Part shown: one piece after another, positions 1 to 64,000 of the stretch
How the letters are laid out: every line of letters begins with the position of its first letter
Numbering within the stretch: position 1 is the stretch's first letter
Origin: Rhodospirillales bacterium
GTDB taxonomy: Bacteria; Pseudomonadota; Alphaproteobacteria; Rhodospirillales; Casp-alpha2
Assembly: GCA_040219295.1 (NCBI GenBank)
Contig: JAVJST010000005.1
Coordinates: forward strand, 795,557-859,556
DNA: 64,000 nucleotides
Direction of reading: 5' to 3'
The notes under the pieces: generated by a model
Database searches by the model: none
What the model was told of the DNA's origin: nothing
What the model saw: the letters and a program-made list of their open reading frames with translations, nothing else
Position numbers and translations under genes: made by a program

Positions 1-371
1 CAGGCCGCGATCGCCAGGTTGATCTTGTTGTTCTGAGCGCTGACGCCCATCATTTCGCTGCCGCGCCAAGCGACCGGCCGAATATAGCCGTCGACGATTT
101 CGTTCGCTTCGAGGACCGCTTCGCAGGCGGCATCTACCTCGGCAACACTGTACGGAATCTTGAAACCCATGACGTCGGCGGAATAGTGCAGCCGTTCGTT
201 ATGCTCGGTCAGTTTGAATATCTTACCGCCGTAGGCGCGTTCGCCCTCGAATACGCTCGACGCATAGTGCAGTCCGTGGGTCAGGACGTGGACCTTGGCG
301 TCGCGCCACGGCACCATTTCGCCATTGAACCATATGAATCCGTCACGATCGGCATAATTCTCGGCACTCAT
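1..371 (-). CDS. ilvE: branched-chain-amino-acid aminotransferase, N-terminal ~123 codons (gene runs off left edge)
   Basis: Not in the ORF track because it is open at the edge. The reverse complement from ATG (371-369) reads MSAENYADRDGFIWFNGEMVPWRDAKVHVLTHGLHYASSVFEGERAYGGKIF...GYIRPVAWRGSEMMG. This is the typical class IV (IlvE) aminotransferase N-terminus. Confidence 0.85.
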   Translation of the reverse strand, partial: MSAENYADRDGFIWFNGEMVPWRDAKVHVLTHGLHYASSVFEGERAYGGKIFKLTEHNERLHYSADVMGFKIPYSVAEVDAACEAVLEANEIVDGYIRPVAWRGSEMMGVSAQNNKINLAIAA

Positions 372-480
372 CGCAATAATCTTCCAAGTCAGCGGTTTAG
401 AGTTTAACAGTGTTGCATTCGGTACCAGTTCCGGGCATATATGTCAATAATGCTGACGTAAATCGATTGCACCTTTTCAT

Positions 481-960
481 ATGCCTCTTGCCAAAGCCAA
501 TCCCCTGTTCCTGCGTGACGCCGATTTGCGGGAGGCGCTGGAACTGCTTTTCTTCGGTTACAGGGATTTCACGTCGGAGGCAGACGCCATCCTCGCCAAC
601 TACGGGTTCGGCCGCGCCCATCACCGGGTGATCTATTTCGTTGGTGCCAACCCGGGCCTCTCGGTGAGCGAACTGCTTGGCACTCTTCAGGTAACCAAGC
701 AAAGTCTCTCACGGGTGCTGGGCCAGTTGGTTGATGAGCGGTTCGTCGAACAGCGGACCGATGCCGATGACCGGCGCAGGCGGTTGCTGTTTTTGACAGA
801 GAAAGGCCAGGGCCTTGAGAACGAGCTGACCGAAAGACAGTGCGCCTTGATCGCCAGGGCCTATCGGCAGGCGGGGGCTTCGTCGGTTGCCGGGTTTCGG
901 ACGGTGATGATGGGGATCATCAATGAGAAAGACCGCCAACGGTTCGACAGCAAGGATTGA
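481..960 (+). CDS. MarR-family transcriptional regulator
   Basis: 159-aa ORF with a winged-helix segment (LSVSELLGTLQVTKQSLSRVLGQLVDERFVEQRTDADDRRRRLLFLTEKG) typical of MarR. It is divergent from ilvE and directly upstream of an RR/HK pair. Confidence 0.8.
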   Translation: MPLAKANPLFLRDADLREALELLFFGYRDFTSEADAILANYGFGRAHHRVIYFVGANPGLSVSELLGTLQVTKQSLSRVLGQLVDERFVEQRTDADDRRRRLLFLTEKGQGLENELTERQCALIARAYRQAGASSVAGFRTVMMGIINEKDRQRFDSKD

Positions 961-1038
961 CGAAACGGCATGTCGCGCATCTCAATGCCATGCGTGACGT
1001 GTTAACCTCGCGGGTAGCAAGGAGAGCAACCGGCAGCC

Positions 1039-1731
1039 ATGATGTCCGCGTCGACTTCGGAACCACCGCATATTCTCGTCGTCGATGACGATGACCGCTT
1101 GCGCAGTTTGCTGCGCCAGTACCTAAGCGACAACAAGTTCATTGTATCGGTTGCGGCGGATGCCGCTGAAGCGCGGCGCTGCTTGGAGTCGATTACCTTC
1201 GACCTCATCGTGCTCGACCGCATGATGCCAGGAGAAACCGGCCTCGATCTTGCGGCCAGTCTCCGTCGCGCCAGCGAGGTGCCTATTCTCATGCTCACGG
1301 CCATGGCCGAGGCCGACGATCGGATCGACGGGCTCGAGGCGGGTGTCGACGACTATCTGACGAAGCCGTTCGAACCGCGTGAGTTGCTCTTGCGCATTCA
1401 GGGTATCCTGCGCCGTGTGCCGAAGGATGCGGGTGTCAAGGTTGTGACAATGGGCGATCATGAGTTTGACGCTGCCCGTGGCGAGTTGACCCGCGACGGA
1501 AGCCTCGTTCGCCTGACCGAGGCCGAAGCCGCTTTGTTGACGGCTTTGGCAGAGCGGGCGGGAGAAGTGCTCGAACGGGAACGGCTGATTGAACTGACCG
1601 GCGCCATCGGCACAGTCCGCGCGGTCGACGTTCAGGTCACGCGGCTGCGGCGAAAGATCGAGCGTGATCCGCGCGCTCCACGGTATCTACAGACCGTTCG
1701 CGGTCGCGGCTACGTCCTTCGTCCGGACTGA
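1039..1731 (+). CDS. OmpR/PhoB-family response regulator
   Basis: REC domain (ILVVDDDDRL...DLIVLDRMMPGETG...LTKPF) followed by a winged-helix trans_reg_C domain (VDVQVTRLRRKIE...YLQTVRGRGYVL). Confidence 0.9.
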   Translation: MMSASTSEPPHILVVDDDDRLRSLLRQYLSDNKFIVSVAADAAEARRCLESITFDLIVLDRMMPGETGLDLAASLRRASEVPILMLTAMAEADDRIDGLEAGVDDYLTKPFEPRELLLRIQGILRRVPKDAGVKVVTMGDHEFDAARGELTRDGSLVRLTEAEAALLTALAERAGEVLERERLIELTGAIGTVRAVDVQVTRLRRKIERDPRAPRYLQTVRGRGYVLRPD

Positions 1732-1741
1732 GGAGCACCGC

Positions 1742-3067
1742 GTGGCCGTCTCCTCCACAATCAAACGTTATCTTCCCCGGAGCCTGCTCGGACGGTCTCT
1801 TCTGATCATTGTGTCGCCGCTGATTCTGCTGCAGGTCGTTTCGGCGCTGATCTTCTACGAAAGCCACTGGGACAAGATCACTCGACGGCTGGCGGTCAGC
1901 GTCGCGGGAGACATCAGCGCGTTGATGATCCTCTGGCAGGAAGACCGTTCACCCGATAGACGCCGGGAGATCATCGACCTCGCTGCCGCGACGATGGGCT
2001 TGTCGCTGACGTTCAGGCCCGACGACGTGTTGAATTCTGTCGACACGCGTTCGACTGTTAGCGGCGACCTCGACACGACGTTGTACCGCGTCATCTCGTC
2101 GTACGTGAATCGGCCTATTCAGCTCGATTCGGACAGTCTGGAAGATCACGTGGTGATCGAGGTTCAACTTTCCGAAGGTGTCATGGAAGTCGTCGTGCCT
2201 CGCAAGCGGCTGTCCAGTTCAACGACCTACGTTTTCATCATCTGGATGGTGGGTTCTTCGTTGATCCTTTTTTCGGTGGCGATGATCTTCATGCGCAACC
2301 AGATCCGGCCGATCGGCAGGCTCGCGGTTGCCGCCGACAACTTCGGCAAGGGTCGGAACGTCGAGAGCTTCAAGCCTGAGGGCGCGACCGAGGTCCGCCA
2401 GGCGGCACAGGCATTCCTCGCGATGCGCGAGCGCATCCAGCGCCAGATATCGCAGCGCACGGACATGCTGGCCGGCGTGTCGCATGATCTCAGAACGCCG
2501 ATCACCCGGATCCGACTTCAACTTGCTTTGCTTGAAGGCAAGGAAGGGGTCGAGTCCCTGAAGGCGGATATCGATGACATGGAGTACATGCTCGAGGAGT
2601 ATCTTGCCTTCGCCCGTGGCGAAGGGACCGAGAGACCTGAGGAGACCAAGCTCAGCCTGCTTATCGAAGACGCCATCGAACGATGCCGGACGGAAGACGC
2701 GCACATCGATCTCCATATCGAGGAGGACATCAGTCTGGTTGTCCGTCCCAATGCGTTGAAGCGCGCCATCACCAATCTGGTGGAAAACGCTACCCGATAC
2801 GGCGATCACGTGCAGGTCCGGGCCGGGCGTCGCGGCGACCACGTCGAAATCGCCATCGACGACGACGGACCGGGCGTGCCGGCGGACAAGCGCGAGGATG
2901 TTTTCAAGCCATTCTTCCGGATCGAGAAGTCTCGAAATCCCGGTACCGGCGGCGTGGGTCTGGGGCTAGCGATCGCCCGCGACGTGGTGCGTGGCCATGG
3001 CGGCGACATTCTGCTTGATGACTCGCCGCTCGGCGGGCTGCGGGCCAGTTTCCGGCTGCCAGTATAA
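1742..3067 (+). CDS. sensor histidine kinase (EnvZ-like: 2 TM, HAMP, HisKA, HATPase_c)
   Basis: H-box MLAGVSHDLRTPITRI, N-box NLVENATRYG, G-boxes DDDGPGV and GTGGVGLGLAI. The track ORF starts at 1664 inside the RR gene. I prefer the in-frame GTG at 1742, which lies 6 nt after GAGGAG and after the RR stop. Confidence 0.85.
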   Translation: MAVSSTIKRYLPRSLLGRSLLIIVSPLILLQVVSALIFYESHWDKITRRLAVSVAGDISALMILWQEDRSPDRRREIIDLAAATMGLSLTFRPDDVLNSVDTRSTVSGDLDTTLYRVISSYVNRPIQLDSDSLEDHVVIEVQLSEGVMEVVVPRKRLSSSTTYVFIIWMVGSSLILFSVAMIFMRNQIRPIGRLAVAADNFGKGRNVESFKPEGATEVRQAAQAFLAMRERIQRQISQRTDMLAGVSHDLRTPITRIRLQLALLEGKEGVESLKADIDDMEYMLEEYLAFARGEGTERPEETKLSLLIEDAIERCRTEDAHIDLHIEEDISLVVRPNALKRAITNLVENATRYGDHVQVRAGRRGDHVEIAIDDDGPGVPADKREDVFKPFFRIEKSRNPGTGGVGLGLAIARDVVRGHGGDILLDDSPLGGLRASFRLPV

Positions 3068-3084
3068 GTGGGAAATTGGTGGCC

Positions 3085-4335
3085 ATGGAGATCGTGCAAA
3101 GCCTGACCGGACTGCTGGCATTGAGTGGTCTTGCCTGGCTGTTTGGTGAGCGACGACGAATCAATGCGTGGAAAACGGTGGCTGTCGGACTTGCTGCGCA
3201 GTTGATCGTGGCGGCGATCCTGCTCGACATCCAGTTCGCCCGCCAGGTTTTCTCGTGGCTGAACGCCGCCGTTCTGGCCCTGCAGGACGCGACGAGGGCA
3301 GGCACGTCGTTCGTCTTCGGCTACCTTGGAGGCGGTGCGCTGCCGTTTACCGAGAGTTATCCGGGCGCGGCATTCGTCCTGGCGTTTCAGGCGCTGCCGC
3401 TGATCCTCGTGACCAGCGCTTTGACCGCGCTTCTCTACCACCTGCGAATCCTGCCGCTGGTCGTCAGGGCGTTCGCGTGGGCCTTGCAGCGAACCCTCGG
3501 CGTGAGCGGGACCGTCGGCGTCAGTGCTGCTGCCAACATCTTTGTCGGCATGGTTGAGGCACCTTTGTTCGTTCGGCCGTACCTGTCAGGGCTCAGTCGC
3601 AGCGAACTGTTCATGGTGATGACATGCGGCATGGCGACGATCGCGGGCACCGTTTTCGCGCTCTACGCGACGTTTCTGGCAGGAGTCATCGACAACGCGG
3701 CGGGTCATCTCTTGACGGCCTCGCTGATCAGCGTGCCGGCAGCGATTATGGTGGCGCGGCTCATGGTGCCGGGCGAGTGCGCGGACTCCGCGATTTCCAA
3801 TGTCGATCTGCCGCCGTCGTCGGACAGATCGACGATGGACGCGATCACGCGGGGGACGATCGAAGGCGTCGGCCTGCTGCTCAACGTGACAGCGATGCTG
3901 ATCGTTCTGGTCGCGCTTGTTTCGTTGTTCGACATGGTCATCGGCCTGCTTCCAGAGGTGGCGGGGATGCCGTTGTCACTGGAGAGGATTCTCGGGTGGG
4001 TCATGGCCCCGGTCGTCTGGTTGATGGGCGTGCCGTGGGATGAGGCACCTACGGCCGGATCGCTCATGGGCACCAAGGTTGTCCTTAACGAGTTGCTGGC
4101 CTACCTGAAGATGGCCGCGCTGCCGGACGGCGCCCTTTCGCCGCGTTCCCGGCTCATCATGACTTACGCGATCTGCGGGTTTGCCAACTTCGGTAGTCTG
4201 GGGATCATGCTGGGTGGTCTGTGCGCGATGATGCCCGAGCGCCGCGAGGAGATCGTTGGCCTGGGCATGAAGTCGATCGTGTCTGGAACTCTGGCGACTT
4301 GTTTGACTGGTGCCGTGGTCGGCATTCTCGGCTGA
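3085..4335 (+). CDS. NupC/CNT-family nucleoside:cation symporter
   Basis: Polytopic membrane protein with the CNT N-terminal, central and C-terminal pattern (GTSFVFG, ANIFVGMVEAPL, MTCGMATIAG, GFANFGSLGI). The start is ATG 3085 or TTG 3076. Confidence 0.8.
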   Translation: MEIVQSLTGLLALSGLAWLFGERRRINAWKTVAVGLAAQLIVAAILLDIQFARQVFSWLNAAVLALQDATRAGTSFVFGYLGGGALPFTESYPGAAFVLAFQALPLILVTSALTALLYHLRILPLVVRAFAWALQRTLGVSGTVGVSAAANIFVGMVEAPLFVRPYLSGLSRSELFMVMTCGMATIAGTVFALYATFLAGVIDNAAGHLLTASLISVPAAIMVARLMVPGECADSAISNVDLPPSSDRSTMDAITRGTIEGVGLLLNVTAMLIVLVALVSLFDMVIGLLPEVAGMPLSLERILGWVMAPVVWLMGVPWDEAPTAGSLMGTKVVLNELLAYLKMAALPDGALSPRSRLIMTYAICGFANFGSLGIMLGGLCAMMPERREEIVGLGMKSIVSGTLATCLTGAVVGILG

Positions 4336-4456
4336 GACGCCTTCACCGACATGTGATCAGGCTTTAGTTCTCTTCGCTACGGCGACTCTGGCATGAATTC
4401 CACTAGCGCGTCTTATGGACACGCGGCTTTTGGGATCATGCAAGGGAGAACGAAGA

Positions 4457-4750
4457 ATGAAACGCCAAGTCAAAACCGCAGCCGTTGTAGCCGGCGCCAT
4501 CGCTCTATCGACGGCCAGTCTTGTGACCGGCACCGCACACGCCGCCGAACAGGAGAAATGCTACGGCGTCGCGCTTGCCGGTGAGAACGACTGTGCGGCG
4601 GGTGCCGGTACAACCTGTGCCGGAACGTCGACAGTCGATTACCAGGGGAATGCGTGGACACTGGTGCCGAAGGGCACATGCGAATCCGTCGAGCTTCCGG
4701 GCGACCGCATGGGCAGTCTCGAGCCGCTGGACCGTGATATCCCGAGCTAA
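4457..4750 (+). CDS. bufA: DUF2282-type exported 4-Cys peptide (bufferin-like RiPP precursor)
   Basis: 97 aa from ATG 4457, with GGGAGA 7 nt upstream. Sec signal [29 protein letters not shown]|AE. The core has four Cys in [45 protein letters not shown], the DUF2282 signature. The track ORF (4415) starts further upstream. Confidence 0.85.
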
Positions 4751-4789
4751 GTCCCTTCGCCAACGATCGCGCTGATCGGAGGACCCGAG

Positions 4790-5656
4790 ATGCTTGCTTC
4801 AGGCGATTTCTCGCGCAGGCCGGGCGTCGGCCTCAAGCCGCAGCACGTCGAGGAAATCCTGGCTGACGGAAAGGGGGTTGGCTGGTTCGAGGTGCATGCC
4901 GAGAACTATATGGGTGCCGGTGGACCGCCGCATGCCTGGCTCGAAAAAGTCAGGTCCTGCTACCCGCTGTCGGTGCATGGCGTCGGGTTGTCAATTGGCG
5001 GTTCCGGTGAGATCGACCGTGCGCATCTTGCCCGTCTAAAAACGGTTGTCGATCGGTACGAGCCGGGACTGGTTTCGGAACACCTGGCATGGTCGACTCA
5101 TCAGGGCCGCTACTTCAATGATCTCTTGGCAGTGCCATACACGAGAGAGACGTTGCAGTTGGTCTGTGAGCATGTCGACGAGGTACAAACGGCTCTGGGA
5201 CGCCGCATCCTGCTGGAAAACCCTGCGACCTATGTTTGGCATGAGGAAAGCGTGTTCGACGAACCGGCGTTCATTGCCGAAGTTCTTCAGCGCGCCGGAT
5301 GCGGTCTGTTGCTTGACGTGAACAATGTTCACGTCGCCTGCACCAATCACGGATGGGACTCGGCAGAGTACATCCGTCAACTCCCGACCGCTGTCGGCGA
5401 AGTACATCTTGCGGGCCATGCGGAAGATGTGGGCGATGATGATCGCGTCGTGCTGATCGATGCACACGACAGACGGGTGTCGGCGGAGGTGTGGGCTTTG
5501 TTCGAACTTGCCATCGAGCATACGGGCCGCGTACCGGTGCTGATCGAATGGGACAACGACATCCCCGAGTGGCCGGTTCTGGCCGGGGAGGCTGACCTCG
5601 CTGCTGCAGTCATGGACCGGAGCAATACTGACCGCGGAGCGCGTCATGTGGCATGA
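4790..5656 (+). CDS. bufB: DUF692 / MNIO-family (MbnB-like multinuclear non-heme iron) enzyme
   Basis: 288 aa with TIM-barrel DUF692 motifs: GVGLKPQH, FEVHAENYMG, SVHGVGLSIG, SEHLAW, LLENPATY, LLLDVNNVHV, EVHLAGH, LIEWDNDIP. Confidence 0.9.
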   Translation: MLASGDFSRRPGVGLKPQHVEEILADGKGVGWFEVHAENYMGAGGPPHAWLEKVRSCYPLSVHGVGLSIGGSGEIDRAHLARLKTVVDRYEPGLVSEHLAWSTHQGRYFNDLLAVPYTRETLQLVCEHVDEVQTALGRRILLENPATYVWHEESVFDEPAFIAEVLQRAGCGLLLDVNNVHVACTNHGWDSAEYIRQLPTAVGEVHLAGHAEDVGDDDRVVLIDAHDRRVSAEVWALFELAIEHTGRVPVLIEWDNDIPEWPVLAGEADLAAAVMDRSNTDRGARHVA

Positions 5657-6407
5657 TCGTCAGCAAGGATGGAGTGACGGCCTGCTGAATCCACAGGTCG
5701 TTCCGGTGGGTATCGCGAGCGACCGGTTCGCAATACACCGAAACAATTTCGCATTGAGCTTGATAGAGTTGCTTCGCGGAACTTTTCCCGTCGTCAGCGC
5801 TTTGCTCGGCGAGGATTGTTTCAACACAATGGCTCGGCAATTTATCCGCCGCGATCCCCCGCGTTCCCCGGTTCTGATCGAATACGGTCGTACATTCGGC
5901 CGATTCCTCGAGGCGCACGAGCTTTCTGACGAAGTACCTTATATCGCAGATGTGGCTCGTCTGGAGTGGGCGCGTCACGAAGCCTTTCATGCCGCCGACA
6001 CGGAGCCCGCCGGGATTGCTGCTCTGGCAGGCATCCCGGCAGACGATCTCGATGAACTGCACCTTCGGGTGCATCCGTCGGTGCGTTTGGTTTACTCTCG
6101 CTGGCCGGCAGTGTCGATCTGGCATGCACACCAAGAAAAGGGGACGCCTGAAGCGCTCGCCAACCTGCCGGCAATCGCGGAAACCGCCCTGGTGGTGCGG
6201 CCGGCGCTGGACGTTGAGGTCAGGATTATCGCCGACCAGGCGGCGGCTTTCCTGGCAGCCGTGATGAAGGGCAACCCGTTGGGTAGGGCGATCGGGGCCG
6301 CCATGGCCGAAGGTCCGGGCGACATCGCCGCCTGCCTGGACGGAGCATTCTCATCAGGTGCTATTGCCGGCATCGATTTTCAGTCGCACGAACCGGGAGG
6401 ACGATAG
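5646..6407 (+). CDS. bufC: DUF2063-domain partner protein of the MNIO enzyme
   Basis: 253 aa with FAIHRNNFALSLIELLRGTFPVVSALLGEDCFNTMARQFIRRDPPRSPVLIEYG...ADVARLEWA, typical of DUF2063. The start overlaps the bufB stop by 11 nt. Confidence 0.85.
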   Translation: MWHDRQQGWSDGLLNPQVVPVGIASDRFAIHRNNFALSLIELLRGTFPVVSALLGEDCFNTMARQFIRRDPPRSPVLIEYGRTFGRFLEAHELSDEVPYIADVARLEWARHEAFHAADTEPAGIAALAGIPADDLDELHLRVHPSVRLVYSRWPAVSIWHAHQEKGTPEALANLPAIAETALVVRPALDVEVRIIADQAAAFLAAVMKGNPLGRAIGAAMAEGPGDIAACLDGAFSSGAIAGIDFQSHEPGGR

Positions 6408-6985
6408 TGATCATCCGACTTGTCATCCGGACTCATGATCTGGTCTTCAACACCTTGACCCGGTTCGCTGGCGACTGGTTCCTCGGTTTGGCTGCCCGTT
6501 TGGTTTTGTCCAGCGTGCTCTTGGTGTTCTTCCTCAGATCCGCCGCAACCAAGGTCGGTGACGGTTTTCCCGGTATCCTGGTGCCCGAAATCGGCGCCTA
6601 CGCACAGATTGTGCCGTCGGTCGCGGAGTCCGTATCGTATGACGTCAGCCAGATCGCCTTCATCCCCTGGGGACTGATAGTACATCTCGGCACTTACGCT
6701 GAGGTCCTCTTGCCGTTGATGATACTGTTCGGGTTGTTCACACGAGCCGCCAGCATGGCGATGATTGCATTCATCGCTGTCATGACCTTCGTTGATATCC
6801 AGTTTCATGGTGTCAGCGCCGAGGCCGTCGGCGCTTTCTTCGACCGAACCCACGATTCACCGATCACCGACCAGCGGCTGCTTTGGGCTTTTCCTCTCGC
6901 CTATCTCATGATCCGCGGCGGCGGGCGTCTCTCACTGGACGCCGTGCTACGTCAGTACATGCGTCCGCCAAGCGGTACATCCTGA
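6407..6985 (+). CDS. DoxX-family integral membrane protein (4th gene of the RiPP operon)
   Basis: 192-aa multi-TM protein with a DoxX-like pattern. Its GTG start shares 1 nt with the TAG stop of the DUF2063 gene (taGtg). Confidence 0.75.
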
Positions 6986-7287
6986 TCGGGGCGCAGCAGG
7001 ACGACTTCGCCGTCCTCGTCGGGGACGCCGAGGACCAGACATTCGCTCATGAACTTGCCGATCTGCTTGGGTGGAAAGTTGACCACACCAACGACCCGCC
7101 GCCCGGGAAGTGTCTCCGGGTCGTAGTGTCTCGTGATCTGAGCAGACGTCTTGCGCTCACCAATCTCCGGACCGAAGTCGACCCACATCTTGATCGCCGG
7201 TTTGCGGGCTTCGGGGTACGGCTCGGCGCGCACGATCCGGCCGACGCGGATATCGACCTTCAGGAAGTCCTCGAAAGAAAGATCCAT
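6952..7287 (-). CDS. tRNA-binding domain protein (CsaA/YgjH-like)
   Basis: [52 protein letters not shown]...[20 protein letters not shown] matches the CsaA/EMAP-type OB fold. I prefer the ATG at 7287 over the track start at 7311. Confidence 0.8.
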
Positions 7288-7360
7288 GGTGATGCCCCCT
7301 TGTCGTCTCACAGGGGGACACTAGTGCCGACGAGCGCGCGAGAACAAGGCCGTGTAGGCA

Positions 7361-7398
7361 ATAAAATGCGCGCCGCCCGGGAGACCGGAGCGGCGCGC
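7361..7398 (-). terminator. Rho-independent terminator after the phasin gene
   Basis: 9-bp GC stem GCGCGCCGC (7368-7376) pairs with GCGGCGCGC (7390-7398) around a 13-nt loop. On the minus strand it is followed by ATTTTATT (7367-7360). Confidence 0.7.
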
Positions 7399-7427
7399 AA
7401 GGGGAGGATCCGAGATTTGGTCTGCGA

Positions 7428-7907
7428 TTACTTCGCGAGCTGCTCGGAGATCGCCTTCACTTCGTCGAAGCTCTCCTGGATTCGGGTGTTGATCGGCTCA
7501 GAAGCGGCAACGTTGGTCTTGTTGACGAGGTCACGCAGCCCGGCGAGGTCGGCAACGGCCTTGTCATAGGCCTTGCGGGCAATCTCGGTCTGTTTGGTGA
7601 CCGCATCCTTCGGGCTCTTGGCCTTGCCGATGGCGTCGAAAGCGGCCTGCGTGTCGGCAACGGCGTCGCGAACGATCTGGGCCTGGCGGGTCGACAGGGT
7701 ACGAACACCCTCGAGCGCGGCCTGGTTGGCGGCGTTAACGGCTTCGAGCGTCTTGCGCTGGCTGGCCATCATGGCTTCGATGTCGGCAGTCGGCATCTCA
7801 AAGCCCTGGAACATCTTGGCGAACTGTTCGGTGGCTTTGGCCGGATCGAAGTCGGCAAAGGTTTTGAACATGTCAAAATCGGCGAAAGTCGGGGTCTTGC
7901 GGGTCAT
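7428..7907 (-). CDS. phaP: phasin-family PHA granule protein
   Basis: 159-aa Ala/Gln/Lys-rich helical protein (FQGFEMPTADIEAMMASQRKTLEAVNAANQAALEGVRTLSTRQAQIVRDAV...), typical of alphaproteobacterial phasins. Confidence 0.8.
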   Translation of the reverse strand: MTRKTPTFADFDMFKTFADFDPAKATEQFAKMFQGFEMPTADIEAMMASQRKTLEAVNAANQAALEGVRTLSTRQAQIVRDAVADTQAAFDAIGKAKSPKDAVTKQTEIARKAYDKAVADLAGLRDLVNKTNVAASEPINTRIQESFDEVKAISEQLAK

Positions 7908-7955
7908 TTCAAATCTCCAATGAGTGTGGCTCGATTAAGGTCGAGTGAAACTGTT

Positions 7956-7970
7956 TTGTGCAGTGCACAA
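7956..7970. promoter_or_regulatory. candidate operator 1 in the phasin promoter: palindrome TTGTGCAgTGCACAA
   Basis: Perfect 7-1-7 inverted repeat 49 bp upstream of the phasin ATG. An identical copy lies 56 bp further upstream. Confidence 0.5.
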
Positions 7971-8011
7971 TGGGGAGAATATGAAACTTGGTAACGGAAG
8001 TCAATGGTTTT

Positions 8012-8026
8012 TTGTGCAGTGCACAA
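8012..8026. promoter_or_regulatory. candidate operator 2: identical palindrome TTGTGCAgTGCACAA
   Basis: Exact repeat of 7956-7970 (16 nt identical including the preceding T). It lies between the TetR stop (8056) and the phasin start. Confidence 0.5.
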
Positions 8027-8055
8027 AAAATTATCTCGCTACTGCGATATGATCT

Positions 8056-8706
8056 TCAGGCTGTCTTTCCGGTCGTGTCGTCCGAGCGTCGCCGGGCGAG
8101 GGGATCGAGTGACAGCGCCACGCTTTCGGCGCGCGCCAGCCCCTTGTCGAGGGCCACCATCGTTTTGGCCAGATCGTCACTATCGTCATCCAGCCAGACC
8201 CGCAACGCGTTGGCGTTGACCAGGGCGAGGCCCTTTGCGCGAGCCAAGCCGATCGGGCCGCTGGCGCTCAGCCCGGCGGCCTCAAGCATGCGGCTCATGG
8301 AGCACAGTCCCTGGACGGCAATCGTCGCATGAAGGCCCGGGTCACAGATACCTCCGCACAGGATAGCCCGGACTCCGTCGCGATGGGGGAGGATGGCGTC
8401 AAATCGGGCCATCAGCAGCGCAAACAGCCGGTCACGAACGGTATCGTCATCCGTGAAACCGTCCATCTCCCCGAGCGCCTTGCGGTCGGCCTGTTGAATG
8501 GCCTTGCCGAGCAGCGCGTAACGAGTCGGCGAGACAGCTAGGGCGTCCTTCAAGGAACAACCAGCTTCGTCGGCGATGCCTGACATTGTGAGCTTGCGCC
8601 AACCGTGCCGTTCGGCCGCCGCGAACAGAGCCGCAATCAGTCGTTCGGCTTGATCGGTTTCGGTGCGTCTCGTGGACGATGTCTTGCGTTTGGTCGACTT
8701 CGCCAT
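8056..8706 (-). CDS. TetR/AcrR-family transcriptional regulator
   Basis: N-terminal HTH region (RLIAALFAAAERHGWRKLTMSGIADEAGCSLKDALAVSP) followed by a helical ligand-binding region. Confidence 0.75.
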   Translation of the reverse strand: MAKSTKRKTSSTRRTETDQAERLIAALFAAAERHGWRKLTMSGIADEAGCSLKDALAVSPTRYALLGKAIQQADRKALGEMDGFTDDDTVRDRLFALLMARFDAILPHRDGVRAILCGGICDPGLHATIAVQGLCSMSRMLEAAGLSASGPIGLARAKGLALVNANALRVWLDDDSDDLAKTMVALDKGLARAESVALSLDPLARRRSDDTTGKTA

Positions 8707-8805
8707 CCCTATGGTTTCCCAACGTTTCGGGGTTTCACCATACTATGGGAGCATATGGGGCGCATCGCCGTTGCATCAAGTCGGCGGATGGACTTCCCCG
8801 TGCGA

Positions 8806-9627
8806 TCAGGCGAGTTCGCGCGACCTGTTTGCCGCGGCTTCGACCGCGCGGCTGATGATGTCCTGCCAACCGGAGTTTTGGTCCATGAGGACCGCAAGCG
8901 CTGCCGCCGTCGTGCCACCTGGGCTGGTCACGTTCTGGCGCAGGATCTCCGGTTCGTCGCTGGCCTGATGCATCAGCTCGCCGGCCCCGCACACGGTGGC
9001 CCGGGCGAGTTGTCGGGCCAGGTCGGCCGGCAGGCCGGCTTCCTCACCGGCTTTGGCCAGCGATTCGGTCAGCAGAAACACATAGGCGGGGCCACTGCCG
9101 GAAATCGCCGTGACCGCGTCGATCATTGCCTCGTCCTCGACCCAAGCGACCTCTCCGACTGCCTCGAGCAGTGACGATGCTGTGGTTCGTTGTCCGTCAT
9201 CTACATGGCTGTTGGCAACGCAGACGGTCATTCCCCGGCCAACGGCGGCCGGCGTATTCGGCATGGCACGGATAATCGCGGCCTCGTTACCGAGGCTGCG
9301 TTCGAACGAGGCGATCGACTTTCCGGCTGCAATGGACAGAAACGCGCAGCCCGTCACGGCGAAACGTTGGTAATCGGGCGTGACCGACTCCATGACCTGG
9401 GGTTTGACGGCGAGAATGACGAAGTCGGGGGAAAAGGCTGCTGACAGGTGATCCGCGGACGGAACGGTATCGACACCGAAGTCCGATGCAAGCTGATCGC
9501 GAAGTGTGTTGGCGGGTTCAACGATGCGGACGTTGCCGGCGGGGAGCCCCCGGTCAAGCCAACCTCTCAACATCGCCCCGCCCATTTTGCCGCCACCGAC
9601 AAGCAGCAGGGTCGGATGCTGGGTCAT
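8806..9627 (-). CDS. proC: pyrroline-5-carboxylate reductase
   Basis: MTQHPTLLLVGGGKMGGAMLRGWL (Rossmann fold) ... RAMPNTPAAVGRGMTV ... SGSGPAYVFLLTESL ... VTSPGGTTAAAL. The ATG at 9627 overlaps the stop of the upstream ybjN-like gene by 4 nt. The track start at 9726 is an upstream extension. Confidence 0.9.
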   Translation of the reverse strand: MTQHPTLLLVGGGKMGGAMLRGWLDRGLPAGNVRIVEPANTLRDQLASDFGVDTVPSADHLSAAFSPDFVILAVKPQVMESVTPDYQRFAVTGCAFLSIAAGKSIASFERSLGNEAAIIRAMPNTPAAVGRGMTVCVANSHVDDGQRTTASSLLEAVGEVAWVEDEAMIDAVTAISGSGPAYVFLLTESLAKAGEEAGLPADLARQLARATVCGAGELMHQASDEPEILRQNVTSPGGTTAAALAVLMDQNSGWQDIISRAVEAAANRSRELA

Positions 9628-10127
9628 GCTTCGCCGATCGTCTCGATCAATGCCGCGTCGAGCGCTTCCGGCGCGGTCTTGCCGCCCCAGACGACATACT
9701 GAAACGCCGGGTAGAATCGTTCGCACTCGACGAGCGCGGTTTCAATGAGATCCTCGATCTGTTCGAGTGTCGGCCGCGGCGCACCGCGCAACGGCAACGC
9801 GTGCCGGTACATCGGCAGGCCCTCATCGGACCAGATCGAGAAATGCCCCAGCCACAGACGTTCGTTGACCGATGCCAAAAGCTCGTGGATCGCGGCTTTC
9901 TTCTCGTCGGGGATTCGCATGTCGAACGCACAGGTGAAGTGCATGGCGTCGACCGCGTCGTTCCAGGCGAAATGCAGGCTGTAATCGCACCAGCGGCCCG
10001 GCGCCTGCACGGCGAGTTCTTCGTCGTTGCGCCGGTCGAAGGCCCATTCGTTATATTCGACAAGTTGTTCGATGATATCGAGAGGGTGTTGGTTGGCTGA
10101 TTCACCAGCCGTATTCAAGGTTGGCAT
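9624..10127 (-). CDS. YbjN-domain (sensory transduction regulator-like) protein
   Basis: MPTLNTAGESANQHPLDIIEQLVEYNEWAFDRRNDEELAVQAPGRWCDYSLHFAW...MHFTCAFDMRIP is a YbjN/DUF1821-like pattern. I prefer the start at 10127. Confidence 0.7.
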   Translation of the reverse strand: MPTLNTAGESANQHPLDIIEQLVEYNEWAFDRRNDEELAVQAPGRWCDYSLHFAWNDAVDAMHFTCAFDMRIPDEKKAAIHELLASVNERLWLGHFSIWSDEGLPMYRHALPLRGAPRPTLEQIEDLIETALVECERFYPAFQYVVWGGKTAPEALDAALIETIGEA

Positions 10128-10376
10128 TCCGGTTCCCCTTCGCCATTGCCCCTCTGCCGCACGCATGCCGCGGCAGCTTGATGGGCCAACTGTCGATATC
10201 CACAAAATGTAGTTGCTAACGCAACGGATTGTGAACTCTGCCCAGTCGACTACCAGATATAGCCTGCCACTAGACTGGAATCGGCGCAAGTGCCGACTAC
10301 GTGGCGGTTCGATGAAATTTGTGGAAAAGCCGCGGATAAACGGGGAAAGAACGCTTTCGTTCCGACGCGGCGTGCC

Positions 10377-10748
10377 TCAGGCGTTGCCGCCCTTGGGCTT
10401 GGTGGTCGACTTAGCGGCGCGCTTCGCCGCCCGGTGTTTGGCAGCGGTTTTCTTCGCGGCCGTGGACTTGCCGGCGGTTTTCGCCGTCGCCTTGGGTGCG
10501 GCCTTGCCAAGCTTGGCTTCGAGCGCGGCGAGCCGCTTCTCGAGCAACTCATTCTGTCGGCGCGCTTCGGCGGCCATGGCCTTGACCGCTTCGAACTCGT
10601 CGCGCGGCACGAGGTCGGCGTCACACATGATTCGCTCAACCCGATGTCGGATCATCGCCTCGATCTCGCTCTTCATTCCGCTGAGGGTCGAAACCGCGCC
10701 GTTCGCCACCTTTGCGAGATCTTCAAACAGTCGATTGCTGGTCTGCAT
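10377..10748 (-). CDS. UbiK/BMFP-family accessory factor with a Lys/Ala-rich C-terminal tail
   Basis: N-terminus MQTSNRLFEDLAKVANGAVSTLSGMKSEIEAMIRHRVERIMCDADLVPRDEFEAVKAMAAEARRQNELLEKRL is the UbiK (DUF526) pattern. The last ~45 aa are a KAAPKATAKTAGKSTAAKKTAAKHRAAKRAAK low-complexity region. Confidence 0.75.
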   Translation of the reverse strand: MQTSNRLFEDLAKVANGAVSTLSGMKSEIEAMIRHRVERIMCDADLVPRDEFEAVKAMAAEARRQNELLEKRLAALEAKLGKAAPKATAKTAGKSTAAKKTAAKHRAAKRAAKSTTKPKGGNA

Positions 10749-10852
10749 GGTCGGCTCCCGTGACGAAAAGCTCTTCTGACAATCAATATGGTCTTCCCGT
10801 CGGCGCGCCGCAACCGCTTGCGTTGGCGACAGGGACCAACCTATAAGCAGGC

Positions 10853-11866
10853 ATGAACGCGAGTAACGACAGCTACAAGGGACTTGTCCTGATCACGGGA
10901 GGAGCCGGGTTCATCGGGTCGGTTGCGGCGGCAACCCTCGAGGGTGCCGGTTACGACATCGCCATTTGCGACCGACTGCGGTCGGGCGACAAGTGGCGCA
11001 ATATCGCTAAACGAGATCTTGTGGACATCATTTCGCCGGACAATCTTTTCGACGTTCTCGAGAGCAATCCTGGCGCGTTCGACGCCGTCGTCCATATGGG
11101 GGCGATATCGTCGACGACGGAGACCGACGCGGATCTCATCGTTGATACCAATTTCAAGCTGTCGATGGCGCTCTGGCAGTGGTGTGCCGAGACGGAGACG
11201 CCGTTGATCTATGCGTCGTCAGCGGCGACGTATGGCGATGGCGCCAACGGATTCGATGACGATATCGACCGAGCCGCTTTGGCGAAATTGCGGCCGATGA
11301 ACCCCTATGGCTGGAGCAAACTGCTGTTCGACCGGCGCGTTGCTGCCATGGTCGAGGCCGGGGAGCCGTCGCCGCCGCAGTGGGCGGGGCTGCGTTTCTT
11401 CAATGTTTACGGTCCGAACGAATATCACAAAGGATCCATGCAAAGCGTTGTTTCGCACATCTTCCCCTCGGCGCGCGAGGGAGCCACTGCGCGATTGTTC
11501 GAGTCGCACCACCCCGACTACGAGGACGGCGGCCAGCTGCGCGACTTCGTCTGGGTCGGCGACTGCGCGAAGATGATCCACTGGCTGGTCTCGAATCCGT
11601 CCGTCAGCGGTCTTTTCAACTGCGGGACCGGAAAGGCGCGGTCGTTCCGGGAACTTGCCGAGGCGGTTTACCGCGCGCTGGATTGCGAACCGGAGATCCA
11701 GTATGTGCCGACGCCGGAAGCGATCCGCAATCGTTACCAGTATTTTACCGAAGCCGACATGGCGCGGGCCCGCGCCGCAGGATTCGATCATAAGCCGACT
11801 TCGCTTGAGGACGGCATCACGATGTACGTTCGTGACTATCTCGCAACCGAAGACCCTTACCTCTGA
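10853..11866 (+). CDS. hldD: ADP-L-glycero-D-manno-heptose 6-epimerase
   Basis: ITGGAGFIGS, YASSAATYGDG, FFNVYGPNEYHKGSMQSVVSH, RDFVWVGD, FNCGTGKARSF and RYQYFTEADMARARAAGF align closely to the RfaD/HldD pattern. Confidence 0.85.
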   Translation: MNASNDSYKGLVLITGGAGFIGSVAAATLEGAGYDIAICDRLRSGDKWRNIAKRDLVDIISPDNLFDVLESNPGAFDAVVHMGAISSTTETDADLIVDTNFKLSMALWQWCAETETPLIYASSAATYGDGANGFDDDIDRAALAKLRPMNPYGWSKLLFDRRVAAMVEAGEPSPPQWAGLRFFNVYGPNEYHKGSMQSVVSHIFPSAREGATARLFESHHPDYEDGGQLRDFVWVGDCAKMIHWLVSNPSVSGLFNCGTGKARSFRELAEAVYRALDCEPEIQYVPTPEAIRNRYQYFTEADMARARAAGFDHKPTSLEDGITMYVRDYLATEDPYL

Positions 11867-11884
11867 TCGGGCGGGCTGCGGCCG

Positions 11885-12685
11885 ATGTTCTTCGCCCTGA
11901 GTTTTCCGACCATCGATCCGGTACTGATTGAGATCGGACCCATCGTCGTCCGCTGGTATGCACTTGCCTACCTCGCGGGGCTCCTGATCGGATGGCGCAT
12001 GATGTTGCGCCTGGCCGATGGCTCGGGCGGCGCGCTGACGCGAACGCACGTTGACGACTTTCTCGTCTGGGCGACGTTCGGCGTAATCCTCGGCGGCCGG
12101 ATCGGCTACGCTCTGTTCTACCGGCCCGGGTTCTATCTGGACAATCCGCTTGAGCTACTCGCGGTATGGCAGGGCGGCATGTCGTTTCATGGCGGCATCG
12201 CCGGGGTCGTCGTGGCGGCGCTCTGGTTCGCCCGGCGCCATGATCTGGCCGTGCTGCAGTTCGGAGACATGATCGCCAGGGTCGCGCCCGTCGGTTTGTT
12301 CTTCGGCCGAATCGCCAACTTCGTGAACGCCGAACTCTTCGGTCGTGTCACTGACGCGCCCTGGGGCATGGTTTTTCCGACGGGTGGGCCGCAGCCGCGT
12401 CACCCGAGCCAGCTCTATGAGGCGGCGCTTGAGGGGCTGGCCCTGTTCATTATCATTAACCTGCTTGCCAGGAACGCCCGGGTCCAGGCGAGGCCCGGTA
12501 CCCTGGTCGGCGTCTTCCTGATCGGCTACGGCGTGTTTCGTACGGCGGTCGAGTTCGTTCGCGAGCCGGATGCGCATCTCGGGCTGATTGCCGGTCCGTT
12601 CACCATGGGTCAGGTGCTCTCGCTGCCGATGATCCTCGCCGGGCTGGCGTTCGTCGTCTACGCCAGGCGCCACGTGCGGTCATGA
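11885..12685 (+). CDS. lgt: prolipoprotein diacylglyceryl transferase
   Basis: IEIGPIVVRWYALAYLAG, GGRIGYALFY, GGMSFHGGIAG, GRIANFVNAELFGR and HPSQLYEA are canonical Lgt motifs. Confidence 0.92.
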   Translation: MFFALSFPTIDPVLIEIGPIVVRWYALAYLAGLLIGWRMMLRLADGSGGALTRTHVDDFLVWATFGVILGGRIGYALFYRPGFYLDNPLELLAVWQGGMSFHGGIAGVVVAALWFARRHDLAVLQFGDMIARVAPVGLFFGRIANFVNAELFGRVTDAPWGMVFPTGGPQPRHPSQLYEAALEGLALFIIINLLARNARVQARPGTLVGVFLIGYGVFRTAVEFVREPDAHLGLIAGPFTMGQVLSLPMILAGLAFVVYARRHVRS

Positions 12686-13776
12686 ATCCGCTCGAGGGAC
12701 ATCTCCGTGCCAGGATTGCCAGACAGGGCCCGTTGTCGGTCGAACAGTTCATGGAAGACGCTCTGGGACACCCGGAGTTCGGATACTACATGACCCGGGA
12801 TCCGTTCGGCGGACACGGGGACTTCACCACGGCTCCGGAAGTTTCGCAGATCTTCGGTGAACTGATCGGCGCCTGGTTGGCCAGCGTCTGGCAGGCGATG
12901 GGCGGGCCAAGCCCGATTCAATTGATTGAACTCGGACCCGGTCGCGGGACCCTGATGGCTGATGCGCTGCGCGCGGTTTGCGGTGTACGGGGTTTGCCCG
13001 ACGCCATCCGCGTCGCGCTGGTTGAAACCAGTCCGGTGTTGCGCCGACGCCAGGAACAGACACTTCGCGAATCGGGCATTGGTTCGATCGACTGGTACAA
13101 CGACGTATCGCAGGTGCCGGCAGGAACGAGCCTGATCGTTGCTAACGAGTTCTTCGATGCCTTGCCTGTACGCCAATACGTCGCGCACCGTGGAAACTGG
13201 GTCGAGCGGCGCATCGACACCGACCCGAATGGCGGCGGTCTTGCCTTTGTTCTCGATCACAAACCAGCTAAGCCGCACCTGCCGCCGCCGGGAGTCTCGC
13301 CGACAAGAGACGGCGACATTCTTGAATCGTCGCCTGCGGGCCTGCGTTGCATGCACACGATCGCGGCTCGTCTCGCGGAGTTCGGCGGGGCGGGGCTCGT
13401 TATCGATTACGGTCATGCAACGACGGCGGTCGGGGACACTTTGCAGGCGGTTCGCGGGCATCGCTACGCTCGCGTACTCGATGCGCCCGGTGAACAGGAT
13501 CTCACGGTTCATGTCGATTTTGCGCAGCTTGCCCGGGTTGCCATGGAAGCCGGTGCAACGGTTCACGGTCCGGTCAGCCAGGCAGCCTTCCTGTCCCGGC
13601 TCGGAATTGATATTCGCCTTCAACGGTTGCTGGCGAACGCTCGGGACGATGACGCCGCGGCCGGCCTCGTGGCCGGCGCGCGCCGATTGATCGATGCCAA
13701 ACAGATGGGTGAACTGTTCAAAGTCATGGCCGTGGCAGGTCCCGGCGTGGGTGAACCGGCGGGGTTCGCCGGGTAA
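12682..13776 (+). CDS. class I SAM-dependent methyltransferase, MidA/NDUFAF7 (DUF185) family
   Basis: GDFTTAPEVSQIFGELIGAWL...LIELGPGRGTLMAD...ANEFFDALPVRQ is typical of DUF185. There is a 4-nt overlap with lgt. Confidence 0.8.
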   Translation: MNPLEGHLRARIARQGPLSVEQFMEDALGHPEFGYYMTRDPFGGHGDFTTAPEVSQIFGELIGAWLASVWQAMGGPSPIQLIELGPGRGTLMADALRAVCGVRGLPDAIRVALVETSPVLRRRQEQTLRESGIGSIDWYNDVSQVPAGTSLIVANEFFDALPVRQYVAHRGNWVERRIDTDPNGGGLAFVLDHKPAKPHLPPPGVSPTRDGDILESSPAGLRCMHTIAARLAEFGGAGLVIDYGHATTAVGDTLQAVRGHRYARVLDAPGEQDLTVHVDFAQLARVAMEAGATVHGPVSQAAFLSRLGIDIRLQRLLANARDDDAAAGLVAGARRLIDAKQMGELFKVMAVAGPGVGEPAGFAG

Positions 13777-13847
13777 TCCGGGGCTGTCCGTGCGGCACGG
13801 GAAAACGCGCTCTTTCAAGGCGTGAGTGGCCAAGCTAAAAACGGGCC

Positions 13848-14615
13848 ATGCGTATCCTTTCGGAGATTCTTACGCTCGACGGCATCGATCACGGGTTCTT
13901 CACCCGTGAGGGCGGCGTCAGCGTCGGTTTGTATAAGGGCCTCAACTGCGGTGTCGGATCGGACGACGACCCGGCAGCCGTCTCCCGCAACAGAGCGACC
14001 GTTGAAGAAGAACTGGCGCTTTCGCCGGGCGGTCTCCTGAGCCTCTATCAGATGCATTCCCCGGCGGTGGTGATGGTTGAGGAGCCCTGGACCCAGGCGG
14101 ACAAGCCGGAAGCCGATGCGATGGTCACCGACCGGCCGGGCATCGGGCTCGGTATCCTTGTTGCCGATTGCGCGCCGGTGCTGTTAGCGGACGCCGATGC
14201 CGGCGTGATCGGTGCGGCTCATGCGGGATGGAAAGGCGCCGTCGGCGGTGTGGTCGAGGCGACGGTCGCAGCCATGGAACAACTCGGTGCGGAGACCGGG
14301 CGCATTAGGGCCTCGGTGGGACCCTGTATTCATCAGCCCTCATACGAGGTCGACGACGGTTTCCGGCAACGGTTCGTCGAACTTGATCCGGGCAACGAGA
14401 GATTCTTCGTGACCGGCGGACGTGAGGGCCACCACCAATTCGACCTGCCATCCTTTGTTGCCGAGCGTCTCGTCGTGGCCGGCATCGCGGCGCCGGAGAT
14501 TGTCGATGCCGACACTTATACCGACGAGGACAGGTTTTTCAGTTATCGTCGGGCGACACACCGAGAGGAACCCGATTACGGTCGCAACATTGCCGCGATC
14601 CGGCTGTGCGACTAA
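13848..14615 (+). CDS. pgeF: YfiH/PgeF-family (laccase-domain, peptidoglycan editing factor) protein
   Basis: HGFFTREGGVS, NCG.GSDDD, QMHS, ADAMVT, ADCAPVLLAD and GAAHAGWKG motifs. Confidence 0.85.
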   Translation: MRILSEILTLDGIDHGFFTREGGVSVGLYKGLNCGVGSDDDPAAVSRNRATVEEELALSPGGLLSLYQMHSPAVVMVEEPWTQADKPEADAMVTDRPGIGLGILVADCAPVLLADADAGVIGAAHAGWKGAVGGVVEATVAAMEQLGAETGRIRASVGPCIHQPSYEVDDGFRQRFVELDPGNERFFVTGGREGHHQFDLPSFVAERLVVAGIAAPEIVDADTYTDEDRFFSYRRATHREEPDYGRNIAAIRLCD

Positions 14616-14629
14616 CGAGGGGGAGAGTA

Positions 14630-15781
14630 ATGGCACTGCATTTCAGCGAACAGGAACTAGCCGAACGTCGCGCGCGAGTCTGCGCCAAGATGCAGGCGGA
14701 CGGACTCGACGGTCTGCTGATCTTCCGTCAGGAGACCATGTACTACCTGACCGGTTACGACACGTTCGGCTACGTTTTTTTCCAGTGCCTCTATCTGGGT
14801 GCTGACGGTGTCATGACCCTCCTGACACGGTCGGCCGACCTGCGCCAGGCGCAGCACACCTCGATGATCGGCGATATCCGAATCTGGCCCGATGGTCCCG
14901 ATGCCAATCCGTCTCTCGATTTACGGTCTATTCTCGACGAGCATGGGTGCAAGGGACGAAACCTCGGCGTTGAGTGGGAAGCATACGGACTCACGGCGCG
15001 GAATGGTCAGCGTCTGGCCGCGGCTCTCGATGGGTTCTGTAGGTTGGTCGATGCGTCGGAACTCGTCAGCCGGATCCGTGTGATCAAGTCGCCGGCCGAG
15101 ATCGCCTACGTCCGCCGCGCTGGCGAACTGGCCGATGCCGCCTGGCAGGCCGCCCTTGAGAGCGCGAAACCCGGTACCGATGAAGGCAAGATACTGGCGG
15201 CGATGCAGGGCGCAATTTTCGCGGGCGGCGGTGACTATCCCGGCAACGAGTTCGTCATCGGGTCCGACCGCGATGCGCTCCTGTGCCGATACAAGTCGGG
15301 TCGGCGGGTGATCGGCGAGCAGGATCAACTGACTCTCGAATGGGCCGGGGCCTACCGCCACTATCATGTCGCAATGATGCGGACGCTGTGTTTCGGTGAT
15401 CCGCCGGCGCGGCAGGTCGAACTCTACGAGGCGGCAGCCGAGGCCCTCGAGGCGGTGCGCGGAGCGCTCGTCCCGGGTCGGACCTTCGGCGACGGATTCC
15501 AAGCCCACGCCGACGCGCTCGATGCCCGCGGACTGGCGTCGCATCGGCTCAATGCCTGCGGTTACAGCCTAGGCACCACCTTTGCGCCGAACTGGATGGA
15601 CTGGCCGATGCTTTATGCCGACAATCCCGTCGTCATCGAGCCGGGCATGGTGATTTTCATGCACATGATCATTGCCGACAGTGACGCCGAGTTGGCCATG
15701 ACACTTGGGGAGACGGTCTTGGTCAAGGAAGGCGGGAATGAGCGTCTTTCCTCGGCCAGCCTGGACCTCATAGCCAGATAG
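14630..15781 (+). CDS. M24-family metallopeptidase (creatinase/Xaa-Pro peptidase-like)
   Basis: Creatinase-type N-domain plus a pita-bread C-domain (VIKSPAEIAYVRRAGE...EPGMVIFMHMII). Start at ATG 14630, after GGGGGAGAG. Confidence 0.8.
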   Translation: MALHFSEQELAERRARVCAKMQADGLDGLLIFRQETMYYLTGYDTFGYVFFQCLYLGADGVMTLLTRSADLRQAQHTSMIGDIRIWPDGPDANPSLDLRSILDEHGCKGRNLGVEWEAYGLTARNGQRLAAALDGFCRLVDASELVSRIRVIKSPAEIAYVRRAGELADAAWQAALESAKPGTDEGKILAAMQGAIFAGGGDYPGNEFVIGSDRDALLCRYKSGRRVIGEQDQLTLEWAGAYRHYHVAMMRTLCFGDPPARQVELYEAAAEALEAVRGALVPGRTFGDGFQAHADALDARGLASHRLNACGYSLGTTFAPNWMDWPMLYADNPVVIEPGMVIFMHMIIADSDAELAMTLGETVLVKEGGNERLSSASLDLIAR

Positions 15782-15868
15782 TCGACGGAGCGGGTGGGCC
15801 GCGATGCCCTACTTCTACCTGATCATTGCATTTTCTCTTCTGGCTCTTCTCGGCATGTGCGCCATGAC

Positions 15869-16390
15869 ATGATGGGCTTGCCTTCACCTTTCCGCTTCCT
15901 CGTTTGCATGTGTGTCGCTGCGGTGCTGGCCGGTTGCGCCGCGCCGCCGCCGGCCAAACCCGTCACGCAGACCACGACGATCCGTTCGGATAGTGACGGG
16001 CAGGCAGTGATCATCGCCCGGGGCGAGCCGAAGCTTTGGGTCGACGAAGTTTCAGGCGCCCCCGGCGACGGCAACAAGGCCCTGACCCGCGAGCTGATCC
16101 AATTGATCGACCAGGCGGGACTGACGTTCGCGCGCTCTCCGGGGCTGGCGGACTATTTCGTCACGGCGATCGTCGACGTTTCCGTCATCGACAACCAGCG
16201 GGAAGTGGTCGAGATCGTGTGGCGCATGACGGACAGCGCCGGAACGGAGATCGGGCAGATCAGCCAACGCAACGAGGTTTCGCGAGGTCTCCTGCACCAG
16301 GACTGGGGCGATACCGCGTTCTATGTCGCCCGCGGTGGGCTGGAGGGGGTATTCGCGATTCTCGACAGTCTCGGGCATCCACAACCCTGA
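15869..16390 (+). CDS. lipoprotein with an uncharacterised GAPGDGN domain
   Basis: Signal plus lipobox FLVCMCVAAVLAG|C, then LWVDEVSGAPGDGNKALTRELIQ...EIVWRMTDSAGTEIG. It is a paralogue of the C-terminal domain of the next gene. Confidence 0.7.
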   Translation: MMGLPSPFRFLVCMCVAAVLAGCAAPPPAKPVTQTTTIRSDSDGQAVIIARGEPKLWVDEVSGAPGDGNKALTRELIQLIDQAGLTFARSPGLADYFVTAIVDVSVIDNQREVVEIVWRMTDSAGTEIGQISQRNEVSRGLLHQDWGDTAFYVARGGLEGVFAILDSLGHPQP

Positions 16391-16492
16391 CCGGGCGGCG
16401 GCACGCCGGCGATTGCGGCGGATTTCCCGGGATTACGACCGCTAGGTGATGCCGCTTGCCGTGCTATCCGGCGCTTCGCTACCATCGAAAGG

Positions 16493-18328
16493 ATGCGAAC
16501 CTGCTCCCTTTTGCTCGTCGTCGGCGTCGTCCTGATGACAATGACCGGATGTGTGTCGACGCCGCTGTTCGTCGACGATATCCGTTCAAGCGATCCGGCG
16601 GGCGGCTCGGCCCTAGTCGTGCTGCCCGTTTCAGGCGTCGACGCCGACACCGGGCGCCGACTGGGTGAGAATATGGCATGGGGACTTCGCGAGGCCGGCT
16701 ACCCGGCTCTTTACGCGGATCAGCCGAACAAGCGGCAGCCGATCCTGCGCGGGGCGATCGATGAGACCGACTTCGGCGAGGAAGTCGTCTGGCTGTCGCT
16801 GCGATGGACCGTACACGCGCCTGCTGCCGAGACAGACGGCGGTCAGCTGGGGGAAATCGTCGGTGTGCACCGACATCAGGTCGCGACGACGATCGAACAG
16901 TGGGCGGTGTTATCGCGTCAGGCCGTCAACCTGATCGTTGCCGAGGCGGTACCGGCCGTTCACGAGATCTCGTCGTCGCTGATCTTCCCCGACGGCATGC
17001 CGGTCAGCACGGCGGGTGAGCTGCTGCCCGATCGGCAACTCGCTTCGCTGGGGGAGGTCAGCGAGGGCGACACAATCATCGTCTCGGGGGACGGCATGGT
17101 GGTTATGCCGGCTGAGACCGATTTGGCGAAATCCGGAACCGCGGTTACGCAGACTGCGCAGTTTGAGCCGGTGTTCGAGCCCGCAGCATCGGAAGCGCCA
17201 CTCGAGCCGGCTTCGGGGCCGGTCTTCCCGTCGGAGCCCGCGCCCGTGAAGGCCGCAACGGCCTTTGAACGTACTGTTCCGGAAGCGCCACCGCCCAAGC
17301 CTGACGCAACGCGGATTAAGCAGGCCGAGATCATGCCGAAGCCGACGGGTCAGCTTCTGAACACGAGGGACGACATCGACGAACTGCCATCCGTTCCGCG
17401 GGACCCGGTTGCCAGCGAGGTCGTTTCGACAAGCGCCGGCGGGGCCAAGGACGGCGTTTCACCGTTCACCGCAATCGATGACGATCTTTCGGCCTTCAGT
17501 GACGCCGAGGTCTTGACGCCGACGTCAGCGGCCCTGGTGACCACTGATCCATGGCTGACCATCAACGAGCCCGTGCGCCCGTCGGAAACAACGGTCCCCT
17601 CGGAAGCTGCGACGGCCGATGATCAGTCGGGAAATCAGGTTTCCGAACCCGAATCCCCGGATTCTTCGGATGAAGTCCAAGTGATCGTCTCAAACGCCGA
17701 ACCGCCACCACTGCCGCCGGCCGCACCGGATATGACGAATGGCGCCCAGGAAGCCGGTGCGTTTGGCCAGCCGGTCAGCGAAACGGTGGTTGCCGAGACG
17801 CCGGCGGAGGAGGTGCCCGCATCGCCAGACGTCGAGGAGGGCGCCCGGTCGACCGAGTTGGCGTCGGGAGAGATTTCCGCCGGTGCGCTCGATGCCCGGG
17901 CCGCCCCCAATGCGGGACGGCCGGTCTTCATCGTTCGGAACGTTACCGGTGCGCCCGGCGACGGCAATGCCGCCCTGACCCGTGCCATCAGGGGGGCGCT
18001 GCGCCAGATATCCGCCGCCGTCACGGACGATCCAACTCAGGCGACGCATGTTCTTCAGGGTAGCGTGCGGGTCGATTCGCCCTTTGCCGGCCGCCAGAAA
18101 GTTCGCATCGTCTGGCAGGTAACCGAGATAGACGGTACAGAGACCGGCAAGGCAATGCAGGAAAACCAGGTCCCCCAAGGCAGCCTTGACGGAGCCTGGG
18201 GCGGGACGGCCGACAAGGTCGCTGAAGCGGCTGTCGTTGGTGTCGCCGGGCTGTTTTCCGACTCTATCTCGGCGACGAAAACACAAGGCCTGTCACAACC
18301 CGATCTGCCACATGTCGGCAACGACTAA
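16493..18328 (+). CDS. large lipoprotein: two GAPGDGN-type domains separated by a ~315-aa Pro/Glu/Ala/Ser-rich linker
   Basis: Signal plus lipobox-like LMTMTG|C. The N-terminal domain is aa ~40-158 and the low-complexity linker is aa ~160-475. The C-terminal domain (aa ~476-588) reads FIVRNVTGAPGDGNAALTRAIRG...VRIVWQVTEIDGTETG and aligns to 15869-16390. Confidence 0.7.
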   Translation: MRTCSLLLVVGVVLMTMTGCVSTPLFVDDIRSSDPAGGSALVVLPVSGVDADTGRRLGENMAWGLREAGYPALYADQPNKRQPILRGAIDETDFGEEVVWLSLRWTVHAPAAETDGGQLGEIVGVHRHQVATTIEQWAVLSRQAVNLIVAEAVPAVHEISSSLIFPDGMPVSTAGELLPDRQLASLGEVSEGDTIIVSGDGMVVMPAETDLAKSGTAVTQTAQFEPVFEPAASEAPLEPASGPVFPSEPAPVKAATAFERTVPEAPPPKPDATRIKQAEIMPKPTGQLLNTRDDIDELPSVPRDPVASEVVSTSAGGAKDGVSPFTAIDDDLSAFSDAEVLTPTSAALVTTDPWLTINEPVRPSETTVPSEAATADDQSGNQVSEPESPDSSDEVQVIVSNAEPPPLPPAAPDMTNGAQEAGAFGQPVSETVVAETPAEEVPASPDVEEGARSTELASGEISAGALDARAAPNAGRPVFIVRNVTGAPGDGNAALTRAIRGALRQISAAVTDDPTQATHVLQGSVRVDSPFAGRQKVRIVWQVTEIDGTETGKAMQENQVPQGSLDGAWGGTADKVAEAAVVGVAGLFSDSISATKTQGLSQPDLPHVGND

Positions 18329-18491
18329 AAAACGCCGGAAAGCCGCGCCTATCGGGTCTCCGCGGTTTACTTGATATGACCGCGCTGTTACATTCCGGCC
18401 CGTCCCGCACGGGGGTAAAGGGAATTGGTGCGGAGTATCCTGGAGGGTTTGCCGGGGCTTGTTTCAGGGGCCGCCGCAATCAGTTGATGAC

Positions 18492-19424
18492 ATGAAAATT
18501 CTTGCTTGTAACAGCAATCGACCGCTGGCCGAGGCGATTGGCGCGTATCTCAATCTGCCGCTGACGAAGGCCAGCGTCCGACGTTTCTCGGACATGGAAG
18601 TCTTCGTCGAGATCCAAGAGAATATTCGTGGCGAGGATGTCTTCGTCATTCAGTCGACGTCCTATCCGGCCAACGACAATCTGATGGAGTTGCTGGTATC
18701 ACTGGACGCGCTCAAGCGCAGTTCGGCGCGACGGATTACCGCGGTGATCCCCTACTTCGGATACGCTCGTCAGGATCGAAAGTCCGGGCCGCGAACGCCG
18801 ATCTCGGCAAAGCTGGTGGCAAACCTGATCACCGAGGCGGGCGCCGATCGAGTCCTGACGGTCGATCTGCATGCTGGCCAGATTCAAGGATTCTTCGATA
18901 TTCCGACCGACAATCTCTACGCAGCACCTGTCCTCAGCAAGGACATCTCGGACCGCTACAACGGCGACGACCTGGTGATGGTGTCGCCCGACGTTGGTGG
19001 TGTGATCCGTGCGCGTGGCATGGCCAAGCGGATCAACGCCGATCTGGCAATCATTGACAAGCGCCGCGAACGGGCCGGGGTTTCAGAAGTCATGAACATC
19101 ATCGGCGATGTCGACGGGCGCCGCTGCATCCTGATTGACGACATAGTCGATTCCGCGGGTACGCTCTGCAACGCCGCCGTTGCGCTCAAGGAGGCCGGCG
19201 CGACCGACGTTTCCGCCTATGTCACCCACGGCGTTTTATCGGGCGGTGCTGTCGCGCGCGTCGCCGCTTCGCCGATCGAACGCCTCGTGATCACCGATAG
19301 TATCCAGGCGACCGAGGCCGTCCGCGTGACGCAGAATATCGAACAATTGACAATTGCCCCCTTGATGGCGGAGGCGATTCACCGTATCAACCACGAATCT
19401 TCGGTCTCGAGCCTTTTCGATTAA
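18492..19424 (+). CDS. prs: ribose-phosphate pyrophosphokinase
   Basis: [16 protein letters not shown]..., [33 protein letters not shown] and [10 protein letters not shown] prefer ATG 18492 over the track start at 18459. Confidence 0.92.
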
Positions 19425-19446
19425 GCGAGTTTCGGACCGAATTTCC

Positions 19447-19475
19447 TGCCGGCACCCCTGGAGGCCGGCATTTTG
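19447..19475 (+). terminator. Rho-independent terminator after prs
   Basis: TGCCGGC (19447-53) pairs with GCCGGCA (19464-70) around a 10-nt loop, followed by TTTTG. Confidence 0.65.
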
Positions 19476-19498
19476 TGTTAGTTATTGGAGTGAGTTAA

Positions 19499-20194
19499 AT
19501 GGTTGATTTCATTCCCATTGCAGCAGAGCTGCGGGAACGGGCAGGTAAGGGGGCAGCCCGGTCAACGCGACGCGAAGGTCGTGTTCCGGCTGTCATTTAC
19601 GGAAACAAGCAGGAACCGGTTCTGATTTCTCTGGACCCTGTGGAACTGAAGAAGCAGTTCCGCGGCGGAACGTTCTTTTCGCACGTCTACGAGATCGAAG
19701 TCGGCGACGAAAAGGCCCAGGTGCTGGCGCGTGATCTGCAGCTGCATCCGGTTACGGACGAACCGATCCACGTCGACTTCATGCGCTTCAGCCCGCGCAC
19801 TAAACTGTCGTTCGACATCCCGGTTCACTTCGAGAACGAGGAAGCCAGCCCGGGCCTGCGTTCCGGCGGCGTTCTCAACGTCGTCAGGCACACGGTCGAA
19901 CTACTGTGCTCGCCGCTGAACATCCCCGAGTTCCTGACTGCCGATCTCTCCGGTCTGGACGTCGGCGACGGTATCCACATCAGCAATATCACCCTTCCCG
20001 AAGGCGTGACGCCGACGATCACGGATCGCGACTTCACCATTGCGACGATCGCCGCGCCGACTGTCTACGTCGAGGAAGAGCCCGAAGATGAAGATGCCGA
20101 GGGCGTCGAGGGTGAAGACGGCGAGGAAGCCGAAGGCGAAGACTCTGGTGAAGGCGGCGACGCCGAAGAGGGCGACGGCGGCGACGACGATTAA
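19499..20194 (+). CDS. rplY: 50S ribosomal protein L25/Ctc with an acidic C-terminal tail
   Basis: RREGRVPAVIYG, HPVTDEPIHVDF and NVVRHTVELLC motifs, ending in a Glu/Asp/Gly-rich tail. Confidence 0.9.
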   Translation: MVDFIPIAAELRERAGKGAARSTRREGRVPAVIYGNKQEPVLISLDPVELKKQFRGGTFFSHVYEIEVGDEKAQVLARDLQLHPVTDEPIHVDFMRFSPRTKLSFDIPVHFENEEASPGLRSGGVLNVVRHTVELLCSPLNIPEFLTADLSGLDVGDGIHISNITLPEGVTPTITDRDFTIATIAAPTVYVEEEPEDEDAEGVEGEDGEEAEGEDSGEGGDAEEGDGGDDD

Positions 20195-20215
20195 GCCGCC
20201 CCGGGGAGACGAGTC

Positions 20216-20836
20216 ATGCGACTGCTGGTCGGACTCGGCAATCCCGGTCCAGAATATGCTCGCAACAGGCACAATGTCGGTTTCATGGCGGCGGACGAGA
20301 TTGTCCGCCGCCATGACTTTTCCGCGTTTCGCGGCGGCAAGTTCCAGGGAGAACTTGCCGAAGGTGTGCTCGGCGGGCGCAAAATACTGATCCTCAAGCC
20401 GATGACATACATGAACGAGTCGGGACGCAGCGTTCATTCCTGCGCGACGTTCTACAGGATCGCCCCTGAGGACATCGTCGTCATGCACGACGAACTGGAT
20501 CTCGCCGGCGGCAAGGTCAGAATGAAACGCGGTGGCGGTCATGCCGGGCACAATGGACTGCGCAGTATCCACGCCCACCTCGGCGAGGCATACGGCCGGG
20601 TGCGGATCGGCATCGGCCATCCGGGCGACAAGGCCCGGGTCAAGGGCTACGTCCTCAAAGACTTCTCAAGAGCCGAGATGGCGTGGGTTGAACCCATGAT
20701 CGACAGTATTGCCGACAACGCAACGTATCTTGCCGAGAATGATGATGCGCGCTTCCAGAGCCGCGTCGCCGAAGACATCCGGCCAGTGCTCGAGGAAATC
20801 GCGGCGCGCGAAGCAAGGCAGAAGGAGAACGGCTGA
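20216..20836 (+). CDS. pth: peptidyl-tRNA hydrolase
   Basis: MRLLVGLGNPGPEYARNRHNVGFM, YMNESG, HDELDL and GHNGLRS motifs. Confidence 0.93.
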   Translation: MRLLVGLGNPGPEYARNRHNVGFMAADEIVRRHDFSAFRGGKFQGELAEGVLGGRKILILKPMTYMNESGRSVHSCATFYRIAPEDIVVMHDELDLAGGKVRMKRGGGHAGHNGLRSIHAHLGEAYGRVRIGIGHPGDKARVKGYVLKDFSRAEMAWVEPMIDSIADNATYLAENDDARFQSRVAEDIRPVLEEIAAREARQKENG

Positions 20837-21936
20837 TGGGTTTCAACTGCGGCATCGTCGGCCTTCCGAATGTCGGAAAATCCACTCTTTTTAACGCATT
20901 GACGGCGACCGCCGCGGCCGAGGCGGCGAACTTCCCGTTCTGCACGATCGAGCCGAATGTCGGTCGTGTTGCCGTGCCTGATGAGCGCCTGGACAAGATT
21001 GCGGCGATCGCCAAGTCGGCCAAGGTCGTCCCGACCCAACTCGAGTTTGTCGACATCGCCGGCCTTGTTCGAGGCGCTTCGAAAGGCGAGGGGTTGGGCA
21101 ATCAGTTTCTCGGCAACATTCGCGAGGTCGCGGCGATCGTTCACGTGCTGCGCTGTTTCGAGGATGGAAACGTAACCCACGTCGACAACACCGTGGATCC
21201 GGTTCGCGATGCCGAGACCGTCGAAACCGAACTCATGCTGGCCGATCTTGAAAGCCTCGAGAAACGTATCACGCCGCTTGAGAAGCGGATTCGCGGTGGC
21301 GACAAGGACGCTAGGGTTCAGATGGCGCTTGTCGAGCGATCGCTCGACGTGTTGCGCGACGGTAAACCGGCCCGGCTCGTCGCGGTCGCCGAGGACGAGC
21401 GCAAGCAGTTCCGCATGCTCCAGCTGCTGACGGCGAAGCCGGTCCTTTATGTCTGCAACGTTGAGGAAGAGAATGCGGCAACGGGCAATGCCTATGCCGA
21501 ACAGGTCGCCGGAATGGCAGCCTGTCAAGGCGCTGAGAGCGTCGTGATCTCGGCCAAGATCGAGGAAGAGATTTCTCAGCTGACCGATCCGGTGGAGCGT
21601 GCGGAGTTCCTTGAGACGCTCGGTCTTGAGGAAACCGGTCTGGCCCGGGTCGTCCGTGCCGGTTATGCGCTTCTTGATTTGATCACGTTCTTTACTGCCG
21701 GACCGAAGGAGTCACGGGCCTGGACCGTCCGTCGCGGGGCTAAGGCGCCGGAAGCCGCCGGCGAGATTCACACCGACTTTGAACGCGGGTTCATCCGTGC
21801 TGAGACGATCTCCTACGTCGACTACATTTCACTGAACGGCGAGCAGGGCGCCAAGGACGCCGGCAAGATGCGTCAGGAGGGTCGGGACTATCCGGTCAAG
21901 GACGGCGATATCATGCTGTTCCGTTTCAACGTCTGA
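20836..21936 (+). CDS. ychF: redox-regulated ATPase YchF
   Basis: MGFNCGIVGLPNVGKSTLFNALT, FCTIEPNVG, FVDIAGLVRGAS and a C-terminal TGS/YchF domain (DGDIMLFRFNV). Confidence 0.93.
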   Translation: MGFNCGIVGLPNVGKSTLFNALTATAAAEAANFPFCTIEPNVGRVAVPDERLDKIAAIAKSAKVVPTQLEFVDIAGLVRGASKGEGLGNQFLGNIREVAAIVHVLRCFEDGNVTHVDNTVDPVRDAETVETELMLADLESLEKRITPLEKRIRGGDKDARVQMALVERSLDVLRDGKPARLVAVAEDERKQFRMLQLLTAKPVLYVCNVEEENAATGNAYAEQVAGMAACQGAESVVISAKIEEEISQLTDPVERAEFLETLGLEETGLARVVRAGYALLDLITFFTAGPKESRAWTVRRGAKAPEAAGEIHTDFERGFIRAETISYVDYISLNGEQGAKDAGKMRQEGRDYPVKDGDIMLFRFNV

Positions 21937-21983
21937 GTTGCCCGCCATAATCTTCCATCACGCGTTTTTTACTCCGCGATTCG

Positions 21984-22481
21984 ATGAAACGGGCTCATAG
22001 TTTCGGGATGAACCCGGTTGAAAGGGCCGCATTCCACTCCGTCGGAAAGGCGAGCGGTTTCGCCTTGCTGGGGATCTTCTGCATATCCTTTGGGTTCATG
22101 TTCCGACCCCCGCTTGCCGCTTTTTCCGGCGGTGTATTGTGCCTTGCGCTCTCTCTCGTTCTTCGCGGCTTCGCGCACTGGTGCTGGCGCCGGCCTTACC
22201 GTAAGACCGAGACGTGGCTTCTGATCCTGCAGGATGACCGTCCTCCTGCTGGCATCGCCCAGCGGGTCGTCGGCGTCGCTCTGCAGTCCGCCTATCTCTG
22301 GTTTGCCCGCCAGTCGGCTGTTTACGGTGCGGTCCTGCTGGCGGCCTCGATTGCGCTCAGCTTCATGGGTGTCGAATATCTCGAGGCCGGCGGCCTAAAC
22401 GACGATCCCGGCAACCGGGCAGCACCTTTCCTCGCGTCGTTGAAATCGTCGACCCCCAGGGGTATCGCGCTAACGCCCTAG
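21984..22481 (+). CDS. hypothetical membrane protein
   Basis: 165-aa ORF with ~4 hydrophobic segments. I recognise no family. Its coding status rests on ORF length and the lack of a competing gene. Confidence 0.45.
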   Translation: MKRAHSFGMNPVERAAFHSVGKASGFALLGIFCISFGFMFRPPLAAFSGGVLCLALSLVLRGFAHWCWRRPYRKTETWLLILQDDRPPAGIAQRVVGVALQSAYLWFARQSAVYGAVLLAASIALSFMGVEYLEAGGLNDDPGNRAAPFLASLKSSTPRGIALTP

Positions 22482-22554
22482 ACGGTTTGGTGGTGGTTTC
22501 TCTGCCCGACGGTATCAGCTAATCTCCCCTCACCAGACGAGGAGCGGGCCATCC

Positions 22555-23442
22555 ATGAGCGAGACCAGAACACCGCCGGTCATCGGCATTATCGGCGGCA
22601 GCGGTTTATACGAGATTGACGGCCTCGAGGAGGCACGTTGGGAAACCATCGAGAGCACGTTCGGTTCGCCATCGGACCAGGTGCTGCGTGGCCGTCTCGA
22701 CGGCGTCGAGATGGTCTTCCTGCCGCGCCACGGGCGCGGGCATAGGCATTCGCCGAGCACGATCAACTACAGGGCCAACATCGATGCCCTAAAGCGCGCT
22801 GGGGTTACCGAGGTACTCTCGGTCAGCGCCTGCGGTTCCCTGAAGGAAGACCTGACGCCAGGGACCTTCGTGATTGTCGACCAGTTTATCGACCGCACAT
22901 TCGCCCGGGAGAAGAGTTTCTTCGGCGAGGGCATGGTTGCGCATGTTAGTATGGCCCACCCTGTCTGCGGCCGGCTCGGCCGGCTTCTGTTCGAAACGGC
23001 GAACGAGATCGGCATTCGCGCCGTGCACGGCGGCACATATCTGACCATGGAAGGCCCGCAGTTTTCGACCTTGGCGGAATCGGAACTCTACCATTCATGG
23101 GGCTGTCACGTAATCGGGATGACCAACATGCCGGAGGCCAAATTGGCACGCGAGGCGGAAATCTGTTACGCGACGGTTGCCATGGTGACCGATTACGATT
23201 GCTGGCACCCGGACCACGATGCCGTCACCGTCGATGCGATCATCAAGGTTCTGCTAGAGAATGCCGACAACGGCCGCTCACTGGTCAAGGCCGTTGTGCC
23301 CAAGCTGAAGGGGCGAACACACATCTGCGATCAGGGTTGTCATACCGCGCTTGAGAACGCCTTGATTACGGCGCCCGAGGCGCGCGACCCCGCGTTGCTT
23401 GCCAGACTCGACGCTGTCGCCGGACGATTTCTGAACGGATAA
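22555..23442 (+). CDS. mtnP: S-methyl-5'-thioadenosine phosphorylase
   Basis: [52 protein letters not shown] and VTDYD motifs. Confidence 0.9.
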
Positions 23443-23443
23443 C

Positions 23444-24544
23444 GTGATCATGCTTGTCGACGGGAGACCCTATCGCACCATATGGCTCGCCGATGACGGC
23501 GAGACCGTCGAGATCATCGACCAGACGAAGTTGCCACATGTGTTTGAGATTGCTCGCCTGACACAGCTGTCGGACGCGGTAGCAGCCATTCGCCAGATGC
23601 TAGTCCGCGGCGCGCCCTTGATCGGCGCGACTGCTGCCTACGGCATGGCGCTGGCTATGCGTGAGAACCCTTCGGATGATGCATTCGCGGCTGCTTATGA
23701 GAATTTACTGGCGGCGCGCCCGACGGCGGTCAACCTGCGCTGGGCGCTCGACCGAATGAAGCATCGGCTATCGCCGCTTGCTCCGGGCAACCGAGCGGCG
23801 ACGGCCTATGCGACCGCTGCCGAGATCTGTGACGAGGACGTCGAGATCTGTTCCGCTATCGGCGAACACGGTTACGATATCATCGCCGAGATCGCAGCGC
23901 GAAAACCGGTCGGCGAGCCGGTCAATATCTTGACCCACTGCAACGCCGGCTGGCTCGCCACCGTGGATTGGGGCACGGCGACGTCACCGATTTACAAGGC
24001 CCATGACTCAGGCATACCCGTTCACGTCTGGGTTGACGAAACCCGGCCACGCAACCAGGGCGCCAGCCTGACGGCATGGGAACTCAAGGGGCACGCCGTG
24101 CCGCATACCCTGATCGTCGACAATGCCGGCGGTCATCTGATGCAGCACGGCCAGGTCGACCTCTGCATCACCGGTACCGATCGCACGACCCGGACGGGCG
24201 ACGTCTGCAACAAGATAGGCACCTACCTGAAGGCGCTGGCGGCGCACGACAACGGCGTACCGTTCTACGTCGCGCTCCCGGGACCGACCATTGACTGGAC
24301 GCTGAGCGACGGCGTCGTTGGCGTGCCGATCGAGGAACGCGACGGTGCTGAGGTGACGCGCATGACGGGTCGGACGGACTCCGGCGTGATCGAGACGATT
24401 ACCATCACGGCCGACGGGGTCAAAGCCGGCAATCCGGCGTTCGACGTCACGCCGGCGCGACTGGTAACCGGCCTGATCACCGAAAGGGGTATTGCCGAGG
24501 CCTCTGAGCCGGGCCTTCGCGCACTCTATCCGGATGCGGCATAG
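23444..24544 (+). CDS. mtnA: S-methyl-5-thioribose-1-phosphate isomerase
   Basis: [46 protein letters not shown] and NKIGTY motifs. Start at GTG 23444 or ATG 23450. Confidence 0.9.
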
Positions 24545-24558
24545 GCGGTAGGATTCTC

Positions 24559-25254
24559 ATGCGTATCGCCGTTGTCGAACATCACGATCACCCGTCCGTC
24601 GCCGTTGTCGGCGAAACGCTGGCGGCCGCGGGCGCCGATCTCGACATGATCTGGGGCGCGCAGGGCGATCCGATGCCGACGCAGGGTTCGCATGACGCGC
24701 TCGTGGTGCTCGGTGGCGCGATGAATGCCGCCGACGACGAAACCTGTCCGTACTTTCCAACACTGGTCGACTCGATCAGAGGGTTTGCAGCGGCAGACAA
24801 GCCGGTCTTGGGAATCTGTCTCGGTGCGCAACTGATCGCCCGCGCGTTCGGAGCCGAGTTGCAGATCGGCGGACCGTTTGAATTCGGGTTCCAGGAAATC
24901 GTGCCGTTGCCGGCGGCGGCCGACGATCCGGTGATGAACATCCTCGAACGGCCGCTTCCCTTGTTCCAGTGGCATTACGATCACTATGACTTGCCGGAAG
25001 GCGCCGTCAGACTGGCCACCAACGAGGCCTATCCGAACCAGTCCTTCCGGATCGGCCGCGCGACCTACGGAACGCAATTTCACTTCGAGGTCGATAAGCC
25101 GACGGTCGACCAGTGGGTCGTGAGCAATCCGAATCTCGCCGAGAACGCGCCCGGTTTCGAGACATGGCTGCCGGTCCAGTTCGAGAACCACGAGGCGGGA
25201 TCTCGGGCGTTCTGCCGTGAGGTCACAACGCGCTGGGCCGCGCTGGCTGGTTAG
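24559..25254 (+). CDS. class I glutamine amidotransferase-like protein
   Basis: GATase1 nucleophile elbow PVLGICLGAQLIA and the His-Glu pair in GTQFHFE. Confidence 0.8.
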   Translation: MRIAVVEHHDHPSVAVVGETLAAAGADLDMIWGAQGDPMPTQGSHDALVVLGGAMNAADDETCPYFPTLVDSIRGFAAADKPVLGICLGAQLIARAFGAELQIGGPFEFGFQEIVPLPAAADDPVMNILERPLPLFQWHYDHYDLPEGAVRLATNEAYPNQSFRIGRATYGTQFHFEVDKPTVDQWVVSNPNLAENAPGFETWLPVQFENHEAGSRAFCREVTTRWAALAG

Positions 25255-25834
25255 TCCGCTCGCTAGTGGAAATGGTCAGACGACGACGAGCAGACAAGCC
25301 GAAAGAATCTTTCGGGAATCGTCGAAAATCGCCGGCTTCTCACCGCGCCAGCGGGTGTAGTGCGTGCTGCCCGGCGCTTCGCCAGCGGCGAGCGCATCGA
25401 GGGTGCGACCTGTCTCGGCGATGAAGTTGGACAATCGTTTCAGATGGTTGGCGCGGTACGTCTCGGCGTGCAGGGCTTCCATGCGCATATGAAACAGAGA
25501 GCTTCGCGCTCTCGGCGCGAGGACCAGTTCTTGGCCCGGTAAAGCCAACGCAGCCCACGCCGCCGCGGCAGCCCGATAGCGCCGTTTCGCCATGTGTTCA
25601 AGGCCGAGAGTACGGAATATCCACGCTGCGTTGGCCGATGCGGCGAGCGCGCGGTGATCGTCGCGAGGAAACGAAGTTGCTGCGAGCAGCCAGGCCAACC
25701 CTAAAGCGATAAGGGCTGCGCCGGTATCTCCCGCCAACTGTGCGCGATTGCCCCGTTCAGACAGGCGTTCCCACCAGAGATCGACGCGCCGCCATCCGGC
25801 TGTGCGCGCGGTGCGCATTTCCCGATCGCGAATG

Positions 25835-26531
<697 letters not shown>

Positions 26532-26542
<11 letters not shown>

Positions 26543-27299
26543 GGTGTCCGCCTCCAAGGTAGGCCTCGATGACCGCCGGGTGTTCCCTGATCTCCCTCGG
26601 ACCGCCCTCCGCCAGCAGCTTGCCGAAGCTCATGCACGTGATACGGTCGCACAGGCCCATGATCGCCTTCATGTCGTGTTCGACGATCAGGATCGTGACC
26701 TTCTCGTCTCGAAGCTTGCGCATCAGCTCCATCATGCGGCCTGTCTCTTCCGGGTTCATGCCGGTGAACGGCTCGTCGAGCAGCATGATGTCCGGATGCG
26801 CCGCATAGGCGACAGCGAGCCCGAGGGCGCGCTGATGTCCGTGCGACAGGTCGCCGGCCCGTTCGTCGGCGAGCGACGCGAGACCGAAAAACTCGAGGGA
26901 CTCGCGGGCGCGAGCCTCGGCGCCCCGACGGTCCTCGTGGTCCCAGCCGAACAGCGCGGCGAAGATGTTCGGGCGGAACGGCAAGTGGGTGCCGACGAGG
27001 GCGTTCTCGAGCACGGTCATCTGAGCAAACAGCGTGGAATGCTGAAACGTTCGGATGACGCCGCGCCGCGCCACCTCGTGCATGCGGAGGTTCGATATGG
27101 TCTCGCCGCGTAGACGCACCCGGCCGGCTGTCGGTTTGTAGAAGCCGGATATGGCGTTGAACGTGGTCGTCTTGCCGGCACCGTTCGGTCCGATCAGCCC
27201 GTGAATGGCGCCGTGTTCAACGACGAAACTGAGTCCGTCGACGGCGGTCAGGCCGCCGAATTGCATCACGAGACCGTCGATTTCGAGGAACGCGGTCAT
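26532..27299 (-). CDS. livG: branched-chain amino acid-type ABC transporter ATP-binding protein (LivG-like)
   Basis: GPNGAGKTTTFN, LSHGHQRAL and MLLDEPFTGM motifs. The true start is MTAFLEIDGL at 27299, in an ATGA overlap with the upstream permease. The 453-aa track ORF is an artefactual extension. Confidence 0.85.
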
Positions 27300-28255
27300 G
27301 ACGCGCGCGCCTTCCAGGCTTTCTCGGCGCGCTGGACAAGGCTTTCGAGTCCGTTTGGCAGGAACAGGATCGAGAGGATCAGCACCAGGCCGTAGATCAG
27401 GGGGCGGACTTGGTCGGCACCGAGCTCGCGAAGCACGATCTCGTTGAGGATCGTCAGCGCGACGCAGCCGAGTATCGGCCCGTAGAAGGTCGCCGTGCCG
27501 CCGACGATGGCCCAGGTCAGCACGAACACCATGACCTCGACATCGAAGCTGTTCGGGTTGATGGTGCCGATATAGTGGGCCAGCAACGTGCCGGCGAGCC
27601 CGGCGAAACCGGAGGCGATCACGAAGGCGAGGGTGCGATAGGCGCGAACGTTGACACCGGCCGCCTGCGCCAACTTGTCCTGCCAGTGCACGGCATGGAA
27701 GGTGAGCCCGATCGGCGAACGCTCGATCCGCCACATAGTCCACAGGCAAAGCAGCAGGACGAAGAGCGAGAAGTAATAGTAGCTCACCGGTTCGAAGAAA
27801 TCGAAATCGTAGATTCCGATCGAGAAATCGGGCATCGGGTCGATGCCCTTCAGCCCCTTCGGCCCGCCGAACGGGTCGCGGAAGCGTTTCCACAGCAGGC
27901 GAATGATCTCGCCGGCGGCGAACGACCCGATCAGGAAGTAGAAGCCCTTCATGCGAAACAAGGGATAACTCAGTAGCATGGCGACGATCGCCGCGGTCGC
28001 CGCACCGAGCAGCATCGATACGGGCACGTATATTCCCAGTTCCTTAGTGAACAGCGCCGAGGCGTAGGCGCCCACACCCATGATCACGACGTGACCCAGT
28101 GACCATTCGCCGGTCAGGGTCAGCAGTCGGTAGGACGACACCAGCAGCACGTTGATCGTGGTGAAGACGAGAATCTCCTGCTGGGAAAAGCTGAGCCCGT
28201 GGGGCAGTGCGATCAGCGCCGCCAGCACGACAGTCAGTGTGACGGCCTTACGCAC
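27296..28255 (-). CDS. livM: ABC transporter permease (LivM-like)
   Basis: 319-aa polytopic protein with LivM-type motifs (GEWSLGHVVIMGVGAYA). Confidence 0.8.
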   Translation of the reverse strand: MRKAVTLTVVLAALIALPHGLSFSQQEILVFTTINVLLVSSYRLLTLTGEWSLGHVVIMGVGAYASALFTKELGIYVPVSMLLGAATAAIVAMLLSYPLFRMKGFYFLIGSFAAGEIIRLLWKRFRDPFGGPKGLKGIDPMPDFSIGIYDFDFFEPVSYYYFSLFVLLLCLWTMWRIERSPIGLTFHAVHWQDKLAQAAGVNVRAYRTLAFVIASGFAGLAGTLLAHYIGTINPNSFDVEVMVFVLTWAIVGGTATFYGPILGCVALTILNEIVLRELGADQVRPLIYGLVLILSILFLPNGLESLVQRAEKAWKARAS

Positions 28256-29117
28256 GGTCGGCGGTCCCGAACAGACCTGTCGGACGGACGATGAGCACGA
28301 CCAGCATCAGCGAGAGCCCGACGATGTCGGCGATGACGCCGTCATAGAAGGTTGTCACCACGGTGTGGACAAACGCGTAAACCACCGAGGCGATCACCGC
28401 ACCTTCGAGCGAACCGACACCGCCGACGATGATGACGATAAAGGCGGTGACGATGACGGAGTGCCCCATGTGGGGATTGACGGAAACCAGCGGTGCAGTC
28501 AGCGCGCCGGCGATCCCGGCGAGTGCAGCGCCGATGAACATGGCGATACGGGCCGTCTGGTTGATCGAGATTCCCTGCAAGGCGGCGGCCTCGGAGTCCT
28601 GGGCGCTTGCTCTGAGCGCCCAGCCGAACTTGGTACGTTTCAGGAAGAACCAGAGCGCCGAGAGTAGCACGACGGCGGCGAGGATGACGTACAGGCGCGA
28701 GACCGGAAGGCGAATCTTGTCCGAGAACGCGATCACTTCCTGGGTCACCGGCGGAATGTGTTCCATGCGAACGCCGAAACCGAGCACGGCGACTGCCTGA
28801 AGAACGATGAGAAAGCCAATCGAAGCGACCAGGCCGCCGAGCGGGTTGTCCCGCAAAGGTCTGAACATTGCCCTTTCCATGGCGAGTCCCAGACAACCCA
28901 CGAAAATCGTGCCGATGGCGACAGCGACGATGAACGGCATCGAAAGGTCGGCGTAAAGAGCAACGATCACGTAGGCGCCGGCCATGAACAGTTCGCCGTG
29001 CGCGAAGTTAATGATACCCATGACGCCGAATATCAGCACGAGACCGACGGCGACCAGAGAGATGTAGCTTGCGGCGTAGAGCGCATTCAGGCCGGTCTGA
29101 GCCAGCAGGTCGAACAT
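28248..29117 (-). CDS. livH: ABC transporter permease (LivH-like)
   Basis: LNALYAASYISLVAVGLVLIFGVMGIINFAHGELFMAGAY is the canonical LivH N-terminus. Confidence 0.85.
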   Translation of the reverse strand: MFDLLAQTGLNALYAASYISLVAVGLVLIFGVMGIINFAHGELFMAGAYVIVALYADLSMPFIVAVAIGTIFVGCLGLAMERAMFRPLRDNPLGGLVASIGFLIVLQAVAVLGFGVRMEHIPPVTQEVIAFSDKIRLPVSRLYVILAAVVLLSALWFFLKRTKFGWALRASAQDSEAAALQGISINQTARIAMFIGAALAGIAGALTAPLVSVNPHMGHSVIVTAFIVIIVGGVGSLEGAVIASVVYAFVHTVVTTFYDGVIADIVGLSLMLVVLIVRPTGLFGTADRA

Positions 29118-29192
29118 GCTTCAGGCTTTCATTGACGAGCGAGTCCGCCGCGGCATGATGATGCCGCGGCGGGTTGCGTATTCAGGCGACCG

Positions 29193-30497
29193 TCAGCCCC
29201 GCTGATCCCACATCTGGCCGTAGGCGGCCATGTGCTTCTTCAGCAGATCGCCGTGCTTGGCGTACCAGTCCGGGATGGACTTGAACGCCTTGATGCGTGC
29301 CTTGCCGTCCTCGATGGCGACGACCGGCCAGTTGCCGACCAGCGCGTTGTCGATGCCGAACAGATCCTTGCCCCACCAATTCGCTTCGCCGAAGGCATGA
29401 AGCCCGGTGCCGCCTTCCTTCATGGCCGCAAGGACGGCGTCAGGCTCAGCCGAACCGGCCTTCTCGGCGGCAGCTGTCCAGAGATCCATGATCGACGCGT
29501 ACTCCCAGCTCACCGCGCCCCATTCGCCGGGATGCCGCTCAACATACTCGGCGAAGAACTTGTTCGGGTTCTGGAAGTTGATTTCGGTGCTTTCGAGCGC
29601 AGGGTCGTCGAAGTCCGGGAACTGGAAGATGAACCCTTCCATGAAGTCCTTCGACGTCTTCTCGATCATCTGGTCGTAGAAGTCCGCGGTGCAGGAGATG
29701 ATCTGGCCATTGTATCCCTGCTGGAACAGTTGCTCGGCAATGGGGTGCACGTAGTCCGAATAGCAGGTGTCGAGACAGACGATATCCGGGTTGCCGGCGA
29801 TCAGTTTGGTCACGACGGGGGCAAAGTCGGTCGTCGCGGGATCGAACAGCAACGGTTCCTCGAGCATGTCGATTCCGGCCGCCTCGAACGCGGCCAGGTA
29901 GGTTGCAACGGACGGCAGGCCGAGTGCATCGTCCTGGGCGCACATCACGGCGGTCTTGAGGTCCGGTTTGTTCTCGGCGAGCCACTCGACGCCGGTCACG
30001 TTGTAGACCGGGTGCACCTCGGCGGGCGCTAGAAGCGTCGGCGTGTCGGGAGATAGATCCGACGGCAACAGTGTGGAGAACAACATGCCGGTCTTGTCAG
30101 CGACCGGCTGGACGCCGGGCCACGTGTCGCCGCCCAACATCATGATAAATTTGACGCCATCCTCGCGGATCAGCTTGGTCGCGCCGGTACGTGCCTTGGC
30201 GGGATCGTACTCGTTATCGTAGCCGACGAACTCGACGTTGTAATTGCCGTCGGCGAGCTTGATGCCGCCTGCGGCGTTGATCCAGTCGGCCCAGATCTGG
30301 CACCCGTCGAGACCTGGCTTACCCCACGCCGCGACCGGGCCGGTCAACGGGGCGAGAAACCCGATCTTGATGGTTCCGTTCGCCGCAAAGACGCGACCCG
30401 GCAAGCTGCTCGAGACGGCAGCGCCGCCCAATGCGGCGGCGGCCCAACTCAGGAACCGTCGACGCGCTAAACTGGAAAGTATTCGATACTGGGACAT
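29193..30497 (-). CDS. type I periplasmic substrate-binding protein (Leu/Ile/Val-binding family) with a twin-arginine signal
   Basis: MSQYRILSSLARRRFLSWAAAALGGAAVSSSLPGRVFA|ANGTIKIGFLAPLTGPVAAWG. ATG 30497 follows GGAGGTGG. Confidence 0.8.
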   Translation of the reverse strand: MSQYRILSSLARRRFLSWAAAALGGAAVSSSLPGRVFAANGTIKIGFLAPLTGPVAAWGKPGLDGCQIWADWINAAGGIKLADGNYNVEFVGYDNEYDPAKARTGATKLIREDGVKFIMMLGGDTWPGVQPVADKTGMLFSTLLPSDLSPDTPTLLAPAEVHPVYNVTGVEWLAENKPDLKTAVMCAQDDALGLPSVATYLAAFEAAGIDMLEEPLLFDPATTDFAPVVTKLIAGNPDIVCLDTCYSDYVHPIAEQLFQQGYNGQIISCTADFYDQMIEKTSKDFMEGFIFQFPDFDDPALESTEINFQNPNKFFAEYVERHPGEWGAVSWEYASIMDLWTAAAEKAGSAEPDAVLAAMKEGGTGLHAFGEANWWGKDLFGIDNALVGNWPVVAIEDGKARIKAFKSIPDWYAKHGDLLKKHMAAYGQMWDQRG

Positions 30498-30581
30498 GTC
30501 CACCTCCATGGAAGAATCCAACCTAAATCGGTCTTGTCGTTCTTATCGTTTTGTTTTGCCGATATTGTAGGGGTGTCCAGA

Positions 30582-30600
30582 TTTTCATCCGAAATGAAAA
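30582..30600. promoter_or_regulatory. inverted repeat TTTTCAT-N5-ATGAAAA in an AT-rich intergenic region
   Basis: Seen directly. It lies 85-103 bp upstream of the SBP start in the only AT-rich stretch of this region. Confidence 0.35.
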
Positions 30601-30605
30601 AGTGG

Positions 30606-30617
30606 ACCAATATTGGT
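30606..30617. promoter_or_regulatory. 12-bp perfect palindrome ACCAATATTGGT (CCAATATT repeated again at 30623-30630)
   Basis: Seen directly. It is a candidate operator for the ABC operon. Confidence 0.35.
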
Positions 30618-30683
30618 TAACACCAATATTTCCAGCCATTAGATGGGTGTTCGCACGAAAATACCCGTCTTTCGATGGATAAT

Positions 30684-31097
30684 TCAGGCCTTCGACAGGG
30701 TCGGATACTTCGCGCGCTTCCAGGCGAACATGCCGCCTTTCATGGCTGCGGCGCTGTCATAACCGGCCTTGGCCAGTCGCGCCGCGTGCCGCGTTGCCGA
30801 AAGATCGCTCTGACACACGAGGACGATGGGGCGATCGTCGCCGACACTGCCTTGCAGGAAGTCATCGAGCCGATCCGGGGTCACATTGATGGCGCCGTCG
30901 ATATGTGCTTGCGAATAGGCTTTTCGATCGCGGAGGTCGAGGAGCAGCATGGATTCGTTGGAATCTTGCATCCTCTTGACGATGTGGACGGGAACGTAGG
31001 TGACAGGCCCCCAGATCTTTCTGGAAATCACCGGCAGCGCCATGAGCAGTAGCACGAGCGCCAGCGGCAGCAGCAGTATCGGGTCCAGATCGAGCAT
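30684..31097 (-). CDS. membrane-anchored single-domain rhodanese (sulfurtransferase)
   Basis: N-terminal TM segment (ILLLPLALVLLLMALPVI) followed by a rhodanese fold with the active-site loop VLVCQSDLSATR. Confidence 0.75.
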   Translation of the reverse strand: MLDLDPILLLPLALVLLLMALPVISRKIWGPVTYVPVHIVKRMQDSNESMLLLDLRDRKAYSQAHIDGAINVTPDRLDDFLQGSVGDDRPIVLVCQSDLSATRHAARLAKAGYDSAAAMKGGMFAWKRAKYPTLSKA

Positions 31098-31197
31098 GGT
31101 GTCGCCATTGGTTCGAGAATTGGAAGAAGTCGGGCGCGGTATCCTATGACACCGCGCCCGTCAGGTTAACTCGGAGAGTACTCCGCTAAGTCCTCGA

Positions 31198-31461
31198 TTA
31201 GAAGTCCGAGGCGTGGCCCTTGAGCGATTCGTTCAAGGAGTCCGCGTTGGATATCTCCATGGCTTTCGCCAATCGGGCCTTGTCGGAGAATTTGGCTCTT
31301 TCTTCTTCGAGCTGGGCATTCTCTGACTTGATCTGGATGAGATGCCAGATCACCCAAGAGGCGATGGCGGCCCATGCGAGGATCATCTCGGAGCCCACAA
31401 ACGGATAGAGCTCCGTCACTTCGTTCAGGTTCTGTGTCCAGGTTTCCAAACCGGTAGACAT
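31198..31461 (-). CDS. small TM plus coiled-coil protein co-transcribed with amt
   Basis: 87 aa with one TM segment (MILAWAAIASWVIWHLIQI) followed by KSENAQLEEERAKFSDKARLAKAM. It starts 16 nt after the amt stop, with a GGGAGA SD. Confidence 0.55.
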   Translation of the reverse strand: MSTGLETWTQNLNEVTELYPFVGSEMILAWAAIASWVIWHLIQIKSENAQLEEERAKFSDKARLAKAMEISNADSLNESLKGHASDF

Positions 31462-31477
31462 ATCGATCTCCCTTCGA

Positions 31478-32881
31478 TCAGTTGATCAGGCCGCGCTCGC
31501 GCGCTTCCTGTATCTCTGCCTCGACAACCTGGGCTTCGTCCAGGTAACGGCCGTGATAGTCGGCCAGATCGAGACCGGCGAGTTCCACCTCGGGCGGAAT
31601 GCGCAACAGGTTCATCTTCTTAAGGATGCCTGCCACGATCCACGCCGGCAGGAAGCCGAGCAGACCGAACATGATCCATGCGCCGACGAACTGACCCCAT
31701 GGGGAGATCGTCGACTCGAGATACATGGATGACGGATAACCCCAGAGCATGAAACCTGCGATGACCACGCCGAACCAGCCGGCATAACCATGTACGGCCA
31801 CCGCACCGACGGCGTCGTCGATCTTGAACTTCCGTTCGACCCAGAAGTGCAGCTTGTACATGAAGATTACGCCGAGGGCCGCAATGAACATCGCCTGGAT
31901 CGGGTGATACAGGTCGTTGCCCGACGAAGCCGCGATGATGCCCGCGAGCCCGGACGAATATGTCCAGAAAGCATCGCCCTTGGAGATGATGTAACCCATC
32001 ATCAGACCGCCGGACAGCGACATCAGGAAGTTGAACGTGATCGCCGATGTCGTCGTCGGTGTCAGGTAGATGTTCGTCGTCGAGAAGAACGACTCGGTCA
32101 TACCTGCCATTTCGCCGACATCGAGGATGGGAATATTGCACGCCACGTAGAATCCCCAGAAGCCGGTGTAGATGAGGAACAGGCCAATCGTCACCAGCCA
32201 GGGGTTGTGCGGCACAATGTTTCGGGGTGTTCCGTCAGCACGGAACTTGCCGATCCGTGGTCCGAGATGACATAGCACGCCAAGCGCGAAGCCGCCGGCG
32301 ATCGCGTGAATGACGCCCGATGCGTAGGCGTCATGATAGCCGAGTTCACGGACCATCCATCCATCCGGATGCCAACCCCAGGCGGCGTCAATGATCCAGG
32401 TGAACGAACCGATTACGACTGCGAGGATCCAGAAAGCCCCCGAGCGGATACGTTCGATGACCGCTCCCGAGACGATTGAGGCGGCGGTCCACGAGAACAG
32501 CAGGAACGCTGCCCAGAACACACCGTTGATGTGCGACCAGTATCCGTCTCCCTCGCTGTTGAGTGTTGCCCCCATGAACGGACTCCACGGCGCCGCCCAA
32601 TTGATATCGGTCAGGCCATATGGTGCCGGATCGGCCCCGATGATTCCCGGGATGCCGTTGTGCCATGAAAAGTAGATGTACCAGCCGAAATAGAAGAACG
32701 TCACGGTGACAAGCGGTATCACCATCGTGTTCTTCATCAGCGTGTGCATCATGTTCTTTCTTCGTGATGCGCCGACTTCGTACATGCAGAAGCCGACGTG
32801 GATCAGAAACATGAAGACGACCGTGATCCAGTAATAGACCTCCGTGAAAATCGTCGTCAGTGCCGCAAGTTGGTCTCCCAT
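31478..32881 (-). CDS. amt: ammonium transporter (Amt/MEP family)
   Basis: 11-TM pattern with conserved GVIHAIAGGFALG and DDAVGAVAVHGYAGWFG (twin-His region). SD GGAGGGG precedes the ATG. Confidence 0.85.
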   Translation of the reverse strand: MGDQLAALTTIFTEVYYWITVVFMFLIHVGFCMYEVGASRRKNMMHTLMKNTMVIPLVTVTFFYFGWYIYFSWHNGIPGIIGADPAPYGLTDINWAAPWSPFMGATLNSEGDGYWSHINGVFWAAFLLFSWTAASIVSGAVIERIRSGAFWILAVVIGSFTWIIDAAWGWHPDGWMVRELGYHDAYASGVIHAIAGGFALGVLCHLGPRIGKFRADGTPRNIVPHNPWLVTIGLFLIYTGFWGFYVACNIPILDVGEMAGMTESFFSTTNIYLTPTTTSAITFNFLMSLSGGLMMGYIISKGDAFWTYSSGLAGIIAASSGNDLYHPIQAMFIAALGVIFMYKLHFWVERKFKIDDAVGAVAVHGYAGWFGVVIAGFMLWGYPSSMYLESTISPWGQFVGAWIMFGLLGFLPAWIVAGILKKMNLLRIPPEVELAGLDLADYHGRYLDEAQVVEAEIQEARERGLIN

Positions 32882-32944
32882 TCACCCCTCCATTTGTTGT
32901 TTCTGGCAGCCGGCGGCTGGTGAAGGCCATCGACCACCACTACG

Positions 32945-32959
32945 GCAAGAGGGGCACCA
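32945..32959 (-). promoter_or_regulatory. sigma-54-type promoter candidate upstream of amt
   Basis: The minus strand reads TGGTGCC-CCTC-TTGC, with GG and GC at the canonical 12-nt offset and a perfect TTGC -12 element. It lies ~64 nt upstream of the ATG. An adjacent weaker match TGGCGAC-GTTG-TCGC is at 32974-32960. Confidence 0.4.
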
Positions 32960-33337
32960 GCGACAACGTCGCCACGAAACACGACGGTCCGTGTTCCGGT
33001 GCCCCAACTACCGAGATCGAATCAGTTCGCGGACGGCAAAACGAGAAGAGAGTTACCTTGACGAAACGGACATGGAGGCCTTGCCGCCGATATCCTCATG
33101 ATCGATCTACGCTTGGGATCGTTCAGGGCGGCGTCAGCGCAGCCGGTTACGTCGGCTACGAGACGGGTATCCACCGAACCCTCCCACCAAAAATCTTGGC
33201 GCGATTCTGCAACGCTCCTCAATTCGGCATCGGGACTAGGCCGAAAGGATGACAAGACGGAATTGTTGGTGACGCCGCCCGGTCGAGGCGGCAAACTTGG
33301 CCGAATTGGCAAGAACACTTGGATAAATTTTCGGTCG

Positions 33338-34915
33338 ATGGCGCTCAACCCAAAAAAGATTCCGGACGAGGATGCCAACCGGGAGCAACATTTTCTGCTG
33401 CACGACGGCGGCACGCACGACACGATGTTCCGTGCGATTGCCAATTTCACTTACGACTGGGAAACCTGGATGGGGGTGGATGACACGCCTAACTGGATTA
33501 ACCCGGCGGTCGAACGCATTACCGGCTATTCCTGTGCGGAATGCTACGCGATGGAGGACTATCCGCTTCCGATCGTGCATCCGGATGACCGGTCGACGAT
33601 ATCTTGGTGTCTCGAGCAGGCGAGAGCGGATCATCCCGGCAACGATGTTGAGTTCAAGATCCTTCACAAAGACGGATCCGAAAGATGGGGCGCCGTGTCC
33701 TGGCAAACCATCATCAATGACCGCGGCAAGCCGGTCGGCTACCGGACTAGTGTGCGCGACATCACGCTACGAAAACACACCGAGCAGGCCCTACGCCGCG
33801 CCCAGCAATCCGCTGAGAAGGCTAGTGCGGACAAGTCCAGGTTCCTGGCTTCCGCCAGTCATGATCTTCGCCAGCCAATTCAAGCCGCGAACATGTTCGT
33901 TGCCGCGCTGACAAGAGAGCGCGACGCGGCGAAGCGTGACCATATTGTCAATTCGCTTCGTGAATCGCTCGACGCCACGAGCGAGTTGCTGGATGCCCTG
34001 CTGGATGTGTCGAGACTGGATTCCGGCGTGGCCGACCCCCATATCGAGACGGTTCATCTGATAGACATTCTCGAACAGATTGAAACCGAGTTTCGCCCGC
34101 AGGCAGAGGAGAAGGGCTTGCGACTGACGGTCGTGCCGTCAAGCCGGTCGATCGCCTCCGATCCCGTGATGCTGCTTCGCATCGTGCGGAACCTGGTTTC
34201 AAACGCCATGCGATACACAGAATCAGGACGGGTGCTGATCGGTGTGAGATTGTACGGAGACAATGTCGGTATCGATGTTTGCGACACCGGCATTGGCATC
34301 GCAGAAGGCGACTTGGAACGAGTATTCGAGGATTTTCAGCAGATCGCCAACCCGGAGCGCGACCGTCGCAAGGGCTTGGGCCTGGGCCTTGCCATCGTTC
34401 GACGCAAGGCCGCCATATTGGGGCTGAGTATCGCGGTCCAATCGGTGGTCGGACGGGGCTCGGTCTTTTCGGTCAGGGGGCCGGCGGCGCACGATCTTAC
34501 ACCCGAAGCGCGCCCGCGCACGGTCAGTTATGACGACATCGACCTCAACGGACATTCGATCCTGTATGTCGACGACGACGAGACGCAGCTCGAGGCGACG
34601 AAAACCCTGCTTGGTCAGTGGGGGCTCGAAGTCGTTTGCGCCACGTCAATCGACCAGGCGGTTGCAGCCGTGAGCGAAGAGCGGTTCATCCCCGACGCGA
34701 TTATCGCGGATTTCCGATTACGCGAAGGGCAGACCGGCGCGACAGCGATCCGTGAAGTGATACGCGCTGCGGGAACCCCAATACCGGCGCTCATTCTGAC
34801 GGGAGATACCGAACCGGATCGGATCGTCGAGGCTACGGCGAGCGGGCATGCCCTACTCCATAAACCGGTGTCGCCATCCATCCTGAAACAGACGCTACAC
34901 GATCTCGTTGTGTGA
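33338..34915 (+). CDS. cytoplasmic PAS-containing hybrid sensor histidine kinase (PAS-HisKA-HATPase-REC)
   Basis: PAS domain (NPAVERITGYS...HKDGSERW...SVRDIT), H-box FLASASHDLRQP, N/G boxes NLVSNAMRYT, DTGIGI and GLGLGLAI, and a C-terminal REC domain (ILYVDDDE...IIADFRL...LTGD...HKP). The ATG 33338 start is uncertain; the track ORF starts at 33098. Confidence 0.8.
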   Translation: MALNPKKIPDEDANREQHFLLHDGGTHDTMFRAIANFTYDWETWMGVDDTPNWINPAVERITGYSCAECYAMEDYPLPIVHPDDRSTISWCLEQARADHPGNDVEFKILHKDGSERWGAVSWQTIINDRGKPVGYRTSVRDITLRKHTEQALRRAQQSAEKASADKSRFLASASHDLRQPIQAANMFVAALTRERDAAKRDHIVNSLRESLDATSELLDALLDVSRLDSGVADPHIETVHLIDILEQIETEFRPQAEEKGLRLTVVPSSRSIASDPVMLLRIVRNLVSNAMRYTESGRVLIGVRLYGDNVGIDVCDTGIGIAEGDLERVFEDFQQIANPERDRRKGLGLGLAIVRRKAAILGLSIAVQSVVGRGSVFSVRGPAAHDLTPEARPRTVSYDDIDLNGHSILYVDDDETQLEATKTLLGQWGLEVVCATSIDQAVAAVSEERFIPDAIIADFRLREGQTGATAIREVIRAAGTPIPALILTGDTEPDRIVEATASGHALLHKPVSPSILKQTLHDLVV

Positions 34916-34939
34916 TGTCGTAGCTAGACCGAGGGCCGG

Positions 34940-35647
34940 CTAGACCGAGGTTCCTTCGGACTCGGACCATTCCCGTGCAATCATCGCGGCGTGCGTCCGG
35001 TTGTCGGCGTTGAGCTTCTGCAGGATGACCTGGATGTGCGTTTTGACTGTGCTTTCATAAACGCCGAGAGTGCGTCCGATTTCTTTGTTGGACTGTCCCT
35101 GCATGATGAGCGTCAAGACCTCCAGTTGACGCGCGGTGAGACTCTGGAGAGGGCCCGGCGCAGTCGCGGCGCCGGTGATGCCGCGGGTAGGTCGTGTCGG
35201 CGCATGTATTGCTTCCGGGAACCTGTCGGCGGCTTGATAGGGTGCCGGCGGCACATATACCTCACCCGACAGGATCAATTCGAGTACATGGCGAAGGCTC
35301 TCATCTGAGAAAGATTTCAGTATGTAGCCGGAGGCGCCGGCATTCATCGCCATGTGGATGCCCGCCTGGTCGTTGAAAGCGGAGAGGATAACGACCGGTG
35401 TCGGTCCGGCCGTTTCGCATGCTAATGCCAGATTTCCCTCCGTTTCCATTCCGGGCATGGAAAGGTCGAGCATCACCAGATCGAGCGGCGTGTCACCGCT
35501 GACGACCTCGAGCGCCCCTTCAAGGTCTGCCGCTTCAACGATGCGCACGCCTGGCACCATTCCTTCGAGCACGAGACGCAGGCCCTGGCGGAACAGGTTG
35601 TGGTCGTCTGCAATCAAGATCGATTTCAGGTTGCTCAGGCCGCTCAT
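34940..35647 (-). CDS. NarL/FixJ (LuxR)-family response regulator
   Basis: REC domain (ILIADDHNLFRQGL...DLVMLDLSMPGM...GYILKS) plus a LuxR HTH (LTARQLEVLTLIMQGQSNKEIGRTLGVYESTVKTHI). Start at ATG 35647. Confidence 0.85.
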   Translation of the reverse strand: MSGLSNLKSILIADDHNLFRQGLRLVLEGMVPGVRIVEAADLEGALEVVSGDTPLDLVMLDLSMPGMETEGNLALACETAGPTPVVILSAFNDQAGIHMAMNAGASGYILKSFSDESLRHVLELILSGEVYVPPAPYQAADRFPEAIHAPTRPTRGITGAATAPGPLQSLTARQLEVLTLIMQGQSNKEIGRTLGVYESTVKTHIQVILQKLNADNRTHAAMIAREWSESEGTSV

Positions 35648-35879
35648 GTTTACGTCAGTCCATGCGATGAGTCGCCGATCACTCCGCTGAAAGTATTGTG
35701 CGTTATCCTGCGTCGTTCGAACAGGATAATCCGGGACTAGTCCTTTCGTAGGATATTCGATACGCAAGGATTGAACCGGCAATTTGGCGCGGCGCAGGCG
35801 CCGCTATCGTCAACTCGATGACGAAGGGGTATCTTGGGGCGGACGATCACGAGTTCGCCGAGACCATGCGGAGGAAGGT

Positions 35880-37091
35880 TTGCCGACAGGATCCAACAGC
35901 TACGTCGCCGCGGCGCAGGCACTGGCCCCCGGCTTCGCCGAACGTGCACCGCGTTGGGACAAAACGCGGGCATATTGTTGGGATAGTGTTCGCGAACTCA
36001 CCGATGCCGGATTGCTGGGCATGACCATTCCTGAAGCCTACGGCGGTGGCGGCGCCAATTTTCATGACGTGGTGCTGGTGGTCGAGGAGATCGCCCGAGC
36101 CTGTACGTTGTCGGCTCGGATCGTCGTCGAAGCCAACATGGGCGGGATCAGCGCGATCATGGCCTACGGGACCGAGGAGCAGAAACGCCTGTGCGCACCA
36201 ATCGTCCTGGCGGGCGACAAGCCGGCAATCTGCATCACCGAACCTGATGCGGGTAGTGCAGCGACGGAGATGTCGACCACCGCCCGGCGGTCCGGCGACA
36301 CATACATCGTCAACGGGACCAAGCACTGGATTACCGGCGGTGGCGTTTCGCGGCTTCACCTGGTTTTCGCCCGTGTTCTCGACGAACGGGGTGAGGATCT
36401 CGGCATAGGCGGTTTCATCGTCGTCTGCGATCCCGTCAACGGCGACCTGCCGAAGGGGTTCGAGATTGTCGGCCGGGAGCACACCATGGGTTTGTGCGGC
36501 ATGCCCGAGGCCGAGCTTCGTTTCTCCGACCTGGAGATCGATGCGGCCATGGCCCTCGTACCACCGTCCGGGTTTGGGCGTGGGTTCGCCGATCTGATGA
36601 ACGCATACAATTCCCAGCGCGTCGGCGCGGGCGCGATCGCCATGGGGGTCGCTGCGGGTGCGTTGGAGCATGCCAAGCGGTATCTCAAGGATCGGCGCCA
36701 GTTTGGCAGGCCGATCGCCGAGTTCCAGGGGTTGCAATGGATGCTCGCCGACCATGATGCCGCAGTGCACGCGTCGCGCCTGATGCTGCGCGAGGCAGCG
36801 TTATCGACCGGCCCCGACGGCAGCCGCTTCCCCGATCCGATGATGGCGGCGAGGGCGAAGATGTTTGCTTCGGAGACAGCTGTCCGGGCGGTCGATGCCG
36901 CGTTGCAGATGTTCGGCGCGCGGGGCTATGGTGATAAGGAGCCCCTGGAACGGATGTACCGGGACGTCAGGATGTTCACAATCGGTGGCGGCACCGCGCA
37001 GATATTGAAGACCCAAGTGGCAGCCAGGCTGCTCGGCATCAAAACACCGCAGACGCGCGACGGGTACGCTAAGCTGGCGAGGGCGGACTAG
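35880..37091 (+). CDS. acyl-CoA dehydrogenase
   Basis: ACAD pattern (GLLGMTIPEAYGGGG, CITEPDAGS, KHWITGGG, QRVGAGA, RRQFGRPIAEFQ, IGGGTAQI). I chose the in-frame TTG at 35880, 5 nt after GGAGG. The track start at 35784 would add an Arg-rich extension. Confidence 0.85.
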   Translation: MPTGSNSYVAAAQALAPGFAERAPRWDKTRAYCWDSVRELTDAGLLGMTIPEAYGGGGANFHDVVLVVEEIARACTLSARIVVEANMGGISAIMAYGTEEQKRLCAPIVLAGDKPAICITEPDAGSAATEMSTTARRSGDTYIVNGTKHWITGGGVSRLHLVFARVLDERGEDLGIGGFIVVCDPVNGDLPKGFEIVGREHTMGLCGMPEAELRFSDLEIDAAMALVPPSGFGRGFADLMNAYNSQRVGAGAIAMGVAAGALEHAKRYLKDRRQFGRPIAEFQGLQWMLADHDAAVHASRLMLREAALSTGPDGSRFPDPMMAARAKMFASETAVRAVDAALQMFGARGYGDKEPLERMYRDVRMFTIGGGTAQILKTQVAARLLGIKTPQTRDGYAKLARAD

Positions 37092-37106
37092 TCGGCCAAA
37101 ACGAAA

Positions 37107-37128
37107 CAGCCCCGCCGAAGCGGGGCTG
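37107..37128 (-). terminator. hairpin terminator after petC (possibly bidirectional with the ACAD gene)
   Basis: CAGCCCCGC-cgaa-GCGGGGCTG, a 9-bp stem. On the minus strand it is followed by TTTCGTTTTGG. Confidence 0.7.
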
Positions 37129-37154
37129 TCTCAAGTCGTCTGCGATCCTGCGCC

Positions 37155-37937
37155 TCAATGGACGTCAGACCAGATCTTGCGCTTTAACGCATACGCAAAT
37201 CCGGTGAACACGATAAGAAAAATGATCACCTTGATGCCGAGACGCTTGCGCTCCTCAAGTTCTGGCTCGGCCGCCCACGCGAGGAACGTTGTGACGTCGG
37301 ACGCAATCTGTTCCACCGTCGCCGGCGTGCCGTCGGCGTACTCCACACCGTCTTCATAGATCGGTGCCGCCATCGCAATCTGATGACCTGGGAAGTAAGC
37401 GTTGTAACTCATCCCCTCGAGCAGGTCGAAGCCGGCGGGCGGTTCCTCATAACCGGTCAGCAGGGCATGAAGATAGTCGGCGCCACCGGCACGCGCCTTG
37501 GTCATCAGCGATAGGTCCGGCGGCAGGGCGCCGGCATTCGCGGCCCGCGCCGCGTTGTCGTTCGCGAACGGGCTGGCAAAGTGGTCAGACGGCCGCGCCG
37601 GACGGGTGTACATATCACCTTCCTCGTCCGGGCCGTCGGTGACCTCGAACTGGGCGGCGAAGGTCTTGATTTCGGCCTCGGAGAAACCGATGCTGCCGAG
37701 GTTGCGATAGGCGACGAGCTCCAGGCTGTGGCATGCGCTGCAGACCTCAGCATACACCTGCAGGCCGCGCCGCAGGGCTGGCCGTTCGAACGTGCCGAAC
37801 GGCCCTTCCCACGACCACTGGCGGTCGGGAATATCGATCGCCGGTCCGGCGGCGTGACTGTCGCTGCCCGTGATCACCACGCCCCCAAGGGCGACAGCTG
37901 CCAGGAGAACGAGCGAAGAAACGGTATTTCTCATCAT
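37155..37937 (-). CDS. petC: cytochrome c1 (bc1 complex)
   Basis: Signal peptide MMRNTVSSLVLLAAVALGG..., heme motif CSACHS, and a C-terminal TM anchor IIFLIVFTGFAYAL. The start at 37937 follows GGGAGAG. The 537-aa track ORF runs into petB in another frame. Confidence 0.9.
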   Translation of the reverse strand: MMRNTVSSLVLLAAVALGGVVITGSDSHAAGPAIDIPDRQWSWEGPFGTFERPALRRGLQVYAEVCSACHSLELVAYRNLGSIGFSEAEIKTFAAQFEVTDGPDEEGDMYTRPARPSDHFASPFANDNAARAANAGALPPDLSLMTKARAGGADYLHALLTGYEEPPAGFDLLEGMSYNAYFPGHQIAMAAPIYEDGVEYADGTPATVEQIASDVTTFLAWAAEPELEERKRLGIKVIIFLIVFTGFAYALKRKIWSDVH

Positions 37938-37954
37938 ATCTCTCCCTCGTCCGA

Positions 37955-39229
37955 TCAATGGGCCGACTTGGTGACGGCCGCTGAGATGCTCTCGGGCACG
38001 GGCCGTGGCCGTTCGAGAATGCCGAGCAGCGGAATGATGACGATCAGGTGCAGGAAGTACCAGGTCGTCGCGAGCTGACCGATGAGCACGTAAGCGCCCT
38101 CGGCCGGCTTGCCGCCGATGTAGCCAAGCAGCACGCAGTCCGCCAGGAAAATCCAGAAGAACTGCTTGTAAACCGGACGGAACTTCGAGCTGCGGACCTT
38201 GGAACGGTCGAGCCATGGCAGCAGCATTAGCAGGATAATCGACGCAAACATCGCCAGCACGCCGGCGAGTTTCGCCGTCATCAACCAGCCACCGAGCGAA
38301 ATGATCTGATAAACGAAGAAGTCGTCCGTAAACGCCCGCAGGATCGCGTAGAACGGGAGGAAGTACCATTCCGGCACGATGTGCGGCGGCGTCACCAGGG
38401 GATTCGCCTCGATATAGTTGTCCGGGTGGCCGAGGTAGTTCGGCGCGTAGAACACGAACAGCATGAAGAAGATCAGGAACACGCCAAGGCCGAACAGGTC
38501 CTTGACCGTGTAGTAGGGATGGAACGGTATCTGGTCCTGCGGTCCCTTGACGTCGACACCGATCGGGTTGTTGGAGCCGAAACGGTGCAAGGCCCAGATA
38601 TGTACAAACACCAGCCCGAAGATCACGAACGGCATCAAGTAATGCAGTGCGAAAAACTTGTTCAGGGTCGGATTGTCGACCGAGAAGCCGCCCCACAACC
38701 AAGTCACCAGTTGGTCGCCGACCAGCGGGATCGCCGAGAACAGGTTGGTGATCACGGTGGCGCCCCAAAAACTCATCTGGCCCCAGGGCAACACATAACC
38801 CATGAATGCCGTCGCCATCATGGCAAGCAGGATGAGAACGCCAATAATCCAGAGAATCTCGCGCGGCGCCTTGTATGAGCCGTAATACAGCCCCCGGAAC
38901 ATGTGGATGTAGACGACGATAAAGAACATCGACGCACCGTTCATGTGAATGTAACGGATCAGCCAGCCGTAATTAACGTCGCGCATGATCCGTTCAACCG
39001 ACGCGAAAGCGTAATCGACATGCGCGGTGTACTGCATCGCCAGCACGATGCCGGTCACGATCATGATAACCAGCACGATGCCGGCCAGCGAACCGAAGTT
39101 CCACATGTAGTTAAGATTCTTGGGCGTGGGATACCCGGAACCCAGGGAATGATCGACGAAGCTGAAGATCGGCAGGCGATATTCGATCCACTTGACGACC
39201 GGATTTTCGTAAATGCCACCAGAGGCCAT
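37955..39229 (-). CDS. petB: cytochrome b (bc1 complex)
   Basis: [52 protein letters not shown] motifs. Confidence 0.95.
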
Positions 39230-39240
39230 GATCTATCTCC

Positions 39241-39810
39241 TCAACCGATGCGAACCGACGTTTCGTCGAGAAACGTGTATTCGGGTATGGGCAGGTTCAA
39301 CGGCGCCGGGCCCTTGCGGATGCGACCTGAGGTGTCGTAGTGCGAGCCGTGGCAGGGGCAGAACCAACCGCCGAACTCGCCTTTCGGTTCGCCGGTCTTC
39401 TGGCCGAGGGGGATGCAACCGAGGTGAGTGCAGACACCGACCATGACGAGCCATTGAGGCTCCTGAACGCGCTCCGCGTCGGCCTGTGGATCGGGGAGGT
39501 CGGCAAGCGCGACGCTCTCGGCGTCGGCGATCTCGTTGGCAGTCCGGTGACGGATGAATACCGGTTTGCCGCGCCACATCACCGTGATGCTTTGGCCTTC
39601 CTCGATAGGCGACAGATCAACCTCGGTCGATGACAGCGCCAAGGTATCGGCGGCAGGGTTCATGCTGTCGATAAACGGCCAGGCAGCCAGCGCTGCGCCG
39701 ACGGCGCCCATGGTGGCCGTCGTGACGATCAGGAAATCGCGACGGTTCGTGTCGTCGCCTTCACCTGGCCCCTCGGGTGAATGGGTCGCTGGATTCGCGG
39801 TTTCTGACAT
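39241..39810 (-). CDS. petA: ubiquinol-cytochrome c reductase Rieske iron-sulfur subunit
   Basis: Tat motif NRRDFLIV plus Rieske boxes CTHLGC and CPCHGSHYD. Confidence 0.95.
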
Positions 39811-40035
39811 CTATAGCCCCCTTGGCTAGAAGCGAACCAATTGTTGACTGTGAGTCCCCTGGTTCATTTCCCGGTAGGTTATCATGCGGGCCCGTGAGAG
39901 CCAGCGGGTATGTAAAAAATAACGGAAACCGCCGTACGTGACAGCTTCCGCGTGGAAATGCGTATAATGCATCTGCCGGGCCTTTAAAAGGCCCAAAATG
40001 GCTGTTTCTTAGGCTTTCACACGGAGCTTCAAGCG

Positions 40036-40416
40036 ATGTTCAGTCACGTCACCATCGGCACCAACGACCTGACCCGAGCGACGGCCTTTTACGACGCGGT
40101 TTTCGCCGCTCTTGGTCATGGGAGCTTCGCCATCGGAGGCAACTACAAGGGCTACGGCGCGGCCGACGGCGATCAGGTCTGGATTACCCTGCCAGTGAAC
40201 GGTGAACCCGCGACGGCGGGCAACGGCTCGATGGTGGCGTTTCTCGCCGATACGCGTAGCAGCGTTGACGATGCTCACGGCGCTGCCATGGCCAACGGCG
40301 GCGCGGATGAGGGCGCACCCGGATTAAGGCCCCACTATCATGAGAATTACTATGGTGGCTACTTCCGCGATCCGGACGGCAACAAGATATGTGTCGTTTG
40401 CCACAGACCCGAATGA
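40036..40416 (+). CDS. VOC (glyoxalase/bleomycin resistance)-family protein
   Basis: MFSHVTIGTNDLTRATAFYDAV...YFRDPDGNKI is a typical VOC fold signature. Confidence 0.75.
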   Translation: MFSHVTIGTNDLTRATAFYDAVFAALGHGSFAIGGNYKGYGAADGDQVWITLPVNGEPATAGNGSMVAFLADTRSSVDDAHGAAMANGGADEGAPGLRPHYHENYYGGYFRDPDGNKICVVCHRPE

Positions 40417-40428
40417 TGCCAGTTTCGC

Positions 40429-40905
40429 ATGCCCGTTCGATGCGCCCTTTATCAGCCTGATATCCCGCAGAACGCCGGCACGGTGATCCGCACGGCGATG
40501 TGCCTCGGCGTCGGCCTCGATATCATTGAACCGATGGGATTCTTGTGGAACGAGAAGCGATTGCGCCGAGCCGGCATGGACTACCTCGACCGCGCCGACG
40601 TTGTGCGTCACCGGTCCTGGTTGGATTACCGCAAGGCCGTCGAGGGAACCGGTCGGTTGGTATTGATGACCACTCGGGGTGCGACGCGGCTCGACGGTTT
40701 CCAGTTCGAGGATGGCGACCACCTGATCCTTGGACGGGAAAGTGCAGGTGTGCCCGATGACGTGCACGACGCTGCCGACGCGCGGGTCGTCATTCCTCTC
40801 GTGCCGGGCATGCGATCATTGAACGTCGCGGCCGCAGCCGCTATCTCGATAGCCGAGGCTCTACGCCAGTTGAACCGTCTACCCGCCGACACGTCCAGAG
40901 GATAA
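40429..40905 (+). CDS. trmL: tRNA (cytidine/uridine-2'-O)-methyltransferase TrmL (SpoU family)
   Basis: [27 protein letters not shown] and [11 protein letters not shown] (SPOUT knot motifs). Confidence 0.85.
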
Positions 40906-40912
40906 GCCAAAG

Positions 40913-41830
40913 ATGCCCGATACCGAAGAACTCGATGCCCGAAAGATGGCCGCGGCTGACTGGTTCGCCGGCGTCCGGGATCGCCTGTGCGACGCCTTGG
41001 AGGCATGCGAGGACGATTGCGCCGGGCCGAGCGGTAGCGACTCGCTGCCACCCGGCCGGTTCGAACGGACTAAATGGAACCGCGGTGCACAAGCCTCCCA
41101 GGCGCGATCGGGAAACGACGAAGCACGTGGCGGGGAAGACGGCGGCGGCGGCACGATGTCGGTGCTGCGCGAGGGGCGGGTCTTTGAGAAAGCCGGGGTC
41201 AATGTGTCGACGGTGTGGGGCGAGTTCTCCGAGGAGTTTCGTAGCCGAATGCCGGGCGCCGACACGGACCCTAGATTTTGGGCGTCCGGCATCTCGGTTG
41301 TCGTTCATCCGCGCAACCCACTTGTACCGGCGGCGCACATGAACACCCGGATGATCGTGACCAGCCAGACCTGGTTCGGTGGCGGGGGTGACCTGACGCC
41401 GGTGTTTCCCGATACGGACGAAACCGCGGCTTTCCATGCGTGTTACCAGCGCGCGTGCGATGCCCACGATCCGGCGTACTACCCGAAGTTCAAGAAGTGG
41501 TGCGACGAGTACTTTTTCCTGCCGCACCGAAACGAACCTCGCGGGGTCGGCGGCATCTTTTATGACAATCTGGATACCGGCGACTGGGAAGCGGACTTCG
41601 CCTTTACCCGTGACGTCGGAGATGCCTTCATCGAAGCCTATCCGACGGCCGTTCGCGCCAAGTTCGATTTGCCGTGGACCGACGATCAACGCCAGGCGCA
41701 GCGCGTTAAACGGGGACGCTACGTGGAGTTTAATCTGCTCTACGACCGGGGAACCATCTTCGGTCTCAAGACCGGGGGGAACACGGATGCCATCCTCATG
41801 TCCCTGCCGCCGGACGTTGCTTGGCCATGA
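40913..41830 (+). CDS. hemF: oxygen-dependent coproporphyrinogen-III oxidase
   Basis: [70 protein letters not shown]. It contains a Gly/acidic insertion near aa 55-80. Confidence 0.92.
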
Positions 41831-42522
41831 TCCGCGACTCGCGAGCGGTAAAGCAATGCCTTGTCCGGACGATGGCCGCATTCCTGGCCGTACTCGCGTC
41901 AGCCGGCGGGCTGGGCGCCGAGACGTTCGTCAGTCGTGGGGTGGAGTTCTCGGACGAGCTTGGCGGTTTTAGGTTGCTCGGCGTCACAGGCCAAGGGACC
42001 AAGTACGATCCGTTCATCGTCGCCGAGGAAATGCTGGGGCCGGGAACCGCAGTACTCGTCATTCGCGGCCTGGGCGGCCTCACTCATCAGGGATTCACGA
42101 CCCCGGCGCAAGGATTCCGGATCCGCAAGGTCGTGCTTAACGGCACGGGCAGGGCGTGGCGGCAATTCGATCTCGAACTGCGCGAGATACTCGATGAGCC
42201 AAGTTCGTATGCGGACGGATTGTCCTTTGATCAGGTTCAGATTGTCGAGCGGCCGTTTACGTCCGACCGTTTCATTTTTTCCAATGAGTTGCGCGAACCC
42301 TATGATGGCGTTCAGTTCAGCGGCGGCGTTGTGCCCGCCGGAGACGTCGTCTCGTTCAATTTCGCGATCACCGATCCGACGCCGATACCGGAGTTCTATC
42401 TCATGCAGACGGCATCCGGGCCAGTCGCTGCCATTCCGGGCGTTCCAGATCTACAGGTAGCCCGGGTCAGGCAGCATACCGACGTCGAAGTTCCTCCAGG
42501 CAGTCGTCCCGGGACGCGTTAA
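41821..42522 (+). CDS. hypothetical secreted protein
   Basis: Signal-like [19 protein letters not shown] followed by a ~200-aa region of unknown family. It overlaps the hemF 3' end by 10 nt and converges into cca by 56 nt. The start may be 41872. Confidence 0.5.
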
Positions 42523-43777
42523 AGCCGCCGGCGGCCCACCAGTCCTCGACGGCGCGGAGCGCCTCGCCGATCGCCGGGCCTCGCTCGATCCCGAGGCGCA
42601 TGACATCGTGTCCCGTTAGCGGAAAAACCGGCGAGGTCCAGTCGCTGGCGAGTTCGAGAGTTTCGATCCATGCGGCAGTCCGTGTTGCCGGTACACGCGG
42701 TTCGTTGGCGACTTCTCCTGCCCACATCAGCAACACTCGATCGCGAAAAGCCTCGACACCGGAATCGTGGAGAGCTGCGCGCCGTTCGTCTAACGGCGAA
42801 TCCGGATCAATCCCGAGCGGTATCGCCATCGTGGCGAGACGTGATGTTTCGCGGTTGGAAAGACGCCAACGGTGAGCAATCGCGGCCGATGAGGTTTCGG
42901 CAGAACTCGGTTCGAGCGTCGCCGCAAGCCGCCGCATCCGGTCGGGGCCAACGCCGACCACCTTGATTGCCTTGGTCTCCAGCCACTCCACGGCGCGCAG
43001 CCTGCCGAGATCCGCAGCTTCGGGCAGAACCTCCTGAAGAACCTTCTCGCCGCGCATCATCAACAGAATCTCTGCGGAATTGGGGGCGGTGAGAATCTTC
43101 AGCATCTCGTCGCGGACGCGTTCCCCAGACAGGGATTTGAGATGATCCGCGGCCAGGCGACAGGCGACAAGTGCATCCGGGTTTGTCGGTTCGCGTCCGT
43201 GGGTGGCCCGAAACCGGAAAAACCGGAGAACTCGCAGGTAGTCCTCGGCGATTCGGTCGGATGGCCGGCCGATGAAGCGGACGTATCCATGAGCGAGATC
43301 CGGTATCCCCTCGAAAGGATCGTAAACCTCGCCGTTACGCGTCGCTGACAGAGCGTTGAATGTGAAGTCTCGCCGCCTCGCGTCGGCAATCCAGTCATCG
43401 GTGAACGCTACGGTCGCATGTCGGCCGTCGGTCTCCACATCCTTTCGCAGTGTCGTAATCTGAAAGGCATGCCTACCGGACACAGCTGTGACAGTGCCGT
43501 GTCGGATGCCTGTGGGCACCACCTTGATGCCCCGGCTGTCTAGGAATTCCATCACCTGTTCAGGACGTTCCGGTGTAGCGATGTCGATGTCGCTGACCGG
43601 CCGGTGCGCGATAGCGTCTCGGACACACCCGCCGACAAAGCGGGCCGGGTGTCCACCGGCTTCAATCGCGTCGAGTACGGCGATTGTATCCGGGTCGGAT
43701 AGCCACGGTTCCGGTCCCAGTTGTCCCGTGGGCGCCAACCCGTGAACCTCAAGCGTGTAGAGGTCAGTCTCGTTCAT
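42467..43777 (-). CDS. cca: CCA-adding tRNA nucleotidyltransferase / poly(A) polymerase-family protein
   Basis: FVGGCVRDA, DIDIAT and GIRHGTVT motifs of class II nucleotidyltransferases. Confidence 0.85.
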   Translation of the reverse strand: MNETDLYTLEVHGLAPTGQLGPEPWLSDPDTIAVLDAIEAGGHPARFVGGCVRDAIAHRPVSDIDIATPERPEQVMEFLDSRGIKVVPTGIRHGTVTAVSGRHAFQITTLRKDVETDGRHATVAFTDDWIADARRRDFTFNALSATRNGEVYDPFEGIPDLAHGYVRFIGRPSDRIAEDYLRVLRFFRFRATHGREPTNPDALVACRLAADHLKSLSGERVRDEMLKILTAPNSAEILLMMRGEKVLQEVLPEAADLGRLRAVEWLETKAIKVVGVGPDRMRRLAATLEPSSAETSSAAIAHRWRLSNRETSRLATMAIPLGIDPDSPLDERRAALHDSGVEAFRDRVLLMWAGEVANEPRVPATRTAAWIETLELASDWTSPVFPLTGHDVMRLGIERGPAIGEALRAVEDWWAAGGFNASRDDCLEELRRRYAA

Positions 43778-43827
43778 GCCGCAATTCTAGGGAGCGTGGC
43801 ACCGCACCGCTAGGGGGCATCACAATC

Positions 43828-44148
43828 CTAGCGATCCCGGTAGCCTTTGGCGGCATCGGACGGCGGTGTGTCCTCGAAATGTGGCTCGATGATACGTCCG
43901 TCTTCGAAACGCGGCGAGACGTAGGTCCGGTCGCCCGGCGACTCGCCGCCGGATAGGGCAAGGACGACGAGGGACAGGATGGCGAGCAACGCACCGATCA
44001 AAATCGAAATGAAAGCAGTTCCCTTCGTGAACGCGGGCGGTTCGTTTCCGTGGCGCTCGGCTCTCTTTTGGGCCCACCAGAGCCACGCCACGTAGACGGC
44101 AAAAGGCGCGAACAGCGGCAAGGCGACCTGGATCAGGAAGCGGGTCAT
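43828..44148 (-). CDS. small two-TM membrane protein
   Basis: MTRFLIQVALPLFAPFAVYVAWLWW...FISILIGALLAILSLVVLAL. ATGA overlap with the upstream NUDIX gene. Confidence 0.55.
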   Translation of the reverse strand: MTRFLIQVALPLFAPFAVYVAWLWWAQKRAERHGNEPPAFTKGTAFISILIGALLAILSLVVLALSGGESPGDRTYVSPRFEDGRIIEPHFEDTPPSDAAKGYRDR

Positions 44149-44795
44149 GACTTTTCGTCTCCCGTCGCAGATCCGTACGGTGACAGCAGAATCTCGTAAA
44201 AGTTCCGGATCATTCCCGCAGTCACGCCCCAGATACGGTAGTTCGCGTACGGCATGGCGTAGGCAAACCACTGCAGGTCGCCGAACCAGCGCTCCTCACG
44301 AAGATGATTGGCGGGATCAAGGAGAAAGCGAAGCGGGACCTCGAAGACTTCTGCCACCTCGAAGGGGTCCGGAACCATCTGAAACGGGGTTTGGACACGC
44401 CCGACGACCGGAGTGACGGAGAAGCCCGTTGCCGTCAGGTAAGTATCGAGCCGACCAAGCACTTCTATCCTCTCCGGCGCGATGCCAATCTCTTCTTCCG
44501 TCTCGCGGAGCGCGGTGCTGATTGGGCCTTCATCGCCGGGGTCGACCCGTCCCCCGGGGAAACTGATCTGTCCGGGATGGTCCTTCAGCTTATCGGTCCG
44601 TTTCGTCAGGATCACTGTCGTTCCCTCGTCACGTTCGACGAGCGGCACCAGGACCGCCGCAGGAGTCAACGGCTCCTTGGCACGGAAGTGAGGATTGAGC
44701 ACATGACAGCCCTTATCTGAATCCGCGTCCACACGCTTCGCGAGATGACGGCGGACGCCGCTGGCGTCCGTTTCGATCGCTACCAACCTGTTCAC
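44145..44795 (-). CDS. NUDIX hydrolase, CoA pyrophosphatase-like
   Basis: Nudix box GGRVDPGDEGPISTALRETEEEIGI preceded by the ILTKRTDKLKDHPGQISFPGG motif typical of NudL-type CoA pyrophosphatases. Confidence 0.8.
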   Translation of the reverse strand: MNRLVAIETDASGVRRHLAKRVDADSDKGCHVLNPHFRAKEPLTPAAVLVPLVERDEGTTVILTKRTDKLKDHPGQISFPGGRVDPGDEGPISTALRETEEEIGIAPERIEVLGRLDTYLTATGFSVTPVVGRVQTPFQMVPDPFEVAEVFEVPLRFLLDPANHLREERWFGDLQWFAYAMPYANYRIWGVTAGMIRNFYEILLSPYGSATGDEKS

Positions 44796-45430
44796 GGCCT
44801 GGCTCCGGCGGCGTCACCAATGCTGCCCAATGGAAAGAATACGCCGCTGCTCCAAACACCCATCACAGGGACACCGTCTATCTCGATTTCTTCGCTTTCC
44901 TCCACCAGCTGGTAAAAGACCGACCTCGCGATGAGTGCCTCAAGTCGGCCACGCACCACGATGTACGGGCGAGGTTCGCCCGTTTCAGGATTCACTTCGA
45001 CCCTGATCGGGTGCTCGTCGTCGAGCGGCACGATGTCGTCGACGTTGGTTCTGATCCTGATGATCGGTTCATCGTCGGACGTCTTGTCGCCGAGATCGAT
45101 CAGTTCCAGTCCGACGAAAGGCGCGTCTTCGACAATGATTCGTGCGACTTCGGCGGGCGTGACCATCCAGTATCCGCCGTCGTCGTCACGGTAGAGAACT
45201 TTTGAGAACAGATTGACCAGCCCCTTCCGGTTGATCTTGCCGCCTTCATGGAACCACTGTCCTTTTGCATCGATGCGAATATCGATGTCGCCGCATAGCA
45301 CGCGACCGGGCTTTTCAAGCAGTTGCCGGACGTCGGCGGCGAGATCGGACTGATCAGGCGGCGGTCCTTTGGCGCGGCCAAAATCGATCGGCAGGGGTTT
45401 CACCTTCGTGTGATCCTCGCGAATTGTCAT
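44792..45430 (-). CDS. DUF1285-domain protein
   Basis: IDAKGQWFHEGGKINRKGLVNLFSKVLYRDDDGGYWMVTPAEVARIIVEDAPF matches the DUF1285 pattern. 4-nt overlap with the NUDIX gene. Confidence 0.7.
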   Translation of the reverse strand: MTIREDHTKVKPLPIDFGRAKGPPPDQSDLAADVRQLLEKPGRVLCGDIDIRIDAKGQWFHEGGKINRKGLVNLFSKVLYRDDDGGYWMVTPAEVARIIVEDAPFVGLELIDLGDKTSDDEPIIRIRTNVDDIVPLDDEHPIRVEVNPETGEPRPYIVVRGRLEALIARSVFYQLVEESEEIEIDGVPVMGVWSSGVFFPLGSIGDAAGARP

Positions 45431-45499
45431 ACTGCAACCAATTGAAGTGTGGCCAAAGAGTCACCACAATACGTGTAATAGATATGGAGTTCCCTGCAT

Positions 45500-46528
45500 T
45501 TGGCAACTGTACCCGATCCTGCCGCTGGCGCGTCGGCGAGTTCCGAAACCTCGGCCGAGGCGGTCAAGCGAATTGAAGGGCTGAGCGAACAGCTCGGCAG
45601 CGTGCGTAGCGCTGTAAGCCGCGTCATCATTGGTCTCGACGAGGTCGTGGACGAGACGTTGATCACGCTGCTCGCGGGCGGCCATGTTTTGCTCATTGGG
45701 GTGCCCGGTTTGGGAAAGACGAAACTGGTTGAAACCCTCAGCGTGGTGTTTGGTCTCGACGAACGGCGTATCCAATGCACGCCCGATCTGATGCCGGCAG
45801 ACATCCTTGGTTCAGAAGTGCTCGACGATACGGATGGCAAGGGCCGGTCATTTCGTTTCCTGCCGGGCCCCGTGTTTTCGCAGTTGCTAATGGCGGACGA
45901 AATCAACCGGGCCAGCCCGCGTACCCAGTCTGCACTTCTGCAGGCCATGCAAGAGCGGCGCGTGTCAGTCGCCGGCCAATATCACGACCTGCCGAGGCCG
46001 TTTCACGTGCTGGCAACCCAAAATCCTCTCGAGCAGGAGGGCACCTATCCGCTTCCCGAGGCCCAGCTCGACCGTTTCCTGATGCAGGTCAACGTCAGCT
46101 ATCCGGACATGGCATCGGAGCGCCAGATTCTTTTGGACACGACGGGCGCCCACGAAGTCGAGCCGAAGGCGGCTATGACGGCGGCCCAGTTGCTTGAGGC
46201 GCAGAGGCTAATCCGCCATGTGCCCGTGGCGGATGGCGTGGTCGATTCAATCTTGCGATTGGTCCGGAGCGGTCGTCCGGAATCGTCGGAGATCGAAGAA
46301 GTCCGCGAGCACGTCGCCTGGGGTCCGGGTCCTCGCGCCAGTCAGGCCCTAATGCTGGCCGTTCGAGCGCGTGCTGTCCTCGACGGCCGTCTCGCCCCGA
46401 GCAGCGAAGACGTCGCCGCCCTTGCCGCACCCGTACTGCGACACAGGATGGCGCTCAATTTCGCGGCGCGTGCGGAGGGTGTGACGCTGAGGGCGATCAT
46501 CTCACGCATGCTGGTCGAGGCGGCTTGA
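45500..46528 (+). CDS. MoxR-family AAA+ ATPase
   Basis: Walker A HVLLIGVPGLGKT, Walker B LLMADEINRASPRTQSALLQAMQE, and ATQNPLEQEGTYPLPEAQLDRF. The track start is TTG. Confidence 0.9.
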   Translation: MATVPDPAAGASASSETSAEAVKRIEGLSEQLGSVRSAVSRVIIGLDEVVDETLITLLAGGHVLLIGVPGLGKTKLVETLSVVFGLDERRIQCTPDLMPADILGSEVLDDTDGKGRSFRFLPGPVFSQLLMADEINRASPRTQSALLQAMQERRVSVAGQYHDLPRPFHVLATQNPLEQEGTYPLPEAQLDRFLMQVNVSYPDMASERQILLDTTGAHEVEPKAAMTAAQLLEAQRLIRHVPVADGVVDSILRLVRSGRPESSEIEEVREHVAWGPGPRASQALMLAVRARAVLDGRLAPSSEDVAALAAPVLRHRMALNFAARAEGVTLRAIISRMLVEAA

Positions 46529-47460
46529 CGTCCGCCCGGCATCATAAGACTTCCCACGATCCGGAACTGGAATCTTCCGGCAACCTGTACGGTCGGGCCG
46601 AGGCGATCGGCGCGGACCTGCCGGCACTGCTTGTCGAGGCGCACCGCATCGCCCACACGGTCGCGCCCGGGGTTCACGGCCGGCGCCGCCGGGGTTCCGG
46701 CGAAACATTCTGGCAGTTCAGGCGTTATCAGTTCGGTGATTCCGTCCAGCGCATCGATTGGCGTCAGACCGCCAAGTCGGATCGCGTCTATATCCGTGAG
46801 ACAGAATGGGAGGTTGCCCAGTCCGTCTGGATATGGAGAGACGCTTCGCCTTCGATGGAGTTCACGTCCGACCCGAATCTGATCAGCAAGGTTGACCGTG
46901 CGAGCCTGCTGGCAATGGCGCTGGGTGTTCTGCTCGTTCGTGGCGGCGAGCGGATCGCACTCGCCGAAACCGGCCGACCGCCGTCAAGCGGTTCTGGTGC
47001 TTTGATGGCCATGGCGGACGAATTGTCGCACTGGCGCGATGCCCCGCCCTCGGCGAGCGCCGCCTTGTTTGCTCGCGCCCGCCAGCTTCCCAGACATGCC
47101 CGCGTGGTTCTGATCGGCGATTTCCTGGAACCGGTCGAGGAAACGCACCGGCTTCTCAAGGCGCTGGCGGCGCAACGAATCCGGGGACATTTGCTGCGGA
47201 TCGTCGACCCCGCAGAGGAAACGTTGCCGTACGACGGGCGCGTGTTGTTCGATGACCCCGAGGATGGTCACTCGACGCTGGTCGATTGGGTGGCCTCAAG
47301 CAGACCGGCGTACCTGTCGGCCTGGCGCCGGCATGGCGAGAGCCTGCGTGACGCCGCGCGATCGTCCGGCTGGAGCATTGATACGCACCACACCGACCGG
47401 CCGCCGGAAGAGGCGCTTCTTGCGTTATACTTGGCCGTCGCCGGGATAACCTTGGAGTAG
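46525..47460 (+). CDS. DUF58-domain protein (MoxR partner)
   Basis: FWQFRRYQFGDSVQRIDWRQTAKSDRVYIRETEWE is the DUF58 core. TTGA overlap with moxR. Confidence 0.85.
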   Translation: MTSARHHKTSHDPELESSGNLYGRAEAIGADLPALLVEAHRIAHTVAPGVHGRRRRGSGETFWQFRRYQFGDSVQRIDWRQTAKSDRVYIRETEWEVAQSVWIWRDASPSMEFTSDPNLISKVDRASLLAMALGVLLVRGGERIALAETGRPPSSGSGALMAMADELSHWRDAPPSASAALFARARQLPRHARVVLIGDFLEPVEETHRLLKALAAQRIRGHLLRIVDPAEETLPYDGRVLFDDPEDGHSTLVDWVASSRPAYLSAWRRHGESLRDAARSSGWSIDTHHTDRPPEEALLALYLAVAGITLE

Positions 47461-47465
47461 GCGTC

Positions 47466-50225
47466 ATGTGGAGCCTCGGGCCGATTGGGTTTTTCGCTCC
47501 CTGGGCTTTGCTCGGGCTGGCGGCACTGCCGCTCGTCTGGTGGCTGGTCCGGTTCCTGCCGCCGTCACCGCGCCACGTGCGGTTCCCCGCGTCCCGGTTC
47601 CTGTTCAATGCCGATCGCGATCAACCGCAACAACGGTCATCGATCTGGTGGATCCTGCTGATGCGGCTTGTTGCCGTGGCAGCGGTGATTGTGGCGGCGG
47701 CGGAACCGGTCGCTCAACCAGAAGCCGCGCTCGAGTCGTCAGGCCCGGTCGTTATTGTGATCGACGATGGGTGGTCTGCCGCACCCGGCTGGTCGACGCG
47801 GCGCGACATCGCGCGGAGCCTGATTGCGCGTGCGGAGCGCGAAGACCGGCCTGTTATGCTGTTGTCGACGACGCCGGGCGAGGCTGGACGGTTTGATCCT
47901 CCGGCGTTCACCAGCATCGCCGATGCCCGGCGGAAAGTTGACGCGATGCGACCGAAACCCTGGCCCAGCGAGCCGGCCAAGGCCCTGGCGCCGCTATTCG
48001 ATTCCGATTCTTCGGTGTCGAAAGCAGGACGGATATTTTGGCTGAGCGACGGAATTGACCCGGACGGTGCAAACGGGCATGCAGGAGCGCTTGTCGAACG
48101 ACTAATGCGGATCGGCCCGGTTACCTACTATCGGCCAGGCAAAGGTAACGGGGCCATATTGTTACGCGCCGAAGAAGGCTCTAGCCTGGCGCTGTCTGCG
48201 CGATTGACCCGCTCGTCGGAGGCGGAGGCGTTCGTACACTCGGTGATCGCATACGACGAGAACGGGATTGCCTTGGGGCGGGCGCCCGCCGAATTCGCGC
48301 CCGGGCAGGTCAGTACCATCGCAACTTTTGACCTGCCACTGGAGATCCGAAACCGCGTTACCTGGCTCGCTGTCGAAGGTCATGTCGCCGTCGGCGCTGT
48401 TGCCTTGCTGGACGACCGGTGGCGCCGCCGGACTGTCGGACTGGTCGGTGCGGGCGGGACTGGCGACGACCAGCCGTTGCTGAGCGGGCAGCATTACGTC
48501 GCCAAGGCCCTGGCATTGGGCCACGAAGTCGTCGACGGCAGCCTCGACGAATTGATCGACTCCGGCGCGCCAGTGATTGCTGTGGTCGATCCGGGAACCG
48601 TGACGCCCGACATTGCGGACAGGCTCCGGGGGTGGATTGAGGATGGCGGTGTTCTGCTCGTGTTTGCCGGACCGCGTTTTGCCGATGCGGCGGTGGCGAC
48701 CGGCGCCGGTGATGCTGCCGGATGGTCCTCGCTCTTGCCGGTGAAACTACGCCAGGGCGATCGGGCGATTGGCGGCGCGATGTCCTGGCTTCAACCCGCG
48801 ACGGTCGCCGGCTTCGGGTCGGATAGCCCGTTTCTCGGGTTGCAGGTGCCCGGCGACATACGGGTCAACCGCCAAGTGCTCGCCGAGCCCGAGATCGGTA
48901 TCGAACAGCGCACGTGGGCAAGACTTTCGGACGGAACGCCATTGGTCACCGGGCGGGCGATCGGCAAGGGCTGGACGTCGCTGGTACACGTCACGGCCAA
49001 TGCGGAATGGTCGAACCTACCGTTCTCCGGCCTGTTTGTCGAAATGATGAGCAGGATAACCGCGTTATCGCACAAGACATCGGCCGGTTCCCGGGAGCGG
49101 GTCCTGTCGCCGATCTCGATACTCGACGGTTTCGGATCGTTGCAGCCTGCCCCGGGCTCGGTAGCGTCGATCACGTCCGCGGAGTTGCCGCATACAGCGC
49201 CTTCACCGCGCCATCCGCCTGGCTATTACGGGGATCAACAGGAACGCCGGGCACTGAACGTTTCGGACAACGTTGCCGACCCGGTTCCCGTCATCGGCCT
49301 GCCGCCGGCAGTCGAGCAACGATCTTACATTGCGGACCGCGAACAGCCTATCGCGCCGTGGCTGCTCGGCCTGGTATTTGTCCTCATGGTCGGCGACCTC
49401 TTGGCGTCGTTGTGGCTCCGCGGTTACTTGGGTTGGCGGGCGGCCCCCTCCGGCGCGAGAGTGTCTGCGGGCGTGCTGCTCGCGGCAGTTCTGCTTCCGT
49501 CGCCGGTTCTTGCGGATGGGCATGAACCGCTGTCGGACTTGATCGAGGCTGCGTCGCATACCCGCATCGCATACATCGAGACCGGTGACAGGGAGATTGA
49601 TCAGGTAACCTACATTGGCTTGTCGAGCCTCGGTCAGGTGCTGTGGCAGCGAACCGCGGTCGAACTGGCGGAGCCCGTGGCGATCGATCCAGCGGTGGAT
49701 GAACTGGCCTTCTATCCGTTAATCTACTGGCCGGTGGCGGCGACCTCGGAGGTGCCGACCAATTCTACGGCGCGGCGCATAAACGCCTACCTTGAAACCG
49801 GTGGCATGATCCTGTTCGACGCCAAGTCGACGGACAGCGAGGTTGCCGATCTGGTAACCCGAATTGCAGACATTCTTGATGTGCCCCGGCTTGCGCCCGT
49901 CCCGAACGATCATGTCCTTTCGCGATCATTCTACCTACTTGGCGAGTTCCCGGGACGCTGGGCCGGTCGTCCGGTCTGGATCGCGCCCGCGGCCAACCGC
50001 GTCAACGATGGCGTCGCGCCGATCATCGCCGGCAGTCACGATTGGGCGGCCGCTTGGGCGACCGATGAGTTTCAGGAGCCGTTGTTTGCCGTTGTGCCGG
50101 GGGGAGAACGTCAACGCGAACTGGCGTTCCGGTTTGGCGTCAACCTTATGATGTATGCGCTGACCGGCAACTACAAAGAGGATCAGGTGCATATTCCCTC
50201 GATCATGCAAAGGCTCGGTCAATGA
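47466..50225 (+). CDS. large membrane protein: BatA-type N-terminal double-TM domain plus C-terminal DUF4159
   Basis: N-terminus FFAPWALLGLAALPLVWWLVRFLPPSP...RFP (aerotolerance-regulator N-terminal type). C-terminus LETGGMILFD...SFYLL...FGVNLMMYALTGNYKEDQVH (DUF4159-like). Confidence 0.75.
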   Translation: MWSLGPIGFFAPWALLGLAALPLVWWLVRFLPPSPRHVRFPASRFLFNADRDQPQQRSSIWWILLMRLVAVAAVIVAAAEPVAQPEAALESSGPVVIVIDDGWSAAPGWSTRRDIARSLIARAEREDRPVMLLSTTPGEAGRFDPPAFTSIADARRKVDAMRPKPWPSEPAKALAPLFDSDSSVSKAGRIFWLSDGIDPDGANGHAGALVERLMRIGPVTYYRPGKGNGAILLRAEEGSSLALSARLTRSSEAEAFVHSVIAYDENGIALGRAPAEFAPGQVSTIATFDLPLEIRNRVTWLAVEGHVAVGAVALLDDRWRRRTVGLVGAGGTGDDQPLLSGQHYVAKALALGHEVVDGSLDELIDSGAPVIAVVDPGTVTPDIADRLRGWIEDGGVLLVFAGPRFADAAVATGAGDAAGWSSLLPVKLRQGDRAIGGAMSWLQPATVAGFGSDSPFLGLQVPGDIRVNRQVLAEPEIGIEQRTWARLSDGTPLVTGRAIGKGWTSLVHVTANAEWSNLPFSGLFVEMMSRITALSHKTSAGSRERVLSPISILDGFGSLQPAPGSVASITSAELPHTAPSPRHPPGYYGDQQERRALNVSDNVADPVPVIGLPPAVEQRSYIADREQPIAPWLLGLVFVLMVGDLLASLWLRGYLGWRAAPSGARVSAGVLLAAVLLPSPVLADGHEPLSDLIEAASHTRIAYIETGDREIDQVTYIGLSSLGQVLWQRTAVELAEPVAIDPAVDELAFYPLIYWPVAATSEVPTNSTARRINAYLETGGMILFDAKSTDSEVADLVTRIADILDVPRLAPVPNDHVLSRSFYLLGEFPGRWAGRPVWIAPAANRVNDGVAPIIAGSHDWAAAWATDEFQEPLFAVVPGGERQRELAFRFGVNLMMYALTGNYKEDQVHIPSIMQRLGQ

Positions 50226-52354
50226 GTGGCGGCGTCTGGCAAATCACCTTTGCGCCGGTCGTGCCCTGGATGGTGTTGATCGCGCTCGGCGTCGTCGCCC
50301 TCGGCATCGTCGGGTACAGTCTGTTCCGTGATGCTGGCGGGGTATCTGCCCGCACCATCGGTTTTGCGGTTCTCCTACTGGCGCTGGCGAACCCGCGACA
50401 CGTCGAGGAGAGGCGGGAAGCCGAAACCGACATCGCGCTGCTGGTCGTTGACCGGACCGCCAGTCAGGCCGTGGGTGAGCGACAGGCACAGACCGATGCC
50501 GCGGCCCAGTTGATCCGGGACCGGTTGGCCGAGGATCCGGGCATCGAACTGCGTGAGATCGAGGTTTCTCGATCAAGCGCGGGATTTGGTCGGGACGCTG
50601 GCGGGACAGCGCTATTGGGGCCGTTGGCTCGCGCGGCTGCCGGTATCCCGGCATCCCGATATGCGGGAGCTGTCGTCATTACGGATGGGCAGGTGCACGA
50701 CGTCCCGGCGGCAGCGGAAAGCACGGTTGGCACGACCCGTCGGGAATCCTACGGCGAGACATTACCGGACGGGCCGTTGCACGTGCTGATTGCTGGCGAG
50801 AAAGACAGTTTCGACCGCCGGATCCTGATCGAGACCGTCCCGGCGTATGCGATCGTCGGGAAACCGTTCGAGATCACCTACCGCGTCGTCGACAGCGGCG
50901 TGACCGAAGCCGCGGCCGGGGATACGCCGCTGCACGCCGAACTCCGGGTCGATGGGGTCTTGCAGGGCCGCGAAACCATCCTGAATGGCGCGAGCGGATC
51001 GTTCGAGGTGTCGGTCGATCACGCCGGCGTCTCCGTGATCGAGGTCACGACACCGGCCGCTGAGGGTGAACTGTCGACGATCAACAATTCGGCCGTGGCG
51101 ACCGTCAACGGCGTCCGAGACCGCCTCCGGGTACTGCTGGTATCGGGCCAGCCGCACGCAGGCGAGCGGACCTGGCGTAACCTTCTGAAGTCGGACCCGG
51201 CAGTGGACCTTATTCACTTCACGATTCTACGCCCGCCGGACAAAAGCGACTTCACGCCGATCCGTGAGCTGGCGCTCATAACCTTCCCGACGTTCGAATT
51301 GTTCGAGCTGAAACTCAAGGAATTCGATCTCGTCGTATTCGATCGCTACGTCGTGCGCTTCGTACTGTCGCCACTCTATTTCCGCAACATCCGCGATTTC
51401 GTGACCGAAGGGGGGGCGGTGATGCTGGCGGTCGGTCCCGAGTACGCGGGGCACCGGAGTCTGTACGATACTCCGCTCGGCGAGATCGCGCCTGCCAGAC
51501 CGGTGGGCGGCGTCATCGAACAACCCTTCAGGCCGAGCCTGACAGAGGCCGGCAATCGGCACCCGGTGACCGCCGGGCTTGGCGGCCGCGACGCGAACTG
51601 GGGACGGTGGTTGCGCCAGATACCGGTCGTCGAGGAATCGGGCGACGTTCTCATGCGCGGGGCCGAGGACCTTCCGCTGCTCGTTCTGTCCAGGGTCGGA
51701 GAAGGCCGCATCGGTTTTCTGGCCAGTGACCAGGTGTGGCTGTGGGCCCGGGATTTTGATGGCGGTGGCCCGCATGCGGAGTTGATCCGGCGCACAGCGC
51801 ACTGGTTGATGCGCGAGCCCGCGCTCGAAGAGGAGAGTCTCTCCGCGGAGCTCGATGGAGATCAGATTCGCGTGACCCGCCGTACGTTGTCGGAGGCCGC
51901 CGACTCGGTGGTCATGCGACGTCCGGATGGCGTTGAGGAGATCCTTACGCTCGAGCAGAGTGACGAGGGGCGGTTCAGCGCCTCGACGGCCACCGACGGC
52001 CCCGGCGTCTACCGCTTCGACGATGGCGAGTACCAGGCCCATCTGGCGGTTGGCGACGTAGACCCGGTTGAGTACAGGGATCTGCGTGCAACCGAGGAGA
52101 TTCTGACACCGCTCAGTGTGTCATCCGGTGGCGCCAGTATGTGGCTGAACGACGGCGTTCCCGATTTGCGTCGGCCAAAGCAGGGGCGTGATATGGCCGG
52201 TCGCGACTGGATCGGACTACGTACGAACGAGTCCTACATCGTCACGGGCCTGTCCGAACGGCCGTTGTTGCCGGGGTGGCTGGTTGCATTACTCGTGGTC
52301 GGCACGTTGATGGCTGCATGGTGGTGGGAAAGCCGGACCGGGAAACACCCGTAA
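50222..52354 (+). CDS. large membrane protein of the MoxR module (N- and C-terminal TM anchors, unknown family)
   Basis: 710 aa. ATGA overlap with the preceding gene. TM helices lie at both ends (VVPWMVLIALGVVALGIV, LLPGWLVALLVVGTLMAAWWW). Confidence 0.65.
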   Translation: MSGGVWQITFAPVVPWMVLIALGVVALGIVGYSLFRDAGGVSARTIGFAVLLLALANPRHVEERREAETDIALLVVDRTASQAVGERQAQTDAAAQLIRDRLAEDPGIELREIEVSRSSAGFGRDAGGTALLGPLARAAAGIPASRYAGAVVITDGQVHDVPAAAESTVGTTRRESYGETLPDGPLHVLIAGEKDSFDRRILIETVPAYAIVGKPFEITYRVVDSGVTEAAAGDTPLHAELRVDGVLQGRETILNGASGSFEVSVDHAGVSVIEVTTPAAEGELSTINNSAVATVNGVRDRLRVLLVSGQPHAGERTWRNLLKSDPAVDLIHFTILRPPDKSDFTPIRELALITFPTFELFELKLKEFDLVVFDRYVVRFVLSPLYFRNIRDFVTEGGAVMLAVGPEYAGHRSLYDTPLGEIAPARPVGGVIEQPFRPSLTEAGNRHPVTAGLGGRDANWGRWLRQIPVVEESGDVLMRGAEDLPLLVLSRVGEGRIGFLASDQVWLWARDFDGGGPHAELIRRTAHWLMREPALEEESLSAELDGDQIRVTRRTLSEAADSVVMRRPDGVEEILTLEQSDEGRFSASTATDGPGVYRFDDGEYQAHLAVGDVDPVEYRDLRATEEILTPLSVSSGGASMWLNDGVPDLRRPKQGRDMAGRDWIGLRTNESYIVTGLSERPLLPGWLVALLVVGTLMAAWWWESRTGKHP

Positions 52355-52361
52355 TCGGCGA

Positions 52362-53270
52362 TCACATGTCGACTCGCCACGGTGAGCTTTCTCCGAACCG
52401 ATCTGCGAGGAAATCGACAAACAAGCGGATTTTCGCGGACAAGTGACGATTGTGCGGATACACCGCGTAGATCGCGGCGCCCGTGCTTCCATATTCATCG
52501 AGTACGGACTCGAGCTGCCCGTTACGCAGTGCACCGGCAACGATAAAGAGGGGCGTGTTGAGTACGCCGTGACCGGCGATTGCAGCTGCACGCAGCGCTT
52601 CGCCATTGTTGGCGGACAGATTGCCGTTGACGTGAACCGCGTGATGTTGGTCGCCGTTGTCGAAGGTCCACTCATTCTGCGTCGACAGGTACGAGTACTG
52701 CAGGCAGTTGTGGTGAATAAGGTCATCCGGTGATTGCGGGCGGCCGTGTCGTCTCCAGTACGAGGGACTCGCGCAGATAACCCGGTCGAATGGTGCCAGC
52801 TTGCGGGCGATCATCGTCGAGTCGGGTAGACGGGTGATGCGCACGGCCAGGTCGTAGCCCTCCTCGACTACATCGACGAGACGGTCGCTAAGATCGAGAT
52901 CGATCGACAGTTCAGGATGATCCGACATGAATGCGGCAACTGCTTCGGCCAGATACATCACGCCGAACGACATCGGAGCGTTCACCCGCAGCAGCCCGCG
53001 CGGTTCTGCCTGCAAATCGCGGACCGCGCGTTCGGCGTCGCCGAGATCGGCGATGATCCGGCTACAGCGATCATAGAATGCCCGGCCGACCTCGGTCGTG
53101 CTGATCTTTCGTGTGGTTCTGTTTAGCAACCGCGCGCCGAGTCGGTCCTCCAGTCTGGCAACCTGTTTGCTTATTGCCGACTTGCCGACGCCCAGATGGC
53201 GCGCCGCCTGAGTGAAGCCGCCGCGCTCCACCACGGCGGTAAATGCCTCGATTTCATCCAAAGAACGCAT
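52362..53270 (-). CDS. LysR-family transcriptional regulator
   Basis: HTH FTAVVERGGFTQAARHLGVGKSAISKQVARLEDRLG followed by a LysR substrate-binding domain. Confidence 0.9.
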   Translation of the reverse strand: MRSLDEIEAFTAVVERGGFTQAARHLGVGKSAISKQVARLEDRLGARLLNRTTRKISTTEVGRAFYDRCSRIIADLGDAERAVRDLQAEPRGLLRVNAPMSFGVMYLAEAVAAFMSDHPELSIDLDLSDRLVDVVEEGYDLAVRITRLPDSTMIARKLAPFDRVICASPSYWRRHGRPQSPDDLIHHNCLQYSYLSTQNEWTFDNGDQHHAVHVNGNLSANNGEALRAAAIAGHGVLNTPLFIVAGALRNGQLESVLDEYGSTGAAIYAVYPHNRHLSAKIRLFVDFLADRFGESSPWRVDM

Positions 53271-53387
53271 GTCGTTTTATAGTGTCCATATTGGAAACAG
53301 TAAAGTTCCAGATGAGTATATTGTCTCTGATTATGGGTAAATGTAGCGTCTGCGCATCAACGTTTCGATCAAGGAAGGAACCTGATC

Positions 53388-54017
53388 ATGACCCGCATAC
53401 TTGTTGTCAACGCGAGCCCCAACACGGAAACCAGCAAGAGCCGATTGCTGACGGCCCGCTATGTTGAGAAAGTCACGTCCGGCGAGTCGACCGCCGACGT
53501 CGTCTATCGCGACGTCGGCGTGACGCCGCCGCCGCACCTCGACAGTGCCACCATCGGCGCTTTCTTTACGCCGGCCGAAAACCGAACCGACGAACAAAAG
53601 GCGCTAATCGCCTTGTCAGATCAACTCGTTGGCGAGGTCAGAGATGCCGATATCATCGTCATCGGTTCGCCGATGCAGAACTTCGGCATGAGCTCCGGGC
53701 TCAAGACCTGGTTTGATCATATCGCCAGGGCCGGTGTCACCTTCCGCTATACCGAAAACGGGCCCGAGGGTCTGCTCGGCGGCCGCAAAGTCATTATCGT
53801 CACGGCGACCGGCGGCGATTATTCGGAGGGCTCTCAGGCGGCACATCTGAACCACCAGCTCCCGCACCTGAAGACCCTTTTCGGTTTTCTCGGCATCGAC
53901 GACGTTTCGGTCGCCGAAGCATCGAAGACGGCCGTGGACGACGAGGGTGTCGCTGCTGCGGCCAGTCGCATCGATTTGATTGCCGCAGAGGATATCGCAA
54001 CACGGATGGCGGCCTGA
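53388..54017 (+). CDS. azoR: FMN-dependent NADH-azoreductase/quinone reductase
   Basis: ILVVNASP, SPMQNFGMSSGLKTWFDHIARAGVTFRYTENGPEGLL and HLKTLFGFLGI motifs. Confidence 0.85.
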   Translation: MTRILVVNASPNTETSKSRLLTARYVEKVTSGESTADVVYRDVGVTPPPHLDSATIGAFFTPAENRTDEQKALIALSDQLVGEVRDADIIVIGSPMQNFGMSSGLKTWFDHIARAGVTFRYTENGPEGLLGGRKVIIVTATGGDYSEGSQAAHLNHQLPHLKTLFGFLGIDDVSVAEASKTAVDDEGVAAAASRIDLIAAEDIATRMAA

Positions 54018-54058
54018 ACGGGCCAGCTCGAACCATTCAACTCTGGAGTAACGTCGTC

Positions 54059-54484
54059 ATGACTAGTGAAGATCGCATTGGATACGCAGGATTGCTGCTT
54101 CGCCTGACGCTCGGCGTCATGTTCATCGCTCACGGACTTCTCAAGGTGTTCGTGTTTACGCTGCCCGGCACGGTCGCCTTCTTCGAGAACCTCGGACTCC
54201 CGGGATTTCTCGCCTATTTCACGGTCATCGCTGAGATTGGCGGCGGAGCACTGCTGATCCTCGGCATCTACGTTCCGCTCGTATCGGTCGGGCTGCTGCC
54301 GATCCTGCTGGGCGCCACCTGGGCCCATGCCGGTAATGGCTGGGTTTTCAGTGCCGAAGGCGGTGGTTGGGAATACCCGCTCTTCCTAACGCTGTCGACC
54401 GCCGTTCTCGCACTCGTCGGTGCCGGGAAGTATGCCGTCACTCTTCCGGTTCCGGGCCGCTTGGCGAACGCCTTGAACCCGTGA
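54059..54484 (+). CDS. DoxX-family membrane protein
   Basis: LLLRLTLGVMFIAHGLLKVF...EIGGGALLILGIY is the classic DoxX pattern. Confidence 0.8.
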   Translation: MTSEDRIGYAGLLLRLTLGVMFIAHGLLKVFVFTLPGTVAFFENLGLPGFLAYFTVIAEIGGGALLILGIYVPLVSVGLLPILLGATWAHAGNGWVFSAEGGGWEYPLFLTLSTAVLALVGAGKYAVTLPVPGRLANALNP

Positions 54485-54494
54485 CCCCTACGCG

Positions 54495-54538
54495 CCGGCC
54501 CTGCCGCCCCCAATGGGATACCTCCCGGGCAGGGCCGG
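54495..54538 (+). terminator. long GC hairpin after doxX (terminator-like, no clear U-tract)
   Basis: CCGGCCCTGCC (54495-505) pairs with GGCAGGGCCGG (54528-538) around a 22-nt loop. Confidence 0.35.
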
Positions 54539-54629
54539 TCGCTTCGGGCGGGATTATCGGATAGCCACCACACCATGATGACAGGCACCCAGAGTCCGTG
54601 TCACGGTTAGCCTCCCTAGTGAGGTCCAG

Positions 54630-55289
54630 ATGCCCCCGAAAACACATCCTGGCGTGTCGAAGCTGGTTCGCCATTGCGCCTACATGAAGAGCGTTCGGGA
54701 CCTCTACGGTGCGCCGCCGCCCCGCTTGCTGGAGCCGGGCTTTCCGGCGTTACTGCGGATCATCGTGGACCAGCAAGTTTCGACCCATGCAGGCGCCGCG
54801 ATCTGGCGCAAGCTCGAGAGCAACCTCAAGGGCAAGATCGAGCCAAAGTCGATCATCCGTGCCGGTGAGGATCTGCTGCGGGGCTCTGGTTTCAGCCGCG
54901 GCAAGACGCGGTATGCCTTAGGCCTCTCCGAAGCGATCGTCCAAGGCGATCTTGATCTCGACGGGCTTGTCAAACTCGACGACGCGGCGGCGCAGTCCGA
55001 ACTCGTTAAGATCAAAGGCATTGGCCGATGGACCGCAGAGATCTACCTTATGTTCTCGCTTGGGCGTCCGGATATCATGCCGTCGGGTGACCTCGCACTT
55101 CAGGTCGCCGCCGGAACTCTTCTGGGCATGGATGAACGTCCATCAATTAAGGATCTGGATGCGATCGCTGAAAGGTGGCGGCCGTACCGGTCGACGGCCG
55201 CGGTGATGCTGTGGCATTACTATCGGCACACCAAGGCGGGTGGTGGCGGAGAACCGGCGCGGCAATATTCCCGCCAGCGACAGAGCTAA
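54630..55289 (+). CDS. HhH-GPD DNA glycosylase (3-methyladenine glycosylase II-like)
   Basis: LLRIIVDQQVSTHAGAAIW, LVKIKGIGRWTAEIYLMF and PSGDLAL (HhH-GPD with the catalytic Asp region). Confidence 0.8.
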   Translation: MPPKTHPGVSKLVRHCAYMKSVRDLYGAPPPRLLEPGFPALLRIIVDQQVSTHAGAAIWRKLESNLKGKIEPKSIIRAGEDLLRGSGFSRGKTRYALGLSEAIVQGDLDLDGLVKLDDAAAQSELVKIKGIGRWTAEIYLMFSLGRPDIMPSGDLALQVAAGTLLGMDERPSIKDLDAIAERWRPYRSTAAVMLWHYYRHTKAGGGGEPARQYSRQRQS

Positions 55290-55434
55290 GGCAGGCAATA
55301 CGACCATCCCGTTTGTGACGGTGATCGTAAATTCTGCGTCGTGTCTGACGAAGGACATTGCCGCCGAAACCGGCAGTGTTCTACATCGTCGGGCTCAGAG
55401 CAGCCGGTTTTCTTGCAAAGAATGGGGGATCGCC

Positions 55435-56667
55435 ATGTCGGTTCGTATCGAGGATCTGATGGCCCGGCGTCAGCCCGGATTTTCACTGGAACAGTCGTTT
55501 TATGTGGACGAGGGCGTGTTCCGGACGGACATGGAACGGGTCGTTCGCCCTCAATGGCTCATGGTGGATCACGTCAGCCGAATTCCGAATGCCGGCGATT
55601 ACTTCCTCTACAAGATCGGTCGCGACGAGATCATTGTCGTTCGCGGACAAGATCTCGAAGTTCGTGCGTTCTACAACGTTTGCCGCCACCGCGGATCGCG
55701 GATCTGCCGGGCTGAAGAAGGCAATATACGTCTGCTGAGCTGCCCCTATCATGCCTGGAGCTACGATCTCAAAGGTGCCTTGCGTTCGGCGCGGCTCATG
55801 CCGGAGGACTTCGATCCGTCGTCGTATGGCCTGCATCGCTGCAATCTTCAGGTCGCCGAAGGGATGATTTTCATCAACCTCAGCGACAATCCGCCGGACT
55901 TCGAGGCCTTCATCGGTCCACTCCGGCCCTACATGAAATTGCACGGCATTGCGGAAGCGAAGATCGCTCACCGAGGCGCCTATCCGACCGATGCAAACTG
56001 GAAGCTCGTACTCGAAAACTTTTTCGAATGCTACCACTGCCAGCCGGCGCACAAGGAGTATTGCCAGGTCCATTCGCCGGGTTACGTGCTGGCGTACGGG
56101 GGTGGTCGCGGGTCGGGTCCGGAGGAGGCGGAGAAGGCCTATCAGCCGGAGATGGACAAGTTCTTCGAGCGGGCGAAAGCCCTGGGCCACCCGACAGGAA
56201 GCTGGTCGGAGATTGGCGAGCAGGGCATGTTCCGCGGCTGTGACCGGATGCCGATCAAGGAAGGCTGGCTGTCGGAAACCGAGGATGGGACGCCCGCGGG
56301 CCCGCTGATGGGACAGTTCAATGACTGGGATGGCGGATACACGTCCGTGTTCTTTGGGCCGTTTTCGACGATGTTGATGACCAACGACTTCGCCACGGTG
56401 TTCAGGTTCACGCCCGTTTCGCCTCTTTACACCGAGGTCGATCTGTTCTGGCTTGTCAGCCCCGACGCCACGCCCGGCGAAAACCTCGACGTCAATAAGA
56501 TGATCTGGATGTGGGACGTGACGACCATCGCCGACAAACGGATCATTGAGGACAACCAGGCGGGGGTCCTGTCCAGCCGTTATCAGCCGGGACCGTACTC
56601 GCGCCATGAAAAGGGCGTCGAAATGCTGGTGAACTGGTACTTCGACCAACTCCGCACCGCCGCCTGA
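55435..56667 (+). CDS. Rieske [2Fe-2S] aromatic-ring-hydroxylating-type oxygenase, alpha subunit
   Basis: Rieske motifs CRHRGSRIC and CPYHAWSY, mononuclear iron motif ENFFECYHCQPAH. I prefer ATG 55435 over the track start at 55240. Confidence 0.85.
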   Translation: MSVRIEDLMARRQPGFSLEQSFYVDEGVFRTDMERVVRPQWLMVDHVSRIPNAGDYFLYKIGRDEIIVVRGQDLEVRAFYNVCRHRGSRICRAEEGNIRLLSCPYHAWSYDLKGALRSARLMPEDFDPSSYGLHRCNLQVAEGMIFINLSDNPPDFEAFIGPLRPYMKLHGIAEAKIAHRGAYPTDANWKLVLENFFECYHCQPAHKEYCQVHSPGYVLAYGGGRGSGPEEAEKAYQPEMDKFFERAKALGHPTGSWSEIGEQGMFRGCDRMPIKEGWLSETEDGTPAGPLMGQFNDWDGGYTSVFFGPFSTMLMTNDFATVFRFTPVSPLYTEVDLFWLVSPDATPGENLDVNKMIWMWDVTTIADKRIIEDNQAGVLSSRYQPGPYSRHEKGVEMLVNWYFDQLRTAA

Positions 56668-56732
56668 GCGCCCTTTGCCGGGCCGATCGAACCGGTTAGA
56701 CTCGGTCCGACCGAGCTGTCTGGAGAGTTGCA

Positions 56733-57098
56733 GTGCCATTCATCATCCGTGACGAAAGCGGCGCCATTGCTGGCGTGTTCAATCAACCTGTCGAGGGCGG
56801 CGAGGAAGTCGCCGACGATAATGCCGAGTTCGTCGAGTTTGTTCGCACCACGGCGCCCGCTGCCGAGTTCGACGAACAATGGGTCAACTCCGACCTTGGC
56901 CTCGCGCGTGTCATGGAGGATCTGATCGACATCCTGATCGAAAGGAACGTCATCAATTTCACTGACTTCCCGGATGGCGCGCAGAAGAAACTCCTGGAAC
57001 GGCGCGGCTTCCGCAAGGAGTTCGCCTATGTCGCGACACTGTTCGGCACGCCCGACGACGAGGAAGAGTCGAGCAGCGGTCAAAGCGAGTATCTCTGA
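56733..57098 (+). CDS. small acidic hypothetical protein
   Basis: 121 aa with a GTG start. It is highly acidic (DDNAEFVEF..., C-terminal PDDEEESSSGQSEYL) and ends 3 nt before the S8 protease gene. Confidence 0.5.
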   Translation: MPFIIRDESGAIAGVFNQPVEGGEEVADDNAEFVEFVRTTAPAAEFDEQWVNSDLGLARVMEDLIDILIERNVINFTDFPDGAQKKLLERRGFRKEFAYVATLFGTPDDEEESSSGQSEYL

Positions 57099-57101
57099 AG
57101 A

Positions 57102-58382
57102 ATGTGCCGCGTTGCGGCCTTCGTGATCTACATGATCGCAAGCGCGGCTGCCGGGAAGGCAACCGCCGCCGCCGACGGTACGATCGATCAGCTGCGGTCG
57201 ACCGTTGTTGCCGTCTGCGAACATGGCCTGTCGGACGCGGGTGACCTGGCCTCACCGATCGGGCCCCATACCGGTATCGAGGATCGCGGCGCCGTCGACA
57301 CGGCATTCTATCGCACGGTCACGTTCGGCGATGGCTATTGGTCGGCATCGGTTCAGTTGACGGCGTTTGCCGGGACGTTGCGCCGCGTACGGGGCGAGCT
57401 GTCCAGGAAGTTCAACTCCGGAGCGATGCTTCCCGTTCTGTTGATCGACGCCGCCGGCGACTGCGCCGTCATGCACGGGCGACGGCTTGAATACGGTAAC
57501 GACGACACGGTCGATCGGCTGGTTCATCTCGGACCCGATCTTACCGAGACAGGCGGGGTCGACGTCCTCGATCCGCCGCTGCCGGACGGACGCGACCCCG
57601 GCGGCATTGCCGTGGCGCACATCGACAGCGGCGTGAACTATGAACTTGCCCATATCGCCGAACGGCTGGCGCGCGATGCCGAGGGCAGGATTCTCGGTTT
57701 CGATTTCTGGGACATGGACGGCCGACCGTTCGATTTCGATACGTCGCGCTCACCGTTCTTTCCAATCCGACACGGCACAGCCGTTGCCAGCATTCTACTG
57801 CGTGAGGCCCCCGGCAGCAGGCTGATCCCGTTCCGCTATCCGCGGCCCGACATGAGCCGCATGGCCGACATTGTCGAGGCTGTCGCGGCAGCCGGCGCGC
57901 GGATCGTCATGATGCCGCTGGGTAGCAGATCGGCAGACGAATGGTCGGCATTCGCGAATGCCGCGCGGCGCCATCCGGGCATGTTGTTCGTGGTGTCGGC
58001 CGGAAACGAAGGACGGAACATCGATGAACAGCCGCTCTACCCGGCATCATTCGAGCTTGAGAACCTCGTCGTCGTCACTTCGTCGGACGGTTTCGGAAGG
58101 TTGGCGCCGGGATCGAACTGGGGAACCGGCGCCGTCGATCTGATGGTTCCCGGTGAGAAGGTTCCGACGACGGATCACCGCGGCGCCACGGTTAATGCGT
58201 CCGGGTCGAGCTTCGCCGTTCCGCGAATCGCGGCCCTGAGCGCGCGGCTACTGGCGCGTCACCCCGACTGGCAGGCGCCGGAGCTTATCGAAGCCTTGAA
58301 GGCGCGCAGCGGGACGCCGATGGAACGCGGCGGATCGCCGGTGCGCTGGGGATGGATTCCGAACCCGGCGGACGACGGCTAG
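57102..58382 (+). CDS. S8 (subtilisin-like) serine peptidase
   Basis: Catalytic residues are in place: D in AHIDSGVNY, H in RHGTAVASI, oxyanion N in SAGNEG, S in SGSSFAVPRIAA. The N-terminus is hydrophobic. Confidence 0.8.
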   Translation: MCRVAAFVIYMIASAAAGKATAAADGTIDQLRSTVVAVCEHGLSDAGDLASPIGPHTGIEDRGAVDTAFYRTVTFGDGYWSASVQLTAFAGTLRRVRGELSRKFNSGAMLPVLLIDAAGDCAVMHGRRLEYGNDDTVDRLVHLGPDLTETGGVDVLDPPLPDGRDPGGIAVAHIDSGVNYELAHIAERLARDAEGRILGFDFWDMDGRPFDFDTSRSPFFPIRHGTAVASILLREAPGSRLIPFRYPRPDMSRMADIVEAVAAAGARIVMMPLGSRSADEWSAFANAARRHPGMLFVVSAGNEGRNIDEQPLYPASFELENLVVVTSSDGFGRLAPGSNWGTGAVDLMVPGEKVPTTDHRGATVNASGSSFAVPRIAALSARLLARHPDWQAPELIEALKARSGTPMERGGSPVRWGWIPNPADDG

Positions 58383-59497
58383 CGGGGCTCGGGCCGGGGT
58401 GGCGGCGCCTCGATGAACCTTTCCGCCATCGACACCAGATTGGGGTTGGTCCGTCGCAGGGTTTCGAGCGCCGCTCGCGCCATTTCGGTATCGCCCGCCC
58501 AGGTGCCGGCCTGAATGGCGAGGCGCACGACCTGCGGGTCCTCGGGGATATGTTCCAGCAGGAACCGCAAGTGTGGCAGTTCGTCCTCATAGCGTGCCGC
58601 GATGTGGTAGGTCGTGGCCAGCCCGAGCCGGCCGTTGAGTGTATGTGGATCTTGCTCCAGCGAAGCCTCGAAGAGTGCGATCGATTCGTCGAACAGGCCG
58701 CGCGTTCCCAGGGCCTGCGCGGCATTGTCGAAGTACTGACGGTTGCCCGTTCGGCGGCACGCCGTGGCAACGGCTTTGGCGTCTTGCGGCGTCATCGCGG
58801 CGGCGGGATCGCGAAACGCGTCGAGCGTCAGGGTGCAGATGCGGATTGCGGCATCGATCTCCGCATCCTGGTCGACAAAATCTTGACCGCTCATCTCCCG
58901 AAGGGTGGCAATGGTTGTCGCCGGGATGGCTTCGTCGCGGCCCTCGCCGCCGGAGGCGATGATCGCCATCAAACGCCCCGCATCGTCGACCAGCGCGCCG
59001 CCGCTGTTGCCCGGCTGGCTGTAGGCGGAATGGTGCAGGCGGGCAAGCGGCTTTCCCGGCGCCGGCAACAGGGTCACGGTTCCCGGATCGTAGGCCCGGA
59101 CCGTACCGAACGAGACGTCGACACCGATCGTGAAGAGTGTTGCGTCGGGATCAATCTCGGAGACCTCCAGGACTGGTCCGGGCGGCAGGTCATAAGCGTG
59201 CAGCAAGACGATATCGCCCGGGTAGGCGCTCGGTACCGGGATCGCCCTGGTCCGGGTTCCGTTCGGCAGGAACACGACGACCTCGTCGCTGTCGGCAATC
59301 ACGTGCCGGGCACTGACCAGCATTTCTTCACCGATCCGGACGGCGCTGCCCACCGGATCAAACGCTGATATGGGGAAGACTGCCGCTCGGGCGTCGCAGA
59401 CGGGCGCCGGTGCGGTGCACGTCGGCTGTTGCGCCCGGGCGGGCAACAGAACCAGCAGACATACAGCGAAAGACAGGAACAGTCTCATGATCACCAT
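58379..59497 (-). CDS. secreted trypsin-like (S1) serine protease fused to C-terminal TPR repeats
   Basis: Signal peptide LFLSFAVCLLVLLPARA|QQ. Triad contexts are SARHVIAD, GDIVLLH and GNSGGALVD. The C-terminal ~170 aa have TPR-like helical repeats. Confidence 0.75.
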   Translation of the reverse strand: MVIMRLFLSFAVCLLVLLPARAQQPTCTAPAPVCDARAAVFPISAFDPVGSAVRIGEEMLVSARHVIADSDEVVVFLPNGTRTRAIPVPSAYPGDIVLLHAYDLPPGPVLEVSEIDPDATLFTIGVDVSFGTVRAYDPGTVTLLPAPGKPLARLHHSAYSQPGNSGGALVDDAGRLMAIIASGGEGRDEAIPATTIATLREMSGQDFVDQDAEIDAAIRICTLTLDAFRDPAAAMTPQDAKAVATACRRTGNRQYFDNAAQALGTRGLFDESIALFEASLEQDPHTLNGRLGLATTYHIAARYEDELPHLRFLLEHIPEDPQVVRLAIQAGTWAGDTEMARAALETLRRTNPNLVSMAERFIEAPPPRPEPR

Positions 59498-59584
59498 CCT
59501 GACGCCGGCGACGCGGAGCGCAAGGCCGGTTTACGCCTGTGTGGGCGTGGACTAGCCTCTCCGGGTGCCGACGTCTGAACGGAG

Positions 59585-60307
59585 GTGTTTCGCTTGATCC
59601 CACTGACGGCCATTGCGCGATGGGCGGCCTTTGCCTTTTCGGTCGCGGTCCTCATGACAGGCCAGGCGGAGGCTGAACATGCCGAGACTGCGTGGGCCAA
59701 GGCCTCACCGTCGGTCGTGTCGGTGTTGCCGACATGGCCAGGATACGACAAGCCCGGTTTCGGCGCACCCATCGGTACCGCACCGGAGGGGTCAGGCGTC
59801 GCGGTGCTTGAGCCCGGCTTGATCCTCACGGCGGCGCACGTCGTGGTGAAGGCGACATCTGTCCAGGTGCGCGACAGCAAAGGATCGATCTACGACGCTG
59901 AAATCCTGGCAATTGACGGTGCCGCCGACCTCGCCCTTCTGCGGACACCCGTGCCAGTTCCGCCCATTGTTTTGGCGGTGGACCGGCCCTCGCCGGGGGT
60001 GCATGCCTGCATCATCGCCAATGCCTTTGGGCTCGGGCTGTCGATCACCTGCGGGGTGGTATCCGCCGAGCGCCAAAGCGGCATCGGGTTCAATCCGCTC
60101 GAGGATTTCATCCAGACCGATGCGGCGGCCAACCCGGGATCCTCCGGTGGCGCGCTGGTCAACGACGAGGGCGAACTGACCGGTCTGCTCAGCGCCATCT
60201 TCACCAAGGAATCGGATGCCAACGCCGGCGTCAATTTCGCGGCGTCTGCGGATCTCCTGCGCGAACGTTTGCCGCGCCTGATGAAACGTGCCGGGCTGAC
60301 GGACTGA
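59585..60307 (+). CDS. secreted trypsin-like (S1) serine protease without a PDZ domain
   Basis: Signal peptide AFAFSVAVLMTGQAEA|EH. Triad contexts are TAAHVV, ADLALLR and NPGSSGGALVN. The start is uncertain (GTG 59585 or TTG 59594). Confidence 0.75.
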   Translation: MFRLIPLTAIARWAAFAFSVAVLMTGQAEAEHAETAWAKASPSVVSVLPTWPGYDKPGFGAPIGTAPEGSGVAVLEPGLILTAAHVVVKATSVQVRDSKGSIYDAEILAIDGAADLALLRTPVPVPPIVLAVDRPSPGVHACIIANAFGLGLSITCGVVSAERQSGIGFNPLEDFIQTDAAANPGSSGGALVNDEGELTGLLSAIFTKESDANAGVNFAASADLLRERLPRLMKRAGLTD

Positions 60308-60311
60308 GCGA

Positions 60312-61418
60312 TCAGCCGGCGAGGGCGTCGGCCCGAGTCTTCATGATACGTTCAATCGCGGCGGCGAGATGCTCCGTGTGTTCCGGCATGTAGCCGATCG
60401 GATCGTCCAGCATGGCGTCCTCGTTCAAGACCCCTTCTAGGGTCGTGTGCAGGCAGTACGCGGCATAGCTGATTGCGTAACCGCCTTCCTGGACCAGCAC
60501 GAGTTTGCCGCCCGCAAGCTCGTCCGCGAGACCGCGGGCGCGGCGGCCAAGCTCGCGGAACCCGGCCATAGTCACCGTCTGGCGACCGTTGGGGTCGAAC
60601 TGGCTGGCGTCCTGGCCGGCGGCGATGAACACGATCTCGGGTGCAAACAAGCGGACCGCCGGAGCGACGATCTCGTCGAAGGCCCGCGTATAGGCGGTAT
60701 CGCCGCTTCCGTAGGGCAATGGCACATTGAGGTTGGCGCCTTTACCTGCGCCGCTGCCGATCTCATCAGCACCCCCTGTTTGGGTGTGCGTCGGACCCCA
60801 GGCGCCGTGGTCCATGTGCACCGAGACGGTCAGCACGTCAGGATCGGTATAGAAACCCTCCTGCGTGCCGTTACCGTGATGCACGTCCCAATCGATAACG
60901 CAGGCCCGCTTCATCCCTTTTCGGCGCAGGACCTCGATGGCGACGCCGATATTGTTGACGAAACAATAGCCGTCGGTCATCGCCGGTTGCGCGTGGTGAC
61001 CCGGGGGGCGGGCCATCGCATAGGCGATATCGCCAGTTCCGCTCCAGACATGATCGGCGGCTGCGACGGCGAGCCCGGCCGCGGTCTTGATGACGGGCCA
61101 GCTGCCGGGTCCGAACACCGTGGTGCCGGTTGAGCGGTTGCCCTGATCGGCCGGGATCGCTGCGAGTTTGGCGATATAATCGGCGTCGTGGAATAGGGTC
61201 AACTGGTCGTCGCCCGCCGGCGGTGCGCAGTGCCAGTCAAGCCGGCCCGCGATTGGCCCGCGGCGCAGGACGGATTCCATGTTGCGTATCCGTTCGCCAT
61301 TTTCCGGATGGCGTTCGGCAACGTCCAGATAGGGTGATGGCGGGCCTTCGAACAACCCGGTACCGGTGTCGTGGTCGAATACCCTGGCGTCGAAAAATAC
61401 GGCTATACGGTCGGTCAT
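60312..61418 (-). CDS. histone deacetylase-family amidohydrolase (acetylpolyamine/acetoin-utilisation type)
   Basis: RPPGHHA, GYCFVNN, DWDVHHGNGTQ and the GGY motif. Confidence 0.85.
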   Translation of the reverse strand: MTDRIAVFFDARVFDHDTGTGLFEGPPSPYLDVAERHPENGERIRNMESVLRRGPIAGRLDWHCAPPAGDDQLTLFHDADYIAKLAAIPADQGNRSTGTTVFGPGSWPVIKTAAGLAVAAADHVWSGTGDIAYAMARPPGHHAQPAMTDGYCFVNNIGVAIEVLRRKGMKRACVIDWDVHHGNGTQEGFYTDPDVLTVSVHMDHGAWGPTHTQTGGADEIGSGAGKGANLNVPLPYGSGDTAYTRAFDEIVAPAVRLFAPEIVFIAAGQDASQFDPNGRQTVTMAGFRELGRRARGLADELAGGKLVLVQEGGYAISYAAYCLHTTLEGVLNEDAMLDDPIGYMPEHTEHLAAAIERIMKTRADALAG

Positions 61419-61531
61419 CGCGGGCTCCCTGCGGCATGGTTCGGATTGTCACATTTCGGATCGTTGCTTCACGAATACGCGCCACCTAACCTCGCAGCAA
61501 TATCAAGAATCTGACAGCTTGGAGGCCACCT

Positions 61532-62773
61532 GTGGGACACAACCGAGACTTAGCCCTCGAGACCTGCCATCCGGAGATGGAGCTTGCCTTCCCGGTTGCG
61601 GAGTACGAGGCGCGCCTGCGACGCATTCGCGAACGCATGGATCGCGACGGCATCGATCTCCTGTGGCTGATGGCGCCCGAGAGCTTGCACTACGTCAGCG
61701 GCTACAAGTGCGAATGGTACCAGGCGCAGGGGCCCAAGCAGTGGCCGGCGACCAGCGGTATTGCGGTTCACCGCGACCATGACCGGTTCATTCTGTTCGA
61801 TACCCCGAGCGAGAAGATCATGTGCCGGTTCGTCACGTGTTCGAAGGACACGCGAATCTTCCCGATGGGCACGCGCCGCGACGGCATCGCCTTCATTATC
61901 GACGAACTGAAGGCCGAGGGTTGGCTTGCCGGAACCGTTGGTATGGAGTTCTTCAGCTACCGCCCGAATCCGGCGATCTCCAAACGGTTTCAGGCGGCGT
62001 TCGAGGGGGCGGGGATGAACGTCGCGGATGGCAGCGACGTATTGCGGGAGCTGCGCTGGATCAAATCCGATGCTGAGATCGCGCTCATGGAGAAGGCGGC
62101 CGGGATCACCGATATCGGCCTCGAGGCGGCGCGCAAGGCGATCAGGCCCGGCGTGACGGAACTCGACGTCTACGGCGAGATCATTCACGCCATGGCCAAG
62201 GCCGGCGGCGAGAACCCGGCGATCACGCTGCCAGTGCTGTCGGGGCCCAAGGCCAACACCGGCCATTCCCTCGCCAGCCGACGTATCATCCGGTCGGGTG
62301 AACAGGTCAATGTCGACGTCAGCGGCGTGGTTGAGCGTTACCACTGCAACGCAGCACGCGCCTTTCACGTCGGCGAACCGGCGAAGGACGTTCTCGATTT
62401 CCACCGCAAAGCGGCCGGCGTGTTCGATGTCATCGCCGGGATGCTGCGTCCGGGACTACCGGTTGCCGAACTGGTGACGGCGGCCAGGACCTATTACGAG
62501 GATGCCGGGATCTGGACGGACGCCTGCTGGGTTGGCGGTTACGAGTTGGGTATCGGGTTCCCGCCCGACTGGGTTGGCAACTACGTTTACGAGATGTCCG
62601 ATACCGACACCGATAAGGTGTTCGAGCCGGGCACGGTGGTGAACTTCGAGAGTCAGTTCTTCTCGCCGCGCATGACCGGCATCACCTACTACATCGATAC
62701 GCTGATGTTCAAGAAGGACACCGCGTATCAGCCGGTCAAGGCGCCACTCGATCTCGTCATCGTTGGCGAATGA
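61532..62773 (+). CDS. M24-family metallopeptidase/hydrolase (creatinase-like), paralogue of 14630-15781
   Basis: Creatinase N-domain plus pita-bread domain (IKSDAEIALMEKAAG...FEPGTVVNFE). GTG 61532 lies 6 nt after GGAGG. Confidence 0.8.
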   Translation: MGHNRDLALETCHPEMELAFPVAEYEARLRRIRERMDRDGIDLLWLMAPESLHYVSGYKCEWYQAQGPKQWPATSGIAVHRDHDRFILFDTPSEKIMCRFVTCSKDTRIFPMGTRRDGIAFIIDELKAEGWLAGTVGMEFFSYRPNPAISKRFQAAFEGAGMNVADGSDVLRELRWIKSDAEIALMEKAAGITDIGLEAARKAIRPGVTELDVYGEIIHAMAKAGGENPAITLPVLSGPKANTGHSLASRRIIRSGEQVNVDVSGVVERYHCNAARAFHVGEPAKDVLDFHRKAAGVFDVIAGMLRPGLPVAELVTAARTYYEDAGIWTDACWVGGYELGIGFPPDWVGNYVYEMSDTDTDKVFEPGTVVNFESQFFSPRMTGITYYIDTLMFKKDTAYQPVKAPLDLVIVGE

Positions 62774-62782
62774 TCCGCAGCA

Positions 62783-64000
62783 CTATCCGCGGCGGACCTG
62801 GTCGAGGAACTTGTCGACTTCCTGCCTGAGGGACGCGGATTGATCCGACAATTTGCTGGCCGCGGCCAGAAGCGAACTCGCCTGGTTTCCGACCTCGCCG
62901 ATGGATGACGATACGCTGGTGATGTTGCCTGAGACACCCTTTGTTGCGGATGACGCGTTCTCGGCACTGTTGGCGATCTCGGAAACTGCGGCGCCCTGTT
63001 CCTCCATAGCGGCCGCAAGAGCAGAGCTGATCTCATCGATTTCGCCGATCGTGGTGCCGATACTCTCGATGGCGTTGACCGCGTTCTCAGTCGCTTTCTG
63101 AATGCCGCCGACCTGATTGGATATGTCCTCCGTCGCCTTTGCAGTCTGGTTGGCCAGACTCTTGACTTCGGAAGCGACAACGGCAAAACCCTTGCCCGCC
63201 TCACCGGCGCGTGCTGCCTCGATTGTCGCATTCAGCGCCAGCAGGTTGGTTTGCTCCGCGATGTCTGTGATCAGGGCCACGACTTCACCGATCTTGTTGG
63301 CGGCTGTGGCGAGATCCTTGACCTCGGCGTTGGTGCTTTCCGCCTGGCGAACTGCGTTGGTCGCGATCTGGGAGGCCCGGTCTACCTGCTGCGTTATCTC
63401 TGAGATCGAGCTCGTCAGTTCCTCGGCGGCGGTGGCGACGGTCGATACGCTCTCACTTGCAGTTTCGGAGTCCGAGTTCACCGTACTGGCTTTGCCGCCC
63501 GCGTCTTTGGCGACGTCGACCATGGATTGTGCCGACGACTTCATATCGTCCGACGCCGTTGTCAGGGAAGAAACGAAGCCGCCGACGCTGGCCTCGAACG
63601 TATCGGCCAGCTTGTCCATCTGGGCGCGTTTTTCCTGTTCGGAGCGTTGCGCGGCATTCGCCTGTTCCTTCTCGAGCCTGATCCGTTCGATAGCTCCGTC
63701 CTTGAAGACTTGCACGGCTTGGGCGATCTGGCCGATTTCGTCGGTCTGATCTCTGGCAGGCACTTCAATCGTCGTGTCGCCATCCGCGAGTTTCGCCATG
63801 ACAGCGGTGATTCGATTCAACGGGTTGATGATACTGCGGCCAATAACGAACAGGGCGCCGGAAACAACGATCAAGGAAACGATCAAGGCGATAAGCGTGA
63901 CGTTCGCTCCGGTCGCCAATGCACCACGCAGATTCTCGACGGCTACGGCGCTGCTCCGATTGGCTTCCTCTTCGTACTGCTCAAGGAGTTCATCCATCGT
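62783..64000 (-). CDS. methyl-accepting chemotaxis protein, C-terminal ~405 aa (probably continues beyond the right edge)
   Basis: TM2 plus HAMP ([21 protein letters not shown]), then the signalling hairpin [31 protein letters not shown]. The sequence before TM2 looks like the end of a periplasmic domain, so the true N-terminus is likely outside the window. Confidence 0.85.

Follow-up and report, generated by a model that had tools for sequence, protein, structure and literature searches.

A canonical Buf1 bufferin cluster in a Rhodospirillales MAG and its candidate upstream control region

Four genes downstream of a nupC-family transporter gene raise the question of whether this Rhodospirillales genome encodes a pathway for a periplasmic, copper-binding RiPP and, if so, how the pathway would be controlled. 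In the window (the whole stretch of 64,000 nucleotides analysed), reading of the ORFs places four tightly packed genes at positions 4457-6985 of the forward strand (Table 1). The gap between bufA and bufB is 39 nt, the bufB stop overlaps the bufC start by 11 nt, and the TAG of bufC (6405-6407) has G6407 in common with the GTG of bufD, a 1-nt overlap. An earlier, sequence-only reading of this DNA had described the same gap, overlap and shared base, all of which are present, and its assignment of the two flanking genes is borne out. By this spacing, seen directly in the sequence, bufA-D are a single transcription unit with coupled translation. The 3' end of bufD and the convergent csaA-like gene overlap by 34 nt. 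Position 4336, where that reading began the locus, is the first base past the nupC stop and no gene starts there. Horizontal transfer was considered and set aside, given that the GC content of the operon (58-62%) matches that of its flanks.

Table 1. Genes, signals and candidate control elements of the buf locus (window coordinates, except residue numbers)
Feature	Position	Strand	Remarks
nupC-family transporter	3076-4335	+	upstream flank of the buf operon
TCACCGACATGTGA palindrome (TCAC-N6-GTGA)	4343..4356	+	candidate operator; lies shortly before the putative -35 box
TTTAGTTC box	4363..4370	+	candidate -35 element by inference; counterpart of GTTAATTC in relatives
TGGCAT box	4389..4394	+	candidate -10 element by inference; 18 nt after the TTTAGTTC box here, 17 nt in relatives
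Shine-Dalgarno GGGAG of bufA	4444..4448	+	direct sequence reading; 9 nt upstream of bufA
bufA	4457..4750	+	ATG 4457 to TAA 4750; 97 aa
BufA predicted signal peptide	residues 1-29, 4457-4543	+	predicted cleavage AHA/AE
bufB	4790..5656	+	288-aa MNIO/DUF692
bufC	5646..6407	+	253-aa DUF2063 partner protein, C-terminal alpha/beta domain
bufD	6407..6985	+	192-aa divergent DoxX-family membrane protein; GTG start; Cys-free
csaA-like tRNA-binding gene	6952-7311	-	downstream flank of the buf operon

The locus is a canonical Buf1 bufferin cluster (bufA1B1C1D1), a typical intact copy of an operon that is well studied and that Leprevost et al. 2024 (PMC11626156) and Antoine et al. 2025 have described. The family calls made earlier (DUF2282, DUF692, DUF2063 and DoxX) hold in HMM, structural and comparative tests: the HMM searches that had been proposed place all four ORFs above the Pfam gathering scores, and the layout is that of published Buf1 (PMC11626156, PMC12452194). 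The A-B-C(-D) gene order is retained in 78-80 of the 80 related genome loci. All four exact proteins are already deposited in GenBank (MEQ8665663-66, Rhodospirillales MAG).

The precursor, BufA, matches PF10048 (DUF2282/BufA1) with 89.7 bits (cut-off 22.4, E=1.2e-25) and carries the precomputed label PF10048:BufA1 in a contig look-up. It has more than 7,998 homologues, and the bufferin family is one of thousands of members; the core is 85-91% identical to proteins named 'BufA1 family periplasmic bufferin-type metallophore'. The sequence confirms a 97-aa precursor with four cysteines in the contexts EKCYG, NDCAAG, TTCAG and GTCES, as claimed before (codons at 4559, 4592, 4616 and 4679). These residues (Cys35, Cys46, Cys54 and Cys75, at core positions 6, 17, 25 and 46) are invariant across 47 aligned homologues with a spacing of 11/8/21. 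Their register agrees with the core numbering published for Caulobacter once an offset of 6 residues is applied (Cys12, Lys24, Ser30, Ala32 and Trp44 in Caulobacter, set against Cys6, Cys17, Cys25 and Trp38 here). In heuristic tests the signal peptide showed an n-region charge of +3, hydropathy peaking at 2.24 over 11 residues (7-17) and an AXA motif (AHA/A at positions 27-30), and the predicted 68-aa core has an unmodified average mass of ~6978.6 Da. The structure model of BufA is poor (pLDDT 53), yet it places the strands at the site of the published beta-sheet; with confidence this low, the model was set aside for fold searches. Sequence searches with BufA and BufC against solved structures returned no matches. 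A GGAG/AGGA-type motif before bufA is retained in the aligned relatives.

BufB is assigned to the multinuclear non-heme iron oxidases (MNIO) by PF05114 (334.7 bits, cut-off 25, E=4.5e-100) and by the NCBI equivalog model NF050167 MNIO_BufB (368 bits, cut-off 310), with matches to 3BWW (3.9e-33) and to MbnB (about 1e-10 to 1e-11). Across 72 homologues, nine residues (H63, H98, E143, D176, N179, H206, D224, H226 and E253) are invariant at 97% or more and are candidate iron ligands. Seven of the nine lie within the HMMER alignment to MbnB, opposite MbnB residues 90, 133, 163, 166, 192, 208 and 210, which we take to be the ligand positions of that enzyme. Buf1 clusters encode, after the MNIO gene, a DUF2063 partner with an RRE-like C-terminal domain. 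The partner BufC matches PF09836 over residues 10-88 (81.6 bits, cut-off 27.2, E=4.9e-23), and its AlphaFold2 model (pLDDT 94.5) is matched by Foldseek, over the whole length, to TglI (8hci_A, E=5.4e-7, TM 0.63) and NGO1945 (3dee, E=6.4e-4).

BufD, named 'DoxX family protein' in GenBank, passes PF07681 (DoxX) narrowly (29.9 bits, cut-off 23.6) and falls below the threshold of the HvfX model (22 bits, cut-off 80). A DoxX-family gene is frequent in Buf1 clusters without being obligatory; a homologue of this type follows bufC in 74 of the 80 related loci, and conservation reaches at least 90% at R31, S45, K49, E99, P103, G109, R113, W160, G171, G173 and D178. The role of the DoxX protein had been called unassigned. 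This is so, but the question concerns the whole family rather than this locus: the Caulobacter DoxX is dispensable for modification and for copper protection (PMC11626156), and for HvfX no function is known (PMC11252979).

We infer modification, export, copper binding and expression at this locus from homology. In the cytoplasm the iron enzyme BufB would use O2 to form 5-thiooxazoles at Cys46 and Cys54 of BufA (core Cys17 and Cys25), and BufC would hold BufB on the precursor, as predicted from Caulobacter Buf1. The sequence features of BufA point to export via Sec, with signal peptidase cutting after Ala29 to release the 68-residue product. In the periplasm, by analogy with the Caulobacter work, the Cys35-Cys75 disulfide would form, and folded BufA would hold a single copper ion, with two thiooxazole sulfurs and two nitrogens as ligands, and would buffer excess copper. 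BufD would be an accessory membrane protein, probably unneeded for modification. The sequence-only reading had expected conversion of cysteines to 5-thiooxazoles, which applies to the central two but not to the outer pair: in Buf1 only CysII and CysIII are converted, and CysI-CysIV form a disulfide (PMC11626156, PMC12452194). Here, Cys46 and Cys54 would be the modified residues and Cys35-Cys75 the disulfide; the predicted product is the 68-residue core with a mass of 6978.6 Da minus 10 Da.

The locus lies outside the SigF/NrsF-regulated Caulobacter-type Buf1 subgroup, having neither the linked genes nor the promoter. The SigF promoter motif is GTAACC-N16-CGAA (PMC3511200). Most of the 18 sigma-linked related loci have it before bufA; here it is absent upstream of bufA when up to two mismatches are allowed, the sole match lying inside the ORF. 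Searches of the 64-kb window with tblastn and custom HMMs found no SigF or NrsF homologues; the one marginal match, of 12.6 bits, is a LuxR-type response regulator. The lack of an ECF sigma factor, remarked on earlier, is thus real at this locus but not a peculiarity of it, as a linked ECF sigma/NrsF pair occurs in only 18 of the 80 related loci. Because the other 62 also lack one, the absence of a linked regulator says little. No copper genes were found among about 45 ORFs scanned in the window, a few of which are without a Pfam match.

The peptide and its chemistry could be as proposed and yet serve a role other than inducible copper defence, such as constitutive periplasmic copper buffering or trafficking, or protection from another metal or from oxidative or sulfur stress. 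Among the window genes examined there is neither a metal sensor nor an ECF sigma factor nor a copper gene, the SigF-type promoter is absent, and the operon sits among housekeeping genes with synteny retained in at least three relatives, all of which would suit such a role. It would also suit the response of published gig/buf operons to Au, Cd and Cr, and the view of authors of published buf work that doxX points to other stresses. However, many BufA1 proteins share 85-91% identity with the BufA core, the Buf1 that has been characterised selects copper and binds it with an affinity in the femtomolar range or tighter (PMC11626156), and the missing linked regulator tells little where 62 of 80 loci are alike. 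We consider a different role unlikely.

An element that begins directly past the nupC stop, resembling the left edge of a cassette, is a lead to how the operon may be controlled. The palindrome TCACCGACATGTGA recurs as an identical 14-mer in related locus L166, at the same distance from the bufA ATG and in a different upstream context, and related TCAC-N6-GTGA or TTGA forms occur in L082-L085 and L168. Relatives have a counterpart of the TTTAGTTC box: GTTAATTC in L083, L084 and L166 (-90 to -92 relative to the ATG), TTTAATTC in L082 and GGTAATTC in L167. For TGGCAT the positions are -68 (window), -67 (L166), -63 (L085) and -50 (L169), and the aligned column of L168 reads TACTAT. As sigma-70 elements the proposed -35 and -10 boxes match weakly; they are based on nine sequences, and a sigma-70 consensus scan of 4336-4456 called no promoter. 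Regulon searches found two matches to the TCAC-N6-GTGA palindrome in the window (0.86 expected; no significant enrichment) and a single occurrence of the 18-mer box. Rfam gives no riboswitch or other known RNA for the bufA leader, whether the gathering threshold or E<=1 is applied, and the fold z-score of the leader is only -2.5. In the closest related loci found BufB is only about 55-62% identical, and closer relatives were sought in metagenome contigs; the best BufB match there is 61% identical and therefore adds no power for footprinting. Close relatives in differing genomic contexts keep the element (TCAC-N6-GTGA, a TTAATTC-like box and TGGCAT), which suggests that the buf operon has its own non-SigF promoter or operator, travelling with the cassette.

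Alternatively, the operon could be promoterless and expressed by read-through from the upstream unit of MarR, response regulator, histidine kinase and nupC genes, and would therefore be under control of that two-component system. The geometry would permit this: nupC and bufA are on the same strand, their stop and ATG 121 nt apart with no terminator-like site between, the RR-HK-nupC-bufABCD order is retained in L083, L084 and an ERR4592245 contig, and within the folded leader 4364-4372 can pair with the Shine-Dalgarno region at 4446-4454. We nevertheless think read-through control quite improbable, as L166, L085 and L168 share the element with other genes upstream and neither nupC nor a two-component system nearby, and as its start right past the nupC stop looks like a cassette edge. 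The MarR gene adjacent to bufA in L168 is unrelated to the MarR of the window, which also counts against read-through; on the same ground MarR was dropped as a candidate buf regulator.

With high confidence we take the best overall explanation to be a canonical Buf1 cluster with a Caulobacter-like copper-buffering pathway and, most likely, its own non-SigF promoter. More tentatively, a non-SigF control region (TCAC-N6-GTGA, TTAATTC-like box, TGGCAT) may move with the Buf1 operon between contexts in this Rhodospirillales clade, a proposal that we put forward as possible but doubtful. If true, bufferin operons would include a second regulatory class, under a factor that is possibly not metal-specific, and the conserved region could be used for finding that regulator. 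A linked sigma/anti-sigma pair is missing from most Buf1 operons, and the conserved upstream element is a concrete regulatory lead.

The four genes can be relabelled bufA1B1C1D1 in place of the GenBank names DUF2282, DUF692, 'DNA-binding domain-containing protein' and DoxX. That the legacy annotations are correct (DUF2282 an integral membrane protein, DUF2063 a DNA-binding regulator, and no RiPP pathway) is still stated by Pfam description lines and by the GenBank label of BufC, but is extremely improbable: BufA is hydrophobic only in its N-terminal signal peptide, which has an AXA site, the model of BufC finds its match in TglI, an MNIO partner protein, and experiments on homologues show RiPP maturation (PMC11626156, PMC13097082), so that published biochemistry already contradicts it. 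Beyond annotation the locus adds little: one further alphaproteobacterial lineage in which a RiPP probably serves to buffer periplasmic copper.

Among known systems, methanobactin MbnBC likewise pairs an MNIO having the same iron-ligand set with a partner protein, and would share with this locus the oxidation of Cys and a copper-binding product. Unlike BufB, MbnB acts on a short leader-dependent peptide, in which it forms oxazolone/thioamide pairs and which is secreted as a chalkophore for copper uptake. BufB scores 71.8 bits against the MbnB model TIGR04159 (cut-off 325), neither MbnA nor MbnC is found at the locus, and the system is not methanobactin. Haemophilus influenzae hvfABCX (oxazolin) and Fontimonas fontiphorin ('captophorin' class, PMC13097082) also combine an MNIO, a DUF2063-type partner and a DoxX protein with a Sec-exported, Cys-containing precursor, and use the 5-thiooxazole copper ligands that we predict here (PMC13097082). 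Their precursors, however, carry repeated EGKCG motifs and are not DUF2282, whereas BufA has no EGKCG repeats. Against the Hvf models BufB scores 213 bits (HvfB cut-off 360) and BufC 66 (HvfC 142), with BufD similarly short of HvfX. Given these scores and the non-EGKCG precursor, we conclude that the locus is not of the Hvf subfamily.

The gig (gold-induced genes) operons of Cupriavidus metallidurans and Legionella pneumophila have the same DUF2282-DUF692-DUF2063-DoxX cassette and are now classed as Buf1; they are metal-induced (by Au, Cd and Cr as well as Cu). The buf1 operon of Caulobacter vibrioides (CCNA_03363-03366; PMC11626156) differs in its adjoining sigF-nrsF genes and GTAACC-N16-CGAA promoter, and its BufD is annotated with 150 aa (CC3257, PMC3511200) compared with 192 aa here. 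Otherwise, the Caulobacter operon has the same four families in the same order, and a precursor with a Sec signal peptide and a 68-residue core whose four cysteines are spaced as they are here (PMC11626156); its first strand (E-x-C-Y) and second strand (W-x-x-V) also share the register of the BufA described here.

The bufferin cassette comprises genes for a DUF2282 precursor (bufA), an MNIO (DUF692) enzyme (bufB), a DUF2063 partner (bufC) and a DoxX protein (bufD). The layout proposed in the sequence-only reading, including the intergenic gap, the overlap and the shared base, matches the ORF list and the raw sequence, and the four Cys contexts that it named (EKCYG, NDCAAG, TTCAG and GTCES) are all present in the latter. 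All four products exceed the Pfam gathering scores, the HMM check that it had suggested. GenBank entries MEQ8665663-66, from a Rhodospirillales MAG, are the exact sequences of the four proteins and carry only generic annotation. The overlap of the bufB stop and bufC start is retained at exactly 11 nt in six close relatives (loci L083, L084, L085, L166 and L168 and a contig, ERR4592245), whereas it is 4 nt in locus L169. The 3' ends of bufD and a convergent csaA-like gene overlap by 34 nt, leaving no space for a terminator, unlike in L083, where these genes do not overlap.

Coordinates of the cassette and other features in the window
Feature	Position	Strand	Details
MarR / OmpR-type response regulator / EnvZ-like kinase / nupC	481-4335		tight same-strand block
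Palindrome	4343-4356		TCAC-N6-GTGA/TTGA
Inverted repeat, upstream arm	4364-4372		9 nt
Shine-Dalgarno of bufA	4444-4448	+	GGGAG
Inverted repeat, downstream arm	4446-4454		89% complementary to upstream arm
bufA	4457-4750	+	ATG to TAA, 97 aa; ORF list and raw sequence
bufB (MNIO)	4790-5656	+	begins 39 nt past bufA
bufC (DUF2063)	5646-6407	+	11-nt overlap with MNIO stop
bufD (DoxX)	6407-6985	+	GTG start, one base shared with bufC TAG
bufD/csaA-like 3'/3' overlap	6952-6985
Bat-like operon	45500-52354		aerotolerance-type
LysR gene	52362-53270	-	divergent
Quinone reductase	53388-54017		flavodoxin-like, NAD(P)H
Second DoxX gene	54059-54484		canonical, 141 aa; PF07681, 71 bits

BufA is predicted to carry a signal peptide at residues 1-29 (n-region charge +3, hydrophobic peak at 7-17, cleavage between AHA and AE), leaving an acidic core of 68 residues (6978.6 Da) whose four Cys are core residues 6, 17, 25 and 46. 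The number of homologues scored exceeded 7,998. Across 47 aligned homologues none of the four Cys varies, while the signal peptide is variable save for its A-x-A end. Identity of the core to Roseovarius and Rhodovulum proteins named in their source as 'BufA1 family periplasmic bufferin-type metallophore' is 85-91%. The 11/8/21 Cys spacing and the E-x-C-Y and W-x-x-V strands show a constant 6-residue offset from the published numbering of Caulobacter Buf1 (PMC11626156). AlphaFold2 models BufA poorly (pLDDT 53), with strands at 32-36 and 66-71 that coincide with the published beta-sheet location.

BufB scores 368 bits on the NCBI BufB equivalog model (cut-off 310) and falls below the cut-offs of the HvfB, MbnB, ApyH and ChrH models in the profile search. 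It matches the DUF692 structure 3BWW (3.9e-33), and also MbnB. Nine positions reach at least 97% invariance across 72 homologues: H63, H98, E143, D176, N179, H206, D224, H226 and E253. The HMMER alignment with MbnB spans seven of them, H98 to H226, which fall on MbnB positions 90, 133, 163, 166, 192, 208 and 210, which are iron ligands. N179, D224 and H226 are the counterparts of the site-3 residues shown to be essential in HvfB. The confident BufC model (pLDDT 94.5) has as its best PDB matches TglI (8hci_A, TM 0.63), which partners the MNIO TglH, and NGO1945 (3DEE), a DUF2063 structure.

BufD lacks Cys and passes the DoxX model by only a narrow margin. A simple 19-residue hydropathy scan identified hydrophobic stretches at ~25-50 and ~90-133; together with a weaker stretch near 158-169, we take these to be four membrane segments. 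In 74 of the 80 related loci a gene for a BufD-type protein comes after bufC, with R31, S45, K49, E99, P103, G109, R113, W160, G171, G173 and D178 conserved. The DoxX role, left unassigned by the sequence-only reading, is a family-wide question rather than one peculiar to this locus, given that Caulobacter needs no DoxX for modification or copper protection (PMC11626156) and that HvfX has no known function (PMC11252979). The second DoxX, encoded after the divergent LysR gene and the quinone reductase gene, has no BLASTP similarity to BufD; thus, the genome encodes two very different DoxX-type proteins. The Bat-like operon encodes a MoxR-type AAA ATPase, DUF58, BatA/DUF4159 and a 710-aa protein that matches no Pfam family.

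The window genes are mostly housekeeping. Upstream of the cassette on the same strand are genes for MarR, an OmpR-type response regulator, an EnvZ-like kinase and a nupC-family transporter, in an order retained in relatives; judging from the L081 gene call, the kinase probably starts near 1742 rather than at the ORF-list GTG (1664). Downstream are csaA-like, phasin, proC and ybjN genes. This synteny is retained in L083, L084 and the ERR4592245 contig, and in other close relatives the cassette follows hemF, thrS, a MarR gene or an unknown gene. Flanking proteins (NupC, kinase, CsaA, phasin) are 74-89% identical to those of L083/L084, and the cassette proteins 72-75% (BufA), 56-61% (BufB), 43-53% (BufC) and 67-69% (BufD). 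The low BufB and BufC values may reflect either an enzyme pair evolving much faster than its neighbours or in-place cassette replacement. In 21 of the 80 loci (e.g., L021, 8930-9514), mostly Kiloniellaceae and Pelagibius, a gene for a secreted YHS-domain protein (PF04945) lies shortly before bufA on its strand; the window has no such gene. YHS domains are frequently linked with copper.

Also lacking from the entire 64-kb window is any SigF or NrsF homologue, in line with the earlier remark that no ECF sigma factor flanks the cassette, but this is not unusual: an ECF sigma factor is linked in only 18 of the 80 loci, and absence of a SigF-type switch is the usual state. An adjacent NrsF-length ORF lies beside 10 of these 18 sigma genes, and two pairs checked with Pfam gave Sigma70_r2/r4 and NrsF. 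A scan with the Caulobacter SigF motif (PMC3511200) found the motif itself or a near match ahead of bufA in most sigma-linked loci and did not find it upstream of bufA in the window.

Alignment of upstream regions identified a palindrome conserved in the closest relatives, with a GTTAATTC-like box after it at ~-91 and, 17 nt apart, a TGGCAT box at ~-67 (TACTAT occupies this column in L168). The 14-mer TCACCGACATGTGA is identical in L166 at the same offset, despite the unrelated upstream DNA there. From nine sequences, we read this element as the cassette's own candidate promoter and operator. The operon could also be transcribed by read-through from nupC, and no terminator is predicted in the nupC-bufA gap. 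The leader of bufA has no Rfam match; its 151-nt fold has a z-score of -2.5, and an inverted repeat pairs the TTAGTTCTC box with the Shine-Dalgarno region. Only RNA read through from nupC would contain the upstream arm, which could then occlude the ribosome-binding site. The conserved non-SigF element, our candidate promoter and operator, is the sole lead worth pursuing at this locus.

The gene arrangement is read from the sequence itself; for the pathway, we predict by homology to Caulobacter Buf1 that BufB and BufC would convert Cys46 and Cys54 of BufA to 5-thiooxazoles in the cytoplasm. The earlier claim that Cys residues become 5-thiooxazoles is best restricted to the two central Cys. The precursor would then be exported via Sec and cleaved after Ala29, a Cys35-Cys75 disulfide would form in the periplasm, and the folded 68-residue product would coordinate a single copper ion by two sulfur and two nitrogen atoms. 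The 5-thiooxazole assignment was later extended to oxazolin and fontiphorin (PMC13097082). Every Buf1 feature that can be assessed in silico is present, supporting the initial interpretation as a periplasmic metal-binding RiPP, and the locus falls outside the SigF-regulated subgroup, the Hvf subfamily and methanobactin. It is an ordinary member of the already known Buf1 bufferin family, with the same DUF2282 precursor, MNIO, DUF2063 partner and DoxX as the published cluster (PMC11626156, PMC12452194).
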